Origin: Gemmatimonadales bacterium | GTDB lineage: Bacteria; Gemmatimonadota; Gemmatimonadetes; Gemmatimonadales; JACORV01 | NCBI GenBank assembly: GCA_030697825.1 | Contig: JAUYOW010000135.1 | Coordinates: 8,556 to 72,555 of the forward strand | DNA length: 64,000 nt | Reading direction: 5' to 3' | Part shown: positions 1 to 64,000 of the stretch, in pieces | Numbering within the stretch: the first letter of the stretch is position 1 | Layout: the number at the start of each line of letters is the position of its first letter | Notes under the pieces: generated by a model | Database searches by the model: none | What the model was told of the DNA's origin: nothing | Seen by the model: the letters and a program-made list of their open reading frames with translations, nothing else | Made by a program: the position numbers and the translations under genes

Positions 1-1831
1 CGCACCGTTCGCGTTCGCCGGCTCGGGACGTGGTTACTTCGTCCGGTCGGCCGACGCGTACACGCTGGTCGCCGGGGTGAGGAGTGGCGGCGTCCTGCGC
101 GGGCTGGAGGCGGCGCTCACCGAGACGGAGCGGGTGGCGCGGTACGGCTTCACCGCCACGGAGCTGGAGCGGGAGAAGACCGATGTGTTGCGCGGTTACG
201 AGCAGATCTATGCCGAGCGCGAGCGGCGTCAGTCGGCCTCCCACGCCGCCGAGTGCATCCGCCATATTCTCCAGGGCGAGGACATGACCGGCGCCGAAGT
301 CGAGTATCGCATGCACCAGCAGTTCCTGCCCGGGGTCACGCTCGAGGAAGTGAACCGGCTGGCCCGCGAGTGGCTGGTGGACCGGAATCGCGTCGTCCTC
401 GTCAACGCACCAGAGCAGGAGGGCACGTCGATCCCGACGGAGGCCCAGCTCCTGGCGGTGTTCGGCGCCGTGCGGGCGCAGACGATCGAGCCGTACCACG
501 ACTCGACCTCCTCCGCCCCGCTCGTGGCGCACCTGCCGGCGCCCGCGGCGATCGTCTCCGAGCGCCGCATTCCCGAGATCGGCGTCACCGAGTGGAGACT
601 GGCGAACGGGGTGCGGGTGGTGCTCAAGCCGACCGACTTCCAGGCCGACCAGATCCTGCTCTCCGCCAGCAGTCCCGGCGGGACGTCGCTCGCCGCCGAC
701 TCGAACTATGTGTCTGCGTCCTTTGCGACGACGGCCGTCGGCGCCGGCGGAACTGGCGAGTTCAGCGCGATCGACCTTGGCAGGATCCTCACAGGCAAGA
801 TCGCGTCCGCCAACCCCTTCGTCGGGTCCCGGACCGAGGGCATGAGCGGCTCAGCCTCACCGAGGGACGTCGAGACGATGCTCCAGCTCGTCTATCTCCG
901 CTTCACAGCCCCGCGGCGCGACAGCGCGGCGTTCGTCGCATTTCGCCAGACCTTCCAGGCTCAGCTCGCGAACCGGGGAGCGAGTCCCCAAGCGGCGTTC
1001 CAGGACACTATCGGTGTCACGATGAGTCAGCACCACGTCCGGGCCCGGCCGCTTAACGCGGCCGTGCTGGACGAGATCGACCTGGATCGCGCGATGACGT
1101 TCTACCGAGAGCGGTACGCCGACGCGAGCGACTTCACGTTTTTCATCGTCGGCAACTTCTCGGTTGATTCGCTGCGGCCTCTGGTGCAGCGATATCTAGG
1201 CGGGCTTCCCTCGATCAACCGGCACGAAGCGGGTCGGGACGAGGGCATCCGCCCGCCGACCGGCGTCGTGGACAGGGTGGTGCGCCGCGGCGTCGAGCCG
1301 CAGAGCCAGACGTTCCTCTCCTTCACGGGACCGTTTGAGTGGAGCAGGGTCAACCAGTACGTGCTGGGGTCGTTAGGTGAGGTGCTACAGCTGCGCCTGC
1401 TCGATCGCCTGCGGGAGGCGCTCGGCGGCACCTACAGCGTCAGCGCGAACGCCGGCGGCGGCCGGGACGCGCCGCAGCGATATGGGGTCACGATCCGGTT
1501 CGGCAGTGCGCCCGAACGGGTCGAGGAGCTGACCCGGGTGGTGTTCGCGGAAATCCAGGCGATCAGCGACTCCGGCCCGAGCGCGGCCGAGCTCGAGAGG
1601 GTGAAGGAGACGCAGCGGCGCCAGCGCGAGACCGGCTTGCGTCAGAACGCCTTCTGGTTGAGCGTGCTGGGCAGCGCCTATCAGTATGGCGACGACCCGC
1701 GCATCGTGTTGACCTACGACACGCTGGTGAGCGGCCTCACCGCGGCGGCGATCCGCGATGCGGCCCGGCGCTACATCAGGACCGACAACTACGTCCACCT
1801 GACGCTGCTCCCGGAGGCCCCGCACCAGTGA
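1..1831 (+). CDS. M16 (pitrilysin/insulinase) family zinc peptidase, C-terminal portion; 5' end lies upstream of the window
   Basis: The reading frame is open from nt 2 (APFAFAGSGRGYF...) and runs into track ORF 77..1831. The length and sequence style match the non-catalytic C-terminal M16 domains. Family call is by eye only. Confidence 0.75.
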   Translation, partial: APFAFAGSGRGYFVRSADAYTLVAGVRSGGVLRGLEAALTETERVARYGFTATELEREKTDVLRGYEQIYAERERRQSASHAAECIRHILQGEDMTGAEVEYRMHQQFLPGVTLEEVNRLAREWLVDRNRVVLVNAPEQEGTSIPTEAQLLAVFGAVRAQTIEPYHDSTSSAPLVAHLPAPAAIVSERRIPEIGVTEWRLANGVRVVLKPTDFQADQILLSASSPGGTSLAADSNYVSASFATTAVGAGGTGEFSAIDLGRILTGKIASANPFVGSRTEGMSGSASPRDVETMLQLVYLRFTAPRRDSAAFVAFRQTFQAQLANRGASPQAAFQDTIGVTMSQHHVRARPLNAAVLDEIDLDRAMTFYRERYADASDFTFFIVGNFSVDSLRPLVQRYLGGLPSINRHEAGRDEGIRPPTGVVDRVVRRGVEPQSQTFLSFTGPFEWSRVNQYVLGSLGEVLQLRLLDRLREALGGTYSVSANAGGGRDAPQRYGVTIRFGSAPERVEELTRVVFAEIQAISDSGPSAAELERVKETQRRQRETGLRQNAFWLSVLGSAYQYGDDPRIVLTYDTLVSGLTAAAIRDAARRYIRTDNYVHLTLLPEAPHQ

Positions 1832-1998
1832 GCGGGCGGCTTGACTGCGGGCGCATCACGCCTCGGCGCCTCGGTTGGCGGCCGTAGCAAGAATGTGGTT
1901 GAGCGGGCAGCGCAATGCGCTCTGGGCTCGCGTGGTGGGCCGCATGACCCCGCTACGGTGGAGGGGTGTGCAGCGGCTGACTACGCGCTGGTTGGGCT

Positions 1999-2030
1999 GA
2001 CAAACGAAGAGCCCCGCCACCCAGCGGGGC
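1999..2030 (-). terminator. Possible intrinsic terminator read on the minus strand (orphan, no recognised minus-strand gene feeds it)
   Basis: 7-bp stem GCCCCGC (2011-2017) / GCGGGGC (2024-2030) with a 6-nt loop. On the minus strand it is followed by TCTTCGTTTGT. Confidence 0.3.
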
Positions 2031-2180
2031 CGAGCCGCGGTCCTGCCCTGCGAACCAGTCCAGTACCTTGTGAGTTGGAGTTCGTCGTAGAGATCGTGCT
2101 CGGACATCCGGGCCTTTCGGCTTGACGGACCTCGCTTCCGGCCCCACTATCGTCAGCATACCCGACAGGCCAGGTGGGAC

Positions 2181-2675
2181 ATGAACGCGAAGCCGATCCG
2201 GGAAGGCATCTTCTGCGGTATCGTCGGTGCGGCCGCACTCGCTTTGTGGTTCCTGATCGTGGACTTGACGGCGGGACAACCCTTCCGCACTCCGGCGGCG
2301 CTCGGCGCCGGCCTCTTCCGCGGCCTCCGCGCCGCCGACGCGGCCACCATGCCCGGAGGCACCGTCCCGATGATCCTGGGCTACACGGTCTTCCACGTCA
2401 TGGTCTTCATCGTGGCCGGGATAATCCTGGCCCACGTGGTCGCGATGCTCGAGCGCGAGCCGGCGGTCTTCCTGATCGCCTTCTTCGCCCTCTTCGTGTT
2501 CTACGAGTTCAGCTACCTGGTGTTCGCGCTCGCGTTCGTCCAGCGCGTACTTCAGGACGTGAGTTGGCCCGCGCTGCTCGTGGGCAACGGCGTCGCGGCG
2601 GCGTCAATGGGCATGTTCCTCTACCGGCGCCACCCCAAGCTGCACTTCAAGCTCGAGCTCAAACTCAATGCCTGA
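2181..2675 (+). CDS. Hypothetical integral membrane protein (about 4 TM segments)
   Basis: Track ORF of 164 aa with hydrophobic helices (GIVGAAALALWFLIV, VFHVMVFIVAGIILAHVV, FLIAFFALFVFYEF, LLVGNGVAAASMGMFLY). No family recognised. Confidence 0.6.
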   Translation: MNAKPIREGIFCGIVGAAALALWFLIVDLTAGQPFRTPAALGAGLFRGLRAADAATMPGGTVPMILGYTVFHVMVFIVAGIILAHVVAMLEREPAVFLIAFFALFVFYEFSYLVFALAFVQRVLQDVSWPALLVGNGVAAASMGMFLYRRHPKLHFKLELKLNA

Positions 2676-2693
2676 GACGCGTCGCTCGGGTCC

Positions 2694-3023
2694 CTACCGC
2701 TTGGCCATGCAGTCCGGGCAGGGACAGGTCTCGAGCAACCGCTCCCACGGGTAGATGCCGGACGAGTGCCCGTCGCTCCACTGGACGTGCATCGCGTAAG
2801 CTCCGACCAGCTTGATCGCGAGCGCGCGCACCCCCGGCGCAACGGAGCCCGGATCGAGGATCGGGCGGCGGGTCATCTCCTCCACGCACGCGGCGCACTG
2901 ACAGGCGAGGCGCAGCGCCCGCGCCTCATACGTCGCGACGTGCCCGCGCTCCTCCCACTGGATCTCGATCTTCGCCCCGTCGTCGATGCGCTTGACGACG
3001 TAGGGCACCGGGATCGGCTTCAC
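2694..3023 (-). CDS. DUF971 family protein (gamma-butyrobetaine hydroxylase-like N-terminal domain)
   Basis: 109 aa with the typical pattern ...L.I.W.DGH...Y....LR..C.CA.C...: EIQWEERGHVATYEARALRLACQCAACVEE ... HVQWSDGHSSGIYPWERL. GTG start preceded by AGGAG. Confidence 0.7.
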   Translation of the reverse strand: MKPIPVPYVVKRIDDGAKIEIQWEERGHVATYEARALRLACQCAACVEEMTRRPILDPGSVAPGVRALAIKLVGAYAMHVQWSDGHSSGIYPWERLLETCPCPDCMAKR

Positions 3024-3030
3024 GTTTCTC

Positions 3031-3092
3031 CTGTGCGTCTGCGCGTCTGTGCGCCTGTGCGCCTGTGCGTCTGGGCGCCTGTGCGTCTGTCT
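3031..3092. repeat. Tandem octamer array (CTGTGCGY) x7 plus a partial unit, filling the gdh / DUF971 spacer
   Basis: Units in order: ctgtgcgt ctgcgcgt ctgtgcgc ctgtgcgc ctgtgcgt ctgggcgc ctgtgcgt ctgtct. Read directly from the sequence. Confidence 0.9.
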
Positions 3093-3093
3093 T

Positions 3094-4356
3094 CTATGGC
3101 CAGATCCCCCTCAGCTCCGTGACATGCGCCACCCGGTCCAGCGCCACGACGTATGCGGCGGTGCGCGCGTCCACCTTCTTCTCCTTGGCCACGTCGAAGA
3201 CCCGGTGGAAGGCGCTCACCATCTTCTTCTTCAGCTTGCCGTCCACCGTCTCCGCGTCCCACTGCTCGTCCTGGATGTTCTGCACCCACTCGTAGTACGA
3301 CACCGTCACGCCGCCGCCGTTGGCGAGGATGTCGGGCACGACCGGGATGCCACGGCGCTGCAGGATCTCGTCGGCGGCGGGCGTGGTCGGCCCGTTGGCG
3401 GCCTCGGCGACCAGCCTGGCGCGGACCTTCTCGGCGTTCTGCGACGTGATCTGGTTCTCGAGCGCGGCGGGGATCAAGACGTCACACTCCAGCTCGAGCA
3501 GCTCCGCGTTGCTGACGGGCGACGTGCCGGGGAAGCCGGCCACACTCCCGGTTTTCGCCTTGTGCGCGAGCAGCGCCGCCGGGTCGAATCCCCCGGGCGA
3601 CGCGACGCCGCCGCTCGAGTCGCTCGCGGCGACGATCTTCGCCCCCCCCTGGTGCGCGATGATCGCCGCGAACGAGCCGGCGTTGCCGAACCCTTGCACT
3701 GCGACGCGCGCGCCCGAGAGCGCGCGCACCCCGTCCACCAGCCCGCGCCCGATCGCCTCCTCGACGCAGAAGATGCAGCCCCGCGCCGTGGCGGTGGCCC
3801 GGCCGTGAGAGCCCCCCAGTTCGAGCGGCTTGCCCGTCACGACCGGCAGGTTGTTCTGGCCTTTGTGCATCATGTCGTAAGTGTCGAAGATCCACGCCAT
3901 GGTGGTGGCGTCGGTGTAGACGTCGGGCGCGGGGATGTCCACCGTCGGGCCGATTGCGTTGCCGATCTGGGTGACGAACCGGCGGGTGATGCCGCGCTTC
4001 TCGTCCACGGAAAGGCGCTTGCCGTCGCACACCACCCCGCCCTTCGCACCCCCGAAGGGGATGTCCATCACGGCGGTCTTCCACGTCATCCACGCCGCCA
4101 GCGCCTTCACCTCGTCCTCAGTGACGTCCGGGTGATAGCGGATACCACCCTTGAACGGGCCACGGGCGTTGTTGTGCTGCACCCGGTAGCCGGTGAAGAC
4201 GCGCATCGAGCCATCGTCCATCTTGACGGGGAAGTCGATGCGGATCGTGCGCTCCGGCCGGCGCAGGTTTTCCAGCAGGCCTTCGCTCGCCCGCACGTGC
4301 CGTGCGGCGCGCGTGAATTGCTCCTGGGCGATGTGGAAGGGGTTGAGGTCTTCCAT
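3094..4356 (-). CDS. gdh: Glutamate dehydrogenase (Glu/Leu/Phe/Val dehydrogenase family)
   Basis: 420 aa. Catalytic-lysine motif PFGGAKGGV, Rossmann motif VAVQGFGNAGS, and a typical C-terminus YYEWVQN. Confidence 0.9.
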   Translation of the reverse strand: MEDLNPFHIAQEQFTRAARHVRASEGLLENLRRPERTIRIDFPVKMDDGSMRVFTGYRVQHNNARGPFKGGIRYHPDVTEDEVKALAAWMTWKTAVMDIPFGGAKGGVVCDGKRLSVDEKRGITRRFVTQIGNAIGPTVDIPAPDVYTDATTMAWIFDTYDMMHKGQNNLPVVTGKPLELGGSHGRATATARGCIFCVEEAIGRGLVDGVRALSGARVAVQGFGNAGSFAAIIAHQGGAKIVAASDSSGGVASPGGFDPAALLAHKAKTGSVAGFPGTSPVSNAELLELECDVLIPAALENQITSQNAEKVRARLVAEAANGPTTPAADEILQRRGIPVVPDILANGGGVTVSYYEWVQNIQDEQWDAETVDGKLKKKMVSAFHRVFDVAKEKKVDARTAAYVVALDRVAHVTELRGIWP

Positions 4357-4423
4357 GAAACGCTCCCGCCGCTCCGAGGGGAGCGGAGAGACTATCCCGC
4401 CGGGGAGCGAAGCGCCAGGCTGG

Positions 4424-5257
4424 CTAGCGCGGAACGGCCGCGATGATGCGGAGCGGCGCCCCGCTGCCCCCGCCGATCTTCATCGGCAGCGCGATGACGT
4501 ACGCGCCGATGTGCGGCAGAGCGTCGAGCGTGCCGAGGTTCTCGAAGGCGGGGATGTCGGCCGCGAACAGGATGCGGTGACTCTGGTAGTCTCGCGACTG
4601 GCCGCGGTCGATGCTTGGCGTGTCGAGGCCTATCGCCGAGATGTGGCGCTCGCGGACCAGCCAGCGCGCGGCGTCGGGATCGAGGCCCGGGAAGTGCAGC
4701 TCCGGCACGGCCGCGGGTCCGGTCTTGGGGGTGCCGAGGTAACGGCGCCGTTCGTTCCAGTATTGCGCCCACCCGGTCCTGAGGAGGACGATGGCGCCGT
4801 CCTCGATGCGCCCATACCCGGCCTCCCAGCGCTGAAGATCCTTCACCGACACGAGGTAGTCGGGGTTCCACCCGGCCGAATCCCGCACGTCCACCACGGC
4901 CGCCGGACCGATGAGCTGCCGGACCGGGATGGCATCAGCCGCTCGGCGTCCCTCGGCGAAATGGATCGGGGCGTCGAGGTGGGTCCCGCCATGCTCCGCG
5001 GCGGAAAAGTTGTTCGCCGAGTAGTAGTACCCACCCGGCGTCTGACCCGCCGCCACCACCTCGAGCGTGAACGGCTTGGCAGTCGGCCAGTAGATGGTCT
5101 GGCTGGAGAAGGAGTGGGTGAGGTCGATCCACTGCATGCCGTTCCCGAACACCTGTCGGGCGGCGGCGCCATTCGACGGTGGCTTCTGGCAGGCGCCGAG
5201 CAAGAGAAGCGGCGCGAGGACGGGAATCGCGAGTCGGTTGGTCGCCATAGGCGCCAC
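4424..5257 (-). CDS. Cyclase family protein (kynurenine formamidase-like), lipoprotein-type signal
   Basis: 277 aa. N-terminal signal ...LLLLGAC, then the HGGTHLDAP motif and ...GLDTPSID..., which are characteristic of the putative cyclase family. Confidence 0.7.
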   Translation of the reverse strand: MAPMATNRLAIPVLAPLLLLGACQKPPSNGAAARQVFGNGMQWIDLTHSFSSQTIYWPTAKPFTLEVVAAGQTPGGYYYSANNFSAAEHGGTHLDAPIHFAEGRRAADAIPVRQLIGPAAVVDVRDSAGWNPDYLVSVKDLQRWEAGYGRIEDGAIVLLRTGWAQYWNERRRYLGTPKTGPAAVPELHFPGLDPDAARWLVRERHISAIGLDTPSIDRGQSRDYQSHRILFAADIPAFENLGTLDALPHIGAYVIALPMKIGGGSGAPLRIIAAVPR

Positions 5258-5344
5258 GTTATAGCACCCGACGCGCCAATCCGCTACCTGGACCGCCGGC
5301 CCGCAAACGCACCAACGCGCTGGCGCGCTGGCCCGTGCGCTCCA

Positions 5345-6133
5345 TCAAAGGCCCCACAACCCGCCACCCATTCTCCGAATCCTCCTGAGGTTCAAGCTCG
5401 TTCTATGTTGAACGGCCATCAACGGCCCCACCACCCGCCACACATTCTCCGCCACGATCCGGTGCCCCGCCGGCGTCGGGTGGATCCCATCGGCCTGATT
5501 GAGCGAGTCCACCCCGCCCACCCCTTCGAGCAGGAACGGGATCAGTGGCAAATGCTCGCTCCGCGCGAGGTCCCGGAAGAGCGCACGGAAAGCGGACGCG
5601 TACCGAGGGCCGAGGTTCGGGGGTACTTCCATGCCGGCCAGCACTATCGTCATGGTGGAGTCGTAGACGCGGGCCCGCGCGATGATCGCCTCGAGGTTGG
5701 CTCGCGTCGAGTCCACGCCCTGCCCCCGGAGCCCGTCGTTGGCGCCCGTCTCGATGACGAGCACCCGGATCGGTCCCTGAAGCAGCCAATCGAGCCGGCG
5801 GCGTGCGCCCGCGGACGTCTCCCCCGAAAGGCCGGCGTTGACCACGCGCCAGCCGAGGCCGAGGCTGTCGAGACGGCGCTGGACGACCGCGGGATAGGCG
5901 GAGTCGGGATCGACGCCGAGACCGGCGGTGAGGCTCGTCCCGAGGAACAGCAGGATCGGGGCATCGGCGGGCAAGCGCGAGGAGAGACCTCCCGCGCGAG
6001 GGACGGCGCCGGGCGTACCGTCCGACGACCCGGGCGCGGGAGCTTGCTCCGACCGCGCGCACGCCGCCAGGAGGAACATCATCGCCGAGGCGTGTATCAT
6101 TCGGGCCATGCTCATCGCGAACGACCTCACCAA
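5345..6133 (-). CDS. SGNH/GDSL hydrolase, TesA-like arylesterase / acyl-CoA thioesterase I; start uncertain (6133, 6115, 6109 or 6100)
   Basis: SGNH blocks are present: FLGTSLTAG (block I), NAGLSGETS (II), ETGANDG (III), DGIHPT (V). It lies divergent to an ybbA/ybbP-like ABC pair, as in the E. coli tesA-ybbA-ybbP arrangement. Confidence 0.75.
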   Translation of the reverse strand: MVRSFAMSMARMIHASAMMFLLAACARSEQAPAPGSSDGTPGAVPRAGGLSSRLPADAPILLFLGTSLTAGLGVDPDSAYPAVVQRRLDSLGLGWRVVNAGLSGETSAGARRRLDWLLQGPIRVLVIETGANDGLRGQGVDSTRANLEAIIARARVYDSTMTIVLAGMEVPPNLGPRYASAFRALFRDLARSEHLPLIPFLLEGVGGVDSLNQADGIHPTPAGHRIVAENVWRVVGPLMAVQHRTSLNLRRIRRMGGGLWGL

Positions 6134-6803
6134 GATCTACCAGAGCGGCGGCCGGCCGCTCACCGTCCTCAAGGAAGTTAGCCTGGCCGTCGAGCCCGGT
6201 GGATTCCTCGCGGTCGTGGGGCCTTCGGGGTGCGGCAAGACCACCCTTCTCGGCCTCCTGGCCGGCCTCGACGTGCCGTCCTCGGGAACGGTGCGGCTCG
6301 ATGGCCAGGACCTCCACGCGCTCGGAGAGGACCAGCGGGCACGATTGCGGGGAGAAAAGGTCGGCTTCGTCTTCCAGACGTTCCAGTTGATACCGACGCT
6401 CACGGCCCAGGAGAACGTCCAGGTCCCGATAGAGCTGGGGAGCAGACGCGCCGACGCACCTGCGCGCAGGAACGGCGCTTCCGAGCGGGCGCGCGACTTG
6501 CTCGAGCGGGTCGGGCTCGGCGGCCGTGAGCACCACTACCCCGCCCAGCTCTCCGGCGGCGAGCAGCAGCGCGTCGCCATCGCCCGCGCCTTCGCCAACC
6601 AGCCCCGCATCCTCTTCGCCGACGAGCCGACCGGCAACCTCGACGCCGCCACCGGCTCGCGGGTCATCGAGCTGCTCGTCGAGTTGAACCGCGAGCGGGG
6701 CACCACGCTGGTCCTCGTCACCCACGACGCCGACCTCGCGGCCCGCGCGAAGACCACCCTGCACCTCAGGGACGGCGCGGTCGTGCCAGCCGGGTCGCGG
6801 TGA
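6108..6803 (+). CDS. ABC transporter ATP-binding protein (YbbA/LolD-like)
   Basis: Track ORF 5928..6803 trimmed to ATG 6108 (MLIANDLTKIYQSGG...). Walker A GPSGCGKTT, signature LSGGEQQR, Walker B ILFADEPT. Confidence 0.85.
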   Translation: MLIANDLTKIYQSGGRPLTVLKEVSLAVEPGGFLAVVGPSGCGKTTLLGLLAGLDVPSSGTVRLDGQDLHALGEDQRARLRGEKVGFVFQTFQLIPTLTAQENVQVPIELGSRRADAPARRNGASERARDLLERVGLGGREHHYPAQLSGGEQQRVAIARAFANQPRILFADEPTGNLDAATGSRVIELLVELNRERGTTLVLVTHDADLAARAKTTLHLRDGAVVPAGSR

Positions 6804-9373
6804 GGAAACTCCGCTTCGTGCTCGCGCTCGCCTGGCGCGAGAGCCGTGCCTCGCGCCGCCGACTCCTCCTCTTCGCCTCCGCCATCTCGCTCGGCGTCGG
6901 CGCACTCGTGGCCATCGGCTCGTTCACGGCGAACCTCGAGCGCGGAGTGCGCTCCCAGGCGCGCGAGCTCCTCGGCGCCGACCTCGAGCTGGGCAGCAGC
7001 CGGCCGTTCTCGCGGAACCTCGAGGCCGTCCTCGACTCCGTTACCCGCGCCGGCGCGCGCGTCGCGCGCCGATCCAGTTTCTCGTCCATGGCGTACGTGA
7101 GGCGCACCGAAGGGATCCGCCTCGTCGACGTCCGAGCGGTGGGCCCGGGCTTCCCGTTCTACGGTGACGTCGTGACGAGCCCCGCGGGCCGCTGGCGCGC
7201 GCTCGACACCGCGCGCGTGGCGATCGTGGACACCAGCCTCCTGGTCGCGCTGAACGCGCACGTCGGTGACACGCTCGAGATCGGCAGCGCTCAGTTCCCG
7301 ATCGCCGGCGTCGTTTCCGAGGTGCCAGGCCATGTCACCGGCGGACTGAACGCCTTCGGCACGCAGGTCTACATCCCCATCCGACACGTCCCCGCCACCC
7401 GCCTGATCGTCTTCGGCAGCCGGGTGCGGAACCACGCCCTGATCAAATTCGCCGACCCGCGGGACGTGCGACGCCTGATCATCCGCCATCGCGCGCTCTT
7501 CAACCGCGAGCGCGTCGGTGCGCAGACCGCGGACGAAACCCAGTCCGAGATCACGGGCGTCCTCGACAACCTCTCGACCTTTCTACAGTTCGTGGGGCTG
7601 ATCGCGCTACTCCTGGGCGGCATCGGCGTGGCGAGCGGCGTCGGCGCGTTCGTCGCCGGCAAGATCGATACCGTCGCGACGCTCCGCTGCCTGGGCGCCG
7701 GCCGGCCGCTGGTCTTCGCGGTCTACCTCACCCAGGCCGCCGTGCTCGGCCTCATCGCCGCGACCGCGGGGGCCGGCCTCGGGGTCGGTACGCAACTCAT
7801 GCTCCCGTGGCTGCTCCGGGACCTCCTCCCGGCGAACGTGCGGTTCCGCCTGGAGCCGGACGTCGTACTCGGCGGGATCGGGGTCGGGGTCGCGGTCGCC
7901 GTGCTCTTCGCGCTGCGCCCGCTCCTTGAAGTGCGCCTGGTGTCCCCGCTCCAGGCGATCCGCCGTGCCTATGAGACCGCCCCGGTGCGCGCGCGGGATC
8001 CATGGCGCCTTGCGGCCCAGGGCTTGGTCGCCATCGGCGTGCTCGCGCTATGCATGTACCGCAACGACGAACCTCGGGTCGGGCTGGGGTTCGCGGTCGC
8101 CATCGGGCTCTCCGTGGGGATCCTCGCACTGTCCGCGCGCGGCGCGGTCGCGCTCGCCCGCCGCGTCACCCGCGGGCCGCGGTTCCGCGCCAGCTGGCCA
8201 TACGTCGTCCGCCAGGGGCTCGCCAACCTCCACCGGCCGCGCAACCAGACCCAAAGCGTCGTGATCGCGCTCGGCTTCGGCGTGGGACTGCTGTCGGCGC
8301 TTTACCTGGTGCAGGCCAACCTCATGAGCTTCGTGCGCGCCAGCACCGCCGCGGTGCACGGCCGCCCTAACCTCGTCTTCATCGACATTCAGAACGACCA
8401 GGACTCGGGCGTGAGGAGCCTGGTGCGCGACGCCGGCGCCCCGCTGCTCCAGGTCGTGCCCATCGTGCCGATGAAGATCGCGGCGGTCAACGGCCGGTCG
8501 AAGGAAGACCTGCTCAAGGACACTTCCCGTGCGGCGCCCCGGTCGTGGACGCTGCGGCGCGAGTACCGCTCGACCTACCGCGACAGCGGTGTGGCATCCG
8601 AAAGACTGGTGCGCGGCGCTTGGTGGACCGGCCGCGGCGAGGCCGCGCCGGGAATGCCCTTCCCCGTCTCGCTCTCCACCGACCTCGCCACCGACCTCCA
8701 CGTCGGCGTCGGCGATGCGATCACTTGGGACGTCAGCGGCGTGACGGTCCAGACCCGGGTGGTGGGGCTGCGGGAGGTGGACTGGGCGCGCTTCGAGACC
8801 AACTTCTTCGCGGTCCTGAGCACGGCGGCGCTCGAGCGAGCGCCCCGGTCGTACGTGGTCCTCACGCGGATGGACGACGCTGGGGCGCGGGCCCGGCTCC
8901 AGCGTGCCGTCAGCGAGCGGTTCCCCAACGTCACCAGCTACGACGTGGCGCTCCTCCAGCGCACGGTGGAGCGGATCCTGAGCCGCGTCGCCCTCGCGAT
9001 CCGCTTCATGGCGGTGCTGAGCCTGGGCACCGGCGCGCTGGTGCTGCTGGGCGCCGTCGCCGCGGGACGGCTCGAGCGCATCCGTGAGGGCGCGCTGCTC
9101 AAGGCCCTGGGCGCCACTCGCCTCCAGATCGAGCGCATCTTCCTCGCCGAGTACCTGGCGCTCGGGGCCCTGGCCGCACTGGTCGGGATCGGCCTGGCGA
9201 GTGGGGGGGGGTGGGCCTTCACGCACTACGTGCTCGAGCTGCGCTTCTCCGTCCCCGCCCCCGCGATGTTCGCGGTCTTCGGAGTCACCACCCTGCTCGT
9301 GACGGTCGTGGGGATGACGGCCAGCCGAGAGGTATTCCGGAGGACCGCCATGGAGGTGCTGAGGGATGTCTAG
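6800..9373 (+). CDS. FtsX-like ABC transporter permease (YbbP-like, duplicated FtsX domains)
   Basis: 857 aa. 4-nt overlap with the upstream ATPase gene. Multiple TM clusters are separated by large soluble loops, as in YbbP/MacB-type permeases. Confidence 0.8.
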   Translation: MRKLRFVLALAWRESRASRRRLLLFASAISLGVGALVAIGSFTANLERGVRSQARELLGADLELGSSRPFSRNLEAVLDSVTRAGARVARRSSFSSMAYVRRTEGIRLVDVRAVGPGFPFYGDVVTSPAGRWRALDTARVAIVDTSLLVALNAHVGDTLEIGSAQFPIAGVVSEVPGHVTGGLNAFGTQVYIPIRHVPATRLIVFGSRVRNHALIKFADPRDVRRLIIRHRALFNRERVGAQTADETQSEITGVLDNLSTFLQFVGLIALLLGGIGVASGVGAFVAGKIDTVATLRCLGAGRPLVFAVYLTQAAVLGLIAATAGAGLGVGTQLMLPWLLRDLLPANVRFRLEPDVVLGGIGVGVAVAVLFALRPLLEVRLVSPLQAIRRAYETAPVRARDPWRLAAQGLVAIGVLALCMYRNDEPRVGLGFAVAIGLSVGILALSARGAVALARRVTRGPRFRASWPYVVRQGLANLHRPRNQTQSVVIALGFGVGLLSALYLVQANLMSFVRASTAAVHGRPNLVFIDIQNDQDSGVRSLVRDAGAPLLQVVPIVPMKIAAVNGRSKEDLLKDTSRAAPRSWTLRREYRSTYRDSGVASERLVRGAWWTGRGEAAPGMPFPVSLSTDLATDLHVGVGDAITWDVSGVTVQTRVVGLREVDWARFETNFFAVLSTAALERAPRSYVVLTRMDDAGARARLQRAVSERFPNVTSYDVALLQRTVERILSRVALAIRFMAVLSLGTGALVLLGAVAAGRLERIREGALLKALGATRLQIERIFLAEYLALGALAALVGIGLASGGGWAFTHYVLELRFSVPAPAMFAVFGVTTLLVTVVGMTASREVFRRTAMEVLRDV

Positions 9374-9377
9374 GAAC

Positions 9378-9403
9378 GGGGGTGTAGGGTGTAGGGTGTT
9401 GGG
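9378..9403 (+). repeat. GGGTGTA-type heptad repeat forming a canonical G-quadruplex motif (G5-TGTA-G3-TGTA-G3-TGTT-G3)
   Basis: Read directly: gggggtgtagggtgtagggtgttggg, 5 nt after the permease stop codon. Confidence 0.85.
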
Positions 9404-9424
9404 TGGTGGCGCGCGCGGGGCAGG

Positions 9425-9904
9425 CTAGGAGAGCCCCGGGAAGCGGTAGTACAGGTCCCCGTTGTCGTCCGAGTCCGTCTCCACGAAGCCGTTCACCGCC
9501 ATCTCGTTGAGCTGGCGCTGCACTTCCTTGAAGCCGCGGCCCGTCGCGGCCACCGCCTCGGCGACCGTCAGCTTGCCGCCGTTCTTCTCCGCCGCCGTCA
9601 CCAGCGACACTTCGAACTCCTCCGTCGTCCGAGGCGCGCGCCGGCCTCCGGCAGGCAACGCCCCCGCCACACCACCGGCCGCCAGCGCCTGCTGGCCAAG
9701 ACCCTGGATCAGGAGGCGGTTGTTGGCGTCCTCGATCATCCCTGGGATGAGGAACAGGTCGATGAACTGGCCGACGCCGAAGAGTCCGAGCGTGAAGAGG
9801 TAAAGGAGCCCGGTGCCGAGCTTCCCCGCGTAGATGCGCTGAAGGCCGCAAACCCCGAGGAAGCTCGCGGCCCAGAGGATGTAGGCGGTGTTCTTGTCCT
9901 TCAC
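9425..9904 (-). CDS. TM2 domain-containing membrane protein with a C-terminal soluble domain
   Basis: 159 aa. N-terminus KNTAYILWAASFLGVCGLQRIYAGKLGTGLLYLFTLGLFGVGQFIDLFLIP matches the TM2 domain pattern (two helices, G..G..RFY.G). Confidence 0.7.
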   Translation of the reverse strand: MKDKNTAYILWAASFLGVCGLQRIYAGKLGTGLLYLFTLGLFGVGQFIDLFLIPGMIEDANNRLLIQGLGQQALAAGGVAGALPAGGRRAPRTTEEFEVSLVTAAEKNGGKLTVAEAVAATGRGFKEVQRQLNEMAVNGFVETDSDDNGDLYYRFPGLS

Positions 9905-9936
9905 GTCTGAAAAGATAAGGGTGTGGGGTTTAGAGG

Positions 9937-9978
9937 GGGTAGGGTGTAGAAAGCACCCGTACCGCCTACACCCTACCC
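9937..9978. terminator. 13-bp perfect inverted repeat (GGGTAGGGTGTAG / CTACACCCTACCC), likely terminator hairpin downstream of the 10000..10209 gene
   Basis: Arms at 9937-9949 and 9966-9978 with a 16-nt loop, embedded in G-tract/C-tract heptad repeats. Confidence 0.5.
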
Positions 9979-9999
9979 GCTATACCCTACACCCTTCCG

Positions 10000-10209
10000 T
10001 CACGCCTCCGAGCCCTTCTCACTCCACCGCTTGAACAGATGGAAACCCCACCAGATCAGGCCGGCGATGAGCGCGAACTTCAGCGCCCACAACAGGAAGC
10101 CGATCAGCACGCCCAGGAGCGGGAAGAACACCAGGCCGGCCAGCTTGATCAGCACCAACCCCACCACGCCCGTGGCGGCAAGCATCGCTATCGGTTTCAA
10201 CATGAACAC
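10000..10209 (-). CDS. Small hydrophobic membrane protein (69 aa, 2 TM)
   Basis: Track ORF MFMLKPIAMLAATGVVGLVLIKLAGLVFFPLLGVLIGFLLWALKFALIAGLIWWGFHLF... No family recognised. Confidence 0.5.
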   Translation of the reverse strand: MFMLKPIAMLAATGVVGLVLIKLAGLVFFPLLGVLIGFLLWALKFALIAGLIWWGFHLFKRWSEKGSEA

Positions 10210-10234
10210 GTCTCCGGCTCAGGTTTTCCGCACC

Positions 10235-10258
10235 CTGTGCGTCGGTGCGTCGGTGCGT
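10235..10258. repeat. Tandem octamer (CNGTGCGT) x3, same family as the 3031-3092 array
   Basis: ctgtgcgt cggtgcgt cggtgcgt, between the DPP-IV stop (10293) and the small membrane gene start (10209). Confidence 0.8.
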
Positions 10259-10292
10259 CCCCCTACGCAGGAACACCCGGCCGGGTTGCAGG

Positions 10293-12644
10293 TCACGGGA
10301 TCATCCCGCCGGCGGCCCCGGCCGGCCCCGGTGGGAGGTGCTCCGCGAGGAAGCGGGTGTACAGGTCGAACCGGTGGAGTGCCGCGCCGTCGCTGGCGAT
10401 GCCGTGGTTCCGGTTCGGGTAGACCATCAGCTGGAACGGCCGCTGCGCCCGGACTAGCGCGTTCACCATCGTCTCGGTGTTCTGGTAATGGACATTGTCG
10501 TCGCCTGAGCCGTGGACGATGAGGAGGCTCCCGCGCAGATTGGACGCGTAGGTGAGCGGCGAGCCGCGGTCGTATCCCACGGAGTTGTCTCTCGGGAGCC
10601 CGTTGTAGCGCTCGGTGTAGATCGTGTCGTAGAACTTCCAGTGGGTGACGGGCGCCGCTGAGATCGCGGCACTGTAGACACCGGGGTTTTGGAGGATGCA
10701 GTTCAGGGCCATGAACCCGCCGTAGCTGTGCCCGTAGATGCCGATGCGGGTCGAATCGATGAACGACCAACGTCCGATCGCCCTTGCCGCGGCGCCCTGG
10801 TCCTCGGTCTCGACCACGCCGAGCTGGCGGTAGATGATCTTGCGCCAGGCGCGGCCGTGCCCGTTGGTGCCGCGGTTGTCCACGCTCGCGACTATGTACC
10901 CACGTTGCGCCAGCAACTGGTACCAGAGGTAATTGTTGCCCCCCCAGCTGTCGAGCACGGTCTGCGAGCCCGGTCCGCCGTAGATGCTGATGAACACCGG
11001 ATAACGCCGCGACGGGTCGAAATCGGGCGGCCGGATGAACCACGCGTCGAGCTCCGTCCCTCCGCCGATGTCCACCGTCCGGAACTCCGACCTGCCGCGC
11101 CTCAGGGACGCCACCCGCGCGCGGAGCTGCGCGTTGTCCACCAGCGTCCGCAATACCTGATGGTCCGGAAGCCGCACCAGATCCGTGACGGGTGGCGTGT
11201 CGAAGCTCGAAAAGGTGTGGATGGCGAACCGGAAGCCGGGAGCCGCGTTGTACCCGTGCGAGCCGGCCTGCGCGGCGGGAGAGAGCCGCTCCGGCACGCC
11301 GCTGCCGTCGAGGCGCGCGCGATAGAGAAACCGCTGCGCGATGTCGTCGGGCGAGGCGATGTAGTAGACCCAGCCGCCCGAATCGTCCACGCCCCGGTAT
11401 CCGAACACATCGAAAGCGCCGGGCGTGAGGAGCCGGGCCTGCCCCGTTTCGCGCGAGACGAGCCAGAGGTGGTCCCATCCATCGCGCTCGCTCTGCCAGA
11501 TGAAGTCGCGCCCGTCGTTGACGAAGGTCGGGCTATCGTAGGTCTCCACCCAAGCGCTGTCCTGGTCGGTGAAGATGGTCCGCACCGCGCCGGTCCGCGC
11601 GTCGGCCATCATCACGTGCACCGTGTTCTGGAGCCGGTTCAGATGCTGGATCATCAGCTCGGACACAGCGGCCCCGCCCGGGGCGGGCGCCCATTCCATG
11701 CGCGCGATGTAGTTGTTGAGCGCGTCTCCGGGGACCTGCATCCAGCGCGTCGCGCCGCCCGCTGCGCTCACCACCCCCACGCGCGCCGCGGAGTTCGTCT
11801 CACCGGCCTTGGGGTACTGCACCGGCACGGCGAACGAATAGAGCGAGTCGGTGTCGTTGATGAGGTCGAAGTTTCGCACCCCGGTGATGTCCAGCTGCCA
11901 GTACGCGATCCACCGGCCATCCGGGCTCCAGCGCCAGCCGTCGTGGAGCCCCAGCTCTTCCTCATAGACCCAGTCGAAGCTGCCGTTGACCAGGGTAACC
12001 GACCCGTCGCGGGTGAGCTGCGTGACGCGGCCGGCCGCGAGGTCCTCGACGTAGAGGTTGTGCTCCCGCACGTAACCCACGCGCCCGCCGTCGGGGGAGA
12101 ACTTCGCGAACATCAGGGTGGAGGGGCGCGCCGCGGGGCCGCCCAGCTTGCGCAGGCGCCATGAGTCGAGATCCAGCACCCAGTAGTCGCCGCGGTCGTT
12201 GGTGCGCCAGACCGGCTGCCCCCTGGTGAACACGAGCAGCCTCCGGCCGTCGCCTGACCAGGCGTAGTCCTCGATCTCGAGCGGCACCGTATCACCGGGC
12301 GCGACCAGCCGCGCTGCGGGGACCAGGGTGTCGCGCCCGCCGGTCGCCGCGTCGTACCGGACGATGTCGCGCCCGCGCCGCGTCTCGGCGCCCCGCTCGA
12401 GCGTGGTGTACGCGGTGCCACCGGCGAGCCAGCGCGCCGGGCCGAAGGGCGCGCTCCGGAATTCGGCGCCCGCGAAGATCCGGTCGGTGGTGAGCGGCGC
12501 GGGGTCTGCCGCGGCGGGTTGCTGCGCCGAGAGCGGCGTGGCAAGCTCCAGCGCGACGGCGACCAGCAGTGCGCCCGCGAGGCGCACCAGCGGCGGGCGG
12601 CGGGACCAAACGCCACAGACCGCCACAACGATGCGAGCGTTCAT
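10293..12644 (-). CDS. Dipeptidyl-peptidase IV (S9B prolyl oligopeptidase family), secreted
   Basis: 783 aa. Signal peptide, DPP-IV N-terminal beta-propeller style region, catalytic serine motif GHSYGG, and downstream ...HGSGDDNVH...NRNHG. Confidence 0.85.
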   Translation of the reverse strand: MNARIVVAVCGVWSRRPPLVRLAGALLVAVALELATPLSAQQPAAADPAPLTTDRIFAGAEFRSAPFGPARWLAGGTAYTTLERGAETRRGRDIVRYDAATGGRDTLVPAARLVAPGDTVPLEIEDYAWSGDGRRLLVFTRGQPVWRTNDRGDYWVLDLDSWRLRKLGGPAARPSTLMFAKFSPDGGRVGYVREHNLYVEDLAAGRVTQLTRDGSVTLVNGSFDWVYEEELGLHDGWRWSPDGRWIAYWQLDITGVRNFDLINDTDSLYSFAVPVQYPKAGETNSAARVGVVSAAGGATRWMQVPGDALNNYIARMEWAPAPGGAAVSELMIQHLNRLQNTVHVMMADARTGAVRTIFTDQDSAWVETYDSPTFVNDGRDFIWQSERDGWDHLWLVSRETGQARLLTPGAFDVFGYRGVDDSGGWVYYIASPDDIAQRFLYRARLDGSGVPERLSPAAQAGSHGYNAAPGFRFAIHTFSSFDTPPVTDLVRLPDHQVLRTLVDNAQLRARVASLRRGRSEFRTVDIGGGTELDAWFIRPPDFDPSRRYPVFISIYGGPGSQTVLDSWGGNNYLWYQLLAQRGYIVASVDNRGTNGHGRAWRKIIYRQLGVVETEDQGAAARAIGRWSFIDSTRIGIYGHSYGGFMALNCILQNPGVYSAAISAAPVTHWKFYDTIYTERYNGLPRDNSVGYDRGSPLTYASNLRGSLLIVHGSGDDNVHYQNTETMVNALVRAQRPFQLMVYPNRNHGIASDGAALHRFDLYTRFLAEHLPPGPAGAAGGMIP

Positions 12645-12817
12645 ACCAGTGTCTGGACTCCGCTGATCAGGGGAGTGCGCGACGGTGCTCGTCGCCGACC
12701 GGCGGCGACCGCGTGACGTCGTAAGATAGCTCGCTCGCGATGCCGGCGCCCCCCGGTCGCCCTGCGCCTCAGGCCGGGCGGCCCGTCCCCCCTCGCGCGC
12801 CCGCCGGGCAGCTTGCC

Positions 12818-12846
12818 TTGCCCGGCGGAACCACGCTGGGTATCAT
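12818..12846 (+). promoter_or_regulatory. Candidate sigma-70-type promoter for the pnt operon
   Basis: TTGCCC (12818-23), 17-nt spacer, TATCAT (12841-46), about 105 nt upstream of the pntAA start. Pattern match only. Confidence 0.25.
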
Positions 12847-12951
12847 CGCCGGTCGCCTGAGGTTAAGGATTCCTTCAAGGTCGTTTCATGTGCGCTGGAG
12901 CTTCGCGGAGCGATTCTTCCTCGCCACATCATCCAGGACCCAGGAGTTCCA

Positions 12952-14109
12952 GTGCTGATATCGGTTCCCAGGGAGACTGCACTCGGCGAACGCCGCGTGG
13001 CGTTGGTTCCGGAGTCGTGCAAGAAGCTGATCCAGGCGGGGTACGCGGTGGCGATCGAATCCGGGGCGGGCGACGGAGCCTACCTGCCGGACAACGCCTA
13101 CCGTGAGGTGGGGGTTGCGGTAGAAGGCGACCCCGCCGCACTCCTTTCCAAGGCCGATGTCGTGCTGCGGGTGAACGCCCCGCCGGTGGGCGGGGCGCCG
13201 GGGGGGGGGCGTAACGAGGTGGAGTGGATGCGGCCGGGCGCGGTACTGCTGGGCTCGCTCATGCCGCTACGCAACCTCGACGTCGTACGCGCCCTCGCGG
13301 CGCGCGGGATCACCGCCTTCTCGACCGACGCCATCCCGCGAACCACTCGCGCGCAATCCATGGACACGCTGTCGTCAATGGCCAGCATCGCCGGGTATCG
13401 CGGGGTGCTGCTGGCGGCCGCCGAGCTGCCGAAGTACTTCCCCATGCTGATGACGGCGGCCGGCATGGTGCCGCCGGCCAGGGTCTTCGTGGTAGGGGCG
13501 GCGGTCGCCGGGCTTCAGGCGATCGCGACCGCCCGGCGGCTCGGGGCCAACGTGACCGGGACCGACGTGCGACCGGAAGTGAAAGAGCAGATCGAGAGTG
13601 TCGGCGCGAAGTACGTCGGCATCGATCTCGGCGCAAGCGCGGCCGCCGGCGGCGGCTATGCCAAGGAGCTGACGGACGAGGACAAGGCGCGCCAGCGTGA
13701 GTTGCTCAGGGAGCAGTGCGCGGCGGCGGACGTCGTCATCACGACCGCGCTGATCGGTGGCGTCTTCGCGCCCCGGCTGATCACGCGGGACATGGTGCGG
13801 GGCATGCGGCCGGGCTCGGTCATCGTGGACCTGGCGGCCGACGGCGGCGGCAACTGTGAGCTGTCACGCCCGGGCGAGACGGTGGTCGAGGACGGCGTGA
13901 AGATCCTGGCGCCGCTCAACGTGCCGGCCGCCATGCCGACCCACGCCAGCACGCTATTCTCCCGGAACCTCACCGCCTTCGTACAGGAGTTCACCAGGGA
14001 GCAGGCGTTCCAGCTCGACCCGGCGGACGACATCCAGCAGGGAGCCCTGATCACCCACGCGGGCCAGGTGGTGCACGCCCGCACCAAGGAAGCGCTCGCC
14101 AAGGTGTGA
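12952..14109 (+). CDS. pntAA: NAD(P) transhydrogenase subunit alpha part 1
   Basis: 385 aa. Alanine-dehydrogenase/PNT N-terminal and NAD-binding domains (VFVVGAAVAGLQAIATARRLGA). Followed by the alpha-2 and beta subunits. Confidence 0.9.
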   Translation: MLISVPRETALGERRVALVPESCKKLIQAGYAVAIESGAGDGAYLPDNAYREVGVAVEGDPAALLSKADVVLRVNAPPVGGAPGGGRNEVEWMRPGAVLLGSLMPLRNLDVVRALAARGITAFSTDAIPRTTRAQSMDTLSSMASIAGYRGVLLAAAELPKYFPMLMTAAGMVPPARVFVVGAAVAGLQAIATARRLGANVTGTDVRPEVKEQIESVGAKYVGIDLGASAAAGGGYAKELTDEDKARQRELLREQCAAADVVITTALIGGVFAPRLITRDMVRGMRPGSVIVDLAADGGGNCELSRPGETVVEDGVKILAPLNVPAAMPTHASTLFSRNLTAFVQEFTREQAFQLDPADDIQQGALITHAGQVVHARTKEALAKV

Positions 14110-14543
14110 GCGAAAGGAGAAGCAGCACGATGGCTCGACGCTTCATCCTCCTGCGGCTGCTGCCGCCGTTCGTGACGACGCTGCTGGTCGGCCTGCCGGT
14201 GGCGGCGGCTGCCCAGGACGCGGCGACCACCGCGCACCCGGAGCAGGCGTTCGACTACTGGTCCATGGTGTTCGTGTTCCTGCTGGCCACGTTCATCGGG
14301 ATCGGCGTGATCCGCCGCGTGTCCCGGCTGCTGCATACCCCGCTCATGTCCATCACGAACGCGATCTCGGCGATCGCCGTCGTGGGGTCGATCATCGTCA
14401 CGGGGTCCGACCACCCGCCGATCATCCGCTTCATGGGCGCGGTCGCGCTGTTCGCGTCCATGACGAACATCGTGAGCGGGTTCCTGATCACCGACCGCAT
14501 GCTCAAGATGTTCAAGACGCCGCGTGAGGGAGCAGGCAAGTGA
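14106..14543 (+). CDS. pntAB: NAD(P) transhydrogenase subunit alpha part 2, with a signal-peptide-like N-terminal extension; start uncertain (14106 GTG, 14130 ATG)
   Basis: The core ...FVFLLATFIGIGVIRRVSRLLHTPLMSITNAISAIAVVG... is the conserved alpha-2 membrane segment. GTGA overlap with pntAA. Confidence 0.8.
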   Translation: MSERRSSTMARRFILLRLLPPFVTTLLVGLPVAAAAQDAATTAHPEQAFDYWSMVFVFLLATFIGIGVIRRVSRLLHTPLMSITNAISAIAVVGSIIVTGSDHPPIIRFMGAVALFASMTNIVSGFLITDRMLKMFKTPREGAGK

Positions 14544-15946
14544 ACGCGTCCCTCGTACAGCTGACGTACCTCGTCGCGGCCGCGCTGTTCGTCTTCTCGC
14601 TTCACTGGATGAACGACCCGAAGACCGCGCGGCGCGCGGTCTACGCCGGCGTGGCGGCGATGGCGCTCGCGGTGCTGGCCACCTGGGGCCAGTCCGTCGT
14701 GGTGCATCACGGCTGGATCATCATCGCCATCTTGGCCGGCGTGGCCGTCGGCATTCCGCTGTCCATGGTGCCGCTGACGGCCGTGCCCCAGCGGACGGCC
14801 CTGTCGCACGCGTTCGGCGGCCTCGCCGCCGGCCTCGTGGGCACCGCCGAGTACTACCTGTGGTACAGCGAGGGCCCGGAGAACCTCACGACCTTCAAGA
14901 TGACGGCGATCATCGCCGAGATCATCCTGGGCTTCCTGACCTTCACCGGCAGCCTCATGGCCGCCGGCAAGCTCCAGGAAGTGAAGTGGATCCCGCAGCG
15001 CCCGGTGACGTACCGGGGCCAGAACGTCATGAACATCGGGCTGCTGCTGATCGCCGCGGTCATCGGCGTGATGCTGATCGCCGAGCCGACGGCCACCTGG
15101 GCGCCCCAGCTGTTCCCCGTGGTGATCGGGATGTCGCTGCTGTTCGGCGTGCTCCTGGTCATCCCCATCGGCGGCGCGGACATGCCGACGGTGATCTCGA
15201 TCCTCAACGCGTACGCCGGCCTCTCGGCGGTGGCGATGGGGTTCGTGCTCGACAACAAGCTGCTGATCACGGCCGGCGCGCTCGACGGCTCGAGCGGTCT
15301 CATCCTGTCGATCATCATGTGCAAGGCGATGAACCGCTCGTTCGTCAACGTGCTGTTCGGCGCGTTCGGCCAGGTGCAGCAGGCTAAACAGCTCGGCGAA
15401 GGCAAGGTCTACAAACCGGAAACGATCGAGGGTGCCGCGCAGGTCCTGGAGCAGGCCAACCTGGTCGTCATCATCCCCGGCTACGGGATGGCGGTCGCGC
15501 AGGCGCAGCACAAGATCCGGGAGCTGTACGACCAGCTCAAGAAGCGCGGCATCACGGTGAAGTTCGCCATCCACCCGGTGGCCGGACGCATGCCGGGCCA
15601 CATGAACGTGCTGCTCGCGGAAGCGGACATCCCGTACACGGACCTGTCCGAGATGAGCGACATCAACACCGACATGCCGCAGTGTGACGTGGCGCTGGTG
15701 GTCGGCGCGAACGACGTGGTGAACCCGGTGGCACGGTACGACAAGACGAGCCCGATCTACGGCATGCCGATCATCGACGCGGACAAGGCCCGGACGGTCT
15801 ACGCGATCAAGCGGAGCAAGAACCCGGGCTTCGCCGGCATCGACAACGAGCTGTATTTCTCGGACAAGACCTGGATGCTGTTCGGAGACGCTAAGAAGGT
15901 CATCGGCGACCTGGTGAAACAGTTCGGCGACTCAGGCGGCCACTAG
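14540..15946 (+). CDS. pntB: NAD(P) transhydrogenase subunit beta
   Basis: 468 aa. N-terminal membrane domain plus C-terminal NADP(H)-binding domain (...PGYGMAVAQAQH...AIHPVAGRMPGHMNVLLAEA...GANDVVNP...). Confidence 0.9.
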   Translation: MNASLVQLTYLVAAALFVFSLHWMNDPKTARRAVYAGVAAMALAVLATWGQSVVVHHGWIIIAILAGVAVGIPLSMVPLTAVPQRTALSHAFGGLAAGLVGTAEYYLWYSEGPENLTTFKMTAIIAEIILGFLTFTGSLMAAGKLQEVKWIPQRPVTYRGQNVMNIGLLLIAAVIGVMLIAEPTATWAPQLFPVVIGMSLLFGVLLVIPIGGADMPTVISILNAYAGLSAVAMGFVLDNKLLITAGALDGSSGLILSIIMCKAMNRSFVNVLFGAFGQVQQAKQLGEGKVYKPETIEGAAQVLEQANLVVIIPGYGMAVAQAQHKIRELYDQLKKRGITVKFAIHPVAGRMPGHMNVLLAEADIPYTDLSEMSDINTDMPQCDVALVVGANDVVNPVARYDKTSPIYGMPIIDADKARTVYAIKRSKNPGFAGIDNELYFSDKTWMLFGDAKKVIGDLVKQFGDSGGH

Positions 15947-15948
15947 CA

Positions 15949-16830
15949 TCACCGCCGCGCCACCGTGGCCACCGTCCCCAACGCCCGCTCCACTGCCGCC
16001 GCCACGACATCGGGCCGCTCCTCCTGGAGGTAGTGCCCCGCGCCCGGGACCATTTCGAGCGTGAACCCGACCACCTCGTGCCTGAGGAGAGCAATCTCGC
16101 GTTCGCTCACGCGGCCGCCGTGCGGCGCCTCCCCCACCAGCAGGAACACCGGACACCGCACCTCGGCGAGGCGAGGCGCCAGAGCCATCGGCTCGTGCGA
16201 CCCCGCCATCGCCATGAATGCCAGGAGCGTCGCGCCGAAGTCCGCGGTCGCGCCCTCCGTGTAACGCGCGATGGCCTCGTCGGTCACCCACGCCGGGTCA
16301 CCCGACGCGCGCACCAGCGACGAACGGACGCGCCCGCGCAGCCCGGCGCTGCCCACCATTCGAATGAGCGGCGCGAAGGACATTGCGCGGCGGAACCCCG
16401 GCGTCGCCGCGGTCTCCGACGGCCCTCCGTCGAGCGAGACGACCGCGCGCACCAGCTCGGGGCGGCGCACGGCCATCCGGAACACCATCCCGCCCGCCGT
16501 CGAGTGCGCGACCACCACCGCCTCACGCACCCCCAGGATGTCGAGGACCGTGGCGATGCGGTCGGCCTGAGCCGTGAGCGAGTAGTCCGCACCGCGCGGA
16601 CGCGCGGAGCCTCCTATCGCGAGGGGCTCGATCACGATCGTGCGACGTCCCGACGCCGCGAGCAACGACACCACCTTGCGCCACCCGTATGCCGAGCCGA
16701 ATAGCCCCGGGACCAGGACGACGGGGGCGCCGTCGCCGTGCGCCGTCACCAGGAGTGTTTCCGCCAGCGCCACCTCCACTCGCTGGATCGGTGCGACACC
16801 GAGGGCGACGGCGAGCATGAAGGGCAGCAT
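15949..16830 (-). CDS. Alpha/beta hydrolase fold protein
   Basis: Track ORF 15949..16890 trimmed to ATG 16830, which is preceded by AAGGAGG. Nucleophile elbow AHSTAGG, HG-type oxyanion region VLVPGLFGS, C-terminal GAGHYLQEE. Confidence 0.75.
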   Translation of the reverse strand: MLPFMLAVALGVAPIQRVEVALAETLLVTAHGDGAPVVLVPGLFGSAYGWRKVVSLLAASGRRTIVIEPLAIGGSARPRGADYSLTAQADRIATVLDILGVREAVVVAHSTAGGMVFRMAVRRPELVRAVVSLDGGPSETAATPGFRRAMSFAPLIRMVGSAGLRGRVRSSLVRASGDPAWVTDEAIARYTEGATADFGATLLAFMAMAGSHEPMALAPRLAEVRCPVFLLVGEAPHGGRVSEREIALLRHEVVGFTLEMVPGAGHYLQEERPDVVAAAVERALGTVATVARR

Positions 16831-16844
16831 CGCAGCCTCCTTGC

Positions 16845-17555
16845 TCAGCTGGTGACGACGCGCCGCGCACGCCGCTTCGAATGCCACCACTTCCAGGTGC
16901 CGGCCCCTGCTCCGAACACCACCGACCCCGCCGACAGGCCGAGCAACCAGCCGTCGGGGACGTTCAGGACGGCGCCCAGCGCGGCCGGGATGAAGAGCTT
17001 GGGGAGTCGGCCCAGCGTATCAGCCGCCACGTAGCGCGCCGCCGGGTAGCGCGAGACCGCCGCAAGCGTGCGGGTGATCCAGTCGGGGATGGGCGAGACC
17101 GCGGCCACCGCGACCGCGAGTGCGGGCCAGCGCTGGAAGAGCCGCATCAGCCGCGAGCCGTTCACCCCCAGGCGCACCCTCCCGAGCGCGCGCAGGTCCA
17201 TCACGCCGCGCACCAGGTGGAGCGACAGGATCTCGGCGTAGGCGCTCGCGGCCGCCGCCACGAGCGTCACGAGCCACGCGGGATAGAGCCGGCCATAGAG
17301 CATCAGGACCGGCTCGAGCCCCGCCGGGATGAAGGCGGAGAGGGGACCACGCATCCACAGCGTCGTCAGCGCCAGCGGTATCAGCGGGGCCGCCTGCGGC
17401 ACCCACTGTACGATCGGTATCGCCACCAGCCCCACCACGGCAGTGGCACGCAGGGCCGCGTCCCACTCACGGTTCCCAAGACGCTGGGCCAGGATCGCCG
17501 GGACCCGCATCGCGGCGACCGGCACGGCCCGGACCGACGACCCGACGGCGGTCAC
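16845..17555 (-). CDS. Integral membrane protein, tentatively VTT-domain (DedA/TVP38-like)
   Basis: 236 aa, multi-TM. The segment AVSPIPDWITRTLAAVSRYPAARYVAADTLGRLP resembles the VTT/SNARE-associated motif. GTGA overlap with the upstream gene. Confidence 0.45.
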   Translation of the reverse strand: MTAVGSSVRAVPVAAMRVPAILAQRLGNREWDAALRATAVVGLVAIPIVQWVPQAAPLIPLALTTLWMRGPLSAFIPAGLEPVLMLYGRLYPAWLVTLVAAAASAYAEILSLHLVRGVMDLRALGRVRLGVNGSRLMRLFQRWPALAVAVAAVSPIPDWITRTLAAVSRYPAARYVAADTLGRLPKLFIPAALGAVLNVPDGWLLGLSAGSVVFGAGAGTWKWWHSKRRARRVVTS

Positions 17556-18430
17556 GGGACCTCCGCCCGCGCGATCGAGGCCAGCAGCCCGCCCGGCGCG
17601 TCGAAGAGCGCCGCCAGCAGCGTTGCCAGCAGCGCGATCCAGAGGGCGGCGAAGACCGGCACGAACCGGCGCCGCACCCCCAGCATTTCCGGGAAGCGCA
17701 TCGGCTTGCCGGTGAACTTGCCCGGGGCCTCCAGCGGCGAACCGAACTTCTTGTGCGTCTCGATCGTCGCGATCGTTAGGCCGAGGGCGCCGAAGGCGAC
17801 GGCGAGATAGCTGGTCGTGAACGACGACAGCACCAGACCGTACGCCGTCGCGAGCGCCGGACTACGGAAGAACTTCAGGAGCTGGAATCCCTCCTTGGGA
17901 GCGTCCTTCCACGCGCCGCCGAAGGCCGAGATCCAGCCGCCGATGCTGCCGACCACCAACACCATGCCCAGCGGGAAGACCGCCGTCCCGGCCGGCTCCA
18001 GCCACCCCAGCCCCAGGACCACGAGCGCGACCGCCGCGGCGCAGCCGATCCCGGCTGCCGCGCGGACCCGCCGGCTCGATACGACCCTGCCGACCACCGC
18101 GAACTGCATAGGGATGAAGTACTTCGACTGGTCCTCTTCGCGGATGAACGTCTTGTGCCACTCGACGAGGGCGCGCTCGAGAACGTAGGCAAGCCCGAAG
18201 AGCAGGACGGCGTCCCCAGGCGTGCCGGGATCGAAGCGCATCAGCAACTGGATCAAGACCGCGGACCCTGCGCCGACGATCACGCTCCGGCAGTACTTCC
18301 GCGCGCTGAACCCTTCGTACAAGGCGTCCTTGTACATCCCCCAGGTGGCGACATGGAGTCCGCTCGCCGCGCCGATCAGGGCCGCGGGGACCACCCCAAA
18401 GCTGGTGGAGGCTGCGAGGAACCATGACAT
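17552..18430 (-). CDS. Integral membrane protein with an internal two-fold repeat, unknown family
   Basis: 292 aa. The motif W(G)xYKDAxxEGF(x3)K(Y/F)xRS occurs twice (WGMYKDALYEGFSARKYCRS and GGAWKDAPKEGFQLLKFFRS), each followed by TM helices. Confidence 0.55.
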   Translation of the reverse strand: MSWFLAASTSFGVVPAALIGAASGLHVATWGMYKDALYEGFSARKYCRSVIVGAGSAVLIQLLMRFDPGTPGDAVLLFGLAYVLERALVEWHKTFIREEDQSKYFIPMQFAVVGRVVSSRRVRAAAGIGCAAAVALVVLGLGWLEPAGTAVFPLGMVLVVGSIGGWISAFGGAWKDAPKEGFQLLKFFRSPALATAYGLVLSSFTTSYLAVAFGALGLTIATIETHKKFGSPLEAPGKFTGKPMRFPEMLGVRRRFVPVFAALWIALLATLLAALFDAPGGLLASIARAEVP

Positions 18431-18484
18431 GGACCCACCCCGGTTCGAGTGGGTCCAAGCTTTCAGCGAGGGGTCAAGCCGGAA

Positions 18485-20542
18485 TCAAGAGATGCGCGCG
18501 CTCCCGAGCAGGGCGATGGCGGCGTCTCCGGGGATGGGCTCCGAGAAGAGGAATCCCTGGACGTGGGCGCACCCGATCGCGCGGAGCAGCGCGAGCTGCT
18601 CCTCGGTCTCGACTCCTTCCGCGATCACGTCGATGCCGAGGTTGCGCGCCAGCGTCACGATCGTCCGGATGATCTCCGAGTTCTCGCCGCGCAGGCCCAG
18701 GTTGCTCACGAACGAGCGGTCGATCTTGAGAGTGTCGATCTGGAAGCGGTGGAGGTAGCTGAGGGAGGAGTACCCGGTGCCGAAGTCGTCCATGTGGAGC
18801 TGCACGTTGAGCGCGCGGAGGCGAGCCAGCATCGACACCGCCGACTCGGCGTTCTCGACGATGACGCTCTCCGTGATCTCGAGCTGGAGCGTGTGCGCGT
18901 CGAGACCGGTCTCCTTCAGGATGAGCGCGATCTGGTCTACCAAGTCCGGCTGGAGCAGCTGCTTGGCGGAGAGGTTGACGCTCATGGCGAGGGGATGCTC
19001 AGGGCCGGCCAGCTGCTGCCAGACCTTGATCTGGCGGCATGCCTCGCGGAGCACCCACAGCCCCAGGGGGACTATCATACCGGTCTGCTCCGCCACCGGG
19101 ATGAACGAGGCCGGTTGCACCAGGCCCCGCTGCGGGTGCTGCCAGCGCGCCAGCGCCTCGAAACCGACGATCTTGCCCGACCTCATCGAGACTATCGGCT
19201 GGTAGTGGAGGAGGAACTCGTCGCGCTCGAGCGCTCGCCGGAGGTCCGTCTCCAGCTGCAGCATTGCCACGGCGTGCTTATGCATCTCAACCTGGAAGAC
19301 CTCGTGGCGCGCCCCGCCCTGCTCCTTGGCGCGGTACATCGCCAGGTCGGCGTCGCGCAGGAAGTCCTCGGGCCGGTCGTAGCCCGCCACCGAGAGCGCG
19401 ATCCCGATACTGGCGCTCCCGAACACCTCCTGCGTGCCCAGGACGAACGGCTGCTTCAGCTCGTTCTCGATACGGTCGGCCACGCGGATGGCGTCGCCGA
19501 CGTCGTGGATGTCGTCGAGGAAGAGGGCGAACTCGTCGCCGCCCAGGCGGGCCGCGGTGTCGCCGGGCCGGACGCAACGCTCGAGGCGACGCGCGATCGC
19601 CGTCAACAACTGGTCTCCCGTGGAGTAGCCGAGGCTCTCGTTGACCAGCTTGAATCGGTCGATGTCGAGCACCACTACCGCGTAGGCGTAATCCTCCCGC
19701 CGTTTCCCGCGGCCGATGGACCGCGCCACCAGGTCGCGGAACAGCGCGCGATTGGCCAGCCCGGTCAGCTCGTCACGGATCGCAAGGTGGAGGAGCTGCT
19801 CCTCGGCCGCCTTGCGCTCGGTGATATCGCGGTAGATGCCGTAGACGGCCATCCGCCCCATGGGACCCACGATGGGAGTGCCGAGGATCGAGACGTCCAC
19901 CAGGCGGCCGTCCTTGCGCTGCCGCACCGTCTCGTAGCTGACGGTCTCGCCTTCGGTCACTCTGCGGGTCAGCGACGCGGCCTCCTCGGCGAGATGCGCC
20001 GGCGCGATCAGGTCGTTGATCCGCCGGCCCACGGCCTCCTCCGGCGTGTACCCGAACATCCGCGTGAAGTAGGCGTTCACCCGCTGGACGACGTCGTCGT
20101 TGTCGAGGAGGACGATCGCCTCGGGCGCGTTCTCCACCAGTTGGTCGAGGTGCGCCCGCTCCCGCCCCAGCTCCGCCGCGACGCGCCGGTGGTCGCTGAT
20201 CACCCGCTGCACCACCAGCACCGACGCGAGGACGAGCACGCTGACAGGGAGCGACCACCAGCTCGGCGCCTCGCTCAGGGTGTGCGCAAGCAGGAGGAGG
20301 ACGAGCGCGCCCAGGATCCCGATTCGCCAGTCGCGAAGCCGCAATACCAGCAGCACGCACCGCAAAAGGGCGACCAGCCCGATTGCCACGGCTACCAATT
20401 GGAGGACGTTCAAGGGAGGCGGGCGCGCCCGGGTGGACGCACCCGCCGCGGCAGCGCGGAGGACGACCGTCTCGACCTTCGACCGCGAAGTTCGCTCATT
20501 GTCCGGTCGGCTCGTGGGGGGTGCGCCGGTATGCGGGCGCAT
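18485..20542 (-). CDS. Membrane-anchored PAS-GGDEF-EAL protein (c-di-GMP turnover); start uncertain (20542 chosen, track start 20662)
   Basis: TM helices, PAS-like region, GGDEF motif (RLGGDEFALF) and EAL domain (...FEALARW..., ...LEITES..., DDFGTGYSSLSYL). Confidence 0.85.
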   Translation of the reverse strand: MRPHTGAPPTSRPDNERTSRSKVETVVLRAAAAGASTRARPPPLNVLQLVAVAIGLVALLRCVLLVLRLRDWRIGILGALVLLLLAHTLSEAPSWWSLPVSVLVLASVLVVQRVISDHRRVAAELGRERAHLDQLVENAPEAIVLLDNDDVVQRVNAYFTRMFGYTPEEAVGRRINDLIAPAHLAEEAASLTRRVTEGETVSYETVRQRKDGRLVDVSILGTPIVGPMGRMAVYGIYRDITERKAAEEQLLHLAIRDELTGLANRALFRDLVARSIGRGKRREDYAYAVVVLDIDRFKLVNESLGYSTGDQLLTAIARRLERCVRPGDTAARLGGDEFALFLDDIHDVGDAIRVADRIENELKQPFVLGTQEVFGSASIGIALSVAGYDRPEDFLRDADLAMYRAKEQGGARHEVFQVEMHKHAVAMLQLETDLRRALERDEFLLHYQPIVSMRSGKIVGFEALARWQHPQRGLVQPASFIPVAEQTGMIVPLGLWVLREACRQIKVWQQLAGPEHPLAMSVNLSAKQLLQPDLVDQIALILKETGLDAHTLQLEITESVIVENAESAVSMLARLRALNVQLHMDDFGTGYSSLSYLHRFQIDTLKIDRSFVSNLGLRGENSEIIRTIVTLARNLGIDVIAEGVETEEQLALLRAIGCAHVQGFLFSEPIPGDAAIALLGSARIS

Positions 20543-20641
20543 CGCCAAGCTATGAAAGCCGCCACCGGAGTCAAGAGTCGGCGCCGGACTTTGTAATGCA
20601 AAGTACTTGACGACATCCTCAGCGCTCGCTACGTTGGGGCC

Positions 20642-21256
20642 ATGGCAACCGCTCCGGCCCACCGGCCCGATGCGCTCGAATCACCCGCGCTCTCCGAGCG
20701 CGCGATGGACAACCTCCGCTACATCCGCGGCACCATGGAGCAGGCCAGCGTCTTCACCGCGGTCCCGGGATGGGGCGGTGTGGTCATGGGGGTCACGGCC
20801 CTGGGGGCCGCGGCGATCGCCTCGCGGCAGGCCAGTGACCGCGCCTGGCTCAGCACCTGGCTCGCGGAAGCGGTGCTCGCTTGCGCCATCGCGGGGTGGG
20901 CTCTGGCGCGGAAGTCGCGCGCGGTGGACTCTCCCCTGCTCTCCGGGCCGGGACGGAAGTTCGCGCTGGCGTTCGCGCCGCCGGTCGTCGTCGGCGCACT
21001 GCTCACCGCCTCGCTGGCGCGGCATGGGCTCTTCCCTGCCATGCCGGGAGTCTGGCTCCTCTGCTACGGCGCGGGCGTGGTGACCGGCGGCGCCTTCTCG
21101 GTGCGCGTGGTGCCGGTGATGGGGCTCTGCTTCATGCTGCTGGGCGCCCTCGCGCTGTTCGTGCCCACCGCCTGGCGCGACGCGCCGATGGCCCTGGGCT
21201 TCGGCGTCCTCCAGATCGCGTTTGGCCTCGTCATCGCGCGGAGGCACGGTGGCTAG
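20642..21256 (+). CDS. Hypothetical integral membrane protein
   Basis: 204 aa with about 5 TM helices. Sits immediately upstream of a wHTH regulator. Confidence 0.55.
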   Translation: MATAPAHRPDALESPALSERAMDNLRYIRGTMEQASVFTAVPGWGGVVMGVTALGAAAIASRQASDRAWLSTWLAEAVLACAIAGWALARKSRAVDSPLLSGPGRKFALAFAPPVVVGALLTASLARHGLFPAMPGVWLLCYGAGVVTGGAFSVRVVPVMGLCFMLLGALALFVPTAWRDAPMALGFGVLQIAFGLVIARRHGG

Positions 21257-21266
21257 GGGCAGCGCG

Positions 21267-21644
21267 GTGCCAAGCGACCGGAACTCCCGCTCCCGGCCCC
21301 CCGAGGGCGCGGTCCTCAAGGCGGAGCGGGGCCGGGCCGCCCAGCAGGCGTCGCAGGGGCTCGACCGGCTCATCCACGAGCGCATGCGCCTCGGCATCGT
21401 GAGCGCGCTCGCCGTGAACGAATCGCTGAGCTTCAACGACCTCAAGCGCCTCATGAAGACCACCGACGGCAACCTCAGCGTGCACGCGCGCAAGCTGGAA
21501 GACGCGCTGTACATCAGCTGCACGAAGCGGTTCGACGGGCGGCTCCCCAAGACCGAGTACCGTCTCACGGCGGCTGGACGCCGTGCCCTCGAGCGCTACC
21601 TCGACCACATGGAGGCGCTGATCCGCGCCACCCGCGAAGGCTGA
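21267..21644 (+). CDS. Winged-helix transcriptional regulator (ArsR/MarR-like, HTH_34-type); alternative start 21222
   Basis: LDRLIHERMRLGIVSALAVNESLSFNDLKRLMKTTDGNLSVHARKLEDALYISCTKRF...EYRLTAAGRRALERYLDHMEALI is a typical small wHTH regulator. Confidence 0.65.
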   Translation: MPSDRNSRSRPPEGAVLKAERGRAAQQASQGLDRLIHERMRLGIVSALAVNESLSFNDLKRLMKTTDGNLSVHARKLEDALYISCTKRFDGRLPKTEYRLTAAGRRALERYLDHMEALIRATREG

Positions 21645-21668
21645 GCGTAATCGGCCACCGCTCTTTTT

Positions 21669-22421
21669 TTGAGGAGTAGCTTTGTGACACAAAGCGCTTT
21701 ACACGTCGCCATCATCATGGATGGCAACGGCCGCTGGGCCACCCATCGCGGCCGCCCGCGCGCCCTCGGCCATCACGCCGGGGCGAAGGCGGTGCGGCGG
21801 ATCGTGGAGGCCGCGCCGGACCTCGGGATCACCACGCTCACGCTGTACGCGTTCTCCGGCGACAATTGGAGCCGACCGCCCGGCGAAGTCACCGCCCTGA
21901 TGCTGCTCTTCCTCAAGTACCTGAGGTCGGAGACGGCTACGTTCGTCGCCAACGGCATCCGCCTCTCCGTCATCGGCCGGCGCGACCGCATCCCGCCCGA
22001 AGTGCGCCGGGCGATCAGCGCGACGGAAGCGGCGACCGCGGCGGGGCGCGCGCTGCACCTGCGCATCGCCATCGACTACTCCGCGCGCGACGCGATCATC
22101 GGCGCGACGGCCCGCGCCGTGGAGGAGGCCCGCGCCGGCAACGGCGCTGGAACTCCCCCGCTCACCCGCGAGTCGTTCGCGCGATTACTGGGAGACGCGA
22201 CGCACGCCTTCGAGCCCGCGGCGGACGTGGACCTCCTGATCCGCACCGGCGCCGAGCAGCGGCTCAGCGACTTCCTGCTGTGGGAGTGCGCCTACGCGGA
22301 GCTGACGTTCAGCAGGAAGATGTGGCCCGACTACACGGCCGCGGACCTCGCCGCCGCGCTCGATGAGTTCAGCGGGCGCGAGCGTCGCTTCGGCGGGATA
22401 GGGAGGTTCGCGGCGGGATGA
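21669..22421 (+). CDS. uppS: Isoprenyl transferase / undecaprenyl-diphosphate synthase
   Basis: 250 aa. [23 protein letters not shown], ...[26 protein letters not shown]... are hallmark cis-prenyltransferase motifs. Confidence 0.9.
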
Positions 22422-22482
22422 TGAGCGACCATGTCGCCGCCGGCCCGAACCACAGCGCTCGCACGTGTTAGGCTACCCCATT

Positions 22483-22725
22483 TCACGCGAGGTCAGCCAG
22501 ACGGACACCGCGGCCGCGCCGCAGCGCCTCTCGTGCCCCAGCGACCTGCTCGAGGAACTCGGGATGGTGTTCCAAGCGGTACTCGAACCAGGCCTCCTCG
22601 GTGTCGAATCCGATCAGCACGCCAGCCGGGCGCCCGTGCTTCGTAATCACGATCTCCTCTCCTGCCGCCTGTCGCAGATACCGAGAGAAATCGTCCTTAA
22701 CTCGCGCCAGCGCCACCTTCTTCAT
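22483..22725 (-). CDS. Type II antitoxin, Phd/YefM family
   Basis: 80 aa. MKKVALARVKDDFSRYLRQAAGEEIVITKHGRPAGVLIGFD... is the classic Phd/YefM N-terminus. It lies downstream of, and overlaps by 29 nt, a RelE/ParE-like ORF. Confidence 0.8.
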   Translation of the reverse strand: MKKVALARVKDDFSRYLRQAAGEEIVITKHGRPAGVLIGFDTEEAWFEYRLEHHPEFLEQVAGAREALRRGRGVRLADLA

Positions 22726-23014
22726 CGGGCGTTCCCTCCTCTTTTAGCCAGGTCTCCGCCTGCGCCTTCGTCACGATGGCGAGAACCTCGACCCGCTTCT
22801 CCCCGACGTCGTAAAACACTCGTATATCCCCGACGCGCAATCGAAACTGCGGCTGCGCCAGTCCGCGGAGGCGCTTGATGCGACTCTTGCTAACGCGCGT
22901 GGGCTGGTGGGACAAGTGCCGGTCCATGGCATCCCGCACGACCGCCCGCAGGTTGGCCTTGAGCGCTCGGTACTGAGCCACCGCAGTTGGGGCGAGGATG
23001 ACCTCGTACGCCAT
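22697..23014 (-). CDS. Type II toxin, RelE/ParE superfamily (toxin-first gene order)
   Basis: 105 aa. ...RIKRLRGLAQPQFRLRVGDIRVFYDVGEKRVEVLAIVTK... matches the RelE/ParE core (YRLRVGDYRVIY...V.I..I..R). Confidence 0.75.
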   Translation of the reverse strand: MAYEVILAPTAVAQYRALKANLRAVVRDAMDRHLSHQPTRVSKSRIKRLRGLAQPQFRLRVGDIRVFYDVGEKRVEVLAIVTKAQAETWLKEEGTPDEEGGAGAS

Positions 23015-23073
23015 TCTGGCCAGAAGATAGCTACACTAGGATGGCCGGGCAAGGGGAGCCGGCGAACGGGGCA

Positions 23074-23299
23074 GCCTAACGAACAGGGTTTAGCTGCGGG
23101 CCGGCGCGTTGGCCGCGCTGGCCCCGCGTTACGCCGCCACAGCTCGCGAACCCAACATGCCAGCGCGGCCAGCCGGCCTCGTCAGCTACAACCCGAGCCT
23201 GTGCGAAAACACCGTTCTGAGCACCCCTAAGTTGTTGATTTACAACGCTGCCACTGCTGCCAAAGTGGCGTTTTCACACAGGCTCACCCGTAGTTAGGC
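23074..23299 (-). other. attC-like recombination site (R'' GCCTAAC ... R' GTTAGGC) interrupted by a 91-bp palindromic insertion
   Basis: GCCTAAC starts 1 nt after the ParE stop and GTTAGGC ends the site. Inner stem arms 23159-23194 / 23086-23122 are homologous to the site at 42364-42489. Confidence 0.5.
23195..23285. mobile_element. MITE-like 91-bp element with 19-bp terminal inverted repeats, flanked by a 4-bp direct repeat ACCC
   Basis: TIRs gagcctgtgcgaaaacacc (23195-213) and ggcgttttcacacaggctc (23267-285), 17/19 complementary. ACCC at 23191-94 and 23286-89. The interior is AT-richer than the surroundings. Confidence 0.4.
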
Positions 23300-23300
23300 G

Positions 23301-23594
23301 TTACAGGCGACTCTGCCACTCGCGCGGATCCCGACGCGCATGCAGAACTGCTAGAATCGCAATGCGCCCCGGTGTCGGCACGTAGTAGACGGAGAACGGA
23401 AAGCGGCGCAACCTTGCGCGGCGTGCATCTGGGGCGACCAGTTGATAGCCCTGAGGCATGCGTTGAATGAGGCCGAAGCAGACATCGACAGCACGCAAGA
23501 ACTCGGTGCCTAGCCCCGCAGCGCGGGTTTCGTACCACTCGGCAGCGAGCAGCATGTCCGTTTCGGCCGCTGCCCGGATCAGAAGGGTGGGCAT
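23301..23594 (-). CDS. Type II toxin, ParE/RelE family
   Basis: 97 aa. ...AAEWYETRAAGLGTEFLRAVD...RRARLRRFPFSVYYV...RIAILAVLHARRDPREW is a typical ParE-like toxin. Confidence 0.8.
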   Translation of the reverse strand: MPTLLIRAAAETDMLLAAEWYETRAAGLGTEFLRAVDVCFGLIQRMPQGYQLVAPDARRARLRRFPFSVYYVPTPGRIAILAVLHARRDPREWQSRL

Positions 23595-23810
23595 TTACCT
23601 GATGAGCTTGTACAGCCGCTCGCGTACCTGTTCCCAAGGAATGCCTGCTTCAGGGTGAGCGCGGTAGTCTGCCAGTCGCCGCTCGAGCTCTTGGAGATGC
23701 CACTCGGGGACTGGGATTTGCTCGTCGTCGATGCTATCCCAGAGATCCTCCACGAGCTGGAGGCGCTCCGGGACAGACAGGTGGCTGAAATCCATGAGTT
23801 TGGGTGCCAT
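23595..23810 (-). CDS. Addiction-module antitoxin (putative addiction module component family)
   Basis: 71 aa. LSVPERLQLVEDLWDSI...WHLQELERRLADYRAHPEAGIPWEQVRERL is the signature of this small antitoxin family. Its stop abuts the ParE start. Confidence 0.75.
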   Translation of the reverse strand: MAPKLMDFSHLSVPERLQLVEDLWDSIDDEQIPVPEWHLQELERRLADYRAHPEAGIPWEQVRERLYKLIR

Positions 23811-24085
23811 GGGCTCAATCTGGTGGGCGGACTGCCGGCTGGCAAGTGACGCAGATCCGAGACCGCATGGCCGGGACCATGTCCGTTCGGGTGGCTTCCT
23901 CTGTGACGCCTAACTTGTAGTTTACCCTACTTGTCTTCCAGTCCGGGGCGACGTTCGCGTGATAGCTCGGCCTACGCCGTGCTTATGCGACAAACCGGCG
24001 TATAACTCGGCCCGCAACAATACGACGCCCCGCCCCAACCCGCCAGCCGGCCGGCCAGCGGCGACGCACTAGAACCAGGACCGGG

Positions 24086-24661
24086 CTATGCCCTCGGCCA
24101 GAGCCAGCCGAAGCACCCTGCCGTCAGCAGCCCGTAAGCCACGCCGTCCACGGCGCCGAGCCAGAAGCTCCTCCACGGCCGCCCGAACCAGATCGACTCC
24201 GGCACCGTCCCGAAGACATAGGACATGACCGCCACCGTGCCGATCACCCGAAATACCGCGAGGTAGTCGGCCCCGCTGTCCAGCCCGGAGTGCCGCGCCA
24301 CGTATGCGACGAAGATCGAGACGATGAGGAAGAAGACGAACTGCTGGCCCATCATCTTGCCCATGTTCATCGGTCCCCTGGGCCAGATCGTCACCGTCCC
24401 GGACGGCCCTTCCGCCCACCGCTTCATGGCCTCAGGCGACCGGCGCTCCTTGGGATCCTCGACCCACGGGATCATGTACTGACCGGCCGCCGGGGCGCTC
24501 TTCTTGAGCGCATCCATCACGCCGTCCTGTCCCGGGAGCCCCAACCATTCGCTCTTGTGGTGCGGCATCACGGTCCAGGCCAGCGCCGAGGCAACGAACG
24601 CCAGGAACGCCGACAACAGGATGGGTGCCCACAGGACGCCGATGAACCCGACGTACGTCAT
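24086..24661 (-). CDS. Hypothetical integral membrane protein
   Basis: 191 aa. An N-terminal TM, a soluble loop, then 3 TM helices. No family recognised. Confidence 0.55.
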   Translation of the reverse strand: MTYVGFIGVLWAPILLSAFLAFVASALAWTVMPHHKSEWLGLPGQDGVMDALKKSAPAAGQYMIPWVEDPKERRSPEAMKRWAEGPSGTVTIWPRGPMNMGKMMGQQFVFFLIVSIFVAYVARHSGLDSGADYLAVFRVIGTVAVMSYVFGTVPESIWFGRPWRSFWLGAVDGVAYGLLTAGCFGWLWPRA

Positions 24662-24821
24662 TGGAAGCCTCCGGATTGGGTGCGGGACCGGCCAAGCTTG
24701 ATGCCAGGCCCGGGAAGCGTCAAGGCTGACGTGACACTGGTCACACCCTTAACGCCCCGGCCTGGGTACGGTCTAATCGCTCGGAGTCATCACTCGGGCA
24801 CATTTCGAAAGGGGTTCACGT

Positions 24822-25748
24822 ATGGGCAGGAGACTGGCGTTTCCGTTCCTGGGCATGGCGTTGGCACTCTGGGCCTGCAGCGACAACACGGGTCCGGGGA
24901 GCACCACCTCTCAGGAACAGCTGGAGGTCCAGGCGGCGATGGACGCATCCGGCCTGGCCGACGAGGACTTCGGCGAGTTGGGCGCCGTGGCGGACTTCTC
25001 GGTCTCGGCGTTCAACCTCGGCCTCGACCTCTCGCCCGCGACGGACACGGTTCGCGCACCCCGCTTCTGGGGCCGTCGCCGTGGGCGGCCGGTCCGAGTG
25101 GTCCGCGACGTGGTCGTCACCGGCGACACGGCCCGCGCCACCATCAGCCGCAGCTTCCAGGGCACCTTCTTCCTCCGCCTGGGGGCCGACAGCACGGCGG
25201 CGGCTACTACCAAGCCGCTGAACGAGACGTTGGTCCAGCGCGCGGTCCTGGTGAGAGTGCCGAGGGATTCAGTTGTGGCAGGCGACTCCCTCAAGTGGCA
25301 GCTGGTCGCCCTGTCGCCGCAGGAGTACCGTGCGACGAGCGAAGTGGACCGAACCGTGCGCATCACCCGAGTGACGGTGTCGGTGAACGGCCAGGTGAAG
25401 ATCGACATCACCGACCCGCAGGCGCTCTACCGGGTGAACAACCAGGTCCCCCGGCTCGCGCTGGGCGACACGGTGCGGGTGGCCGCCGAGGTCACGAACA
25501 CGACGGGCGGCGACAACTTCCCGGCGACGTTCGTCTACCTGCACATCGACCGTGCGGACTCGACGCAGCGGTGGCGGCGCGAGCGGATGCTGCCCACACC
25601 GAACGGCGCTTTCGTCAGGACGTGGGTGGTAAGGTTGGGTGGCCGCGCCCGCTTCGCGGTTGACGCGCTCGATGCGGGGACGTTCACCACAGCGACCAGT
25701 GATGACTATCGGGCTAACATCTGGGCTGTACCATTCAGGATCGAGTGA
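24822..25748 (+). CDS. Hypothetical lipoprotein
   Basis: 308 aa. Lipobox ...ALALWAC followed by SDNTGPG. No family recognised. Confidence 0.6.
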   Translation: MGRRLAFPFLGMALALWACSDNTGPGSTTSQEQLEVQAAMDASGLADEDFGELGAVADFSVSAFNLGLDLSPATDTVRAPRFWGRRRGRPVRVVRDVVVTGDTARATISRSFQGTFFLRLGADSTAAATTKPLNETLVQRAVLVRVPRDSVVAGDSLKWQLVALSPQEYRATSEVDRTVRITRVTVSVNGQVKIDITDPQALYRVNNQVPRLALGDTVRVAAEVTNTTGGDNFPATFVYLHIDRADSTQRWRRERMLPTPNGAFVRTWVVRLGGRARFAVDALDAGTFTTATSDDYRANIWAVPFRIE

Positions 25749-25852
25749 TGAGTGATGGGTGAGGAGTGATGCGTGATGAGTGATGGGGCACGATGCGCAT
25801 TCCCCATCACTCATCACCTCTCACATATCACCCATCACCCATCACGCCTCAC
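25745..25852. repeat. Inverted arrays of GTGATGR heptads with a perfect 16-bp hairpin core; probable bidirectional terminator between convergent genes
   Basis: gtgatgagtgatgggg (25773-88) / ccccatcactcatcac (25802-17) with a 13-nt loop. Both arms extend as degenerate heptad repeats into the stop codons of both genes. Confidence 0.7.
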
Positions 25853-27150
25853 CTTCTCAACATCACTCTCACCGAATCCAGACTCCCATCATTCGGCGCC
25901 GGGCGAAGCCCGAGCACCGCACAAATCAGCTCATAGACGTGGACGTTCTGGAACGGCTCGACGACGAGCCCGCGCTGGAACGCCGGGCCTGCCGCGATGA
26001 AGATGGCGCGCATGGCCGGGTCGGCGTTGTCGTAACCGTGAGATCCGCCCTGGAGCCGCCGGCGGTTGCGGGCGTACCAATCCCGGGTCGTGAAGGTCCA
26101 GCCGTCCTCCGCCACACCCACCACGTCGGTGATCCGGGGGTTGTCCCGGTAGTGCCACCGTGCGGGCGTTTCGGCGCGACGGTAGAACCGGACGTGCGGC
26201 CCGGCGTTGGCCAGCGCGCGGGCCAGCGGTTCCGCGGGGGCGGTCCGGGACCTGAGTGACACGAAGGGACCGAGACTGACCTGGTCCACGGCGGCCGGAT
26301 CGAAAGAGTCGTCGAGGAACACCACGCGCTCCGGGCTGGTCTGGGCCATTCCGTGGTCGGACACCACGATCAGGTTGACCATGTCGCTCAGCCCGCGGGC
26401 CTCCAATCCGCTCACCAGGAGCCCGACGAGACTGTCCACCGTGCGCACGGCCCTCAGCGTTTCCGGTGACTCCGGGCCGTTCTCGTGACCGAAGTGGTCC
26501 ACCTCGCTGAAGTAGAGCGTGAGGAATGCGGGCCTCTGAAAGTCGGGGAGATCGAGCCAGCGCAGCACTTCGGCGACGCGCTCCCCTCCCGGTACCCGCC
26601 CGTCGAACTTCTTCCAGTAAGTGGGACGCAGGCCCGCGATCTCCACGTCGCTGCCCGGCCAGAAGTAGGCCGCACTCCGCCTCCCTTGCCGGGTGGCGGT
26701 GTTCCACAGCGGCTCGCCGCCCCACCAGCGGGTCTGCCACGCGCTCGAGGAGTCCGAGTACAGGAACCGGGCGCCGTCGGCCGGATCCACCATGCGGTTC
26801 CCGACGATGCCGTGATGCTCGGGGTAGAGCCCGGTGACCATGGAGTAGTGGTTGGGGAACGTGACCGTCGGGACGACCGGCACCATCCAGCGTGCGCGCA
26901 CTCCGCGCGCCATCAGCCGATCGAGGTTTGGCGTCGGCGTGCGGCCGAAGTAGTCCCAGCGGAAACCGTCGAGCGAGATCAGGATGACGGTGGGCGCGAG
27001 CCGCTCACCCTGCGCCGCGCGCGTCTGGCGCGGGCCGGCGCAGGCGACCACAGTGCCCACCAGTATCGCGATCGCGATCCACGTCCGTTTGACACGGTCC
27101 CGCCCCAGACCCACGTTGGCCCCCTTCGGCGACCCCAACGATGATATCAT
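25849..27150 (-). CDS. Ectonucleotide pyrophosphatase/phosphodiesterase (NPP, alkaline-phosphatase superfamily)
   Basis: 433 aa. ...ILISLDGFRWDY..., PTVTFPNHYSMVTGLYPEHHGIV, ...DHFGHENGP..., VVSDHGM..., GSHGYDN are hallmark NPP motifs. Confidence 0.85.
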   Translation of the reverse strand: MISSLGSPKGANVGLGRDRVKRTWIAIAILVGTVVACAGPRQTRAAQGERLAPTVILISLDGFRWDYFGRTPTPNLDRLMARGVRARWMVPVVPTVTFPNHYSMVTGLYPEHHGIVGNRMVDPADGARFLYSDSSSAWQTRWWGGEPLWNTATRQGRRSAAYFWPGSDVEIAGLRPTYWKKFDGRVPGGERVAEVLRWLDLPDFQRPAFLTLYFSEVDHFGHENGPESPETLRAVRTVDSLVGLLVSGLEARGLSDMVNLIVVSDHGMAQTSPERVVFLDDSFDPAAVDQVSLGPFVSLRSRTAPAEPLARALANAGPHVRFYRRAETPARWHYRDNPRITDVVGVAEDGWTFTTRDWYARNRRRLQGGSHGYDNADPAMRAIFIAAGPAFQRGLVVEPFQNVHVYELICAVLGLRPAPNDGSLDSVRVMLRR

Positions 27151-27187
27151 CCGCGATGCGCTGCGGCCGATGTGACGTGAGCCTCTC

Positions 27188-29989
<2,802 letters not shown>

Positions 29990-30253
29990 GGTGGGATCTC
30001 TTTCGTTGTCGGAGCGTTGGGCTGAAAGATACAGGGTCGGTGCGCCCTACGCGTCCCCGCCGGCGGCCGGCGGCGCCGGGCTCGCGGCTGGCGCCGCCAG
30101 ACCGCCGCGGCTAGTCTCTCTGGCGTCCAGCGCGGAGGCGTCCGTCTTGCAGCAGGTCAAGGGAACCGTCCTCAAGTCGCGGCTCGCGTTCGGCGAGGAG
30201 GAATGCCGCCGCGGGCGCACCGGTGTGCCGGTATCGGGGCTCGGGGGCGTGAT

Positions 30254-30829
30254 GTGGTGACGGGCCCCGACCCGATCCGCATCGACTACCCCGCGTGGGT
30301 GGACGACGTCGTGGAGTGGGACCGGCGCTACGCGACCGACCAGGAAAAGATGCGCCTCGCCGTCGCCCTCGCGCGCGAGAACGTCGTGCGCGACACGGGC
30401 GGCCCCTTCGGCGCGGCGATATTCGAGCGCGACACCGGACGTCTCGTCGCCGTCGGCATGAACAGTGTGGTGCGCCTCAACAACTGCACCCTGCACGGCG
30501 AGATGGTCGCCTTCATGATGGCGCAGCGGCGCCTGGGCTCGTTCACGCTCGGGGCGCCCGGAATGCCGGCCCATGAGCTGGTCACCTCGTGCGAGCCGTG
30601 CGCCATGTGCCTCGGCGCGACGCTGTGGAGCGGAGTCAAGCGGATGGTGTGCGGCGCGGCGCGGGAAGACGCCACTCGGCTCAACTTCGAGGAAGGACCC
30701 GTCTTTCCCGAATCGTACCGTTACCTGGAAGATCGCGGCATCACGATCGTGCACGGCGTGTGTCGCGACGAGGCGCGCGAGGTGATAGAGCTTTACCGCC
30801 GGCGAAGCGGGAAGATCTACAACGCTTGA
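30254..30829 (+). CDS. CMP/dCMP (CDA-fold) zinc deaminase family protein, possibly guanine deaminase; start uncertain (GTG 30254/30257)
   Basis: Zinc motifs HGEMVAF (H-x-E) and CEPCAMC (PC-x-x-C). Convergent with a xanthine-dehydrogenase-family operon. Confidence 0.7.
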   Translation: MVTGPDPIRIDYPAWVDDVVEWDRRYATDQEKMRLAVALARENVVRDTGGPFGAAIFERDTGRLVAVGMNSVVRLNNCTLHGEMVAFMMAQRRLGSFTLGAPGMPAHELVTSCEPCAMCLGATLWSGVKRMVCGAAREDATRLNFEEGPVFPESYRYLEDRGITIVHGVCRDEAREVIELYRRRSGKIYNA

Positions 30830-30832
30830 GCC

Positions 30833-31672
30833 TTAGGCCTGCGCTGCGGAGCCCGCCGTTTCGCGCCAGAACTGCTCCAGGAGGTTCTCGCTGACCTTGA
30901 GGCGATAGGCCGCCGTGGACCGCATGTCGTCGATGGGGCGGACCTCGCTGCGCAGCGCGCGCTTCGCGTCGTCGAGTGAGCCACCGGCCGCGAGCGCCGC
31001 TTCGGTCTTCGATAGCCTCACCACGGTCGGCGCCACGCTTCCCAGCGCGATGCGCGGCCGGTCCGCGCGCACCGCCGCCATCACGACCTTCGAGATCGCC
31101 TGCGCCACACGCGTACCTACTTTCCTAAACCACTGCGCCCCCTCTACGGGCGGGACCTCCACCGCCACGATCAACTCGTCCGGTCGCATCACGCTCGTGC
31201 GGTAGCCGGTGTAGAACGCGGTGAACGGCACCCGCCTCTCCCCGTCCACGCTCGCCAGGACCACGCTCGCCTCGGCGGCCGCCAGCACCGGCAGCGGGTC
31301 CCCCGCTGGCGACGCGTTGGCGATGTTCCCTCCCAGAGTGCCGCGGTTCTGGACCTGCACGCCGCCCACTTCGCGCGCTGCCGCCACCAGCATCGGGAGC
31401 CGGCGTCGCACCAGGCGCGAGCGGATGATGTCGGTGTACGTCGCGAGCGCTCCGATCGAGAGCAGGTCCCCCGTCTCGCGGATGCGCCGAAGCGGGCCCA
31501 GCCGCGAGAGGTCGAGGAAGCGCGTCGCCGGCAACGTGCCGAAGTTGAGGTTGACGTAGACGTCGGTGCAGCCGGCGACGGGCACGAGCGGGCCCTTGGT
31601 GCGAAGCAGCTTGAGCGCGGTGCCGAGCGTCTTCGGCTCGAGGAGCTCGAGGGCGGAGATCGCGGTCCTCAC
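30833..31672 (-). CDS. Xanthine dehydrogenase family, FAD-binding (medium, CoxM-like) subunit
   Basis: Track ORF 30833..31966 trimmed to GTG 31672 (VRTAISALELLEP...), which has a GTGA overlap with the 2Fe-2S subunit. FAD-binding PCMH pattern ...VAGCTDV..., ...GGNIANASPAGD... Confidence 0.85.
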   Translation of the reverse strand: MRTAISALELLEPKTLGTALKLLRTKGPLVPVAGCTDVYVNLNFGTLPATRFLDLSRLGPLRRIRETGDLLSIGALATYTDIIRSRLVRRRLPMLVAAAREVGGVQVQNRGTLGGNIANASPAGDPLPVLAAAEASVVLASVDGERRVPFTAFYTGYRTSVMRPDELIVAVEVPPVEGAQWFRKVGTRVAQAISKVVMAAVRADRPRIALGSVAPTVVRLSKTEAALAAGGSLDDAKRALRSEVRPIDDMRSTAAYRLKVSENLLEQFWRETAGSAAQA

Positions 31673-32123
31673 GCGCTCGTACCCTCGGGCGCGGGGCGTC
31701 CGTTCCCGGCCGTCAGGACCGCGCGGTAGATCGCCTCGTAGCCGGTGCAGCGGCACAGGTTCCCGGCCAGCCCGACGCGGATCTTCTCGAGCGAAGGCTT
31801 GGGGCCCAGGGCGAGCGCCGCCATGATCATCCCCGGCGTGCACATGCCGCACTGCGCCCCGCCCTCGCGGATGAAGGCTTCCTGGAGCGGATGGGCGCCC
31901 TGGAGGTCCTCGATCGTCCGAACCTCGCACTCTCGCACCTGCGCGAACGGCACGAGGCACGAGCACACCGGCTCGCCGTCAACCAGCACCGTGCAGGCCC
32001 CGCACTCCCCTTCGCCGCACCCTTCCTTCGTTCCGGTGAGCCCGCACTCCTCGCGCAGCACGTCGAGCAGCCGCTTCATCGGCGGTGCGGCGACGTCCAC
32101 CGGCGCGCCGTTGAGGACCAGCT

Positions 32124-32127
<4 letters not shown>
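31669..32127 (-). CDS. Xanthine dehydrogenase family, (2Fe-2S)-binding small subunit
   Basis: 152 aa from ATG 32127 (MKLVLNGAPV...). Cluster motifs CGEGECGACTV and QCGMCTPG ... CRCTGY. Confidence 0.9.
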
Positions 32128-34241
<2,114 letters not shown>

Positions 34242-34327
34242 GGACCGCCCTCGGGTTGGGATGCGCAAAGATGTGGCGCCTCTGGACGGGCGGCAAGAAA
34301 CCGAAGCGGCTAGCGGGCCCTCGGCCT

Positions 34328-35188
34328 TCAGGGGAGTGTGGCCAGGAACTCGCGCGCCACCGCCACTATGTCCCGGTGCCGCACGTCCGCGAGGTAGTTG
34401 AGCCGCCGCATCGTGGCGTCGTCGATCCGGCCCGCCAGCTCCCGCAGCGCGGCGCCGACCTCGGGATGGCGCCGCAGCGTCTCGACTCGTACGACCGGCG
34501 CGGCCTGGTAGGGTGGGAAGTAGTGCCGGTCGTCCTCCAGTGCCACGAGGTGCAGCGCCTCGATCTGCCCGTCGGTGGAGTTCCCGGCGATCATGTCGAC
34601 CTGGCTGTCGGCGAGGGCGCGATACGTCAGTCCGAGGTCCATCACCCGCGGTGGGCCTGCGAACGGGAGGCCGTATGCTCTCTGGAGGCCGGCGAACCCG
34701 TCGGCGCGCTCCATGAATTCGTAGCCGAAGCCGCCGCGCCACGGCCTTGGCCGCAGCGCCGCCTGGGAAACCGTGCTGATCCCAGCCGCATCGTTCGCCC
34801 GGACTATCATCGCGAAGGTGTTGTTGAAGCCGAGCGGCGGGAGCCAGTCGGCACCGAATCGCCGCGAGTAGAGGCCGCGGACCTTCGCGAACGCCGTGTC
34901 GGGGTCCGTGATGACGGGCTGCTCGAGGATCGCAACGAGCGCAGTGCCGCTGTACTCGACGTACAGGTCGATCTGGCCGGCCGTGAGTGCCTGATGGCAC
35001 ACGAACGTCCCGCCCAGGTGGAACCGCCGCTCGACAGTGAGCGCCGTACGCCGCTCGATCTGCTGCGCGACGATCTCGCCCAGGATGTCCGACTCGGTGA
35101 AATTCTTCGATCCCACCACGATGCGGTCGCCGCCCCACCCACATGCCGAGACCACGACGAGCGCCACCAGTACCGACCTTCGCATCAT
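34328..35188 (-). CDS. Glycine betaine/choline-type (OpuBC/OpuCC-like) ABC transporter substrate-binding lipoprotein
   Basis: ATG 35188 (MMRRSVLVALVVVSAC...). VGSKNFTESDILGEIVAQQIE ... GQIDLYVEYSGTA is the OpuAC-domain signature. Confidence 0.85.
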   Translation of the reverse strand: MMRRSVLVALVVVSACGWGGDRIVVGSKNFTESDILGEIVAQQIERRTALTVERRFHLGGTFVCHQALTAGQIDLYVEYSGTALVAILEQPVITDPDTAFAKVRGLYSRRFGADWLPPLGFNNTFAMIVRANDAAGISTVSQAALRPRPWRGGFGYEFMERADGFAGLQRAYGLPFAGPPRVMDLGLTYRALADSQVDMIAGNSTDGQIEALHLVALEDDRHYFPPYQAAPVVRVETLRRHPEVGAALRELAGRIDDATMRRLNYLADVRHRDIVAVAREFLATLP

Positions 35189-35195
35189 GACCCCC

Positions 35196-35303
35196 ATCAC
35201 CTCATCAACTATTATCAACTATCACCTATCACCTATGATCACCTATCACCTATTATCACCTATCACCTCATCACCTATCACCTATACCTATCACCTCATC
35301 ACC
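35196..35303. repeat. Heptad tandem array: ATCACC x11 on the + strand, i.e. (GGUGAUA)n on the operon mRNA, occupying the permease/SBP intercistronic spacer
   Basis: Counted directly. Exact ATCACC starts at 35196, 35221, 35228, 35238, 35245, 35255, 35262, 35270, 35277, 35290 and 35298, plus ATCAAC variants. Confidence 0.9.
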
Positions 35304-35310
35304 TTGTAGG

Positions 35311-35952
35311 TCACCTCATCCCTCTCGGCGTCAACACCTTCTCCAAGCGCCCCAATACGAAATCCGCGACCAGCGCCATCAGCGCCGCCGGCAGCGCCCC
35401 GGCAAGTATGAGCGTGTCGTTCACCATGGCCACCCCGCGGAAGATGTACACGCCCAGACCGCCGGCGCCCACCGCCGCCGCGATCGTGGCGATTCCGATC
35501 CCCACGACCGTGGCCACCCGGATCCCGGCCATGATGACGCCCATCGCGAGCGGCATCTCCACCTGGCGGAGGATCTCCATATCGGTCATCCCCATGCCGA
35601 GCGCGGCCTCGCGCACCGCCGGATCGATGCCGCGGATCCCCGTGTAGGTATTGCGGATGATCGGCAGGAGCGCGTAGACGATCAGCGCAACGATCGCCGT
35701 CCGCGCGCCGATCCCTCCCAGGAAAGGCAGGGGGATGAGGAAGCCGAACAGCGCGAGGCTCGGGATCGTCTGGAGGACGTTGGCGGCGCCCAGCACCGGG
35801 CCGCTCAGCGAGGGCCGCCTGGCCAGCAGCACTCCGAGCGGCACGCCCACCAGGACGGCGGCGCCGGTCGCGGCGACCACGATGAGCAGGTGCTGGCCGG
35901 CGAGGTGCAGCACCTCCGCGCGGTTCCGGGAGAGGAAGTCGAGCAGGCTCAC
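35311..35952 (-). CDS. ABC transporter permease (OpuBB/OpuCB-like betaine/choline family)
   Basis: Track ORF trimmed to GTG 35952 (VSLLDFLSRNRAEV...), with a GTGA overlap with the ATPase gene. BPD-transporter EAA-like loop ...REAALGMGMTDMEILRQVEMPLA... Confidence 0.85.
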   Translation of the reverse strand: MSLLDFLSRNRAEVLHLAGQHLLIVVAATGAAVLVGVPLGVLLARRPSLSGPVLGAANVLQTIPSLALFGFLIPLPFLGGIGARTAIVALIVYALLPIIRNTYTGIRGIDPAVREAALGMGMTDMEILRQVEMPLAMGVIMAGIRVATVVGIGIATIAAAVGAGGLGVYIFRGVAMVNDTLILAGALPAALMALVADFVLGRLEKVLTPRGMR

Positions 35953-36707
35953 GACGCGAGCACCGCGGCGAAGGCCCGCGCCTCCGGATGCTCGGCGCCG
36001 CGGAATTCGGGTGGCGTCCCGAGGAACACGACGCGGCCCTCGGCGAACAGCGCGAGCCGCGAGCCGAGGCGGACCGCCTCGCGCACGTCGTGCGTCACGA
36101 ACACCATCGTCTTGCCGAGTCGCCCCGCGAGGTCCGCGAATTCCCGCTGAAGCTCGGCACGGGTGAGCGGATCGAGGGCGCCGAACGGTTCGTCGAGCAG
36201 CAGGAGCGGCGGGTCGGCGGCGAGAGCCCGGGCGATTCCCACCCGCTGCCGCTGGCCGCCGGACAACTCGTGCGGGAACCGCGCCGAGTAGCGATCGGCG
36301 TCGAGTCCCACGAGCGTTAGCATCTCCCGCACTCGCCCGCGGGTCCGCGCGGGCTCCCACCGTTCAAGCGCCGGCACCAGGCCGACGTTGCGCTCCACCG
36401 TGAAGTGCGGGAAGAGCCCGGTTTCCTGGATCACGTAGCCGATGCGCCGCCGCAGCCGGTGAGGCTCCCAGTCGCGGGTGGACCGGCCTTCGACGAGCAC
36501 GTCGCCGGCCGTCGGCCTCCGGAGGGCGTTGATGAGCTTGAGCGTGGTGGTCTTGCCGGAGCCGCTGCGGCCCAACAGGACGAGGGTCTCCCCCCGGCGG
36601 ACGTCGAGCGTGAGGTCGCGCACGGCGTCGTGCCCGCCCAGCCGGACGGCGACGCCCCGCAGCGAGACGACGGGTTCTGCTACGGCCCCCTCAGGCGCGG
36701 CGCACAC
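35949..36707 (-). CDS. ABC transporter ATP-binding protein (OpuBA/OpuCA-like); start tentative (GTG 36707)
   Basis: Walker A GRSGSGKTT, signature LSGGQRQR, Walker B LLLDEPFGALD. The chosen start overlaps the egtB stop by 17 nt. Confidence 0.85.
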   Translation of the reverse strand: MCAAPEGAVAEPVVSLRGVAVRLGGHDAVRDLTLDVRRGETLVLLGRSGSGKTTTLKLINALRRPTAGDVLVEGRSTRDWEPHRLRRRIGYVIQETGLFPHFTVERNVGLVPALERWEPARTRGRVREMLTLVGLDADRYSARFPHELSGGQRQRVGIARALAADPPLLLLDEPFGALDPLTRAELQREFADLAGRLGKTMVFVTHDVREAVRLGSRLALFAEGRVVFLGTPPEFRGAEHPEARAFAAVLAS

Positions 36708-38028
36708 ACCGGAACTTGGCGAACACGTATGGATAGTGCGGCTGGAACCAGTTGCGGAAGCTGCGGCGCACCAGTGCCGGGTCGGTCGCGTACGACGCAC
36801 CGAGCATCACGTAGTGCTGGTCGTCGAAGAAATCGGCCGAGTACCCGGCGTAGGTGCGCGCATAGGCCTTGAATCCGGGGAACGGCCCGAACCGGCTCTC
36901 CGTCCACTCCCACCCGTTACCGACGAGGTCGAGCACGCCCCAGGCGCTCGCGCCCGCCGGGTGCGCGCCCACCGGCGTCGGCGCCCAGTTTCGAAAACCG
37001 AAGTTCCCGTGCTCCGGGGCAGGCGCGGTGTCTCCCCACGGATAGGCGCGCGAGCCTCCGTCCTGCGTTCCATACGCCGCGCGGTGCAGCTCGGCCTCCG
37101 TCGGCAGCGCGGCCCCCTTCCACTGCGCGTACGCTTTCGCCTCCGCCCAGCTCACGTACACCGGCCAATCGGCGACCTGATCCAGCGGCAGCTCGTCGAA
37201 GAGGGTGCGGTAGCGCCATCCTGCGCCGCCCCGGACCCAGAACGTCGGATGATCGTGCCCCACGCGCAACCGCCACGCCCAGTCGTCTTCGGCCCAGAGC
37301 TCCGCGCGCTCGTACCCGCCCGCTTCCATGAATTCGAGGTACTCGGTGTTTCGTACCGGCGTTCGGTCCATGGTCAGCGACGCGACGCGCGTGTGGTGCT
37401 CGGGGAACTCGTTGTCCCAGCCGAACTGAGTCCGCTCGAAGTCGGCGCCGAGCGTCACCGCACCGCCTGGGACCGGGACGTCGCCGTTGGCTGCCGCCCC
37501 TTGGGTCCGGTACGCCGGGAGATCGCGCGGCTTCAGCTTCAGCGCCGGTGGCAGCTGCTGGATCATGTAGAGGAGAGTCTCATGGTGCATCAGTTCATGC
37601 TCGATCACGATCTGCCAGATCCGCCCGCGGTCGGCGAGCACGTCCCGCCCCTCGAGCGCCGCCACGTCGCCGAACGCGGCACGTATCGCGTCACGCACCC
37701 GGTCGCGGTACGCCAGCACCTGCGCCGGCGGGGGCCAGTCGGCGGGGTTAGCGGGCTCGTAGGCATCCACTCCCACGGGATCGATTCCGCGCTGGAACAG
37801 CGCGTCGAAGGCCGGGTCGAAGGGCTCGCGGCCGAGCACCCCGCGCCACACCTGGTTCCATCCGAACGCGGGGAGATGGCCCACGTAGAAAATGAATGGC
37901 TGTCGGAGGGCGATCGGCCGCGCGAGCAGTGCCTGGTCGGTGAGCAATGCGAAGATACTGTCGGAGCGCTCCCATGCGGCCTCGAGCCGCTCGCGGAGGG
38001 AGGTGTCGGACGCGAGCACGGCCGTCAT
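36691..38028 (-). CDS. egtB: Ergothioneine biosynthesis sulfoxide synthase EgtB (DinB-like N-domain plus FGE-sulfatase domain)
   Basis: ATG 38028 (MTAVLASDTSLRERL...). ...PFIFYVGHLPAF..., ...VIEHELMHHETLLYM..., ...GNGWEWT..., and a C-terminal ...FRNWF.P....FAKFRC style ending typical of EgtB. Adjacent to egtD with an ATGA overlap. Confidence 0.85.
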   Translation of the reverse strand: MTAVLASDTSLRERLEAAWERSDSIFALLTDQALLARPIALRQPFIFYVGHLPAFGWNQVWRGVLGREPFDPAFDALFQRGIDPVGVDAYEPANPADWPPPAQVLAYRDRVRDAIRAAFGDVAALEGRDVLADRGRIWQIVIEHELMHHETLLYMIQQLPPALKLKPRDLPAYRTQGAAANGDVPVPGGAVTLGADFERTQFGWDNEFPEHHTRVASLTMDRTPVRNTEYLEFMEAGGYERAELWAEDDWAWRLRVGHDHPTFWVRGGAGWRYRTLFDELPLDQVADWPVYVSWAEAKAYAQWKGAALPTEAELHRAAYGTQDGGSRAYPWGDTAPAPEHGNFGFRNWAPTPVGAHPAGASAWGVLDLVGNGWEWTESRFGPFPGFKAYARTYAGYSADFFDDQHYVMLGASYATDPALVRRSFRNWFQPHYPYVFAKFRCVRRA

Positions 38029-39020
38029 GCCGCCGCCCCGTTCGCCATGCGGCGGAGCAGCCCCAGCGCGAAGAGGTGTTCCGGGTCCGTGTACCACCGC
38101 TCGATCGCCAGCCCCGTGCCGGCCAGCAGCGCCGCGAACGACTCAGCCGTGTACTTGCAGCTGATCTCGGTTCGGATCTCGTCGCCGGGCGCGAAGTCGA
38201 GGACGAGGCCCGCAGCGGGAATGCGGACGTGCGAGACGCGCGTGGCCGCGAGCCTCATCTCGATCCACGCGCGCCGGCGGTCGTAGAAGGCGACGTGCGC
38301 GAACGCGTCAGGATCGAAGTCAGAGCCCAGCTCGGTGTTGAGGTGCCGCAGGATGTTGCGGTTGAACTCGGCGGTGACGCCCGCCGTGTCGTTGTACGCG
38401 GCCTCGAGGCGCACCGGGTCCTTCACCAGGTCCACGCCGACCAGGAACCCGTCGCCCGGCGCCAGCTGCGCGCTGACCCGCGAGAGGAAAGCCGGGACCT
38501 CATCGGGATGCAGGTTCCCGATAGTGCCCGCGAAGAGGACCGCGAGGCGCCCGCCGCCGGGCCCTAAGGCCGACAGATCTTCGGTGAAGTCTCCCACCAA
38601 GCCGCGGACGTCCACCGCCGGATAGCGCGCCGCCAGGCGGCGCACCGACTCGGCCACGAACGACGCGTTGATGTCGAACAGCCGGCAGCGTGCCTGCCGC
38701 TTCGCGCGCGTCATCGAATCCAGCAGCAGGCCGATCTTGCGGCCGGCGCCTGAACCGAGCTCCACGATCTCCGAGGGTCGCACTCGTTCGACGACCTCGG
38801 CGGCGATGGTCTCCAGCAGGCGCTCTTCGGTGCGCGTCTGGTAGTACTCGGGGAGCGCCGTGATGGCCTCGAAGAGCCGGCTCCCGCGGTCGTCGTAGAA
38901 GTACTTGCTGGGGAGCCAGGGCCGCGGCGCCATGAGGCCGGCGCGGACCTCCGCCGCCATGCGCTCCGTCCGCGCTCCGTTCCGCCGAGCCGCCTCGACC
39001 GGTGCGGGAACCTCTGCCAT
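38025..39020 (-). CDS. egtD: L-histidine N-alpha-methyltransferase EgtD
   Basis: ATG 39020 (MAEVPAPVEAARR...). ...LPSKYFYDDRGSRLFEAITALPEYYQTRTE..., ELGSGAGRK, ...FAGTIGNL... match EgtD. Confidence 0.85.
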   Translation of the reverse strand: MAEVPAPVEAARRNGARTERMAAEVRAGLMAPRPWLPSKYFYDDRGSRLFEAITALPEYYQTRTEERLLETIAAEVVERVRPSEIVELGSGAGRKIGLLLDSMTRAKRQARCRLFDINASFVAESVRRLAARYPAVDVRGLVGDFTEDLSALGPGGGRLAVLFAGTIGNLHPDEVPAFLSRVSAQLAPGDGFLVGVDLVKDPVRLEAAYNDTAGVTAEFNRNILRHLNTELGSDFDPDAFAHVAFYDRRRAWIEMRLAATRVSHVRIPAAGLVLDFAPGDEIRTEISCKYTAESFAALLAGTGLAIERWYTDPEHLFALGLLRRMANGAAA

Positions 39021-39118
39021 GTGATCTCCGTTATGGCGAATCGGAGCGGTAGATGCGGGGACCAGTAATAAAACGTATTCTCCCCCCAAGAAGTTCCTTG
39101 TCAAGGAAGGAGCCCCAT

Positions 39119-40228
39119 ATGCCCGCATGGCATCTCCTCGGCGGCAAGTCCGAGTTGCTGGCGCGCGTCCCGTTCACGGTCAAGCTGGAGCGCCACCAGA
39201 TCGCGGTCTTCTTCCACGAGGAACGGTTCCGGGCGATCGGCAACAGCTGCAACCACCAGGGCGGACCGCTGTGCGAGGGGCAGGTTCGCGGCGAGTTCGT
39301 GATGTGCCCGTGGCACGGCTGGGAGTACAGCGTCATCACCGGCAAGGGACCCGAGGGCTACGACGAGGAGCAGGTGCCGGTCTTCGAGGTAGAGGACCGA
39401 GAGGACGGCGTCTACGTCGCCACGCCGCCCGTGATGCCCCGCAAGCTCGTCAAGCACAAGCCGTCACACCTCCTCGAGGGGCACCAAAAGCCGGCCGGCG
39501 CGCCGGCCCGGGTACTGGGCATCTCCACCACCGCGATGGACGACGCCAATCCGCGTTACTCCACATCGGACTCGCTGCTCGGCCACGCCCTGGACCTGGC
39601 CCGCGAGCGGGGCGCCGAGACGAAGCTGGTGCGCTTGAACGAGCTGAAGTTCCGTCCCTGCGAGGGGAACTACTCGAAAGCGGCGCGCGCCTGTACCTGG
39701 CCGTGCGCGATCACCGAGCGCGACCCCGATGACCAGCTCACCGTAGTGTACGAGGGCCTGGTGCACTGGGCCGACGTGGTGCTCATCGCGACGCCGATCC
39801 GGTGGGGCAGCGCCTCGTCGCTGTACTTCAAGATGATCGAGCGCATGAACTGCATCCAGAACCAGATCACCATCCACAACAACGTCCTGATCGGGAACAA
39901 GGTCGCGTCGTTCATCATCACCGGCGGGCAGGACAACATCCAGGCGGTGGCGGGCGGGATGATGACCTTCTGGTCGGAGCTGGGCTTCGTCTTCCCGCCC
40001 TTCCCATTCATCGCCCATTCGCGCGGATGGGACGCCGAGGACATGCAGACCAACGTGCGGCAGGTGAAGGCGAGCGAAGCGCTCCGCACCGCCGCGCGTG
40101 AGCTGGCGGGGCGCGCGATCGACTTCTGGGGGATCGTGGACCGCCACCGCGCAGAGATGGGCAAGCCGATGGAGCGCGCGGGCCGGAAAGCACAATCGTT
40201 GGTGGCGAGAGAGGCGGCGACGACATGA
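39119..40228 (+). CDS. Fusion protein: N-terminal Rieske [2Fe-2S] domain plus C-terminal flavodoxin-like NADPH-dependent FMN reductase / iron-sulfur flavoprotein domain
   Basis: ATG 39119 is preceded by AAGGAAGGAG. Rieske motifs CNHQGGPL and CPWHGWEY. The C-terminal half (VLGISTT...LIATPIRWGSASSLYFKMIERM...FIITGGQDN) looks like an NADPH-FMN reductase fold. Confidence 0.7.
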   Translation: MPAWHLLGGKSELLARVPFTVKLERHQIAVFFHEERFRAIGNSCNHQGGPLCEGQVRGEFVMCPWHGWEYSVITGKGPEGYDEEQVPVFEVEDREDGVYVATPPVMPRKLVKHKPSHLLEGHQKPAGAPARVLGISTTAMDDANPRYSTSDSLLGHALDLARERGAETKLVRLNELKFRPCEGNYSKAARACTWPCAITERDPDDQLTVVYEGLVHWADVVLIATPIRWGSASSLYFKMIERMNCIQNQITIHNNVLIGNKVASFIITGGQDNIQAVAGGMMTFWSELGFVFPPFPFIAHSRGWDAEDMQTNVRQVKASEALRTAARELAGRAIDFWGIVDRHRAEMGKPMERAGRKAQSLVAREAATT

Positions 40229-40662
40229 CCGAGCGCATGCGGGTAGCGAAGGCGTACGAGAAGGCGCTTTTCGCGGGGCGAATGGACGAGGTAGCGGGCT
40301 ACCTCACCGACGACGTCGTGTACTGGGTCGCGGGCGCACCGCCGATCGGCGGCGAGTGGCGTGGCAAGGAGGCGGTGCTGCGCGCCTTCGACCAGCGCGA
40401 ACCCGGACTGGGTGCGGCCGACTGGGGGTATGAGGACCTCGAGCGCTCGTGGTACGATGCCGAGGACCGGGTGATCGTCGAGATCCGCGAGCGCAGCTGG
40501 CTCAAGAGCGCGCCGTCCGACGTGATGGACCAGCGGACCTGCGCCGCGATCCGGTTCCGCGGAGAAAAGATCTGCGAAATGCGCGACTACACCGACTCGC
40601 ACTTGTACGAGGAGTTTCTGAAGCGGCACCGCGGTCAGCTGCCGAAGTTCGCGGGGCGCTGA
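40225..40662 (+). CDS. SnoaL-like / NTF2-fold protein (ketosteroid-isomerase-like)
   Basis: 145 aa. ...AKAYEKALFAGRMDEVAGYLTDDVVYWVAG...RGKEAV...F... is the pattern of SnoaL-like domains. ATGA overlap with the upstream gene. Confidence 0.65.
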   Translation: MTERMRVAKAYEKALFAGRMDEVAGYLTDDVVYWVAGAPPIGGEWRGKEAVLRAFDQREPGLGAADWGYEDLERSWYDAEDRVIVEIRERSWLKSAPSDVMDQRTCAAIRFRGEKICEMRDYTDSHLYEEFLKRHRGQLPKFAGR

Positions 40663-40783
40663 GAGCGGCCGTTGGCCGATGGCCATTGGCCGTTCGGCGA
40701 GCATGAGGGCGTGCCGCATCGCGACGTAGTAGTCCGCCAGGGCGCGCCTCACGCTCGACCACCGATGGCGCCGCACGCGCGAC

Positions 40784-40809
40784 GCGCCTATGCCTAAGCG
40801 GATAGGCGC
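40784..40809 (+). terminator. 8-bp hairpin (GCGCCTAT / ATAGGCGC, 10-nt loop GCCTAAGCGG) downstream of the SnoaL-like gene
   Basis: Read directly. There is no U-tract, so terminator function is speculative. Confidence 0.25.
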
Positions 40810-40931
40810 CGGGTGGGCGGGCCGGCTTGCCCGGTTGGTGGCGTGAGCGCACCTTGAACGGCGTCGCTGCGACCGGCCCGGGGGAACGGTGGCGCCGGCG
40901 CCGGCCGCTGCATATCATCGCGAGTCTTGCA

Positions 40932-41027
40932 GGCTAACTCGGCTACGGGGCCGAGCTATCACGCGAGCTTCGCAGCGGTTGTGGTTTTGGACGTGAAGCC
41001 CAATTGCTAGTAAAGACCTGGTTAGCC
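40932..41027 (+). other. attC- or attI-like site preceding cassette 1 (GGCTAAC ... GTTAGCC)
   Basis: The terminal 7-mers are exact reverse complements, and the complementarity extends outward (TGCAGGCTAAC / GTTAGCCAGGCA). There is an internal hairpin CTCGGC-TACGGG-GCCGAG. The inner arms are otherwise poorly paired. Confidence 0.35.
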
Positions 41028-41031
41028 AGGC

Positions 41032-41466
41032 ATGGCGACAGACCACGCACTGAAACTGGGGAAGCTTGTTGGCAACCTCCAATCCCTGGAGGCGGTTCTT
41101 CGCGTCTATCTGCTCAAGATTGGGGAGAAACCGAGACCGGCGAAGCAACAGTCGCATTCGTATTGGGATCTCGTCGTCGGCGACGTAATCAACGCTGACG
41201 AATTCTCGAACTACGACACCCTCGGCACTCTCGTCAGGAAATTCAACGACGACGTCCGCCCGCGCGACACCTCACTATGCGTCGACCCCGCAGTGGTAGA
41301 CGTTCGCGATCTGCTGGCTCACGGACGTGTCGCTGGCTCAGCCGACGACACGGCGACCTTGATGATCGTGAAGTTCGACAAACCGTCCGCCGGGACAGTG
41401 ACAGTGGTGGCGAGCGCCCTGAATGGACGACGCCTGGTTTGCCGCGAACGTCGCATTATCTTATGA
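41032..41466 (+). CDS. Cassette 1 ORF, hypothetical protein (144 aa as listed; 3' end probably frameshifted)
   Basis: Track ORF. The last ~15 residues (NGRRLVCRERRIIL) look out-of-frame, whereas the +1 frame from 41423 reads MDDAWFAANVALSYEQLIRVGKALERYAA and stops at the TAA inside the GCCTAAC box. Confidence 0.5.
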   Translation: MATDHALKLGKLVGNLQSLEAVLRVYLLKIGEKPRPAKQQSHSYWDLVVGDVINADEFSNYDTLGTLVRKFNDDVRPRDTSLCVDPAVVDVRDLLAHGRVAGSADDTATLMIVKFDKPSAGTVTVVASALNGRRLVCRERRIIL

Positions 41467-41506
41467 GCAACTCATCAGGGTCGGAAAGGCACTCGAGCGG
41501 TATGCG

Positions 41507-41604
41507 GCCTAACTTCCGGACGAACCCGATGGCGGAGTCGATTCCCGTTTCGCCGTGGCAACGCGCGTGCCGGCTCCACCCACGGGTTATCCGGCGCGTT
41601 AGGC
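41507..41604 (+). other. attC-like recombination site, 98 nt, canonical architecture
   Basis: GCCTAAC-TT-CCGGA-CG-AACCCG ...(variable)... CGGGTT-A-TCCGG-CGC-GTTAGGC. It has R and L box pairing, an unpaired spacer and extrahelical bases. It starts 41 nt after the ORF stop. Confidence 0.7.
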
Positions 41605-41631
41605 GGCCCGCTAGAGATCGAGGACTGTCCG

Positions 41632-42330
41632 TTGGACGCGATTGACTGGAGAAGGATTGTGCGCTACTTGCCTTCATCGTCCCAATGGCGTAACTGGAGC
41701 CTTCCCAGCCGATTGACGGCGATAGGCGCGGCGATTTCAGTCGTTTCTCTCATAGTAGCTGTTGTGCTTGCATTGCTCGACCAAGCTGCGGATCGGAGCC
41801 GCGCTCGCTTGATGGAGGAGGAAGCCGAGCTACGAAGTCGGCTCGAGTCCGCTGCCCTATCATCAGTTCAGGGCAAGCAGGACGAGCAGTTCCTTGCGCT
41901 CCTCTCGGCGCTCGCGGTGCTTATTGGTGAGCAATCTTCTCTCTCTAGCCGAGTGGCCGATACGGTCACTTTTTCCGGCACAGGCGTTGGCGAGTTCCCG
42001 ACCGGTCTCGCAGTTCTGTCGCGAGTCTTTCAGCAGGATTACCCAGGTGTAGCGAACGACGAGTTGCTTGTCGAGATCGTTGTCGGGTTACCTTCTCCTT
42101 CCGGGCAGAACGACGCACGCCCTGGGGTGCTCGTACAGATTCACCAGCAGGGCTTAAGCTACGAGACGAACGTCTTTCGCGTTGGTGAGCTCGAGCCCCA
42201 TGTTCTCATGCGGGCCCTCGCTGCGGCTGGATTACGCGTGTCCTCAGAGGTCGCGGCCGAAGGCGGCGTCTGGGTCACGATATTCGACCCCGCAAACGGG
42301 AAATCTGCAAGACTTCGAGCGCCGTCTTGA
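41632..42330 (+). CDS. Cassette 2 ORF, single-pass membrane protein of unknown function (start TTG 41632 or GTG 41659)
   Basis: 232 aa. One TM (LTAIGAAISVVSLIVAVVLALL), a charged coiled-coil-like stretch, then a ~130-aa C-terminal domain. No family recognised. Confidence 0.55.
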   Translation: MDAIDWRRIVRYLPSSSQWRNWSLPSRLTAIGAAISVVSLIVAVVLALLDQAADRSRARLMEEEAELRSRLESAALSSVQGKQDEQFLALLSALAVLIGEQSSLSSRVADTVTFSGTGVGEFPTGLAVLSRVFQQDYPGVANDELLVEIVVGLPSPSGQNDARPGVLVQIHQQGLSYETNVFRVGELEPHVLMRALAAAGLRVSSEVAAEGGVWVTIFDPANGKSARLRAPS

Positions 42331-42363
42331 ATCGATGCCCTGAGGCCAGTCTCCGGGTGGGCC

Positions 42364-42489
42364 GCCTAGTTAGGATTTGAACCTGCGGAGCCGGCTGGCC
42401 GCGCCGGCGACCAGGCGGTAAGTGGTTCAGGAACCGCGCACCGGCGCGGCCACGACGCCGGCTCACAGGTTAAAACCACTCTGTTAGGC
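42364..42489 (+). other. attC-like recombination site, 126 nt (degenerate R'' GCCTAGT, R' GTTAGGC)
   Basis: Long imperfect palindrome with arms at 42373-42408 and 42441-42477. It is homologous, with compensatory changes, to the site at 23074-23299 on the other strand. Confidence 0.6.
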
Positions 42490-42523
42490 AGCAGCGGTTA
42501 CTCACACGCACCTAGGCGGCACC

Positions 42524-42940
42524 ATGACCGCGTGGCTCATTCTCCTAATCATCTTCGTTGCCGGGTGTATCGGTGGCATTACCAATGCGGCGATTGCTGG
42601 CGAGTTGCGCTTGCCGTACACCGATCCCGAAGCGCGGGTCTACAGGCCTGGCTGGGTCGGGAACGTGCTCATAGGGGGCATAGCGGCTCTCGTCTTCTGG
42701 GGCCTATACGGCCCGATGGCCGCGGCAGTTCTCATGGGCCCTATCGATCCGGCGGCTCCGCAGCCTCTACTTCGAGTCTCTGAGCTGTTCGCGGCATTGC
42801 TCACGGGAATCGGCGGCGGTAGACTACTTACTGCGGAGGTCGAACGGCGCGTGTTCGATAGAGAGAAGAAGGCCCTCACCGATACGAAGGACGCTCTTGC
42901 AACTGCTGTTAAGAGCCTTGCTGAGGAGGTAAGACAATGA
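42524..42940 (+). CDS. Cassette 3 ORF A: small 3-TM glycine-zipper-rich membrane protein with a C-terminal amphipathic helix
   Basis: 138 aa. TM segments WLILLIIFVAGCIGGITNAAIAG, WVGNVLIGGIAALVFWGLYGPMAAAVLMG, LFAALLTGIGGGRLL. ATGA overlap with ORF B. Confidence 0.6.
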   Translation: MTAWLILLIIFVAGCIGGITNAAIAGELRLPYTDPEARVYRPGWVGNVLIGGIAALVFWGLYGPMAAAVLMGPIDPAAPQPLLRVSELFAALLTGIGGGRLLTAEVERRVFDREKKALTDTKDALATAVKSLAEEVRQ

Positions 42941-43389
42941 CGGACGGCACTCCAAAGGCACCCGATATCGATGCAATTGAGCTTATCGAAACGCTCGCAA
43001 CCCAGATCCCGAGCTCCAGTTCCTTTACCTCGGCAAGCCTAGCCCAACAGATCCTGGAGCAAACCCGTCGGCTCCACGCCTTCCGCAGTGCCCTCGTGGT
43101 TGGCCGCGAGGCGGGCGCCAAGGCCCACGAGATGGTCGAGGCGCAGGTACAGGAGGCGGAGGTCGGGAAGACCTACCAAGGCAAGGTGAAGACGACGACG
43201 GCCTTCGGGGCGTTCGTCGAGATCTTGCCCGGGGTGGAGGGACTGGTCCACATCTCGGAGCTCCAGCACGGCCGCACCGAGAAGACCGAAGACGTCGTGA
43301 AGAAGGGCGACTCGGTCACGGTCAAGGTGCTGGAGGTCGACGAGCACGGGAAGATGAGGCTCTCGCGCAAGGCGGTGCTCGAGAAGTAG
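42937..43389 (+). CDS. Cassette 3 ORF B: chimeric protein, novel ~55-aa N-terminus fused to a PNPase-like linker plus S1 RNA-binding domain
   Basis: The C-terminal AEVGKTYQGKVKTTTAFGAFVEILPGVEGLVHISEL...GDSVTVKVLEVDEHGKMRLSRKA is an S1 domain closest in style to the PNPase C-terminus. Codon usage switches at about nt 43100. Confidence 0.6.
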   Translation: MTDGTPKAPDIDAIELIETLATQIPSSSSFTSASLAQQILEQTRRLHAFRSALVVGREAGAKAHEMVEAQVQEAEVGKTYQGKVKTTTAFGAFVEILPGVEGLVHISELQHGRTEKTEDVVKKGDSVTVKVLEVDEHGKMRLSRKAVLEK

Positions 43390-43403
43390 GACCTCCTACT
43401 GAA

Positions 43404-43439
43404 GGCACCCACGCCCGGTAGGTGCCCGCACCTAGGTGC
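43404..43439 (+). terminator. Hairpin GGCACC-N11-GGTGCC followed by the 12-bp palindrome GCACCTAGGTGC, then a T-rich stretch; possible terminator
   Basis: Hairpin arms at 43404-09 / 43421-26, palindrome at 43428-39, followed by ...GCTGCTGTTTAGTATC. Confidence 0.35.
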
Positions 43440-43506
43440 CGCCTCGCTGCTGTTTAGTATCAAGTTTGAAGTGCAACAGCGGTTCATGAAGCAAAGCATT
43501 GGGGAG

Positions 43507-44715
43507 TCAGCCACTGCCTCGCGCGGGATTGCTTCGCGGCACGCCGAACGCGACCAAGCCGCCAATAGCCATTACCGCCGCCGCCGCGACGAACGCCGTC
43601 ATCGGGCCGGCCCGGTCGTATGATGCTCCGGTCGCAACAGGGCCGAGCAGGCGCCCCAGAGCGCTGAGTGACTGCGCGACTCCGAGGACCGTTCCCTGCT
43701 CCGCCGGGCCCGCCAGGACGGACACCATGCCGGTGGCCGCCGGAGAGAACACGCTCTGCGAGAAGGCCAGCACGACCGTCCAGCCGTAGAGCACGGGCAC
43801 CCGAGACAGGAACGGCACCGCGGCGACGCCGGCCGCCATACCGAACAGACCGAGGATCAAGAGCGCGCGGTCACCGGTGAGGCGCACCAGTCGCCCGAAC
43901 AGCCAACCCTGCACCAGCGCCGCGGTGACCCCGATGACGGTGAACAGGAACCCCAGGTCCCGCTCGTGCCACCCGAAGGTCGTGTTGGCGAATAACGGCA
44001 GCGCCACCGTGTAGCCCGCGAACGCGAAGGGCGCGAGCGCCCACACGATCAGGAGCGGGCGCAATCGAGCGTTCCTGAACGCCTCCGCCAGGTGCCTGAA
44101 CGGCCAGAAGTCGGTGGCGGTCCGGTGCTCTTCCCTGAGCGACTCCGGGAGTATCCGGTAGGCCAGCACGAAGTTCCCGAGGGAGAGCCCCGCGGCCACC
44201 AATCCGGGGCCGGTGTGCCCCCAATAGTGTCCCGCGATGCCGCCGATCGCCGGCCCGAGCGTGAAGCCGATGCCGAAGGCCGCGCCGATCATCCCCATCC
44301 CCTTCGACCGCTCCGCGCTGGTGGTGACGTCGGCGATGTAGGCCTGCGCCGCGGAGATGTTGCCGCCCGCGAAGCCGGAGACCAGCCGCGCGATGAGCAG
44401 CACGCCGAAGGAGGGAGCGAACGCGAACATGATGTAACCGGCAGCGTTGATGACGGTCGTCGCGAGGATGATCGGCCGCCGCCCCACCCGGTCCGACCAA
44501 CGGCCTAGCAGCGCGGTCGCGATGAACTGCATGCCCGAGAACGCGCCCATCAGCACGCCGAACCCCAGCGCGTTCGCCCCGAACCGCTGCGAGTAGTACG
44601 GCAGTATGGGGATGATTATCCCGAATCCGATGAGGTCTATCAGGACCGTGAGGAAGATGACGCCGAGGCGGCCTCTCATCGTCGGCGGGGGGGCGGGAAG
44701 CGGGGGCTCACCCAT
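43507..44715 (-). CDS. MFS transporter (drug:H+ antiporter / TCR-like); start uncertain (44715 or 44679)
   Basis: 12-TM style sequence. MFS motif A-like GRWSDRVGRRP. N-terminus ...LGVIFLTVLIDLIGFGIIIPILPYY. Confidence 0.8.
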   Translation of the reverse strand: MGEPPLPAPPPTMRGRLGVIFLTVLIDLIGFGIIIPILPYYSQRFGANALGFGVLMGAFSGMQFIATALLGRWSDRVGRRPIILATTVINAAGYIMFAFAPSFGVLLIARLVSGFAGGNISAAQAYIADVTTSAERSKGMGMIGAAFGIGFTLGPAIGGIAGHYWGHTGPGLVAAGLSLGNFVLAYRILPESLREEHRTATDFWPFRHLAEAFRNARLRPLLIVWALAPFAFAGYTVALPLFANTTFGWHERDLGFLFTVIGVTAALVQGWLFGRLVRLTGDRALLILGLFGMAAGVAAVPFLSRVPVLYGWTVVLAFSQSVFSPAATGMVSVLAGPAEQGTVLGVAQSLSALGRLLGPVATGASYDRAGPMTAFVAAAAVMAIGGLVAFGVPRSNPARGSG

Positions 44716-45790
44716 CGCGTTTCTTCTTGACATGCTTGTGGAGCGCGCGACCCGCCGACCGCTCCTTTCGATCGGCCGTGGCAGGGCCCTGGTGCTCGCC
44801 GCGCGCGCGCGCCGCGAGCTCACGCACCAGCTTGTGGTAGCTCTCGAGCCGGTCGGCGGCGATCCGCCCCTCGGCCAGCGCCGCCTTCACGGCGCAACCG
44901 GGCTCCGGGCCGTGCGCGCAGTCGCGGAACGCGCAGTGCTCGCCCAGCGACTCGACATCGTCGAAGGCGCTCAACAGCCCGGGGCCGGCGCCGCTGAGCT
45001 GAAGCTCGCGCATGCCGGGCGTATCGATGAGTATCCCACCCCCCGGCAGCAGCACCAGCTCGCGGCGCGCGGTCGTGTGGCGGCCCTTGTCGTCCCCCTC
45101 GCGGATCTCGCCGGTCGCCTGGCGCTCGAAGCCGACGAGCGCATTGATCAGGGTGCTTTTCCCCACGCCGGACGAGCCGAGGAGCGCGCCGGTGCGGTGT
45201 GGGAGCAGGTGCGCGCGCAGCGCGTCCACCCCCAGCCCGGTCTTGGCGCTGGTCACGTGCACCTGCGCGCCGACCGCGACAGCCTCGACCTCTCGCACTA
45301 TCGGCGCGGTATCGACCATGCGGTCTGCCTTCGACAGGACCACGACCGGGGCCGCACCGCTTTCCCAGGCCAGCGCGAGGTAGCGCTCCAGGCGGCGCAG
45401 GTTCAGCTCTGCGTTGAGCGAAGTGACGATGAAGACGACATCGACATTGGCCGCGATGGTCTGGTCGCCATGCTCGCGTCCCGCGGCCTTGCGGGTGAAA
45501 AGGCTCGAGCGCGGCAGCACGGCGTCAATGATCCCGGGCCCGTCGCCGGACGACGGGGAGAACGCGACCCAGTCGCCGACCGCGGGCAGGTCCGAGCGGG
45601 AGCCGGCGGCGTGGCGCATGCGCCCGCCTACCGAGGCTTCGGCTTCGCCCTGCTCGGTGAGGAGCTCGTAGACGCTGCGATGCTCCACGGCGACGCGCGC
45701 GGGGGTCCGTCCAGCCGTGGCGTGCGGCGCGAAGTGCGCCGCGAATCGTTCGCTCCAGCCGAGTCGCTCGAGCTCGGCTCGTCCCGTCAC
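44708..45790 (-). CDS. rsgA: Ribosome small-subunit-dependent GTPase A
   Basis: 360 aa. Circularly permuted GTPase order (...VLSKADR..., GSSGVGKSTLINAL, ...DTPGMRE) and C-terminal zinc motif CAFRDCAHGPEPGCAV. Confidence 0.85.
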   Translation of the reverse strand: MTGRAELERLGWSERFAAHFAPHATAGRTPARVAVEHRSVYELLTEQGEAEASVGGRMRHAAGSRSDLPAVGDWVAFSPSSGDGPGIIDAVLPRSSLFTRKAAGREHGDQTIAANVDVVFIVTSLNAELNLRRLERYLALAWESGAAPVVVLSKADRMVDTAPIVREVEAVAVGAQVHVTSAKTGLGVDALRAHLLPHRTGALLGSSGVGKSTLINALVGFERQATGEIREGDDKGRHTTARRELVLLPGGGILIDTPGMRELQLSGAGPGLLSAFDDVESLGEHCAFRDCAHGPEPGCAVKAALAEGRIAADRLESYHKLVRELAARARGEHQGPATADRKERSAGRALHKHVKKKRDG

Positions 45791-45830
45791 CAGTTCGTCC
45801 GCCCGATCATCCGCCGGTAGTCTTCCTGTA

Positions 45831-47243
45831 CTACCGCGCCGGTGCCGGAGCCGGCGCCGTCCCCCGCGGCAACCGCTCCGGCAGGTCCGCCACGACGTAC
45901 GCCATCACCGCGAGTGCGGCCACGCACTGCGCCATTTCGCGCGGGTCGAGCTTGTCCACCGTGTCGCCGTCGCTGTGGTGGAACCAGAAGTAGCGAGTGC
46001 CGTCCACGTTGAGGCCGAGTCCGGGGACGCCGCGCCGCATGATGGGGCCGATGTCGGCGCCGCCTCCGCCGCGGGAGATCGAATCCGCACCGATGGGCCG
46101 GAGCAGGCTCGCCACCTGCCGCACTAGCGCCATCGCCGAGTCGGAGCCGGTGAAGCCGTAGCCCAGCGGGCGGAAAACGCCGCCGTCGGCCTCGATCGCG
46201 AGAACGTGGTTGTCGAGCTCCGCGGCGTGCGCGTCTCGATAGGCGTTGCCGCCGCGCAGCCCGTTCTCCTCGTTGGTCCAGCCCACCATCCGCACCGTCC
46301 GGCGCGGCCTGAGGCCCAGGCGCTGAAGCAACCGCACCGCCTCCCACGCGGCGACCACGCCTCCGCCGTCGTCCATCGCCCCCTGCCCCACGTCCCACGA
46401 ATCGATGTGTCCGCCCAGTACCACTACTTCCTCGGGACGCTCGCTCCCCACCAGCTCCGCCACGATGTTCCGCGACGGCGCGTCCGGGAGCATTCGCGCT
46501 TCCATGGTGAGACGGACGACGACTCGCTCGCCGCGATCGCTCATCCGGTGCAGCATCATCGCGTCCTCGACGCTCAGCGCCGCCGCGGGGATGCGCTGTA
46601 CCGTGGAGTCGTACTGGAGCGCGCCGGTGTGCGGCGAGCCGATGGAGTAGGAGGCGACCGTTCGGATGAGACACGCCACCGCGCCTGCCCGCGCTGCCGC
46701 GCTGGGGCCGTCGCTCCGGTACCGCACCGTGGCGCCATAGTTCGTGAACGGCACGTCGAAGAGGACGATCTTGCCGCGCGCCTCCGCCGCGCGCGCCGTG
46801 AGGTCGGCGAAGCTGGTCACGACGAGCACTTCGCCCGTGATGCCGCGGCGTGACGTGCCGACGCTTCCGCCGAGGCCCAGCATCGCCAGGCGCTGCGGCC
46901 GTGGCGACACCAGCTCGGCGGACTCGTTCCCGCGCACCCAGTGCGGCACCATCACCGGCTCGCCGCGCACGTTCTGCAACCCGTCACGCTGCATCTCGGC
47001 CAGGACCCAGTCGATGGCGCGCTCCAGGCTCGCCGAGCCGCTGAGGCGATGGCCGAAGGTGTCCACCATCCGCGCGAGGCGCTGCCACGCCGCGCTGTCG
47101 CGCGTCGCTTCGGCGATGATGCGGCCCGCCACGGCCTGGTAGCGGTCGGCGATCGGTCCGCCCGCGGCGGCCTGCCCGGCGAGCCGGTGCGGCGCGGCCA
47201 GCGCACCGGCGAGGAGAGCGGCAAAAGCGAATGGCGGTCTCAT
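45831..47243 (-). CDS. M28 family metallopeptidase with PA domain, secreted
   Basis: 470 aa. Signal peptide, PA-domain-like insert, and M28 zinc-ligand regions (...LGGHIDSWDVGQGAMDDGGG..., ...WTNEENGLRG..., ...FHHSDGDT...). Confidence 0.8.
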   Translation of the reverse strand: MRPPFAFAALLAGALAAPHRLAGQAAAGGPIADRYQAVAGRIIAEATRDSAAWQRLARMVDTFGHRLSGSASLERAIDWVLAEMQRDGLQNVRGEPVMVPHWVRGNESAELVSPRPQRLAMLGLGGSVGTSRRGITGEVLVVTSFADLTARAAEARGKIVLFDVPFTNYGATVRYRSDGPSAAARAGAVACLIRTVASYSIGSPHTGALQYDSTVQRIPAAALSVEDAMMLHRMSDRGERVVVRLTMEARMLPDAPSRNIVAELVGSERPEEVVVLGGHIDSWDVGQGAMDDGGGVVAAWEAVRLLQRLGLRPRRTVRMVGWTNEENGLRGGNAYRDAHAAELDNHVLAIEADGGVFRPLGYGFTGSDSAMALVRQVASLLRPIGADSISRGGGGADIGPIMRRGVPGLGLNVDGTRYFWFHHSDGDTVDKLDPREMAQCVAALAVMAYVVADLPERLPRGTAPAPAPAR

Positions 47244-47249
47244 GGTCCC

Positions 47250-48494
47250 CTAGGCGACGACGAATTCCAGTGTCCCGTGCGCCGATCGAAGCGCCCGCGT
47301 GACGGCTTCGGGCGTGTCACCGCGCGCGAAGATGAATCCCGGGTAGCGCGAGCCCTCCGGCAGGGGCACGAGCCGCTGGCCCCGATGGGCGGTGATCACG
47401 ACATCGTCCACGCCTGGCACGGCGCGCGCCTCGTCCACTCCGCGCACTTCCGTTAGGACGCCCGCCCTCGGGGTCGGGATCATCATGACCCCCGACGCCG
47501 CGCGCTCCCGCTCGAACGACGCGATGGGCAGGCCGAGCGCGTGGCGGAGCAGCAGCTCCTCCAGCGACGACGACCCCTTCCCCTCACCGAAACGCAGCAC
47601 CGCTCCGCACCGCCCGCCGATCGGGCGCGCGGCGACCTCGATCACCCACGGCCCACGTTCGTTGACGCGCAGCTCGGCGTGGATCGGCCCGCTGGTGAGT
47701 CCGAGTGCCAAGGCCGCGCGCTCGGCGCATTCAGCGATGGCGCGCTGCGAGGCATCCGGCAATCGGCTCGGAGTCACGTAGATCGTCTCCTCGAAGAACG
47801 GCCCGTCCAGCGGATCGGGCTTGTCGAACAAGGCGAGGAGACGCAGCCGGCCCTCGGCTAACAGCCCTTCGAGCGCGACCTCCCCACCGGGAACGAACTC
47901 TTCGACGAGGATCTGCCGCGCCGGCTCGCCGCACGCCGCCGCTTCGGGCTCTTCCAGGATACGCACGATGCGTTGGAACGCGGTGACCAACTCCGCGGGG
48001 TCGTTCGCCCTGATCACGCCACGGCTGGCCGCGAGGCGCAGCGGCTTCAAGACGCACGGGTATCTCGCCTCGCGCGCGACCTGCGCCGCATCGGCCGTGA
48101 CCGCGTGCAGCGCGAAAGCGGGCACCGGGAGTCCCGCGTGCGTCAGGAGGACCCGCTGCCGGTGCTTGTCGCGCGCCGCGAACGTCGCGGGAACGGGGTT
48201 GTGCCGAAGACCCAACGCTTCGGCGATCACGGCGGCGACCACCGCCGTGTCGTCATCGACGCCGAAGACCGCGTCCACCGGGTGCGTCGCCGCGAACCCG
48301 CGCACCTCGCCGGCGGCGCGTTCGGGGTGGGCGAAATCGAGCGCCATCAGCCCAGTCGGCTGCGCGGCCGCGAACACGCTAACATGGTCCGACGCCACGG
48401 TAAGGTCGATGTCGAGCCGCCGCGCGGCCTCGACGAACGCCGCGGCACGGTAGGTGGTGGTGGGTAGCAGGAGCAGCAGGCGTGGGCGCGCCAC
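47250..48494 (-). CDS. ATP-grasp domain protein (L-amino-acid-ligase-like); alternative start 48554
   Basis: ...AARDKHRQRVLLTHAGLPVPAF...YPCVLKPLRLAASRGVIRA...ILVEEFVPGGEVALEGLL...HAELRVNERGPWVIEVAARPIGG is a typical ATP-grasp core. GTG 48494 avoids overlap with nifU. Confidence 0.75.
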   Translation of the reverse strand: MARPRLLLLLPTTTYRAAAFVEAARRLDIDLTVASDHVSVFAAAQPTGLMALDFAHPERAAGEVRGFAATHPVDAVFGVDDDTAVVAAVIAEALGLRHNPVPATFAARDKHRQRVLLTHAGLPVPAFALHAVTADAAQVAREARYPCVLKPLRLAASRGVIRANDPAELVTAFQRIVRILEEPEAAACGEPARQILVEEFVPGGEVALEGLLAEGRLRLLALFDKPDPLDGPFFEETIYVTPSRLPDASQRAIAECAERAALALGLTSGPIHAELRVNERGPWVIEVAARPIGGRCGAVLRFGEGKGSSSLEELLLRHALGLPIASFERERAASGVMMIPTPRAGVLTEVRGVDEARAVPGVDDVVITAHRGQRLVPLPEGSRYPGFIFARGDTPEAVTRALRSAHGTLEFVVA

Positions 48495-48519
48495 GTCGGG
48501 CCTCGGCGCGGCGGCCGGG

Positions 48520-49116
48520 CTACTTCTTGGCCGACGCGATGTACGGGTTGGCACCCGAGGAATGGTCCGTGACGTCCACGATGCCCTGGACCTCGGGAAC
48601 GGACTGACGGAGGATCTGCTCGATCCCCTGACGCAGGGTTACGTCGGCCATGCCACATCCCTGGCAGCCGCCGGCCATCCTGAGCAGGACCGTCGCATCC
48701 TGCACGTCGATCAGGTCCACCCGTCCGCCGTGACCGGCCACCATCGGGTTGACCCGTGACTGGAAGACCTCGGCGACCCGTTCGTACAGCGCCTCGTCGT
48801 CCGTGGGACCTGCCGCCGCGGCCTTCTCCGCGACCGGGGTCGCATCGGAGGCGAGCGCGGAACGGATCGCGCCGCCCACCGCCTTGCCGACCACCTGCCA
48901 AGGCGCCGGACCAGCCTTCACGACCGTGACCAGGTTGGCCGAGACGATGACCTCCGCGACGCCCGCTATGGCGAAGAGGTTCTCCGCCAGCGGCGACCCC
49001 TGCGCTTCCGAGGCTGAGCCGAACCGGCGCACACCCCCCGGGTAGAGAGGTTGGCTTACCACGAACTTGCAACGCTGGTCGTCGATCGGCTCGGCGGTGA
49101 TGCGAATCTCGTCCAT
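48520..49116 (-). CDS. NifU/Nfu-type Fe-S cluster assembly protein (scaffold-N domain plus NifU C-terminal domain)
   Basis: Track ORF trimmed to ATG 49116 (MDEIRITAEP...). C-terminal domain has the motif GGCQGCGMADVTL. Confidence 0.85.
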   Translation of the reverse strand: MDEIRITAEPIDDQRCKFVVSQPLYPGGVRRFGSASEAQGSPLAENLFAIAGVAEVIVSANLVTVVKAGPAPWQVVGKAVGGAIRSALASDATPVAEKAAAAGPTDDEALYERVAEVFQSRVNPMVAGHGGRVDLIDVQDATVLLRMAGGCQGCGMADVTLRQGIEQILRQSVPEVQGIVDVTDHSSGANPYIASAKK

Positions 49117-49163
49117 GGGGGAAGTATCGGGGTTTCCGCGGCGGGGGTCAATCTTGGCGCGGC

Positions 49164-49957
49164 CTACAGCTTCATCCTGCGCACCAGCTCCTGGAACCGC
49201 GGATGGGAGCGCAGGGGATCGACGACCGGGTGCACCTTCAAGTACGCCATCCAGCCGCGACGCTCCTCGAAGGCCCGCTCCGACCACAGCAGCGCCCGAT
49301 CGAAGTCGCCGAGCCCGATGTAGAGCAGGGCGAACGCCACCGGGGAGACGTATTCCCGCCCGCTCCGTTCCACGAGCTGCGCGAGGATCGCCGCCGCCTC
49401 GTCGCGCTTGCCCGCCCGCGCGAGAACATGGCCCAGGTTCGCCGCCGCGTACGCGCCCGCCCCCGGCAATCCGGCCGCCTCGCGCAGCACGCGCTCGGCC
49501 TCCTCGAAGCGACCCAGCTCGGCGAAGGTCAGCCCGAGGATGCGGTAGGTCTCCTCGGCCGTCGGGTTCATCGCGATGGCGCGCGTGAAGTGATAGCGCG
49601 CCTGGTCGTAGCGCCGCCCGTAGTAGTACAACCACCCCAGCCCGCGCCTCACGGAGACCGATGCCGGGTCCTGCTCGAGCGCGGTGTGCCCTTCAGGCCG
49701 TCCGCGTCGCCGGAATCGATGAGCGGCACGAGGTGCGGATGCGAGAGCTGGGCGGCGATGCCGATCTCTCGGAGGAACCGCTCGGCACCGACCGAGGCCC
49801 CCAGCTCGGGACGAAGCACCTTGATGGCGACCTCCCGCCCATGCTTCAGGTCGTCCGCCAGATACACGGTCGCCATGCCTCCGGCGCCGAGCTCGCGGCC
49901 CAGCCGATAGCGCGCCGCGAGCGCGGCCTTCAGCCGTGCGTGGGTGGAGTCGGGCAT
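49164..49957 (-). pseudogene. Relic of a Ser/Thr protein kinase-TPR gene (kinase N-lobe only, internal deletion plus frameshift, then TPR repeats)
   Basis: Frame A from ATG 49957: ...[30 protein letters not shown]...[15 protein letters not shown], after which homology stops (~49695). Frame B from ~49679: TPR-like ...GWLYYYGRRYDQARYHFTRAIAMNP...FEEAERVLREA... through to stop 49164. Confidence 0.6.
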
Positions 49958-50060
49958 GGCGCGCCAAAGATGCCGCCAACCGGGATGAGCGCGCCACCAG
50001 CGCGGAGCTCGGGTCTGTGCCTCGAGGCACCGCCGAGCGCGGGACGGGGATCGGGAAATC

Positions 50061-51188
50061 TCACAACCTCTGGGCGCGGAACGGCGCCAGATCGAACCGC
50101 GGCGACGCCCCCGTCGCGAGGTCGGCAAGGATCTCGCCGACCGCCGGCGCGAACTTGAACCCGATGCCCGAACACGCGCTGGCGAGCAGCACGTTCCGGT
50201 GCTCGGGATGCTGATCGATGATGAAGCCGCCGTCAGTCGGGTTGGTGTACATGCACACCTCCGACCGCAGGTGCTCGCCCGCCGCCGCAGGGATGTAGCG
50301 CGCCAGCCGGTCGCGGGTCTGCGCGACTTCCTCGCTTCCCACCTCGCGCCGCACCGTGTCGGCCGTGGTGGACTCGCCGCGGTGGTGCACCGCGGCCTTC
50401 ATGGCGCCGTCGAGCAGCGGGAAACCGTAGCAGATGACCCCGGCCGAGTCCTCGCAAAGGTAGACCGGGAATCGCGCTGGGCCCAGCAGGTGCTCGTCGC
50501 GCGCGGGCGCGAACCAGTGCTGAACTACCCGCTCGACCGTGACGGTCACGCCGATGTCGCTCAGCACCTCGGCCATCCAGGGCCCGGTCGCCAGCACGAG
50601 CCGCTCCGCGCGGTAGGTCTGCCGAGTAGTGAGTACCCACACCGCCCCGTCGGCCTCCTCACCCCAGGCGATCATCGGCTCGTCGAAACACAGCTCGACG
50701 CCGGGCCGGGATGCGGCCGCGGTGAGCATCGTTTCCACGCACGCCTCCGGCCAGAGCACCCCGGCACGATTCTCGAACAGGCCGACCATCCCGTCCGGCC
50801 TGAACGCGGGCCACCGCCGGCAGACCTCCGCCGCCGACAGCTCCTCGCAGGGGACGTCATGCGCCGCGGCGCTGGCGCGCGAGCCGGCCACGATCGACGA
50901 CTCCGGCGCGCCGAGGTACAGGGCGCCCGTCGGGATCAGCAGGTCGCCACGGCCGGACTCGGCCGCGAGCTCGTCCCACAGCTCGTAGCCGCGCCGCGCC
51001 ATCGGCACATACCGCGGGTGCTCGAACGCCAGCTCGCGGATGACTCGCGATCCCCCGTGCGAGGAGCCGAGCGCGTGCGGCGGCCGGTAACGGTCGAGGC
51101 CGAGCACCTTGAGGCCCCGGCCTGCCATCTGCCACGCGGCGGCGCTGCCGATCGCGCCGAGGCCCGCGACGATGACGTCGTACGTCAC
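50061..51188 (-). CDS. FAD-dependent N-methyl-L-tryptophan / monomeric sarcosine oxidase-like oxidoreductase
   Basis: Track ORF trimmed to GTG 51188 ([25 protein letters not shown]...). DAO family, with a C-terminal ...[16 protein letters not shown]... as in SolA/MSOX. Confidence 0.8.
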
Positions 51189-51229
51189 ACGCCCCCACGA
51201 GGAAGACCGTACCCTTGAATCGCCGGCGG

Positions 51230-51388
51230 CTAGAAGATCGGATAGATGAACGGCGCGAGCGCCGAACCCTGGGCGAAGACGAGCAGCGCGCCGACCAGGA
51301 GCATCACCACCAGGATCGGCAGCAACCACCACTTCTTGCGCACCTTCATGAACGCCCACAGCTCGCCCAGCATTCCCTTCCTGGCCAT
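51230..51388 (-). CDS. Small membrane protein, DUF5989 / SxtK-like (52 aa; below the ORF-track cutoff)
   Basis: Translated by hand: MARKGMLGELWAFMKVRKKWWLLPILVVMLLVGALLVFAQGSALAPFIYPIF. The ATG lies 9 nt after the SxtJ-like stop. This small ORF typically accompanies carbamoyltransferase-SxtJ pairs. Confidence 0.7.
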   Translation of the reverse strand: MARKGMLGELWAFMKVRKKWWLLPILVVMLLVGALLVFAQGSALAPFIYPIF

Positions 51389-51397
51389 GATACCGTC

Positions 51398-51844
51398 CTA
51401 GAATTGACGTTGCATGTCGCCCTTGCGCTGCCCGCGCGCGGCCCAGACGGAGCCGCCGCTCTGGTTGGCGACGAGCGGGTTCTTTCCGAAGAGCCGCATC
51501 ACGATCCCGATCGGCAGGAGCACGAGGAAATACACGATGCCCATGAAGATCGGCGTCGTGACCTTCGAGATCGCGTGGGCAAGCCCCATCCACGCGCGCT
51601 GGACCGGCCCCAGCTGCGTCGGGAGCGCGAGGCCCGCGAAGACCAGCAACGCCCCGAGGACGGCGAAGACGGCCGAGAGAGTGTGTCGCCCGCCCCATGC
51701 GGGCGGGGCCGAGAAGATCGCCGAAAGCGCGTGCTGCGCGCGCCACCACACCAGGCCGGCGAGCACCATGAAGGCGATGCCCACCGTGAGCCCGAACTTC
51801 CGCCCCTCCGCGGGGGTCAGTCGAGCTGGAATTCGCTCCGCCAA
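51398..51844 (-). CDS. SxtJ-like membrane protein; start tentative (TTG 51844 preceded by AAGGAG)
   Basis: This is the tail of track ORF 51398..52744: ...RKFGLTVGIAFMVLAGLVWW...VFAVLGALLVFAGLALP...TTPIFMGIVYFLVLLPIGIVMRLFGKNPL. It overlaps the carbamoyltransferase stop by 28 nt. Confidence 0.65.
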   Translation of the reverse strand: MAERIPARLTPAEGRKFGLTVGIAFMVLAGLVWWRAQHALSAIFSAPPAWGGRHTLSAVFAVLGALLVFAGLALPTQLGPVQRAWMGLAHAISKVTTPIFMGIVYFLVLLPIGIVMRLFGKNPLVANQSGGSVWAARGQRKGDMQRQF

Positions 51845-53712
51845 TCCGACGTCTCCTTCCACTCCGGTTGGGTGGCCTTGTCGAGCAGGAACGGCCCCAG
51901 CACGAGATGGTCGATGTGAGTGCGCATGAAGCACTGGTACGCGTCCGCGGGCGTGCAAACGATGGGCTCGCCGCGGACGTTGAAGGAGGTGTTCACCACC
52001 ACCGGGCACCCGGTGAGCGTTTCGAACTGCTTTATCAGATCGTAGTAGTCCGGGTTCACGTCGTGATCGACCGTCTGCACCCGCGCCGAGTAGTCGATGT
52101 GCGTGATCGCGGGAACGTCCGACCTCGGCACGTTGAGCTGGTCGATGCCCCAGAGCTTGCGCTGTTCCGCGCTCATGGGGATCTGCCGCTCCTTCTTCAC
52201 CGGCGCCACCAGCAGCATGTAGGGCGAGTCGCAGTCCATCTCGAACCAGTCCTGCACCCGCTCGCGCAGCACGCTCGGCGCGAAGGGACGGAACCCTTCG
52301 CGGAACTTGATCTTGATGTTCATGTCGGCCTGCATCTTCGGGCTGCGCGGGTCGCCCAGGATGCTCCGACAACCCAGCGCCCGCGGCCCGAACTCCATCC
52401 GACCGTTGAACCAGCCGACGATCTTCTCGTGCGCGAGCAGCTTGGCGACGCGTCCGAGCAGCTCCTGACGCTCCAGCCGGACGTAGCCGGCTCCCTGCTT
52501 CTTGAGGAACCGCTCTATCTCCTCCGGCGTAAAGCCCGGGCCGAGGTAGGCGCCCTTCATGCTGTCCCTGCCCGGCGTCACGGTGCGCGGCTTCTGGCAG
52601 TAGCGGTGCCAGATCAGCTGCGCCACTCCGAGCGCGCCGCCGGCGTCGCCCGCGGCCGGCTGGATCCAGAGCCGCTTGAACGGGCCCTCGCGCAAGAGCT
52701 TCCCGTTGCCGACGCAGTTCAACGCGACGCCGCCCGCCAAGCACAGGTTTTCGAGTCCGGTCTCCCGATGCACCGTGCGCGCCATCCGCATCATGATCTC
52801 TTCCGTCACCTCCTGCACGGAGCGCGCGAGGTCCATCTCCTTCTGCGTAAGGTTCGTCTCAGGCACCCTCGGCGGCCCGCCGAACAGCTTGTCGAACTCG
52901 CCGTTCGTCATCGTGAGGCCGGAGAGGTAGTTGAAGTACTTCTGGTTCAACGTGAAGGAGCCGTCCTCCTTGAGGTCCACCAGCTCCTTGAAGATCAGGT
53001 CCACGTACTTGGGCTCTCCGTATGGCGCGAGGCCCATGACCTTGTACTCACCCGAGTTGACCTTGAAGCCCGTGTAGTAGGTGAACGCCGAGTAGAGGAG
53101 GCCGAGCGAGTCGGGCCAGCGCAGCTCCTTGAAGAGCTCGAGGTTGTTGCCGCGGCCGACACCGAAGGCCGCCGTCGCCCACTCCCCCACCCCGTCCATG
53201 GTGAGGATGGCCGCTTCCTCGAAGGGCGATGGGAAGAAGGCGCTCGCCGCGTGCGACTCGTGGTGCTCGGAGTAGAGGAGTTCCCCTTCGTAACCCAGCT
53301 CGTCTCGGAGCTGGTTCTCCAGGTAGAGTTTCTCCTTGATCCAGAGCGGCCCCGCCATCAGGAACGACTTGAAACCCCGGGGCGCCACGCCCAGGTAGGT
53401 CTCGAGGATCCGCTCGAACTTGAGCAGCGGCTTGTCGTAGAACCCGACGTACGCGAGATCCTGGGCCGTGATGCCCGCCGTGCGCAGGCAGTACTCGACC
53501 GCGCGCCTGGGATACGAGGCGTCACCTTTCTTGCGCGTGAACCGCTCTTCCGAGCCGGCGGCGAGGATCTCGCCGTCCCGGAGGATGCAGGCCGCGCTGT
53601 CATGGTAGAAGGCGGAAATGCCCAGAATATGCTGCTGGCCTGTCGCCAACGACGACGCCCCTATCGCTTGGTGGCCCGGACCCGCCCGGGTAGCAGCATG
53701 ACGCGGACTCAC
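51817..53712 (-). CDS. Carbamoyltransferase (NodU/CmcH/SxtI family); start uncertain (53712 or TTG 53649)
   Basis: ...ILGISAFYHDSAACILRDGEILAAGSEERFTRKK..., ...HHESHAASAF..., ...NTSFNVRGEPIV... are hallmark motifs. Confidence 0.9.
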   Translation of the reverse strand: MSPRHAATRAGPGHQAIGASSLATGQQHILGISAFYHDSAACILRDGEILAAGSEERFTRKKGDASYPRRAVEYCLRTAGITAQDLAYVGFYDKPLLKFERILETYLGVAPRGFKSFLMAGPLWIKEKLYLENQLRDELGYEGELLYSEHHESHAASAFFPSPFEEAAILTMDGVGEWATAAFGVGRGNNLELFKELRWPDSLGLLYSAFTYYTGFKVNSGEYKVMGLAPYGEPKYVDLIFKELVDLKEDGSFTLNQKYFNYLSGLTMTNGEFDKLFGGPPRVPETNLTQKEMDLARSVQEVTEEIMMRMARTVHRETGLENLCLAGGVALNCVGNGKLLREGPFKRLWIQPAAGDAGGALGVAQLIWHRYCQKPRTVTPGRDSMKGAYLGPGFTPEEIERFLKKQGAGYVRLERQELLGRVAKLLAHEKIVGWFNGRMEFGPRALGCRSILGDPRSPKMQADMNIKIKFREGFRPFAPSVLRERVQDWFEMDCDSPYMLLVAPVKKERQIPMSAEQRKLWGIDQLNVPRSDVPAITHIDYSARVQTVDHDVNPDYYDLIKQFETLTGCPVVVNTSFNVRGEPIVCTPADAYQCFMRTHIDHLVLGPFLLDKATQPEWKETSDWRSEFQLD

Positions 53713-54016
53713 CGGACGAGACCGCGGCCGCGACTAGACGACGGTGGGCCGTGTCGTGGTGGTAAAGATAGTCGAGAAGCTGGCGAAATGTCGCGGTCAA
53801 CCCGCCGGCGCGCCCGTGCAAAGCCCCAGGCCAGCGCGGCGGCTGCGTAGATCGTCCAGAGGATGGAGAGGCCGACCTGGCGCGCCCACTCCAGGCGGCT
53901 GGCAAGGGCGGTATCCCCGGCCCGTCAAGCGCCTGTCAAGGCCGCCGTTCTTGCGCAATCACCGGCCCGGTCATACGTTGGCACCAGTCAAACTTCCACA
54001 GCGGAGGCTGCCTCCC

Positions 54017-57000
54017 ATGTCACATCGCAAGGCCGTGCACTGGTATGCGTGTGCGCTGTCCATCGCCCTCTCCCTTCTCACCTTTCCCACTTCGCTGTCC
54101 GCGCAGTCCCAAGCCACGTCCGGCGTCATCCGCGGCGTGGTGCACGGGCCGGATGGGAACGTGGTGAACGGGGCGACGGTCGTGCTGCGCAACACCGAGA
54201 CCAACATCGAGCGCAGCGTGCCGACCAACGAGCGGGGCATCTTCGTCGCCTCGCTGCTGCCGGTGGGCACCTACAACGTCATCGCCCGCTCTCCGGGCTT
54301 CAGCGAGGCCCGGCGGCAGGGCGTGGCGCTGCGGCTGGGAGAGACGGTCTCGCTGGACCTGGCGCTCGGCGCGGTCACGCTGGCGCCGATCGAGGTCACC
54401 TCGACGCCGCCGGTGGTGGACCCGAGCCGGGTGGAAGCCTCGACGCGCCTCAGCGCCGACGAGGTCGCGGGCCTGCCCAACAACGGGCGCAACTACGTCA
54501 ACCTGATGACCCTCACGCCCAACGTGGCAATCGTGCAGGGCCCGGACGGCGACGAGATCTCCGTCAGCGGCCAGCGCGGCATCTACAACAACATTTCGGT
54601 GGACGGGGCGGATTTCAACAATCCGTTCTTCGGCGAGCAGCGCGGAGGCCAGCGGCCCCCGTTCACCTTCAACCTGGACGCGGTCCAGGAGATGGTGGTG
54701 ATCGCCGACGGGGCGAGCGCCGAGTTCGGGCGGTCGGGCGGCGGGTTCGTGAACGTCCTCACCAAGTCGGGCACCAATACGCTTCGCGGCACCGCGCACT
54801 ACTTCGGACAGTCGAACACCTTCTCGTCCGACCTCTTCCGCGGCCAAGGCAACCCCGACTTCTCCCAGCATCAGTTCGGCTTCACGCTGGGCGGACCGAT
54901 CATCCGGGACCGGGCGTTCTTCTTCGTCGCGTACGACCAGCAGATCGCCAGCGGGACCAAGCAGACCAGCCCGAGCCGGATCGACGCGTCGCTGCGGGCC
55001 TGGATGGACACCGCGTTCAGCGGAGCGCTGGCCGGCGACTACGACCCCATTGAGCGGACGAACAACGCGAACGCGCTGATGGTCAAGATCGACTGGCGCC
55101 TGAACCCAAGGCACAGCCTGGCGCTCAAGTACAACTACACCAACAGCCGGCAGGAGAACGGCACGTTCGACGTGGACACGTGGGCGCGCAGCGCCAACGC
55201 CGTCGAGCGCGACTACTCCAACGCGATCAACGGCAGCCTGGTGTCCCTCCTTTCGCCAACGATTTCGAACGAGTTCCGGTTCCAGTACTCCCGTGAGGAC
55301 CGGCCCCGCCCATACGAGGGCCCCGGCTTCCCAGGCACCAGCGGTGCGCTGTTCAACACCGGCACACGGCCGTTCCCCGACACCGGCGCCGACTTCGCCA
55401 ACGGCTATCGGTGGGGAATGCCGTTCTTCATCCCGATCACTGCGTACGACACTCGCATCCAGCTAATTGACAACCTGAGCGTGGCACGCGGCAGCCACCT
55501 GTGGAAGGCGGGCTTCGAGTACAACCGCACCGAGGCCAACCAGACGTTCATCGGTTTCGCCAACGGCCGGTACATCTTCGGCAGCGTACCCGGCTTCTTG
55601 AACTACGTCGCCCAGGGCCCGACCTACGTCGAGTGCGATGACGGCACGTCGAACAACACCGGGTCGTGCGGCGCCGCCAACATCACCGGCCCGCTCCTGC
55701 TCTTCCTCCAGTTCGCGCCGGTTCAGGCGGGCACCTCGGTCCGGGACGCGGGCACGCAGTCCATCGTGCAGACCGAGTTGGCGGTCTTCCTACAGGACAC
55801 GTGGCGGCCGCGACCCAACCTGACCGTGAACTACGGCCTAAGGTGGGAAGCGCAGATCCAACCAGACCCGATCACCCCGCCCGGGACGGTGTTCTATCAG
55901 CCGTTCATCGCGGCGCGGGCCTCGGGCAACACGTTTCCCTCGGACGGCACCATCCCGGCCGACTGGAAGATGTTCCAGCCGCGGCTGGGCATCGCGTGGG
56001 ACGTGAACAACAACGGACGGCAGGTGGTCCGAGCCAGCGCGGGCATCTATGCCGCGCGCTCGCCCGGCCTGATCTTCGCCAGCACGCGTACCAGCAACGG
56101 CTCGATCGGGCAGACGGTCTTCCAGGCGAGCTTCTTCAACGGCTTCGGTGCCATCCCGCCGGTCTACGGGCCGACGCTGCCGAGCTTCGGCACCGGCACG
56201 CCCACGCGGCCGGGCATCTTCGTAACGGACGCCGATTTCCAGAACCCGCGCACCTACGCCATCAACCTGGCCTACGAACGCGAGCTCCGGCCCGGCCTGG
56301 CTGGTTCCGTCAGCTACGCCATGGCAGCCACCAACAACCTGAACCGGTTCATCGACCGGAATGACGCGGTCTTCGGAAGCCCCTACACGAATTTCCCCGG
56401 CACCACGGCCAACGGACTCGGGGGCGTGACGGTGCTCGAGAGCTCGGCGAAGTCGCGCTATCACGGCTTCACCGCGTCGCTGCACGGCTCGATGACGAGC
56501 CGGGTGGACTTCCAGGCCAACTATACGCTGTCGTTCGACAAGTCCGACGACGACAACGAGCGCGACCCGTTCAGCTTCCGCTATGCTAAGGCCAACCGCC
56601 TCGAGCGCGAGTACAACTGGTCCGACCGCGACCAGCGGCACCGGGTCAACATTTGGGTGCTCGAACGGTTGCCATGGGATCTGTTCCTCAACCATCGCAT
56701 CAGCTTCTACTCGAAGCAGCCGACGTCCGACGCGTGCGGCACGAACAACCAGGGCACCGGCCAGCCGGCGGTGACACCGGGGGACCGAGTTTGCCGAGAT
56801 GCTGGCGGGACCGAGACCGGCGTGGTCCTCCAGCGCAACACGCTCCGGAAGGACAACGCGTTCTTCCAGTGGGACCTGCGGATCTCGCGTCCGTTCCGCG
56901 TGGGCACCTCCCAGCGCGCCGAGGTGATCCTCGAAGTCTTCAACGTGACCAACACCTTCAACCTCCGGAACCCCAGCGCGCCGGGGCTACTGTTCAACTT

Positions 57001-57070
57001 CGACGGCACGATCCGTAGTGGCCTGGGCGATCCGCGACGGTTGCAGGGCGGATTGCGGTGGGAGTTCTAG
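54017..57070 (+). CDS. TonB-dependent outer-membrane receptor with N-terminal carboxypeptidase-regulatory-like domain (Oar-like)
   Basis: Track ORF 53744..57070 trimmed to ATG 54017 (MSHRKAVHWYACALSIALSLL...). Signal peptide, SGVIRGVVHGPDGNVVNGATVVLRN... (CarbopepD_reg), a plug-like region, and a beta-barrel ending in the aromatic ...GLRWEF. Confidence 0.85.
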   Translation: MSHRKAVHWYACALSIALSLLTFPTSLSAQSQATSGVIRGVVHGPDGNVVNGATVVLRNTETNIERSVPTNERGIFVASLLPVGTYNVIARSPGFSEARRQGVALRLGETVSLDLALGAVTLAPIEVTSTPPVVDPSRVEASTRLSADEVAGLPNNGRNYVNLMTLTPNVAIVQGPDGDEISVSGQRGIYNNISVDGADFNNPFFGEQRGGQRPPFTFNLDAVQEMVVIADGASAEFGRSGGGFVNVLTKSGTNTLRGTAHYFGQSNTFSSDLFRGQGNPDFSQHQFGFTLGGPIIRDRAFFFVAYDQQIASGTKQTSPSRIDASLRAWMDTAFSGALAGDYDPIERTNNANALMVKIDWRLNPRHSLALKYNYTNSRQENGTFDVDTWARSANAVERDYSNAINGSLVSLLSPTISNEFRFQYSREDRPRPYEGPGFPGTSGALFNTGTRPFPDTGADFANGYRWGMPFFIPITAYDTRIQLIDNLSVARGSHLWKAGFEYNRTEANQTFIGFANGRYIFGSVPGFLNYVAQGPTYVECDDGTSNNTGSCGAANITGPLLLFLQFAPVQAGTSVRDAGTQSIVQTELAVFLQDTWRPRPNLTVNYGLRWEAQIQPDPITPPGTVFYQPFIAARASGNTFPSDGTIPADWKMFQPRLGIAWDVNNNGRQVVRASAGIYAARSPGLIFASTRTSNGSIGQTVFQASFFNGFGAIPPVYGPTLPSFGTGTPTRPGIFVTDADFQNPRTYAINLAYERELRPGLAGSVSYAMAATNNLNRFIDRNDAVFGSPYTNFPGTTANGLGGVTVLESSAKSRYHGFTASLHGSMTSRVDFQANYTLSFDKSDDDNERDPFSFRYAKANRLEREYNWSDRDQRHRVNIWVLERLPWDLFLNHRISFYSKQPTSDACGTNNQGTGQPAVTPGDRVCRDAGGTETGVVLQRNTLRKDNAFFQWDLRISRPFRVGTSQRAEVILEVFNVTNTFNLRNPSAPGLLFNFDGTIRSGLGDPRRLQGGLRWEF

Positions 57071-57132
57071 ATTAGACTCAGAAGGAAGAGTTGCAGGATC
57101 GAGAGTTGCAGGAAAAAAGCGAAGACGTCGGA

Positions 57133-57160
57133 GGGCCCGGTGAGCAACCCGGGCCCTTTG
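57133..57160 (+). terminator. Rho-independent terminator after the TonB-dependent receptor gene
   Basis: GGGCCCGG (57133-40) / CCGGGCCC (57149-56) with an 8-nt loop, followed by TTTGG. Confidence 0.6.
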
Positions 57161-57183
57161 GCTTCAGCGGCCGCGCGGCGCGG

Positions 57184-57468
57184 TCAGCCCGCTAGCAGCG
57201 CCCGGTACTCGGGGTGCCGCTCCACCACCGAGCCAACGAACCAGCAGCTCGGCATCACCTTGAGCCCGTTGGCCCGGGCGTAGTCGAGGGCGTGACGGAC
57301 GATCATCGAGCCGAAGAAGCGGCCGCGCGCCTCGAAGGGCACGAAGGTGCTCTGGAAGTCCAGCGTGTTCTCACCCGCCGGCGCATAGAGCAGATACGCC
57401 TCGCCGGCGTTGGTTTCCAGGACGAACTTGCGCCGAGCCTCGTCATGGCGGATGTCTAGCATCGTCAC
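57184..57468 (-). CDS. Small GNAT-family N-acetyltransferase (YjdJ-like)
   Basis: 94 aa. ...FVLETNAGEAYLLY....TLDFQSTFVPFEARGRFFGSMIVRHALDYARANGLKVMPSCWFV... matches the short GNAT-like family. Confidence 0.7.
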   Translation of the reverse strand: MTMLDIRHDEARRKFVLETNAGEAYLLYAPAGENTLDFQSTFVPFEARGRFFGSMIVRHALDYARANGLKVMPSCWFVGSVVERHPEYRALLAG

Positions 57469-57504
57469 CCGTTGAACTTAACGCCCCATCCACAGGAATC
57501 GCGT

Positions 57505-58578
57505 ATGCGACTCGCGCTCGTACCGCTCGGCCTCCTGACCGCCCTCACCGCCCTCGCCGCGACGGCGCGGGCTCAGCAACCCGGCTCCTTGACAGTCGGA
57601 GCCGTCACCGCGCGGCCGGGCGAGATGGCCTCCGGCTTCATCGAAGTGCCGGCGGGCGTGGACTCCGCGACGCGCATTCCGATCACCGTCGTGCGCGGCC
57701 GCACCCGCGGACCGACGCTCGCATTGATCGCGGGGACGCACGGCTCCGAGGTCGCGCCCATCGTCGCGCTACAGCGGGTGCGGCGGGAGCTGGATCCGGC
57801 GCGCCTCGCGGGTACGGTCATCCTGGTCCACATCGCGAACCTGCCGTCCTATCTCCGGCGCACCATCTACTACAGCCCGGTGGACGGGAAGAACCTCAAC
57901 CGCGTCTACCCCGGCCGCGCCGACGGCACCAGCTCCGAGCGCATCGCGTACGCGATGACGCGCGAGGTGATCGAGCGCGCGGATTACGTCGTTGACATGC
58001 ACGCCGGCGACGGCAACGAGTCGCTGCGGCCGTACAGCTACTGGATGCCGCTGCGGGTGGACGCTCGGGTGGACTCGCTCGCGCGCGAGATGGCGCTGGC
58101 CTGGGGCCTCGACCACATCGTCGTGGACACCACGCGCCCGCGCGACCCGAACGCCTCGGCGTACACGTCCAACACGGCGATGACGCGCGGCCGGCCGGCG
58201 ATCACGACCGAGACTGGCGCCCTCGGCATCGCGTCGGAGGAATCGGTGCAGCGCAACGTCACCGGCGCGTTCCGGCTGATGCGCTGGCTCCGCATGTGGC
58301 CGGGCGACATCGAGATGACCGAGCACCCGGTTTTCCTATCGCGGACCGAAGTGCTGCGCAGTCCGCGCACCGGCATCTGGTATCCGCTGGTCGAGCGCGG
58401 GCAGACCGTGCAGCAGGGGACGGTACTGGGCTACGTCACGGACTTCTTCGGGACGTCGCGGACGGAGATCCGCGCGCCCTTTGCCGGCGCGGTGCTCTAT
58501 GTGGTGGGAACGCCGGCCATGACCGAGGGCGAGCCGGTTGGGATGATCGGGGAGCCGTCGCGCGGGGACCGGCGCTAG
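57505..58578 (+). CDS. Succinylglutamate desuccinylase/aspartoacylase (AstE/AspA, M14-like) family protein, secreted
   Basis: ATG 57505 (MRLALVPLGLLTALTALAATARAQ...). ...ALIAGTHGSEVAP..., NLNRVYPG, DMHAGDGNE are characteristic. Confidence 0.8.
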   Translation: MRLALVPLGLLTALTALAATARAQQPGSLTVGAVTARPGEMASGFIEVPAGVDSATRIPITVVRGRTRGPTLALIAGTHGSEVAPIVALQRVRRELDPARLAGTVILVHIANLPSYLRRTIYYSPVDGKNLNRVYPGRADGTSSERIAYAMTREVIERADYVVDMHAGDGNESLRPYSYWMPLRVDARVDSLAREMALAWGLDHIVVDTTRPRDPNASAYTSNTAMTRGRPAITTETGALGIASEESVQRNVTGAFRLMRWLRMWPGDIEMTEHPVFLSRTEVLRSPRTGIWYPLVERGQTVQQGTVLGYVTDFFGTSRTEIRAPFAGAVLYVVGTPAMTEGEPVGMIGEPSRGDRR

Positions 58579-59531
58579 GGCGGGCCGGACCCCTCCGGAC
58601 GCTCGGGCATCACCGTATCGAGCCACCTGGTCGTCGAGTCGTTCAGCGCGCTGAGGAGCGCCGCGTCGTCCGGCCGCAGGTGGCGGCCACCCACCCAGAT
58701 CACTCGCTTCGGCTCACCGGCCGCTTGGTAGAGCGCCTCCACCGATCGGCGTGGGATCCATTCATCGTTGGCCCCGTTCACGAGGAGCAGCGGACGCGGC
58801 GCGATGAGACCGACCCACCGGGTAGGCTCGAGCGGACGCAGGACGAAAGCTATCGCCGCCGCCGTAACCCTGCGCAGCGGGCGCCACGTGATCTCCTTTT
58901 CCAGCCGGCTGTCCCAGACCAGCCGCATGTTGCCGCCACCGAACAACAGCGCGACCGCCCTGGGGCGCGGATCGCCGCTCGCCCACGCCACCACGCCTGG
59001 AACGCCGAGGCTCGCGCCGATGGCGCCAAGCCGGGCGGGGTCGACGTCCGGCCGATTCGCGAGGTAGTCGGCGGCAACGGCGAGCGCCTGAGGTGTCGCG
59101 ATGATCCTCGCCCGTACCGCGGGCAGCCTTAGGAGCAGCGCAGGCAGGGAGAGACGCGAGGGATCGCGCCACGGGTAGTCGCACGACAACACGATGCCGC
59201 CGTAGGCCGGATTCACGAGCAGCGCGGCCCGGCGTCCAGTTTCGATGCCTCCCGACACGAGCGCGGCCGGGAACCGCCGCCCGGCCGCTCCAGGCGCCGG
59301 CCTGCGCAGGATGCAGTCGAGCCGCAGCCCTCCACTTGTGGTCAGCGTCACCTGCTCGACGACGACACCGGCGCCGCTCGAGTCGGCCACCTCCGCACGC
59401 GCATTGGAGAGCCAACCGTGGTCTACCGGCCGGCCGGTCGCGAGCCACCCTGCCACGGCCAGCACCAGACCCACCGCGCCGGCCCGCGCGAGCCGGTGCC
59501 GGAGCGTACGACGCGTTGAGGAATCCTTCAC
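58575..59531 (-). CDS. Alpha/beta-hydrolase-like protein (dienelactone-hydrolase-like), membrane-anchored
   Basis: 318 aa. N-terminal TM, nucleophile-elbow-like GASLGV, and a C-terminal ...LLVNGANDEWIP... pattern. Last gene of the HK-RR operon (4-nt overlap with the RR gene). Confidence 0.55.
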   Translation of the reverse strand: MKDSSTRRTLRHRLARAGAVGLVLAVAGWLATGRPVDHGWLSNARAEVADSSGAGVVVEQVTLTTSGGLRLDCILRRPAPGAAGRRFPAALVSGGIETGRRAALLVNPAYGGIVLSCDYPWRDPSRLSLPALLLRLPAVRARIIATPQALAVAADYLANRPDVDPARLGAIGASLGVPGVVAWASGDPRPRAVALLFGGGNMRLVWDSRLEKEITWRPLRRVTAAAIAFVLRPLEPTRWVGLIAPRPLLLVNGANDEWIPRRSVEALYQAAGEPKRVIWVGGRHLRPDDAALLSALNDSTTRWLDTVMPERPEGSGPP

Positions 59532-60184
59532 TCGTCGTTCAACATCCCTTGCTCGATCGCGAATCGCGTGAGGCCCGCGACGGTGCGGATCCCCAGCTTC
59601 TTCATCAGGCTGTCTCGGTGCGCCTCCGCCGTGCGCGTGCTGATCCCCAGCTCCGCCGCCGTCTCCTTGTTGGTGAGGCCCCGCGCGATCCGGGTCAGCA
59701 CCTCGCGCTCCCGTGCCGTCAGCGCTTCCAGCAGGGCGCCCGCGGCCGGCGCCGGCTGCTCGCGGATAGCGGCCGTCAGGTGCCGCGCCACCTGGGGGCT
59801 GAAGAAAGCACCCCCCTCGTGGACCGCGCGGATCGCCTCGCGGAGTTCCGCGGGAGTCGTGTCCTTGCGCAGGTAGCCGTGCGCGCCGGCGCGCACGCTC
59901 TCCACCACATACTCCGTGTCGTCGTGCACGCTGAGGATGAGGACGCGCGCCTCGGGCACCCGTTCCCGCAGCCTGCCAACCACCCGCAACCCCGATCCTC
60001 CCGGCATCGATATGTCGAGCACGACCACGTCGGGCCGGTGCACCTCGGCCAACGCGAGCGCCTCGTCACCCGTCGCGGCCTCGGCCACCATGACGAATCC
60101 CGGTGCGCCGGCCAGCACGGTCCGGATGCCTTCGCGCACCACGCTGTGGTCGTCCGCGACCAGGACCCTGATATCGCCGCTCAC
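59528..60184 (-). CDS. NarL/FixJ (LuxR-type HTH) response regulator
   Basis: 218 aa. Receiver domain (VLVADDH...VVVLDISMPGGSG...) and LuxR HTH (LTAREREVLTRIARGLTNKETAAELGISTRTAEAHR). Confidence 0.9.
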   Translation of the reverse strand: MSGDIRVLVADDHSVVREGIRTVLAGAPGFVMVAEAATGDEALALAEVHRPDVVVLDISMPGGSGLRVVGRLRERVPEARVLILSVHDDTEYVVESVRAGAHGYLRKDTTPAELREAIRAVHEGGAFFSPQVARHLTAAIREQPAPAAGALLEALTAREREVLTRIARGLTNKETAAELGISTRTAEAHRDSLMKKLGIRTVAGLTRFAIEQGMLNDE

Positions 60185-61971
60185 GCGTCCACTCCCATCC
60201 GCGGTGCCGCACCGCCGTTCGCCGGGATCCGGATCTCGAGCTCAGCGCCGCCCTCGGCGTGCCCACTTACCCGAACCGTCCCGCCCAACGCGGTGATCCG
60301 TTCGCGCATCCCCGCCAAGCCCAGGTGTCCCTCCCGCTCGAGCCGGTCAAGGTCGAACCGCCCGTCAAAGCCCCGGCCGTCGTCGCGCACGTCCAGCGCC
60401 ACGACCCCACGGTCCGCCGCGAGACGCACCGCGACCCGTCGCGCGCCCGCGTGCTTCACGACGTTCGACAACGCCTCCTGGAGCGCGCGGAACAGCGCCA
60501 GCTCCGCCTCTTCGCTGAAGGACGGTAACTCCTCCGGGAAGTCCACCTCGACTTCGATCTCTCCGCGCTCGGCGAACGACGCCGCGAGCGAGCGCAGCGC
60601 CGGCAGCAGGCCCAGGTCGTCGAGCAGCGACGGCCTGAGGTCGCGGGTCACGTTGCGGATCGACCGCATCCCCGTGTCGATCAGCTCCAGGGCACGCTCC
60701 AGCCGCCCCGCCGTCGCCGGGTCCGTCTGTTCCCGCAGCACACCCAGCTGGAGCTTCACCGCGGCGAATACCTGCGCCGTCTCGTCGTGGAGGTGCAGCG
60801 ACAACCGGCGCCGCTCCTCCTCGTGCTGTTCGATCATCCGCGCCTGGAGCCGCGTCAGTTCAGCGGTGCGGGCTTCGAGGCCGCGATAGAGGTCCGCGTT
60901 CTCGAGCGCCGCGCCGATCTGCTGGCCGAGCGCGAGGAGAAAGCCCTCGTCGAGCGCCGCGAACGGATCGCGCGCGTCCCCGACGATGACCAGCGCCGCC
61001 GTCGCCACCGGACCGCGCAGGATCGGCAGCACGACGGCGTAGGCGTAAGGCGGCCCGAACGGGAAACGCGGGTCCACCCACTCGCGCGTGAACTGCGGAT
61101 GTCCGCCCTCGATCGCCCGCGTGATCGCGCGCGCCGGGTCACCCTCCGGGGTGAGCCCGTCCCATCGCGCGCAGGCGCCCACTCCGCGCAGGAACCGGGC
61201 GCGCCCACCCTCGAGCACGTACATCGCGCTTCCCCGGGCGGCCGGAAGCGAGAGCGGGCGCTGGAGCAGCATGCCGAGGTCGTCGCTGTCGGGGCCGCCG
61301 CGCTGCAGGTCCCCCGAGAGCGTCGAGAGCGCGGTGAGGCCGCGCCGAAGGTCGTCGAGCACGAGCACCAGGATCCCCGTGCCCGTCGCCAGCACGAAGA
61401 GGATGTCGAGGTAGTAGCCCCAGGGGCTCCACGCCCCGCGCGCCCGGAGGAACGGATAGTCGAGGTGATGGAGCCCCCACAACAGCAGCGCCACGGCCAG
61501 CAGCGCCGCGCCGGGCGAGCGAACCTGCCGGGCGAACCTGGCGAAGATGCCGCCGGTCGAGAACGTGACGACGGAAAGGAACAGGACCGCCGGTCCGGCG
61601 GCCAGCAGGAAGTTGTCGAGCCGGTAGATCGCGACGTACGACCACACCAGCGGGAAGAGCATGACGCCCAGGTAGCGCCACCGCCACGCCAGCTGGCGCG
61701 AGAAGACGAGCGCGGCCCACAGGAGCGCGAGCGCGGTCCAACCCGTCACGACCTGGTGCCAGTAGAGCCACGTCCGGTCGCCCGTCACGAGGAAGCTCAT
61801 GATGGCGACGACGCGCAGCAGGTAGAGCGCCCACGCGAGCGCGAACCACCGGAAATACGGCTTGCGGTAGCGATGGTACAGGAAGGCGCAGATCGCCGCC
61901 AGGCCGAAGGTGATGGCGGCCTGAAGGACGGCGGCGGATAGTTCGCTCGCGGGAACGGCGGCGGTATTCAT
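60181..61971 (-). CDS. Sensor histidine kinase: multi-TM N-terminal domain, GAF-like domain, HisKA_3 and HATPase_c
   Basis: 596 aa. About 6 TM helices, H-box ...RRRLSLHLHDETAQV..., and ATPase motifs ...ALSNVVKHAGA..., DDGRGF, GLAGMRER. Confidence 0.85.
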   Translation of the reverse strand: MNTAAVPASELSAAVLQAAITFGLAAICAFLYHRYRKPYFRWFALAWALYLLRVVAIMSFLVTGDRTWLYWHQVVTGWTALALLWAALVFSRQLAWRWRYLGVMLFPLVWSYVAIYRLDNFLLAAGPAVLFLSVVTFSTGGIFARFARQVRSPGAALLAVALLLWGLHHLDYPFLRARGAWSPWGYYLDILFVLATGTGILVLVLDDLRRGLTALSTLSGDLQRGGPDSDDLGMLLQRPLSLPAARGSAMYVLEGGRARFLRGVGACARWDGLTPEGDPARAITRAIEGGHPQFTREWVDPRFPFGPPYAYAVVLPILRGPVATAALVIVGDARDPFAALDEGFLLALGQQIGAALENADLYRGLEARTAELTRLQARMIEQHEEERRRLSLHLHDETAQVFAAVKLQLGVLREQTDPATAGRLERALELIDTGMRSIRNVTRDLRPSLLDDLGLLPALRSLAASFAERGEIEVEVDFPEELPSFSEEAELALFRALQEALSNVVKHAGARRVAVRLAADRGVVALDVRDDGRGFDGRFDLDRLEREGHLGLAGMRERITALGGTVRVSGHAEGGAELEIRIPANGGAAPRMGVDA

Positions 61972-62114
61972 GGCTGCGCCGGCCAGACGACCACGCGGCC
62001 GCGGTAGCGGGAGAAGCTCCGCCCCGGCGCCGGCCGCGTCGGCGTGCCGGAGGCCACGAGTGCGAAGCCGCCGCAGCCCTCCAACGCATCCCCGAACGCA
62101 TCGATCAGCGACAC
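61968..62114 (-). CDS. Unlisted 48-codon ORF translationally coupled (ATGA overlap) to the histidine kinase start; coding status uncertain
   Basis: Hand translation from GTG 62114: VSLIDAFGDALEGCGGFALVASGTPTRPAPGRSFSRYRGRVVVWPAQP. 44 of 48 codons end in G/C, as in genuine genes here. An in-frame TAG lies 9 nt (three codons) upstream of the GTG. Confidence 0.3.
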   Translation of the reverse strand: MSLIDAFGDALEGCGGFALVASGTPTRPAPGRSFSRYRGRVVVWPAQP

Positions 62115-62318
62115 CCCACCATTCTAGTCCGATTCACCGGCCGCTGCACGGATACCGCCGCTCAAGAAGCCTCTAGGACATCCTTGAGCCGCTCGAGGGC
62201 GTCCGACCAAGGGCTATCGCGGGCGGGTTCGGCCCCCTCTCACGCAACCGAGCGGGCCGGCGTAACGTAGTAGTGTCGCACCCCCTTCGACCCGACCCAC
62301 GCACGCCGAGGTTCCGCC

Positions 62319-64000
62319 ATGCCGGTATCACGCCATGCCTTCGTCGCCCCGTTCGCCCTCGCCCTCGCGCTTCCGACCGGCGTGATGGCGCAGCGCCGCG
62401 CCGCCCCCGCCCCCGCCCCTGCCCCTGCGGCCATGGCGGGCGCGGCGTACGACACCTCGCTCTTCCGGGCGCTCACCTGGCGCTCGATCGGGCCGTTCCG
62501 CGGCGGTCGCGTGACCGCGGCCACCGGCGTCGTCGGCCAGCCATATGTCTACTACATGGGCGCTACCGGCGGCGGCGTCTGGAAGACGACCGACGGCGGG
62601 ATGACGTGGCTCCCCGTTTCCGACGCCTTCTTCGGCGCCGGATCGATCGGCGCGATCGAGGTCGCGGCGTCGGACCCGAACGTGGTATTCGTCGGCACGG
62701 GCGAGTCGCCGATCCGCGGCAACGTCTCGCCCGGCGACGGCATGTACAAGTCCACCGACGCCGGCCGCACCTGGTCGCACGCCGGCCTCCGCAACGCGGG
62801 CCAGATCGGCGCGATCCGCGTCCACCCGGCGAATCCGGACCTCGTCTACGTCGCGGTCCTCGGCCACGCCTTCGGCCCCAACAGCGAGCGCGGAGTCTTC
62901 CGTTCGCGCGACGGGGGAACGACGTGGGAGAAGATCCTGTTCCGGAGCGACAGCGCCGGCGCGATCGATCTCGCGATGGACCCGGCGAACCCGCGGATCC
63001 TGTACACCGCGTTCTGGCAGGCGGTGCGCCGGCCCTGGACTATGGAGAGCGGCGGGCCCGGCAGCGGCCTCTTCAAGTCCACCGATGGCGGCGACACCTG
63101 GACGGAGATCACGCGCAACCCCGGCCTGCCGCGCGGGGTCATCGGAAAGATCGGCGTCACCGTCTCGCACGTGAACCACGACCGGGTGTGGGCGATCGTC
63201 GAGGCGGACAGCGGCGGCGTCTTCCGCTCCGAAGACGGCGGCGCGACGTGGACCCGGCTCAACGAGGACCGCCGGCTCCGGCAGCGCGCCTGGTACTACT
63301 CCCACATCCACGCCGATCCCCAGGACAACGAGACCGTGTACGTGCTCAACACGGGGTTCTACCGCTCGGTGGACGGCGGCCGCACCTACACGACGATCGC
63401 GACGCCCCACGGCGACAACCACGCGCTCTGGATCGATCCGCACGACAACCGGCGGATGATCAACGGCAACGACGGCGGCGCCAACGTGACGTACAACGGC
63501 GGCGTGACCTGGACCGGCCAGGACAACCAGCCTACGGCGCAGTTCTACCACGTCACCGCGACCAATGACTTCCCCTACCAGGTGTGCGGCGCGCAGCAGG
63601 ACAACAGCACCCTGTGCACCGCGACGCGGACCACCGGGAACGGCATCGGGCGGGCCAACTGGTATACGGTGGGGGGGTGCGAGAGCGGCTACATCGCGGT
63701 GCGCCCGGACGACACCAACATCTCCTACGCGGGCTGCTACGGCGGCTACCTCGAACGCCACGACCGGCGCACCGGGCAGGAGCGGAACATCATGGTCTGG
63801 CCGGACAATCCGATGGGCTGGGGCGCGGCCGACCTCCGGTACCGCTTCCAGTGGACCTTCCCGATCGTCCTCGCGCCCAACGACCCGAACACGATGTACG
63901 TGGGCGGCAACCTAGTCTTCCGCACCACCAACGAGGGCCAGAGCTGGACGGCCATCAGCCCCGACCTCACGCGCAACGACCCGACCAAGGGGCAGCCCTC
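62319..64000 (+). CDS. Sortilin/VPS10-like BNR (Asp-box) repeat protein, secreted; 3' end beyond the window
   Basis: Not in the ORF track because there is no stop in the window. Hand translation from ATG 62319: MPVSRHAFVAPFALALALPTGVMAQ..., with repeated Asp-boxes (KTTDGGMTW, KSTDAGRTW, RSRDGGTTW, KSTDGGDTW, RSEDGGATW, RSVDGGRTY, TTNEGQSW). Confidence 0.85.
   Translation, partial: MPVSRHAFVAPFALALALPTGVMAQRRAAPAPAPAPAAMAGAAYDTSLFRALTWRSIGPFRGGRVTAATGVVGQPYVYYMGATGGGVWKTTDGGMTWLPVSDAFFGAGSIGAIEVAASDPNVVFVGTGESPIRGNVSPGDGMYKSTDAGRTWSHAGLRNAGQIGAIRVHPANPDLVYVAVLGHAFGPNSERGVFRSRDGGTTWEKILFRSDSAGAIDLAMDPANPRILYTAFWQAVRRPWTMESGGPGSGLFKSTDGGDTWTEITRNPGLPRGVIGKIGVTVSHVNHDRVWAIVEADSGGVFRSEDGGATWTRLNEDRRLRQRAWYYSHIHADPQDNETVYVLNTGFYRSVDGGRTYTTIATPHGDNHALWIDPHDNRRMINGNDGGANVTYNGGVTWTGQDNQPTAQFYHVTATNDFPYQVCGAQQDNSTLCTATRTTGNGIGRANWYTVGGCESGYIAVRPDDTNISYAGCYGGYLERHDRRTGQERNIMVWPDNPMGWGAADLRYRFQWTFPIVLAPNDPNTMYVGGNLVFRTTNEGQSWTAISPDLTRNDPTKGQP

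Follow-up and report, generated by a model that had tools for sequence, protein, structure and literature searches.

CALINs are described as groups of two or more attC sites that share a strand, lie within 4 kb of each other and have no integron integrase in their vicinity (PMC4889954; Neron et al. 2022, PMC9024848), and the insertion of cassettes at genomic attG sites has been reported together with SALINs (Loot et al., bioRxiv 10.1101/2022.09.11.507474). We found an array of the former kind in the 64-kb window, by which we mean the whole stretch of DNA analysed, positions 8556-72555 of contig C132. Its two attC sites (41507-41604 and 42364-42489) are both on the + strand, 760 nt apart, and matches to the integrase profile TIGR02249 occur on other contigs only, in agreement with the CALIN definition; the arrangement of a complete integron, with intI adjoining attI and the array, was not found here. 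We consider it highly probable that 41507-41604 is the attC recombination site of integron gene cassette 1 (41022-41598). As such, it is an ordinary example of a well-known type of site, located in a soil Gemmatimonadota-type genome, and the CALIN-type array around it is probably still accessible to the integrase of this genome. The array comprises the following features, in which a slash marks a junction:

40792..41029, + strand: leader repeat, found again at about 91% identity at C159:1683-1924 and in part on C271, C48, C88 and C318
41012..41027, + strand: attI-like core AAAGACCTGG/TTAGCC, with the cassette junction at G41021/T41022
41022..41598, + strand: cassette 1 (577 bp, TTAGCC...G), with homologous cassettes at G/TTAGRC and DNA homology to locus L023
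41032..41512, + strand: gene of cassette 1, frameshifted, from a 159-aa family without known function
41507..41604, + strand: attC of cassette 1, from sequence, fold and model alignment
41598..41599, + strand: predicted crossover G/TT in R'
41599..42483, + strand: cassette 2 (885 bp) with ORF 41632-42330
42364..42489, + strand: second attC, from its scores under both covariance models (R1 and R2, see below), 80-88% identical to attCs of the C31, C269 and C313 arrays
42484..43389, + strand: third unit, without attC, with ORFs 42524-42940 and 42937-43389

The 98-nt site 41507-41604 is built from short blocks, which pair from the outside inwards:

41507-41513, + strand: R'', GCCTAAC
41514-41515, + strand: spacer, TT
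41516-41520, + strand: outer L stem, CCGGA
41521-41522, + strand: unpaired CG
41523-41528, + strand: inner L stem, AACCCG
41529, + strand: unpaired A
41530-41582, + strand: variable centre, which opens with TGG and closes with CCA around 47 nt
41583-41588, + strand: 3' arm of the inner L stem, CGGGTT
41589, + strand: A
41590-41594, + strand: 3' arm of the outer L stem, TCCGG
41595-41597, + strand: spacer, CGC
41598-41604, + strand: R', GTTAGGC

R'' fits the motif RYYYAAC, R' fits GTTRRRY, and the 7-bp complementarity between them is perfect. The first-pass annotation had read this layout from the sequence, and every element that it listed is in place: the outer 7-mers are exact reverse complements of each other, the spacer between R box and stem is unpaired (TT versus CGC) and shorter than in attC_aadA1, and a 6-bp stem (AACCCG/CGGGTT) leads into a variable, partly paired centre. 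The pair CCGGA/TCCGG, which had been called L-box-like, is likewise present, but upon alignment to attC_aadA1 the L box corresponds to the two inner stems together, including the unpaired base that separates them. The unequal bases CG versus A, previously suspected to be extrahelical, keep the register seen in attC_aadA1. When the sites are aligned by the models, the unpaired C15/G16 of the site (opposite a single A) and its A23 share columns with C16/A23 of aadA1 and with a C and an A of catB3. Read on the bottom strand, the site runs CCA-[T]-CGGGTT-[C]-GTCCGG-AA-GTTAGGC and attC_aadA1 runs GCG-[T]-CGGCTT-[G]-AAC-GAATT-GTTAGAC, so that in both sites two unpaired bases are located 6 bp apart on the R''/L'' side. 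The heptamer GTTAGGC occurs nine times in the 64-kb window, compared to 2.8 expected occurrences.

As single-stranded DNA, each of the two strands folds into the layered hairpin (R box, TT-CGC spacer, CCGGA-TCCGG, AACCCG-CGGGTT), with -25.7 kcal/mol for the top strand (z -2.4) and -27.3 kcal/mol for the bottom strand (z -2.6). The bottom strand is better by 1.6 kcal/mol because it gains a T.G pair in the outer stem, where the top strand has a C.A mismatch. In our comparison set, the bottom strand folds more stably than the top in 28 of 40 attCs, and the longest ORFs are co-oriented with the attC sites in 24 of 29 cassettes. The energy of the hairpin alone is only modestly unusual, and the case for an attC rests on context and on an architecture that is far outside chance expectation.

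To score this architecture we used two surrogate covariance models, R1 and R2, rather than the models of IntegronFinder or HattCI, and excluded the site 41507-41604 from both. R1 was built from eight attCs on other contigs of the genome, one of which lies 600 bp downstream of intI on contig C6. R2 was built from 38 attCs, none of them from the window, which came from the genome's own C6 and C31 arrays, two metagenome arrays, the array of Gemmatirosa and aadA1. When the whole genome (3.37 Mb, 333 contigs) was searched for RYYYAAC...GTTRRRY pairs, a coherent attC family emerged, with the consensus GCCTAAC-NA-GCGCTT-G-MAGYTG-N-CGR...YCG-CARCTK-AAGCGC-N5-GTTAGGC. Covariation supports the structure on which the models are based: 93.6% of cells are paired and both sides change in 14 of the 22 pairs, values that none of 500 shuffles reached.

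In the window, R1 run without filters assigned 34.2 bits (E 1.1e-7) to the + strand of 41507-41604 and 13.1 bits to its reverse strand, while R2 assigned 37.7 bits (E 4.7e-7) to the + strand and reported nothing at E<1 on the reverse. The second attC, 42364-42489, scored 58.2 bits with R1 and 38.4 bits with R2, and elsewhere in the 64-kb window R2 found at E<1 only this second attC (including its reverse strand) and a third attC at 23074-23199. On class 1 plasmid integrons, R1 recovered attC_aadA1 (35.2 bits), attC_catB3 (23.2 bits) and attC_aac(6')-Ib (16.4 bits), each directly 3' of its gene and on the strand of that gene, and on a plasmid of Gemmatirosa kalamazoonensis it found 21 sites in a row after intI, at 29-53 bits. 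These class 1 and Gemmatirosa matches anchor the model and its orientation to the conventional top strand, and R1 is more than the model of a local repeat. The controls held out from R2 scored 39.7 bits (catB3), 25.3 bits (aac(6')-Ib) and 17.0 bits (blaOXA-1), each at its correct position and strand. Folding of both strands and scoring with an attC covariance model had been suggested by the first-pass annotation as checks, with a poor attC score counting against its reading; the site scores as well as the class 1 attC controls.

These results also bear on the question whether 41507-41604 might instead be an ordinary hairpin, such as an intrinsic terminator, a REP-like repeat or the end of a MITE, that carries GCCTAAC/GTTAGGC ends by chance. 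Its position just after the end of a gene and its modest folding z-score of about -2.5 would suit such a hairpin. On the other hand, the model scores are strand-specific and equal to those of validated attCs, the unpaired bases occupy the attC register, and the cassette boundaries of homologues, described below, match the site. No T-run was found 3' of the hairpin, where the sequence continues with GGCCCGCTAGAG, and a terminator scan called no site there, which upholds the earlier distinction from a terminator. Identical hairpins downstream of core genes, which had been named as evidence to the contrary, did not turn up: a blastn-short search of the genome returned no copy of the hairpin except itself, which is thus not a dispersed repeat of the REP or MITE type. 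A search of Rfam, which has no attC family, gave no match in either gathering or E-value mode. We therefore attach hardly any probability to an ordinary hairpin, and treat the site as an attC in what follows.

The cassette-1 protein has 87 homologues, nearly all of 159 aa, which match only the first 90% of the listed 144-aa ORF. Relative to these homologues, the gene carries a 1-nt insertion near 41421-41423 (region 41420-41425), which shifts the frame and lets the listed ORF stop at 41466. After the insertion, the +1 frame runs on to ...ERYAA and a TAA at 41510-41512, inside the R'' box GCCTAAC. The first-pass annotation had placed the site downstream of the cassette-1 ORF; the site does lie at the 3' end of the cassette, but the reading frame of the family ends within R'' and not at 41466. 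An independent Logan contig that covers part of the array starts at 41442 and thus does not reach the insertion. Cassette 1 may be decaying, given that its gene is frameshifted.

Among seven independent contexts of cassette-1 homologues, five show a start 3-4 nt after GTTAGGC or GTTAGAC, and in four the gene stops with a TAA inside GCCTAAC, GTCTAAC or ATCTAAC; several homologues belong to arrays with further attCs. The cassette in the window begins in the same manner, with G41021/TTAGCC-AGGC-ATG, that is, with 4 nt before the ATG. At the DNA level, similarity to L023, the closest of the homologues (78% amino-acid identity), extends from GTTAG to GCCTAAC and ends there, and the interiors of the two attCs are unrelated. 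The left boundary of cassette 1 is thus shown by the GTTAGRC starts of its homologues together with the limits of homology to L023. A comparison of cassette boundaries in related genomes had also been proposed earlier, and its outcome agrees with the attC reading, as homologous cassettes start after GTTAGRC and end in RYYYAAC. On the right side, where cassette 2 is without detectable homologues, we infer the crossover at G41598/T41599 from the attC family and from exact G/TT junctions at 41021/41022 and in a pair of contigs, C159 and C318, that is described below.

For the cassette-2 ORF, 41632-42330, no homologues were detected, which makes it ORFan cargo. The third unit ends without a third attC after ORF 42937-43389 under either R1 or R2. 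Instead, the last ~295 nt of this ORF (43095-43389) are 86% identical to the 3' end of a core gene at C137 33426-33720 and 82-87% identical to the loci in all relatives, and they encode an S1 domain (Pfam PF00575, 70 bits). It looks as if a pnp-like 3' end had been grafted onto cassette DNA at the place where the third attC would be. Apart from this grafted S1 domain, the cassette proteins had no match in Pfam and PADLOC searches.

The whole array forms a 2.9-kb low-GC island of two complete cassettes and a truncated third, inserted between a SnoaL-like gene and an MFS transporter gene. Related genomes are syntenic with this one up to the stop codon of the SnoaL-like gene (~40660) and again from the 3' end of the MFS gene (43535) onwards. 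The intervening stretch measures 2.87 kb here, but only 68 bp, without attC, in the related genome G012. In G003 it holds a ~1-kb nitroreductase-like gene (L015, G003:C17), a remnant of which is found in G001 (L016, G001:C147), so that this place is a variable spot in the genus, independently of cassettes. A binning or assembly chimera, in which the attC would stem from the integron of another organism, has to be considered in a 333-contig draft with an estimated contamination of 2.2%, the more so as the GC content of the island is about 10 points below its flanks (0.57-0.61 over 41000-43100 versus 0.69-0.72). Low GC is, however, usual for cassettes. The island is internal to a 93-kb contig, and other contigs of the genome carry close copies of the second attC and of the leader. 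Moreover, the independent Logan contig matches 41442-43613 at 99.95% identity and joins the first attC, cassettes 2 and 3 and the end of the MFS gene, which links the island to the MFS gene and speaks against a chimeric assembly. We thus regard a chimeric origin as very unlikely and the attC as part of this genome.

The window contains a second integrase-less attC cluster at 22467-23914 on the minus strand, which carries small toxin-antitoxin-like ORFs and whose attC 23074-23199 scored 18.8 bits with R1 and 31.9 bits with R2. Many attCs hold, inside their L'' box, an element of ~90 nt with terminal inverted repeats (GAGCCTGTGCGAAAACACC...GGTGTTTTCGCACAGGCTC), which was located at the following positions:

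Window 23074-23299: ~90-nt element in an attC
C218:65342-65531: ~90-nt element in an attC
C277:110-304: ~90-nt element in an attC
C31:4965 and 9965: ~90-nt element in attCs
C313:9564: ~90-nt element in an attC
C314:2087: ~90-nt element in an attC
C269:5418: ~90-nt element in an attC
C143:33581: ~90-nt element in an attC

The flanks of this element resemble 4-bp duplications (CGCT, CGTT, GGGT), and it is a MITE targeting attC sites.

At its head, the array of cassette 1 carries an attI-like core within the end of the leader repeat. The motif AAGACCTRGTTRRSC occurs only twice in the genome, namely at this array head and on C6, 178 nt after the intI stop codon and just before the first cassette. 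A looser class of the motif, AAASACCWRGTTRRSC, adds only C159 and the end of C318, and the core type can be written as AAA[G/C]ACC[T/A][G/A]G/TT. In G016, which represents another genus of the family, TAAGACCTAG/TTAGGC is located 172 nt after intI and before two attCs; with the exception of this genome, the core motif with one mismatch occurred at background level in the relatives. When the leader was compared to the spacer between intI and attI on C6, 26 nt aligned, with a score no better than the best of 200 shuffles. As the similarity of leader and C6 beyond the core is at chance level, the link between leader and attI rests on the 16-nt core and its position.

Further evidence on this core comes from contigs C159 and C318, which share the leader end ...AAACACCAAG. 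While C159 goes straight on to TTGGGCAGCACACACC..., the leader end on C318 is followed by a 638-bp toxin-antitoxin cassette (TTAGCC...attC...G) and then by 122 nt identical to C159. A cassette is thus absent from C159:1850-2037 and present in C318:17850-18638, exactly at G/TT. This difference may be either a population polymorphism or one between two loci. The C159/C318 junction makes the core a credible attI-type site, and the pair of contigs argues for an IntI that would be active in the population on leader-headed arrays without an integrase of their own.

The leader is a modular intergenic repeat, and its copies on C159, C271, C48 (two copies), C88 and C318 are all located upstream of a gene on the same strand. 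The leader also holds an inverted pair of GCCGAGYTAKC motifs (40933-40960), and this motif recurs at 23961, where the other attC cluster in the window has its far end. The leader may supply a promoter or integrase-binding repeats. Since partial copies precede ordinary genes on C48 and C271, the leader could in itself be a dispersed repeat that carries a promoter.

A TIGR02249 profile search detected neither an integrase nor an integrase remnant on the 93-kb contig, and the genes upstream of the array (egtB, egtD, a Rieske/flavodoxin fusion and the SnoaL-like gene) include no tyrosine recombinase. Among named sequences, EgtB has its closest matches in MAGs of Gemmatimonadetes and Gemmatimonadales, at 64-72% identity, and the taxon of the genome was deduced from these and from the match of IntI to Gemmatirosa; an RsgA-like protein gave only ~50%-identical matches, to Bacillota and others, in a collection without close kin. 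A 368-aa ORF at 39670-40776 on the minus strand was considered as a candidate integrase and rejected as an antisense artefact. The genome does encode an intact IntI on contig C6, which reaches 412 bits against TIGR02249 (cut-off 265) and is 57% identical to the plasmid IntI of Gemmatirosa kalamazoonensis; IntI proteins above this cut-off are present in 18 of the 27 genomes of the family. Two incomplete integrase genes were seen elsewhere in the assembly: a fragment at C278:17791-18171, which lies mid-contig and comprises only the C-terminal 127 residues, is followed by CAATTACTAG/TTAGGC, a cassette and an attC (18860-18959), and an N-terminal piece is located at a contig end (C243:3479-3853). 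The unannotated Gemmatirosa array (L036, plasmid NZ_CP007129, 844836-869771) consists of intI and at least 21 attCs of the same family on the same strand and continues up to the limit of the stretch analysed, and intI is co-oriented with the cassettes in this plasmid, on C6 and in G016.

With no integrase on the contig of the array, any recombination would take place in trans through the intact IntI of C6. In such an event, the bottom strand of 41507-41604, when single-stranded, would fold into an imperfect hairpin with a 7-bp R box, a spacer, a two-part L stem and a variable tip, and would carry the two unpaired bases on the R''/L'' side of the L stem. The integron integrase would recognise the shape of this hairpin and not its sequence, strand exchange would occur at the G/TT of R' (G41598/T41599), and the cassette could be excised or inserted as a circle.

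Alternatively, the site could be an attC by descent that is now an inert relic, in an array left behind as a fossil after loss of the integrase or after a one-off insertion. The frameshift in the cassette-1 gene, the lack of intI on the contig, a third unit that has lost its attC and is fused to the pnp-like tail, and the short central spacer of the site would all fit a relic, and neither a variant arrangement nor a presence/absence form of the window's own cassettes was seen in the assembly. Yet the R box has no mismatch, the two unpaired bases and the two L stems have stayed in register, and the genome retains an intact IntI. The array has also kept an attI-like core identical in type to the one linked to intI, and a cassette insertion is polymorphic at a sister locus that is headed by the same leader. 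An inert relic is therefore unlikely in our view, and we favour an attC that remains open to recombination in trans.

A more far-reaching possibility, which we put forward tentatively and hold to be slightly less probable than not, is that the array is no decayed integron but one of several integrase-less docking platforms in this genome, and that a single IntI serves several attI sites in trans. The array in the window and those on C159 and C318 all open with the ~240-bp leader and the attI-type core at its end. If it is true that one integrase serves several attI platforms, many CALINs would be active parts of integrons and not debris. Our results add one attC and one small integrase-less array in the Gemmatimonadota, where integrons are common but little described. 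For annotation, the cassette boundaries are now fixed, and the cassette-1 gene can be assigned as a frameshifted member of a widespread cassette-borne 159-aa family.

Compared to the attCs of class 1 integrons, represented by attC_aadA1 and attC_catB3, the site shares an R'' of the form RYYYAAC, an R' of the form GTTRRRY, a two-part L stem, a variable tip and unpaired bases that correspond to top-strand positions 16 and 23 and are separated by 6 bp, and it reaches comparable scores under the same models. As in class 1 cassettes, the cassette gene has its stop codon in or near R''. The site differs from attC_aadA1 in length (98 nt versus 60 nt) and in its central spacer, which measures 2 and 3 nt on its two sides, compared to 5 and 6 nt for attC_aadA1 and to 2 and 5 nt for the main attC family of this genome; the shorter spacer is due to an extension of the outer L stem to 5-6 bp. 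The first unpaired base of the top strand is a G in 37 of the 38 sites of the lineage alignment and a C in aadA1, whereas the site in question has CG opposite an A. The top-strand G of the lineage corresponds to a C on the bottom strand, and the top-strand C of aadA1 to the classical extrahelical G on the bottom.

The integrons of Gemmatimonadota, on C6 and on the Gemmatirosa plasmid NZ_CP007129, have the same attC family and the same R boxes as the array in the window, but their arrays follow an integrase gene, which that of the window does not. Relative to the C6 and Gemmatirosa arrays, the L stem CCGGA/AACCCG of the site represents a rarer subtype. A strict search pattern for this subtype revealed one more copy on metagenome contigs, L034, which scores 49.9 bits with R2, reads AGCTAAC-TA-CCGGA-TG-AACCCG...CGGGTT-A-TCCGG-GGC-GTTAGCG, differs in its tip and stands after an unrelated cassette of two genes.

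The array resembles CALINs in its two attCs on one strand less than 4 kb apart, with no integrase nearby, and in its cassettes of unknown function without database homologues, and differs from them by the attI-like core and leader retained at its head, which the CALIN definition does not consider (PMC4889954; PMC9024848). With attG insertions and SALINs (10.1101/2022.09.11.507474) it has in common a small integrase-less chromosomal cluster, the absence of flanking transposable elements and an expression that would depend on a nearby promoter. The left junction of the array, in contrast, is no arbitrary GWT site but a 16-nt core common to the intI-linked attI sites of C6 and G016. Small CALINs might alternatively arise by the attG route of Loot et al., but the core shared with intI-linked attI sites at the head of this array is not predicted by that route.

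Follow-up and report, generated by a model that had tools for sequence, protein, structure and literature searches.

Two elements on opposite strands of the DNA examined here, a 64-kb stretch (the window) of ~69% G+C from a Gemmatimonadales bacterium, are in our reading homologous attC recombination sites of integron gene cassettes and belong to a family of Gemmatimonadales-type chromosomal integrons; we put the probability of this reading at about 0.9. One of them, B2, spans 42364-42489 on the plus strand, and the other, A2, spans 23074-23299 on the minus strand. The main result is thus confirmatory, in that the recognition of attC sites from two copies, by sequence alone, was correct. The left arms that had been aligned, at 42373-42408 (+) and 23194-23159 (-), and the right arms, at 42441-42477 (+) and 23122-23086 (-), are correct in both sequence and position, and both sites do end in GTTAGGC, at 42483-42489 and 23080-23074, respectively. 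The three compensated stem pairs described in the earlier note are real, and we add a fourth, GAGCCGG/CCGGCTC versus GGGCCGG/CCGGCCC, in which an A-T pair is replaced by G-C beside the GCCGGC block (alignment columns 40/121). For A2, the homology to B2 stands but the extent does not: its 5' end is the R'' box at 23299-23293 and not a point near 23200, owing to an insertion of 91 bp. Several observations go beyond what had been noted before, among them that the window is without intI, that the insertion inside A2 is a MITE and that the R'' box of B2 is damaged. The elements of the window are of an ordinary, known kind, save for this attC-targeting MITE in A2 and for a leader that is shared by the two clusters in which the sites lie.

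B2 closes a cassette containing an ORF at 41632-42330 and is identified by its fold, by its place in the family alignment and by covariance model R1, which matches 42358-42496 (+) with 118.8 bits (E 2e-29). As single-stranded DNA it folds better than its dinucleotide shuffles, with z of -4.6/-5.9. Its R' box is the terminal GTTAGGC, while its R'' box, GCCTAGT at 42364-42370, is degenerate. Because this box reads GCCTAGT and not RYYYAAC, the triplet opposite the GTT at which cleavage would take place cannot pair and, judging from the lost AAC, B2 may no longer be able to recombine. A2 closes a cassette that encodes an Unstab_antitox/ParE pair, with the stop codon at 23301 only one base ahead of an R'' box of GCCTAAC (23299-23293), and model R1 gives 98.7 bits for 23067-23210 (-). 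When the MITE and one copy of its target duplication are removed in silico, A2 adopts a canonical attC fold in which the R box is paired at 7/7 positions (z -7.1). As they stand, A2 and B2 fold as single-stranded DNA with z of -4.1 to -5.9, values that none of 200 dinucleotide shuffles equals, and both strands of the two hairpins fold well. The bulged base closest to the R box is a C on the bottom strand; studied attC sites usually carry T and G at the bulged positions near the R box.

The third site, B1, at 41507-41604 on the plus strand, is 98 bp long, runs from GCCTAAC to GTTAGGC and closes a cassette with an ORF at 41032-41466. It is of a different subtype from B2 and A2 and is more divergent, with a model R1 match of 30 bits at 41501-41611 (+), for which E is 2e-5 over the whole search and 6e-7 when the search is local. 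The R'' and R' boxes are fully complementary in B1 and complementary in A2, and in part in B2. In addition, a truncated site lies at 22422-22473 on the minus strand, with R'' GCCTAAC (22473-22467) placed 9 nt past the stop codon of a Phd antitoxin gene (22485-22483) and ~45 nt remaining between this box and the stop codon of uppS. The segment 22400-22480 shows neither an attC-like fold nor a match to model R1, and we take it as a remnant. Model R1 finds exactly three attC sites in the window, in two clusters, and switching the search filters off adds none. GTTAGGC occurs nine times in the window where 2.8 occurrences are expected, and seven of the nine lie within 22467-23914 or 41507-42489. 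The 15-mer GCCGGCTGGCCGCGC has exact matches in the window only at 42390-42404 (+) and 23163-23177 (-). Taken together, the attC sites of the window appear to be decaying: the R'' box of B2 is mutated, the toxin-antitoxin (TA) array closes with a truncated attC and A2 is split by the MITE, while B1, from its sequence, is the sole site that looks intact. Because the sites are mutated, truncated and split, the window probably holds fossilising cassettes rather than an active array.

Relatives of the two sites were sought in one genome per species with the pattern GCCGGCTGGCCGCGC N25-55 GCGCGGCCA NNN CGCCGGC. The scan returned 14 loci, most of them from Gemmatimonadales or Gemmatimonadetes MAGs, and nearly every match has a RYYYAAC box, mostly GCCTAAC, ~20 nt upstream of the stem and a GTTRRRY box ~20 nt downstream. 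In their canonical form, the boxes read GCCTAAC (R'') and GTTAGGN (R'). A family site runs from R'' GCCTAAC across a short spacer to L'' nnnnTTGAAGCTG, continues with the stem GCCGGCTGGCCGCGC...GCGCGGCCAnnnCGCCGGC and L' CAGCTTAAnnnn, and reaches R' GTTAGGC after a further spacer. The L-box stem and both R boxes are present in 17 close relatives from the 14 loci. Single-base bulges are confined to the '' arm, where they occupy conserved positions, and the terminal loops, 29-39 nt long, are variable in sequence. Some family sites lie on short contigs of MAGs that carry other labels, namely L002, L004 (Novosphingobium sp.), L009, L010 (Acidobacteria) and L014 (Betaproteobacteria), and 'Bacterium HR33' is also among the non-Gemmatimonadales labels of the scan matches; these off-phylum labels reflect either mis-binning or the transfer of cassettes between phyla.

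The earlier note had proposed a conserved, folded element on the strength of the compensated changes between two copies, and the wider family bears this out. The outer stem varies in sequence among the copies, with its complementarity kept. In an alignment (A1) of the 17 close members, RNAalifold, which derives the structure from A1 itself, places 32 pairs, of which 12 show compensatory changes; the R box was then added for the pair counts. By these counts, 94.1% of cells are paired (86.5% in shuffled alignments), 15 of 39 pairs are changed on both sides (8.3 when shuffled), 48 cells are changed on both sides (14.3 when shuffled) and the covariation score is 0.240, as opposed to 0.105. None of 500 shuffles reaches the observed value on any of these four measures; on a fifth, the number of further pair types, one of 500 does. 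When the 3' partners are slid by 1-3 columns as a control, pairing falls to 28-41%. Helix 2, formed by L'' and L' as an imperfect hairpin, is 95% paired, with 10 of its 20 pairs changed on both sides, and the R-box cells are 83% paired. The invariant core columns of A1 are fixed by the search pattern and hence carry no information; the covariation signal sits in the outer helix, in the top of the inner helix and in the R box, all of them columns that the pattern did not select. A family site in L006, at 2840-2984 (-), has R'' GTCTAGC and R' GCTAGCC, so that AGC/GCT replaces the conserved AAC/GTT triplets in the two boxes and the change, at what is presumed to be the point of crossover, is compensated.

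Model R1, built from A1, was used to search the window and the 14 loci, where it finds 45 distinct attC sites. Within every locus, the sites share one orientation (7/7 in each of L004, L005 and L006, and 4/4 in L002), and neighbouring sites lie 348-1885 bp from each other. The longest ORF points the same way as the attC in 20 of 27 intervals, and in 14 of those 20 its stop codon falls at most 72 nt before R''. The position of the sites relative to ORF ends, one of the checks that the earlier note had proposed, is thus that of attC: co-oriented arrays at cassette-length spacing, with stop codons usually <75 nt before R'' and sites at the 3' ends of cassettes. The family had also been likened to the homogeneous attC families of sedentary chromosomal integrons. 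This holds in that near-identical copies occur, and does not hold in that the arrays of relatives mix two or three subtypes; L006, for instance, is mostly of the GCCGGCTGG type and L005 mostly of the GAAGCGCG type, and only the outer L box, TGAAGCTG/CAGCTTA, is common to all subtypes.

A cognate type of intI, also proposed as a check, was found beside an array of this kind in the genome of a relative from the Gemmatimonadales. On a 1.36-Mb Gemmatimonadales contig (L012), the gene at 5828-6853 (-) matches the TIGR02249 'integron integrase' profile with 419 bits against a cut-off of 265. After it come a GTTAGCC junction and, beyond that, co-oriented cassettes at 130-5485 (-), the second of which ends in a family site. 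IntI fragments adjoin family sites at four further loci, L008, L009, L015 and L007. The L012 integrase gene is co-oriented with its cassette array and has its 3' end towards the array; in class 1 integrons, the two are divergent. Within the 64-kb window, tblastn with IntI1 and XerC finds no tyrosine recombinase or intI (best E 0.34-0.58), and neither cluster there has an intI beside it. Both queries served as probes only, and the L012 match was confirmed separately by NCBIfam.

The TA array recognised in the earlier note is a true cassette cluster. On the minus strand from 23914 to 22467, it consists of a GTTAGGC junction at 23908-23914, where the first cassette starts, an Unstab_antitox/TIGR02574 antitoxin gene (23595-23810) with a ParE-like toxin gene (23301-23594) in the same cassette, site A2, a ParE/RelE-type toxin gene (22697-23014) paired with a Phd/YefM antitoxin gene (22483-22725), and the truncated GCCTAAC site. 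The second cluster, on the plus strand, begins with a GTTAGCC junction at 41022-41028, followed by the ORF at 41032-41466 (144 aa, function unknown), B1, the ORF at 41632-42330 (232 aa, function unknown), B2 and two overlapping genes at 42524-43389, whose products are a membrane protein of 138 aa and an S1-domain protein of 150 aa. The proteins of 41032-41466, 41632-42330 and 42524-42940 have no match in Pfam, NCBIfam or PADLOC. The S1-domain protein, encoded by 42937-43389 (+) in a gene that overlaps the upstream membrane-protein gene by 4 nt, has its best matches in polynucleotide phosphorylase, at the S1 domain of the C terminus (positions 599-689 of a profile of 689). Model R1 finds no attC after this gene pair, which is part of the inserted segment when the window is compared with related genomes.

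Homologues of the genes that flank the clusters carry Gemmatimonadales names. The distance from the SnoaL-like gene to the convergent MFS gene is ~105 nt in L089 and 2.85 kb in the window, and that from the DUF1761-like gene to uppS is 13 nt in L092 and 1.66 kb in the window. Since the flanking genes are nearly contiguous in these relatives, both clusters have been inserted between core genes that converge. The window holds three attC sites, in two clusters, and no intI, so that these are CALIN/SALIN-type clusters and not an integron platform: the stretch from 41.0 to 42.5 kb is a CALIN with two attC sites, and that from 22.4 to 23.9 kb is a TA cluster with one full and one truncated attC. CALINs are defined, and integrons are reported in Gemmatimonadota, in PMC8618304. 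Insertion of cassettes at genomic attG sites can give rise to small CALINs and to single attC sites (bioRxiv 10.1101/2022.09.11.507474), and both clusters fit the CALIN/SALIN class as well as the proposed origin of small CALINs through IntI-mediated insertion into genomic sites. Comparisons with metagenomic contigs further show that what lies on one side of G|TT can change independently of what lies on the other. The ParE/Phd pair recurs in L036 (72% and 87% amino acid identity) behind a different, short attC. In L041, the orthologous 3' end of the SnoaL gene is followed by a leader that is 90% identical over 82 nt up to GTTAG, and then by an unrelated cassette, which we read from its sequence as probably BrnT/BrnA-like.

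The leader in front of the first junction is shared by the two clusters of the window. In the TA cluster it spans 23915-24085 (-) and holds GGCCGAGCTATCACGCGAACGTCGC (23972-23948) as well as an upstream half-copy, GGCCGAGTTATACGCC; the paralogous leader of the second cluster spans 40944-41028 (+) and ends in the GTTAGCC junction. A 25-mer, GGCCGAGCTATCACGCGARCKTCGC, at 40949-40973 (+) is identical at 23 of 25 positions to 23972-23948 (-) (E 7e-5), and from there the similarity continues, weaker but colinear, to the GTTAGSC junction. The motif GGCCGAGCTATCACGCGA stands 40-55 nt before the first GTTAGSC junction in both clusters. Among the collected loci, only L041 matches, as an ortholog of the second-cluster leader. 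In viral contigs, an 18-mer of the leader has four matches, where ~2.6 are expected by chance on a rough estimate, one of them (L016) in an apparent coding sequence. The leaders (40925-41035 and 23900-24030) were also considered as diverged attC sites and rejected, as their folds do not improve on those of shuffles (z -0.3 to -1.2) and they score only 4.3 bits with model R1. Just upstream of the second leader, at ~40676-40943, the window has ~264 extra nucleotides relative to L041; this segment ends in GGCTAAC and has neither a clear target duplication nor a coding signal. The leader may be a landing pad of the attI type, or it may be a passenger sequence. It is absent at the empty sites (L089, L092) and so arrived with the cluster, and since the orthologous leader in L041 stands before a different cassette, its junction has been used for cassette exchange.

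These properties of the leader are also what would be expected if the clusters were what is left of one or two true integron platforms from which intI was deleted in place, with the leader as the former attI: paralogous leaders ending in GTTAGSC head both clusters, came in with them and border a junction at which cassettes have been exchanged. We consider such an origin unlikely. tblastn finds no trace of an intI pseudogene in the window, no similarity links the leader to the region near intI in L012 and the flanking core genes, being 13-105 nt apart in relatives, leave no room for an ancestral intI. Insertion of cassettes into genomic sites remains our preferred account of the clusters.

Whether the sites belong to integrons at all has to be weighed against two further explanations. 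REP/BIME-like or MITE-like intergenic palindromes, unrelated to integrons, would likewise be GC-rich imperfect palindromes found 3' of genes, with both strands folding well, and would be at home in a window that has no integrase. Every one of the copies, however, lies between complementary RYYYAAC and GTTRRRY boxes, the copies are set in co-oriented arrays at cassette spacing with integron integrase genes adjoining, and the same cassettes are found behind different sites and different cassettes at the same junction. Only three copies are present in 64 kb, with no genome-wide scatter, and each of the three has R boxes and a cassette context; we regard an origin from repeats of this type as extremely improbable. 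Hardly better placed is the idea that the hairpin is mainly a structured RNA under RNA-level selection, such as a 3'-UTR stabiliser, a terminator or a TA-associated regulatory RNA, which we hold to be very improbable. The hairpin does lie 3' of co-oriented ORFs, with which it would be co-transcribed, and covariation alone cannot tell the folding of DNA from that of RNA. Yet no T-run follows the stem, the family follows unrelated genes, and the conserved R boxes, together with a junction at G|TT where cassettes switch, are features of recombination and not of RNA. Scans of the window with Rfam (at gathering thresholds) and for tRNA and tmRNA found nothing.

The 91-bp element that splits A2 occupies 23195-23285, in the L'' arm and 7 nt past R''. 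It has ~19-bp terminal inverted repeats, GAGCCTGTGYGAAAAC..., and is flanked by a 4-bp target duplication, GGGT, at 23286-23289 and 23191-23194. L004 carries two copies (2378-2468 and 2961-3051), one 100% identical, inverted and at the same position in a closely similar attC, and the other 99% identical; L011 carries a 93% copy (239-330) that duplicates its own target, GGCT. A scan of metagenome contigs with a pattern of the two repeats yielded 67 loci with 70 copies (L020-L086), which brings the copies in the collected loci to 74. When the metagenome loci, the genome loci and the window are taken together, 56 copies, with 49 distinct flanks, lie beside RYYYAAC, and the element starts exactly 7 nt after R'' in 48 of these 49 distinct attC flanks. 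Perfect 4-bp duplications are found in 37 of the 49, and their sequence tracks the target (CGCT, CGCA, GGCT, CGCC, GGGT, GAAT, ATTA and others); the two orientations are represented 37 and 12 times. Excision of the element in silico restores attC hairpins. The element is thus a MITE, short, non-coding, bounded by inverted repeats and a target duplication and dispersed in both orientations, and it strongly favours one position in attC. Because of its inverted repeats and its target duplication, it was presumably moved in trans by a DDE transposase.

A search of the collected loci for the terminal repeats of an autonomous parent gave only pairs of adjacent MITEs, and the MITE pattern has no match in viral contigs. 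In five loci (L053, L054, L065, L066 and L082), there are elements outside attC that share the ends of the MITE, have another interior and stand between TNA-like duplications of 3 bp (TCA, TAA, TGA); this suggests a related MITE family with another choice of target. Our literature search found no published description of an attC-targeting MITE. A joint reading of the two less ordinary features would be that the MITE represents an undescribed attC-homing family, a third and mechanistically distinct class of attC-targeting element, and that the leader, GGCCGAGCTATCACGCGA...GTTAGSC, is possibly an orphan attI-like landing pad; we offer this tentatively, at slightly less than even odds. If it is true, the MITE could disable or remodel cassettes and the leader would let cassettes accumulate away from intI. 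As an element of fixed position, the MITE is a natural probe of how a DDE-type transposase recognises attC and of how cassettes become immobilised, while the shared leader and the turnover of cassettes at its junction bear on how CALINs form.

The integrons of Gemmatimonadota, a soil phylum, appear in reviews and have hardly been described, and our literature search found no description of an attC family from this phylum. A sequence-conserved attC family that is widespread in Gemmatimonadales is now documented together with its integrase context, and covariance model R1 and its alignment could serve to detect cassettes from this lineage in metagenomes of soil and groundwater. If the sites behave like the attC sites that have been studied, one strand of each would fold into an imperfect hairpin, IntI would bind this hairpin and cut G|TT of R', and the ORF and its attC would then move as one unit. 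Recombination by an integron integrase would act on the folded bottom strand; what the loci show is an association of family sites with the integrase gene in L012 and with IntI fragments at four loci.

Elements that target attC are known in the form of IS1111-attC elements and group IIC-attC introns (PMC11187229, PMC3001079). The MITE resembles them in inserting at one fixed position of attC, and differs in being non-coding, in having inverted repeats and a 4-bp duplication and in occurring in both orientations. The IS1111-attC elements, like the group IIC-attC introns, insert in an orientation-specific way and are not known to make such a 4-bp duplication. The clusters of the window, for their part, are like CALINs in that they are short chromosomal insertions which hold one or two full attC sites, lack a flanking transposase and lie far from any intI; the class with one or two attC sites is the commonest size among CALINs (bioRxiv 10.1101/2022.09.11.507474). 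Unlike CALINs and attG insertions, both clusters have a paralogous leader of ~80-170 nt before the first G|TTAGSC. The consensus of attG is only GWT, and such a leader is no described feature of attG insertions (bioRxiv 10.1101/2022.09.11.507474).

The closest parallel for the sites themselves is the attC (59-base element) of sedentary chromosomal integrons, for instance the Vibrio cholerae repeats (VCR). The present family differs from it in its Gemmatimonadales host, in the length of its sites (~126-140 bp) and in a GC-rich stem that is conserved over many MAGs. Two or three subtypes stand side by side in its arrays, with only the outer L box in common, the integrase of L012 is co-oriented with the cassettes and the window has no integrase. 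In other respects the two are alike: both have the order R''-L''...L'-R' with RYYYAAC/GTTRRRY boxes and bulges on one arm, both lie at the 3' end of promoterless cassettes in co-oriented arrays, both have compensatory changes that preserve the structure and both occur as near-identical copies within an array, as at five of the seven sites in L006.

Follow-up and report, generated by a model that had tools for sequence, protein, structure and literature searches.

Most integron cassettes have no known function. In the window analysed here, a stretch of 64,000 nucleotides from a Gemmatimonadales MAG, one cassette encodes a small glycine-rich membrane protein (ORF A) and, translationally coupled to it, a protein with an S1 RNA-binding domain (ORF B). 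A sequence-only reading of this locus had regarded the two genes as a candidate novel two-gene system, pairing an RNA sensor with a membrane disruptor. The question is thus twofold: whether the two genes form a conserved system, and, if they do, whether the S1 domain is a part of it. The apparent pair of a membrane protein and an RNA-binding protein resolves into two separate facts, namely, a family of membrane proteins with a small helical partner, here denoted B', and the graft of a pnp tail onto B' in the window.

The array and its last cassette

ORF A occupies positions 42524-42940 (plus strand, 138 aa) and ORF B positions 42937-43389 (plus strand, 150 aa). Both start with ATG, and the stop codon of ORF A overlaps the start codon of ORF B in the ATGA at 42937-42940, exactly as had been described. 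A strong Shine-Dalgarno sequence of ORF B (GAGGAGG, 42923-42929, plus strand) is located within the 3'-terminal part of ORF A, with a spacing of 7 nt to the start codon of ORF B.

The upstream part of the array is located on the same strand. Its first attC-like site (GGCTAAC...GTTAGCC, 40932-41027) was read from the sequence, and its ends pair in the fold (dG -37). It is followed by a cassette ORF of 144 aa (41032-41466), by a canonical 98-nt attC (GCCTAAC...GTTAGGC, 41507-41604; folding z = -3.5), which is the only attC in the window passing the strict scan, and by a cassette ORF of 232 aa whose product has a hydrophobic segment at the N-terminus (41632-42330); neither ORF has a family match. 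The latter cassette is closed by a 127-nt attC-like imperfect palindrome (42363-42489; dG -69.5, z -5.2) with the R' box GTTAGGC at 42483-42489 and a degenerate R'' box (GCCTAGTTAGG). ORF A and ORF B follow this site as one unit, in agreement with the sequence-only reading, and the R' box provides the 5' boundary expected of an integron cassette, namely, G|TTRRRY at the end of the attC before it.

At the other side, neither an R''/R' pair nor an attC-like fold was found in the spacer between ORF B and a convergent gene of an MFS transporter (43390-43506). This spacer contains a hairpin (43404-43426) and an imperfect palindrome (43445-43481) and has no relative in any fetched locus. Homologous cassettes do have 3' attC sites of their own (L042, 1291-1392; L034, 1503-1640). 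No integrase was detected in the 64 kb window by tblastn with a tyrosine recombinase or by a scan for the box II motif, both being weak tests, and a complete integron, with neighbouring intI and attI, is not in evidence here. Rfam gave no match in the region 40700-43700, and a scan for promoters and terminators produced no more matches than expected by chance.

Integrase-less arrays of integron cassettes are known as CALINs (Cury et al. 2016, PMC4889954). The array studied here resembles them in several respects: small same-strand ORFs lie between imperfect palindromes of the form RYYYAAC...GTTRRRY, the G+C content of the region is lower than that of the surrounding genome, there is no integrase nearby, and the A-B' pairs of other contigs lie between canonical attC sites. 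A sister array in the window (22465-23810) contains toxin-antitoxin cassettes, as had been noticed earlier, with Phd/YefM+ParE and Unstab_antitox+ParE modules. The differences are that the ORF A/B cassette has lost its own attC, with a pnp fragment in its place, and that the R'' box of the attC upstream of ORF A is degenerate. We conclude that ORF A and ORF B constitute the last cassette of a CALIN-type array in this MAG.

The two parts of ORF B

Codons 1-54 of ORF B (42937-43098, plus strand) form the B' core, which has a conserved helix-SSSSF-helix motif (the B' motif spans residues 15-45) and is homologous to the small ORFs located downstream of ORF A homologues. Hence the N-terminus, which had been considered unrecognisable, belongs to a conserved family of small proteins. 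The S1 domain named along with it is genuine: residues 74-145 match Pfam S1 (PF00575) with E=2e-19 and 70.1 bits, the gathering cut-off being 22.

The remainder of ORF B, codons 55-150 (43099-43389, plus strand), is derived from pnp and comprises the linker between KH and S1, the S1 domain itself and the stop codon native to pnp. It is 75-91% identical to the C-termini of Gemmatimonadales PNPases; at the DNA level, the identity is 87% to the pnp 3' end of L049, from position 43095 to the stop codon, and 84% to the pnp of L038. DNA homology to the B' genes stops at 43058, and homology to pnp starts at 43095. Judging from these alignments, ORF B is a chimera of a B' N-terminus and a Gemmatimonadales pnp tail. 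It is not a polynucleotide phosphorylase, which would have two RNase PH cores, KH and S1: ORF B retains the post-KH linker and the native stop codon but has only the last 96 pnp codons, without the RNase PH cores or KH, and matches NCBIfam TIGR03591 at model positions 599-689 of 689 only, with 100 bits against an equivalog cut-off of 525. Moreover, the 54 N-terminal residues that precede the fragment are unrelated to it, and it lies outside any pnp locus. The possibility that this is a native pnp locus was rejected, as pnp in relatives is followed by a Peptidase_M16 gene and here an MFS gene follows, and there is no further pnp sequence in the window.

No second B'-S1 fusion was found in the databases searched, and the metagenome scan yielded no close B' relatives. 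The S1 domain is a one-off, lineage-specific graft and not a conserved part of the A+B' system; the conserved partner of A is the helical B', and an S1 domain accompanies A in the window only. Thus an RNA-binding protein as the conserved partner, assumed in the sequence-only reading, is not upheld, and the idea of an RNA sensor coupled with a membrane disruptor is weak, as the domain on which it was based is not part of the system.

The graft probably arose by illegitimate recombination, which, in the window alone, replaced the variable tail of B' and the attC of the cassette with the last 96 codons of pnp (linker, S1 and stop) joined in frame, yielding the B'-S1 chimera. We also considered a junction made by an integrase at an attC within B'. 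An R''-like GCCCAAC (43042-43048) and an R'-like GTTGGCC (43099-43105), the former read from the sequence, are present around the junction, and this candidate was rejected, as the stretch between the box-like motifs has no attC-like fold (z = -0.7). Imprecise cassette excision at GWT sites has been described (Loot et al., bioRxiv 10.1101/2022.09.11.507474); as a source of the junction it is possible but not supported, because there is no attC stem between B' and the pnp piece. The graft illustrates how pieces of core genes can be used to rebuild the end of a cassette, in this case with the loss of attC and the in-frame gain of a folded domain, and the fusion may be a rare natural domain capture at an array edge. 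It also calls for caution in annotation: "S1 RNA-binding protein" does not describe a conserved function at this locus.

The A family and its partner B'

The sequence-only reading had assigned to ORF A three glycine-rich TM helices and a charged C-terminal helix, and motif conservation together with an AlphaFold2 model (mean pLDDT 85) bears this out. Two of the helices are strongly hydrophobic and one moderately so. In the model, TM1 (residues 3-25) is followed by a short beta-hairpin (32-41) and TM2 (44-62), and TM3 starts at residue 85 and continues as a single long helix to residue 137. The glycines G14, G17, G18, G43, G46, G51, G63, G95, G97 and G98 are invariant in the family, the polar residues N21, N47, E87 and R100 are conserved within the membrane, and ORF A carries all motifs of the A family (GxxGGxxN, PGWxGN, WGLYGP and GIGGGR). 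In comparison with its closest relatives, ORF A has a dN/dS of 0.10 and is under strong purifying selection; the value for the B' core is about 0.27. The predicted topology has the N-terminus outside and the C-terminus inside. ORF A is the membrane half of a split family, with three glycine-zipper TMs and a predicted cytoplasmic C-terminal helix.

Searches of ORF A against Pfam, NCBIfam, PHROGs and PADLOC gave no match. Foldseek comparisons of the ORF A model with PDB and BFVD, and of the model of a fused relative (P0362) with PDB, had best E-values above 1, and nothing meaningful was retrieved from PDB sequences with the A and B' profiles. In size and three-TM layout the A family resembles DUF4257 (PF14074) and YLATT (PF20303), which match, respectively, 12 (best E=1.6e-5) and 4 of 58 diverse A relatives in the TM1-TM2 region. 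However, all these matches are below the Pfam gathering scores, and ORF A itself matches neither family: for DUF4257, relatives reach 14-19 bits of the required 27, over profile positions 1-52 of 81, and for YLATT, 10-15 bits of the required 26.7, over TM1 only. A YEATS-like partner, which is a further mark of YLATT, was not seen in any locus, and the B' partner or the C-terminal motif is specific to the A family. DUF4257 and YLATT are small glycine-rich three-TM families whose function is either not assigned or that of a predicted effector; we found no usable literature on YLATT, DUF4257 or YEATS-like proteins.

We define the A/B' split family as a gene of a membrane protein with the A motifs and, immediately downstream, a small ORF that has the motif L..L....SF.S..IA; ORF A and ORF B conform to this definition. 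Apart from ORF B, whose homologous part is residues 1-54, the B' proteins are helical and 55-85 aa long. Among 52 A-family loci, the B' gene starts within -11 to +26 nt of the A stop codon in 39, so that the pairing proposed for the window is conserved elsewhere, and the loci with coupled start and stop span at least five phyla. The 13 loci without a significant B' match include all eight whose single-chain proteins have been confirmed (L050-L057; 150-177 aa), three distant ones with A ORFs of 152-200 aa (L032, L036 and L037), and two where the A gene is followed by a weak or truncated B'-like ORF (L026 and L031).

Longer relatives without a B' gene, single-chain proteins of 150-200 aa, carry the B' motif fused at their C-terminus; A and B' are therefore the two halves of what is a single protein elsewhere. 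With the B' HMM, the tail of P0362 gives a match at E=5e-7; in the AlphaFold2 model of P0362 (pLDDT 82), the B'-like helices 139-174 score about 83-85. The matches of other fused tails are mostly weak, and the same holds for the individual "ASPxEAL" tails in the major clade of single-chain proteins, with few fused members clear. The C-terminal motifs of the fused members align with one another in MAFFT, and hhalign places B' on the single-chain tails in the register expected, with E=0.013. On these comparisons, A+B' belongs to a larger single-chain family, of which it represents the split version.

The pair is flanked by attC sites at both sides in L040-L045, in L034 an attC directly follows B', and in L002 a phage-type integrase and a tRNA remnant adjoin A-B'. 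Hence A+B' moves as a two-gene integron cassette. The A family as a whole has 721 matching cluster representatives at E<=1e-3 (clusters at 50% identity). The proposal of a novel system is accordingly retained: A+B' is a conserved, widespread two-gene module without a curated description. The small glycine-zipper membrane proteins of the A family occur as a single chain or as two translationally coupled halves; the split form travels on genomic islands as well as in integron cassettes in several soil phyla. A widespread family in which the split and fused forms point to a two-part complex is a reasonable target for experiments.

Candidate functions of the module

The reading that we prefer, with a probability of about 0.6, is that the CALIN cassette carries a split channel-like module with B' in a regulatory role, on which the pnp graft was superimposed in the window. 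A would be a small inner-membrane protein with TM3 extending into the long charged cytoplasmic helix, and B', a translationally coupled cytoplasmic helical protein, would most probably dock on this helix, completing or regulating A. The invariant glycine-zipper faces and the conserved polar membrane residues suggest that A may form a homo-oligomeric channel- or pore-like assembly, of which B' would be the cytoplasmic cap or a module regulating it. Our best guess, drawn from the character of the motifs and the topology, is an oligomeric membrane protein of channel-like character whose cytoplasmic module can detach.

It is possible, if on the improbable side, that A is an accessory small membrane protein involved in ion or envelope homeostasis or in stress, with B' as its structural subunit and the arrays sampling it as cargo. 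Chromosomal positions are indeed kept: the order A-B'-c2-c3-DUF5069 is stable across about 18 species-level genomes of Udaeobacter, where the conserved neighbours c2, c3 and c10 have no family match and c7 is DUF5069, and in Thermoanaerobaculia the order is Iso_dh-A-B'-Peptidase_S46. In four contigs, the gene of the single-chain P0346 precedes that of a Kir-type K+ channel by 9 nt. The strong purifying selection on A and the sub-threshold similarity to DUF4257 agree with such a role as well. On the other hand, the links to mobile elements are repeated (attC arrays, integrase, IS or Tn3), the distribution of the family is patchy across phyla, and no housekeeping pathway is linked to the module.

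Toxin-antitoxin or abortive-infection logic, suggested in the sequence-only reading, seems unlikely. Here A would be a pore toxin and B' (in the window, B'-S1) an antitoxin or sensor, the loss or triggering of which would let A depolarise the cell. In sedentary integrons, two-gene cassettes often are toxin-antitoxin pairs, and A+B', being likewise two short coupled genes in one cassette, resembles the type II modules ParE/Phd and BrnT/BrnA that occur in the same arrays. The neighbourhoods are also suggestive: the gene of the fused P0362 is surrounded by a PIN toxin-antitoxin pair, a gene of a Lit-like Peptidase_U49, an IS3 element and a Beta_protein+M78 pair, and the copy on an Acaryochloris plasmid adjoins a CHAT-TPR gene and a Tn3 transposase. 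To this one may add the weak YLATT similarity of some relatives and the presumed N-out/C-in three-TM layout with a charged C-terminus, as in class I holins. Against this, the S1 domain is unique to the window and not part of the A+B' system. Fusion of the two parts in many relatives does not fit an antitoxin acting by differential stability, and neither does the stable synteny in Udaeobacter and within Thermoanaerobaculia fit this explanation. In contrast to type II modules, the membrane gene is the first one, A does not have the fold of any known toxin, and a DNA-binding domain is not recognisable in B'; neither A nor B' has a significant match in Pfam, NCBIfam or PADLOC. In PADLOC, ORF A and ORF B gave no match, and the B' homologue of L002 gave a marginal one (PDC-M48B, E=0.001). 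Thus, a classical toxin-antitoxin pair is disfavoured by the fused relatives and the stable synteny, and a toxic or defensive role of ORF A is possible.

A more specific variant is highly improbable: a new pore-based conflict or addiction module borne by integrons and genomic islands, where an oligomeric glycine-zipper pore would be kept shut by the cytoplasmic B' cap and the B'-S1 form would have been selected since it ties gating to the RNA or ribosome status. Were it true, the window would present a natural "sensor swap" via the captured tail of an essential RNA-decay gene.

An equally slim chance is left for ORF B being an artefact, either a misassembly that joined the cassette to a read from pnp, or a pseudo-fusion that is decaying and not expressed. 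The databases contain no second such fusion and the cassette attC is missing, odd N-termini are joined to pnp tails in other short contigs (P0107 and P0084), and assemblers may produce chimeras at the highly conserved pnp sequence. Yet the Logan assembly L048 has the identical structure, with 99.95% identity over 41442-43613 including both ORF B junctions, and, as it probably comes from the same sample, represents an independent assembly rather than independent biology. Since non-pnp DNA flanks the pnp piece at both sides, two chimeric joins would be needed. The frame is intact, with the native stop codon, and ORF B is preceded by its strong Shine-Dalgarno sequence. The fragment shows no sign of decay, as its dN/dS of 0.14-0.22 equals the value for pnp against pnp (0.18). 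The grafted S1 domain is probably translated.

Finally, the possibility that A is a holin of phage type, encoded in a lysis cassette alone or together with an antiholin, is essentially refuted: the architecture (three TMs in a small protein, a charged C-terminus in the cytoplasm, and a second gene of small size) is all that speaks for it, and no relative was found by tblastn among 50,697 phage records or in IMG/VR, there is no PHROG match and no BFVD structural match, and in none of the loci examined does an endolysin gene adjoin A, as it would in a phage or prophage lysis cassette. Class I holins, such as lambda S105, are about 100-140 aa long, with three TMs, the N-out/C-in orientation and a charged cytoplasmic C-terminus. 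ORF A resembles them in size, the number of TMs, the predicted orientation and the charged C-terminus, and differs in having no match to them in sequence or fold; the A family, unlike holins, is syntenic in free-living soil bacteria.

The membrane protein and its conserved partner

ORF A (42524-42940, + strand, 138 aa) and ORF B (42937-43389, + strand, 150 aa) were found where the sequence-only reading had placed them, in a contig assigned to a Gemmatimonadales MAG by the source name of protein P0001. The ATG of ORF B shares bases with the TGA of ORF A (ATGA overlap), and a GAGGAGG Shine-Dalgarno sequence is located 7 nt 5' of the ORF B start. All 82 close homologues of ORF A lack Pfam domains and informative names. 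The closest Pfam families, DUF4257 and YLATT, were matched by 12 and 4 of 58 diverse relatives, respectively, in each case with a score under the gathering threshold and confined to TM1-TM2; ORF A itself matched neither, and PDB and BFVD yielded no match by structure or sequence. Thus, the A family is effectively undescribed.

The N-terminus of ORF B, previously considered unrecognisable, proved to be homologous over residues 1-54 to small ORFs found after ORF A homologues (65 aa in locus L042, 82 aa in L046, 86 aa in L002), which we call B' and which have the common core 'L(A/T)xQ(I/L)(P/S)SS(S/T)SFxS(A/V)x(L/I)A'. Among 1.84 billion cluster representatives searched by profile, 721 matched the A family at E<=1e-3, and 32 A-family loci were retrieved from species-representative genomes, distributed over Verrucomicrobiota (mostly Udaeobacter), Thermoanaerobaculia and other Acidobacteriota, Planctomycetota, a Methylotenera and three actinobacterial classes. 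Homologues of ORF A were checked for co-occurring genes across 52 loci, and in 39 of these a significant B' gene adjoins, starting -11 to +26 nt from the A stop. The proposal of a novel two-gene system thus holds in modified form, the partner being B' and not an S1 protein. The dN/dS ratio is 0.10 for A (strong purifying selection) and approximately 0.27 for the B' core (moderate selection). The B' profile search found 418 proteins, the best 120 of which are 58-80 aa long, except one of 155 aa, and contain neither a Pfam domain nor an S1 fusion. JGI metagenomes contained nothing closer to the B' of the window, and the family had no relatives among 50,697 phage records or in IMG/VR.

Split and single-chain forms

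A and B' represent the two halves of a single protein. Eight loci without a significant B' match (L050-L057) encode single-chain A-family proteins of 150-177 aa, and in three distant ones (L032, L036, L037) the A ORFs are 152-200 aa long; in L026 and L031 the A gene is still followed by a B'-like ORF, which is weak or truncated. The longer A-family proteins have a B'-like motif at the C-terminal end: the tail of P0362, 'LLEDLKKSDSFESAAIAAQI', matches the B' HMM with E=5e-7, and those of P0437 and P0399 match it more weakly. The major single-chain clade ends in 'IAxASPxEALRxA', which hhalign set against the B' core (E=0.013) and which MAFFT independently aligned with the motifs of the fused forms. 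An AlphaFold2 model of P0362 (pLDDT 82) has the same three TM helices and a long TM3-cytoplasmic helix, followed by a loop and three short helices (residues 139-174, pLDDT approximately 83-85).

The three glycine-zipper helices of A have invariant small residues, and N21, N47, E87 and R100 are conserved. The K/R-rich C-terminus is, by the positive-inside rule, likely cytoplasmic, and the predicted topology is N-out/C-in. Packing through glycine-zipper faces is characteristic of homo-oligomeric channels, and therefore we favour a model in which A would oligomerise into a channel- or pore-like complex in the membrane, its cytoplasmic helix being capped or regulated by B'. That B' would bind this helix is suggested mainly by the split-versus-fused pattern. 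Such a complex may act in addiction or defence, or else in homeostasis.

The pnp-derived tail of ORF B

Pfam places an S1 domain at residues 74-145 of ORF B, as had been noted, but the best NCBIfam match is to the PNPase model, over its final 91 positions (599-689 of 689), and not to a free-standing S1 protein. When 5.8 billion proteins were searched with ORF B, every match bar ORF B itself was confined to the C-terminal 62-64% of the query, and these were PNPase C-termini, 75-91% identical, many of them from Gemmatimonadales. At the DNA level, pnp homology starts at 43095 and ceases with the TAG stop codon at 43389 (87% identity to L049, 84% to L038). As in relatives a Peptidase_M16 gene directly follows pnp, and no further pnp sequence was found in the window, we rejected a pnp locus and regard the segment as a displaced 3' fragment. 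No decay is evident in the fragment: the reading frame is uninterrupted, the native stop is used, and dN/dS against pnp genes (0.14-0.22) is the same as between pnp genes (0.18). An independent Logan assembly (L048, run SRR13727529), containing a 223-aa ORF, A, the 150-aa B and the start of the MFS gene, is 99.95% identical across both junctions.

DNA homology to B' genes stops at 43058 and that to pnp begins at 43095, hence the conserved B' core has been retained whole; only the variable low-complexity B' tail and the cassette's attC have been replaced by the pnp piece. The junction falls in a short stretch where B' (…IVHGG, …LVVG) resembles PNPase (…AVGGE), which suggests microhomology-mediated illegitimate recombination. 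ORF B is a clear case of in-frame capture of a core-gene fragment where a cassette array ends. The S1 graft is found in this window alone and may be neutral or a putative RNA tether of the module. The RNA-sensing toxin-antitoxin logic proposed earlier finds no support, and a classical toxin-antitoxin pair is further argued against by the fused single-chain forms and the stable synteny.

In two proteins from short contigs, P0107 (638 bp) and P0084 (987 bp), the same pnp linker and S1 tail recur behind unrelated N-termini, one with a cytochrome-c-like CxxCH motif and the other acidic, with the join in almost the same position; they may stem from chimeric assembly at a highly conserved sequence or reflect a recurrent pnp breakpoint.

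Cassette arrays and genomic contexts

The region 40930-43450 consists of same-strand ORFs with attC-like imperfect palindromes in between, its G+C content being only 55-65% versus approximately 70% for the genome. The palindromes are situated at 40932-41027, 41507-41604 (canonical, GCCTAAC...GTTAGGC) and 42363-42489; the last is the expected attC-like site preceding the pair and has R' GTTAGGC and a degenerate R''. The latter reads GCCTAGTTAGG at 42364-42374 instead of GCCTAAC, and looks as if interrupted or rearranged. No attC was found 3' of ORF B; 117 nt past it, a convergent MFS transporter gene has its stop codon. The A-B cassette is bracketed by two short repeats, CGCACCTAGG (at 42507 and 43427) and GCA(G/A)CAGCGGTT (at 42488 and 43473), and an imperfect palindrome occurs downstream of ORF B at 43445-43481. 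These elements (42488-42523, 43427-43486) may be what remains of the lost attC or of the start of an adjacent cassette. The upstream cassette ORFs, of 144 aa (41032-41466) and of 232 aa with an N-terminal hydrophobic segment (41632-42330), had no match in Pfam, NCBIfam or PADLOC, and PHROGs gave one insignificant match, of the 144-aa ORF to phrog_13288 (E=0.074).

The sister array (22465-23810), approximately 17 kb away, indeed bears two toxin-antitoxin cassettes, both on the - strand: Phd/YefM (22483-22725) with ParE (22697-23014), and Unstab_antitox (23595-23810) with ParE (23301-23594), separated by an unusually long (~230 nt) attC-like palindrome (23074-23300). As neither tblastn with a tyrosine recombinase query nor a box II motif scan detected a tyrosine recombinase in the 64 kb, both arrays look like clusters of the integrase-less CALIN type (Cury et al., PMC4889954).

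A and B' belong to a large, uncharacterised family of split membrane proteins carried by integrons. In L040-L045 the pair is flanked by canonical attC on both sides, in an array also holding BrnT/BrnA and many small ORFs; there, too, the cassette is preceded by a 144-aa ORF, by inspection seemingly unrelated to that of the window. An attC directly follows B' in L034 (a Verrucomicrobia MAG), and in L002 the pair adjoins a phage-type integrase and a tRNA remnant. P0404 adjoins a transposase, and the Acaryochloris plasmid copy, a Tn3 transposase and a CHAT-TPR gene. The fused P0362 gene lies between a 49-aa ORF and a Lit-like Peptidase_U49 gene, identically arranged in two contigs (L050, 5001-6777; L051, 591-2368), near a PIN toxin-antitoxin pair, an IS3 element and a Beta_protein and Peptidase_M78 pair, in what looks like a defence or mobile island. 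Such mobile and defence-island contexts argue against a pure housekeeping role.

The flanks of the pair are conserved within Udaeobacter and within Thermoanaerobaculia. In Udaeobacter (L008-L025) a conserved block follows, approximately 370-2200 nt downstream of A, encoding mutually overlapping ~247-aa and ~232-aa proteins without family, a DUF5069 protein and one more without family; together with A-B' it may form a longer operon. The gene of the single-chain P0346 (L052, 4115-6421; also L053-L055) is preceded by that of a 283-aa protein and followed after 9 nt by a Kir-type (IRK/Ion_trans_2) K+ channel gene, the three forming an apparent operon.

Follow-up and report, generated by a model that had tools for sequence, protein, structure and literature searches.

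The 150-aa ORF at positions 42937-43389 (+ strand) is a compositional and phylogenetic chimera, in which cassette DNA is joined in frame to the 3' end of a polynucleotide phosphorylase (PNPase) gene, pnp. It lies within a window of 64,000 nucleotides, by which we mean the whole stretch of DNA that was analyzed (C132:8556-72555), on a 93-kb contig of a Gemmatimonadales MAG that comprises 333 contigs and is 98% complete. The best explanation for the fusion is a mosaic created by DNA joining, apparently as a one-off, and not a damaged host gene. In its specific form, this account holds that a truncated terminal cassette was fused in frame to a pnp 3' piece of foreign lineage by illegitimate recombination, and we consider that course of events reasonably probable.

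Codon composition separates the two halves of the ORF. A/T-ending codons account for 19 of the first 55 positions vs 4 of the remaining 95 (Fisher p = 1.3e-6), exactly reproducing the count on which the original prediction was built, and GC3 rises from 0.65 over 42937-43101 to 0.96 over 43102-43389. Values of 0.62-0.70 were obtained for the three upstream cassette ORFs and of 0.88-0.90 for the flanking host genes, while the G+C content is approximately 70% over the whole window and 59-61% in the interval 41000-43000. The compositional switch had been placed near 43100, and BLASTN detects pnp homology from 43095 onward; the GC3 change and the BLASTN limits together uphold the earlier description of the ORF as a compositional chimera in which cassette DNA meets the 3' end of pnp.

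Read from its start, the ORF consists of an orf4' N-terminal domain portion of about 53 codons (42937-43094, + strand, GC3 0.65), delimited by alignment with the small proteins (65-90 aa) that accompany orf3, and a pnp 3' piece (43095-43389, + strand, GC3 0.96), delimited with Pfam, BLASTN and NCBIfam, that encodes the KH-S1 linker helix, the S1 domain and the stop codon. Codon-level comparison of the window with three orf4' genes and pnp defines a junction zone at 43085-43107 (+ strand). Beyond the stop codon, a 117-bp spacer (43390-43506, no strand assigned) that carries no attC, terminator or M16 peptidase homology precedes a convergent MFS gene. The start of the ORF overlaps the stop codon of orf3 (ATGA), with GGAGG 8 nt upstream. 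In a collection of 5.8 billion proteins the chimeric ORF is a singleton, with no second protein spanning both halves.

The 3' half encodes a complete S1 domain (PF00575), with residues 74-145 matching profile positions 2-74 of 74 at 70.1 bits, above the Pfam gathering threshold of 22. Among NCBIfam models the best match was the PNPase equivalog TIGR03591, at positions 599-689 of 689, and all rpsA and stand-alone S1 models scored lower. Full-length PNPases are those above the equivalog cut-off, with two RNase PH domains, a KH domain and an S1 domain; the 150-aa ORF falls outside this group, scoring 100 bits against a cut-off of 525 (TIGR03591 / NF008805). BLASTN aligned 43095-43389 with the last 295 nt of the resident pnp without gaps, at about 86% nucleotide identity (85.8%) and 88% amino acid identity, and the alignment ends at a common TAG. 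The lead of TIGR03591 and the colinearity to the stop codon indicate that the source was pnp and not a different S1 gene. The S1 repeats of rpsA in the same genome share 38-49% identity with the piece, vs 85-87.5% at the nucleotide level for pnp genes of the family. The Pfam, TIGR03591 and resident pnp matches thus agree with the initial recognition of this segment as the KH-S1 linker helix and S1 domain of a PNPase C-terminus. It had also been stated that the window lacks a 5' part of pnp, and indeed PNPase residues 598-693 alone are encoded there.

The resident pnp is intact and occurs as a single full-length copy on another contig (C137:31639-33720, 693 aa), with profile scores of 968 bits (cut-off 471) and 960 bits, in the gene order rpsO-pnp-M16 peptidase with the M16 gene immediately downstream. 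One of the two origins first proposed for the fragment, a rearrangement that truncated pnp in place, was rejected in view of this intact gene together with the ancestral adjacency of the SnoaL and MFS genes that now flank the cassettes. Nor do relatives place pnp beside the MFS block, a synteny that had been suggested for comparison; in those genomes SnoaL and MFS are neighbors and pnp is located elsewhere. For annotation, ORF 42937-43389 should be named neither a truncated pnp nor a second pnp.

The other proposed origin was capture of a duplicated pnp 3' end at the array boundary. Its boundary-capture component stands, while the idea that the captured DNA was a copy of the resident gene does not. 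The best match found for the piece was the pnp of same-genus G003 (= L191/L111), at 87.5% nucleotide identity, and the pnp genes of the family's other genera match it at 85-86%, within the 85-89% that true pnp tails show among themselves. In a maximum-likelihood tree, the piece occupies a long branch (0.116) within a polytomy with supports below 50 and does not pair with the resident gene. A recent duplication of the resident pnp was rejected on these grounds, as the piece is no closer to that gene than to those of other genera. This equidistance implies that the piece is either very old or derived from a different lineage, and we read it as a probable tail from another member of the family. 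The collections searched contained no pnp tail identical to the piece.

Substitutions in the piece retain the imprint of a functional gene. Differences from the resident gene at codon positions 1/2/3 number 12/4/25 for the piece and 6/3/24 for a true pnp pair, a pattern suggesting that the piece diverged mostly while it belonged to working pnp genes under purifying selection. Seven residues of the piece (G3R, R10H, I/L16Q, E27Q, I72S, R83H and L93V) are rare (<2%) among 160 true Gemmatimonadales tails, which themselves carry a mean of 0.76 such residues and reach seven in 3/160 cases. None of the seven falls within the 44-residue S1 core (tail residues 28-71). These rare residues fit a modest phase of relaxed or altered evolution since the presumed capture.

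A candidate second pnp-tail copy in the relative G028 was rejected because this pnp is not chimeric but carries an internal deletion or a frameshift. At that locus (L197, G028:C2:690-2498) pnp is split into a 5' ORF ending ...GDMDFIQEQTGA and a 107-aa S1 ORF, with the KH region absent, and the split could reflect either an assembly error or a deletion within the gene. A further pnp-like match is present on G028:C27. The 97-113 aa "short PNPases" retrieved by protein search were likewise dismissed as products of contig ends or frameshifts, their number matching that of random contig breaks.

The low-GC half of the ORF is, as judged by alignment, the N-domain of orf4', which occupies second place in an integron cassette of two genes. 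Residues 1 to approximately 53 align with a conserved N-domain of the form LATQIPSSSSFxSASLAxxIL...R that is found in orf4' proteins of 65-90 aa; past a V-x-G motif, these relatives continue into short, non-conserved tails rich in Ser/Thr/Ala/Pro. The first gene of the pair, orf3 (42524-42940, + strand, GC3 0.65), encodes a 138-aa membrane protein with roughly 80 homologues in metagenomes, which range from 120 to 158 aa and belong to no Pfam family. In every context read on other contigs, a small orf4' follows orf3 and overlaps it; its length is 86 aa in both L022 and L023, 82 aa in L024 and 65 aa in L201-L206. A query with the 55-residue N-part against 1.8 billion cluster representatives returned four clusters, of 73, 81, 90 and 260 aa. 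The pair behaves as a cassette in these contexts: attC sites (GCCTAAC...GTTAGGC) lie on both sides of it in L202/L201, within a long array of small same-strand ORFs, and an attC occurs about 10-20 nt past the second gene in L022 and L207. A tyrosine recombinase adjoins the pair in L022, where orf3-orf4' is an ordinary attC-terminated cassette. Searches of PADLOC, PHROGs and NCBIfam yielded no family for orf3, orf4', ORF1 or ORF2, and orf3/orf4' DNA was absent from 40/40 relatives searched.

The 260-aa member, P0205 (L207:3886-4668, on a Logan SRR9952632 contig), combines the orf4' N-domain with a long linker and a receiver domain (PF00072). This singleton fusion resides beside an orf3 homologue in an attC-terminated cassette (GTCTAAC...GTTAGAC) within an array, and its added part has a higher G+C content than the rest of the cassette.

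In the window, two cassettes precede the orf3-orf4' pair and each ends with an attC. The attC of cassette 1 (41507-41604, + strand), located by motif scan, has perfect R''/R' cores (R'' GCCTAAC, R' GTTAGGC) and a fold z of -2.0, and the attC of cassette 2 (42364-42489, + strand) has a fold z of -5.8 / -6.8. They score 44 and 69 bits, respectively, as training-set sites of a covariance model built from 11 attC sites that include both; as a control, the model also detected non-training sites at window positions 23074-23204 and in L022. Copies of the cassette-2 attC family occur at seven other places in the genome, on C31 (four copies), C269, C313 and C179. Cassette 3 opens in the expected manner (G/TTRRRY), at an R' core GTTAGGC at 42483-42489 that lies 35 nt before the orf3 start. 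Its homologues end with an attC of their own and it does not: the interval 43095-43520 contains no core sites, 43387-43510 gives no fold signal, and the attC model finds no match there at E <= 10 with filters off. The absence of the site by cores, fold and model implies that the pnp piece stands where the orf4' tail and attC should be.

With at least two close attC sites and no integron integrase nearby, the array qualifies as a CALIN. An integron integrase is encoded at C6:6789-7730 (412 bits, cut-off 265) and is the only one above the cut-off in the genome. An attC of the same core type (GCCTAAC...GTTAGGC) lies approximately 600 nt from it, at C6:8331-8424, and the two probably constitute the genome's complete integron. 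The presence of the integrase on C6 and its absence near the array identify the window cluster as an integrase-less array. Partial integrase matches were also seen at the contig ends of C278 and C243. Just upstream of the first cassette, a repeat of about 230 bp (40792-41018) has copies of 85-94% identity on C159, C271, C48 (three partial) and C88; its fold is no better than that of shuffles and the attC model gives it 8 bits, so that it is not an attC by this model, and it may be an array-leader or mobile-element remnant. The attC model further reports 20.6 bits (E = 0.003) at 46161-46244, inside a peptidase gene (45831-47243), which is probably a false positive.

The three cassettes form an island of 2.8 kb, without an integrase, between a SnoaL gene (40225-40662) and the convergent MFS gene (43507-44823). 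The SnoaL-MFS gap is about 240 bp in same-genus G001 and about 40-260 bp in G012 and G020, and it measures 1.1 kb in same-genus G003 (L008, G003:C17), where it contains one unrelated ORF. The different insert at the same spot in G003 indicates that this intergenic region varies among relatives. Comparison with these genomes shows the array to be an insertion between genes that are adjacent in relatives; at the island borders, the intergenic DNA of the closest relative is similar to neither flank. The ORF in the G003 insert appears nitroreductase-like by eye.

Closer inspection of the left junction reveals how the two parents may have been joined. The window reads ...R-S-A-L-V-V-G|R-E-A-G-A-K, where relatives of the parents read ...N-S-I-V-H-G-G-T (orf4') and ...I-S-A-V-G-G-E-A-G (pnp). 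The microhomology at the crossover was likely V-G-G, encoded by GTN GGC GGC (GTNGGCGGC), as reconstructed from relatives rather than from the actual parents. The occurrence of V-G-G in relatives of both parents fits microhomology-mediated illegitimate joining. IntI-mediated insertion at a GTT secondary site (43097-43099) is not favored, as the left side is orf4' coding sequence where an attC would be expected.

The right junction is sharper. The original prediction placed hairpins and a T-rich stretch beyond the stop codon as a possible native pnp terminator, and four observations speak against such a terminator: no terminator-like site was found on the + strand after 43389, the fold of 43387-43510 is no better than that of shuffles (z = -0.4), homology to 154 pnp loci ends at 43389-43393, and an M16 peptidase gene directly follows pnp in 154/154 related loci with enough flanking sequence. 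A native terminator past the stop codon was thereby rejected. The window instead runs from the pnp stop into the unrelated spacer, and this, together with the limit of homology, places the right break within about 10 nt of the stop codon, a precision that we cannot attribute to chance alone.

The spacer has features of its own. Its positions 43435-43459 repeat part of the cassette-3 leader (42499-42523) in inverted orientation, with the blocks GGTGCCGCCT and CGCTGCTG exact and an internal gap, and this may be the trace of a fold-back or template-switch event at a broken end. A 44-nt element at 43457-43500 (GTATCAAGTTTGAAGTGCAACAGCGGTTCATGAAGCAAAGCATT) is 85% identical to C191:6236-6281, which likewise lies just past a stop codon, between genes.

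We propose that a pnp piece of about 300 bp from another family member joined into orf4' at the V-G-G microhomology, either by fragment capture during break repair or by a template switch. Such joining would have deleted the distal end of the terminal cassette, with the loss of its own tail and attC, and probably took place in an earlier host of the array; a pnp tail from a family-level relative suggests that a different Gemmatimonadales host once carried the array, or its broken end. Same orientation and frame would be a 1-in-6 outcome, so the open frame needs no selection. Retention of the ATGA overlap and the Shine-Dalgarno sequence makes it probable that the fusion protein is translated whenever orf3 is expressed, and the orf4' N-domain is predicted to bear an intact RNA-binding S1 fold in this protein. 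We regard the fusion as a probable tolerated relic. Against joining by chance, both breakpoints fall at domain borders, namely the end of the conserved orf4' domain and the KH-S1 linker, and these positions, combined with a right end about 10 nt from the stop codon, are tidier than two random breaks usually give.

Junctions of this kind could also be produced by assembly, if an assembler working on the reads of this 333-contig MAG had spliced 295 bp of another population's pnp into the contig at GC-rich shared k-mers. Three short single-sample ENA metagenome contigs are relevant to this scenario: L026 (987 bp), L027 (638 bp, coverage 0.8) and L028 (757 bp) each have a pnp tail joined at most 36 nt from the window junction to a different partner, namely upstream DNA of an FG-GAP-like gene, the N-terminus of a lipoprotein cytochrome c, and a hydrophobic ORF. 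They may be low-coverage mis-joins at a GC-rich motif, and k-mer mis-joins at a GGCGGCGAGGC-type motif could yield such breaks. For the window, however, two mis-joins 295 bp apart would be needed inside a 93-kb contig, the second of which must hit just past the pnp stop codon and return not to M16 but to an MFS gene syntenic with SnoaL. Moreover, the sequence shared at the left junction does not exceed about 9 nt, which is much shorter than the assembler k, and the collections searched contained no identical pnp tail. We therefore judge an assembly artifact to be quite improbable.

The same contigs bear on a further possibility, in which the piece is the surrogate 3' end of an integrative element that targeted the pnp KH-S1 linker and was later stranded. 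Like surrogate 3' ends, the piece terminates at the stop codon, and most of its differences from the host gene are synonymous; in L026 and L028, foreign DNA is followed by the pnp tail and then by the native M16 peptidase gene, resembling an attR junction, and a tyrosine recombinase sits beside orf3-orf4' in L022. An element of this type should, however, have an adjacent recombinase and occupied targets. No integrase lies in or near the island, the pair in L022 is an ordinary attC-terminated cassette, 0/160 pnp loci are broken at the junction in question, and the native M16 neighbor in 154/154 loci leaves no attL-type junction in view. The junctions of the four cases also differ by up to 36 nt. 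An attachment-site relic is hence a most improbable source of the piece, and the unbroken loci with their native neighbor equally leave the pnp linker unsupported as a recurrent integration site.

A functional reading of the fusion deserves more weight, and we hold it tentatively, as possible yet rather doubtful. Here the orf4' N-domain would be an adaptor for the membrane protein orf3, with a variable C-terminus that recruited the RNA-binding S1 domain of PNPase, such that the cassette would encode a membrane-associated RNA-binding pair, a sensor or an effector, under selection. The retained translational coupling and Shine-Dalgarno sequence, a junction at domain borders on both sides and an S1 core left unchanged by the seven unusual substitutions are all compatible with this reading, although constraint in the donor pnp before capture would explain the conservation of the core equally well. 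A single-sequence AF2 model draws a continuous helix across the junction, but its mean pLDDT of 49 makes it unreliable. The receiver fusion P0205 supplies a second, independent partner for the N-domain in an attC-bounded cassette, and its occurrence in an intact cassette raises the possibility that selection favors the acquisition of domains at the orf4' C-terminus. For a family of about five clusters, two independent grafts at the C-terminus are suggestive and not proof, and both are singletons. In addition, a cassette without attC is no longer a mobile unit, and defense and phage libraries returned no match.

The origin and diversification of integron cassettes are poorly understood. A broader and unlikely extension of the functional reading is that the orf4' N-domain adaptor repeatedly captures 3'-terminal, domain-encoding pieces of chromosomal genes, and that the S1 fusion is a working, membrane-partnered RNA-binding protein. 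If this were true, the S1 and receiver mosaics would be snapshots of cassettes building new proteins from host gene ends. The two independent orf4' fusions would offer a concrete case of domain accretion inside cassettes; as two singletons, they constitute a lead and not a finding. Under our preferred account, a one-off joining at a broken terminal cassette, the ORF should likewise not be annotated as a native "S1-domain partner" of the membrane protein, since the S1 part was grafted on late and stems from a different gene.

Several known systems resemble the chimera in part. In the icd / icdC case of phage 21 and e14 in E. coli, the 3' end of a gene is duplicated at a prophage attachment site. 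The window shares with this arrangement a short 3' fragment of a housekeeping gene that extends to the exact stop codon, with mainly synonymous divergence, beside mobile DNA. In contrast to icd / icdC, there is no integrase here, the fragment lies away from the resident pnp, and 0/154 pnp loci carry an insertion. The product also recalls the stand-alone S1 proteins (CvfD/Ygs/GSP13, NF040579; PRK08582), which are small proteins with one S1 domain as the only recognizable fold. It differs from these in scoring 100 bits with TIGR03591 vs 63-68 with the stand-alone families, all of these scores being below the respective cut-offs, in an S1 part that is 85-91% identical to pnp genes of the family, and in possessing a cassette-derived N-domain.

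Integrons are already on record in the Gemmatimonadota. The closest parallel is provided by CALINs, clusters of attC sites without an integron integrase, for which formation routes have been discussed (PMC8618304). The window array resembles the truncated terminal cassettes in CALINs of sedentary chromosomal integrons in its small same-strand ORFs with one attC family between them, in having no integrase in the cluster and an IntI elsewhere in the genome, and in its location in a variable intergenic spot. The difference is that its distal cassette ends neither in an attC nor in plain flanking DNA but in part of another lineage's housekeeping gene, joined in frame.
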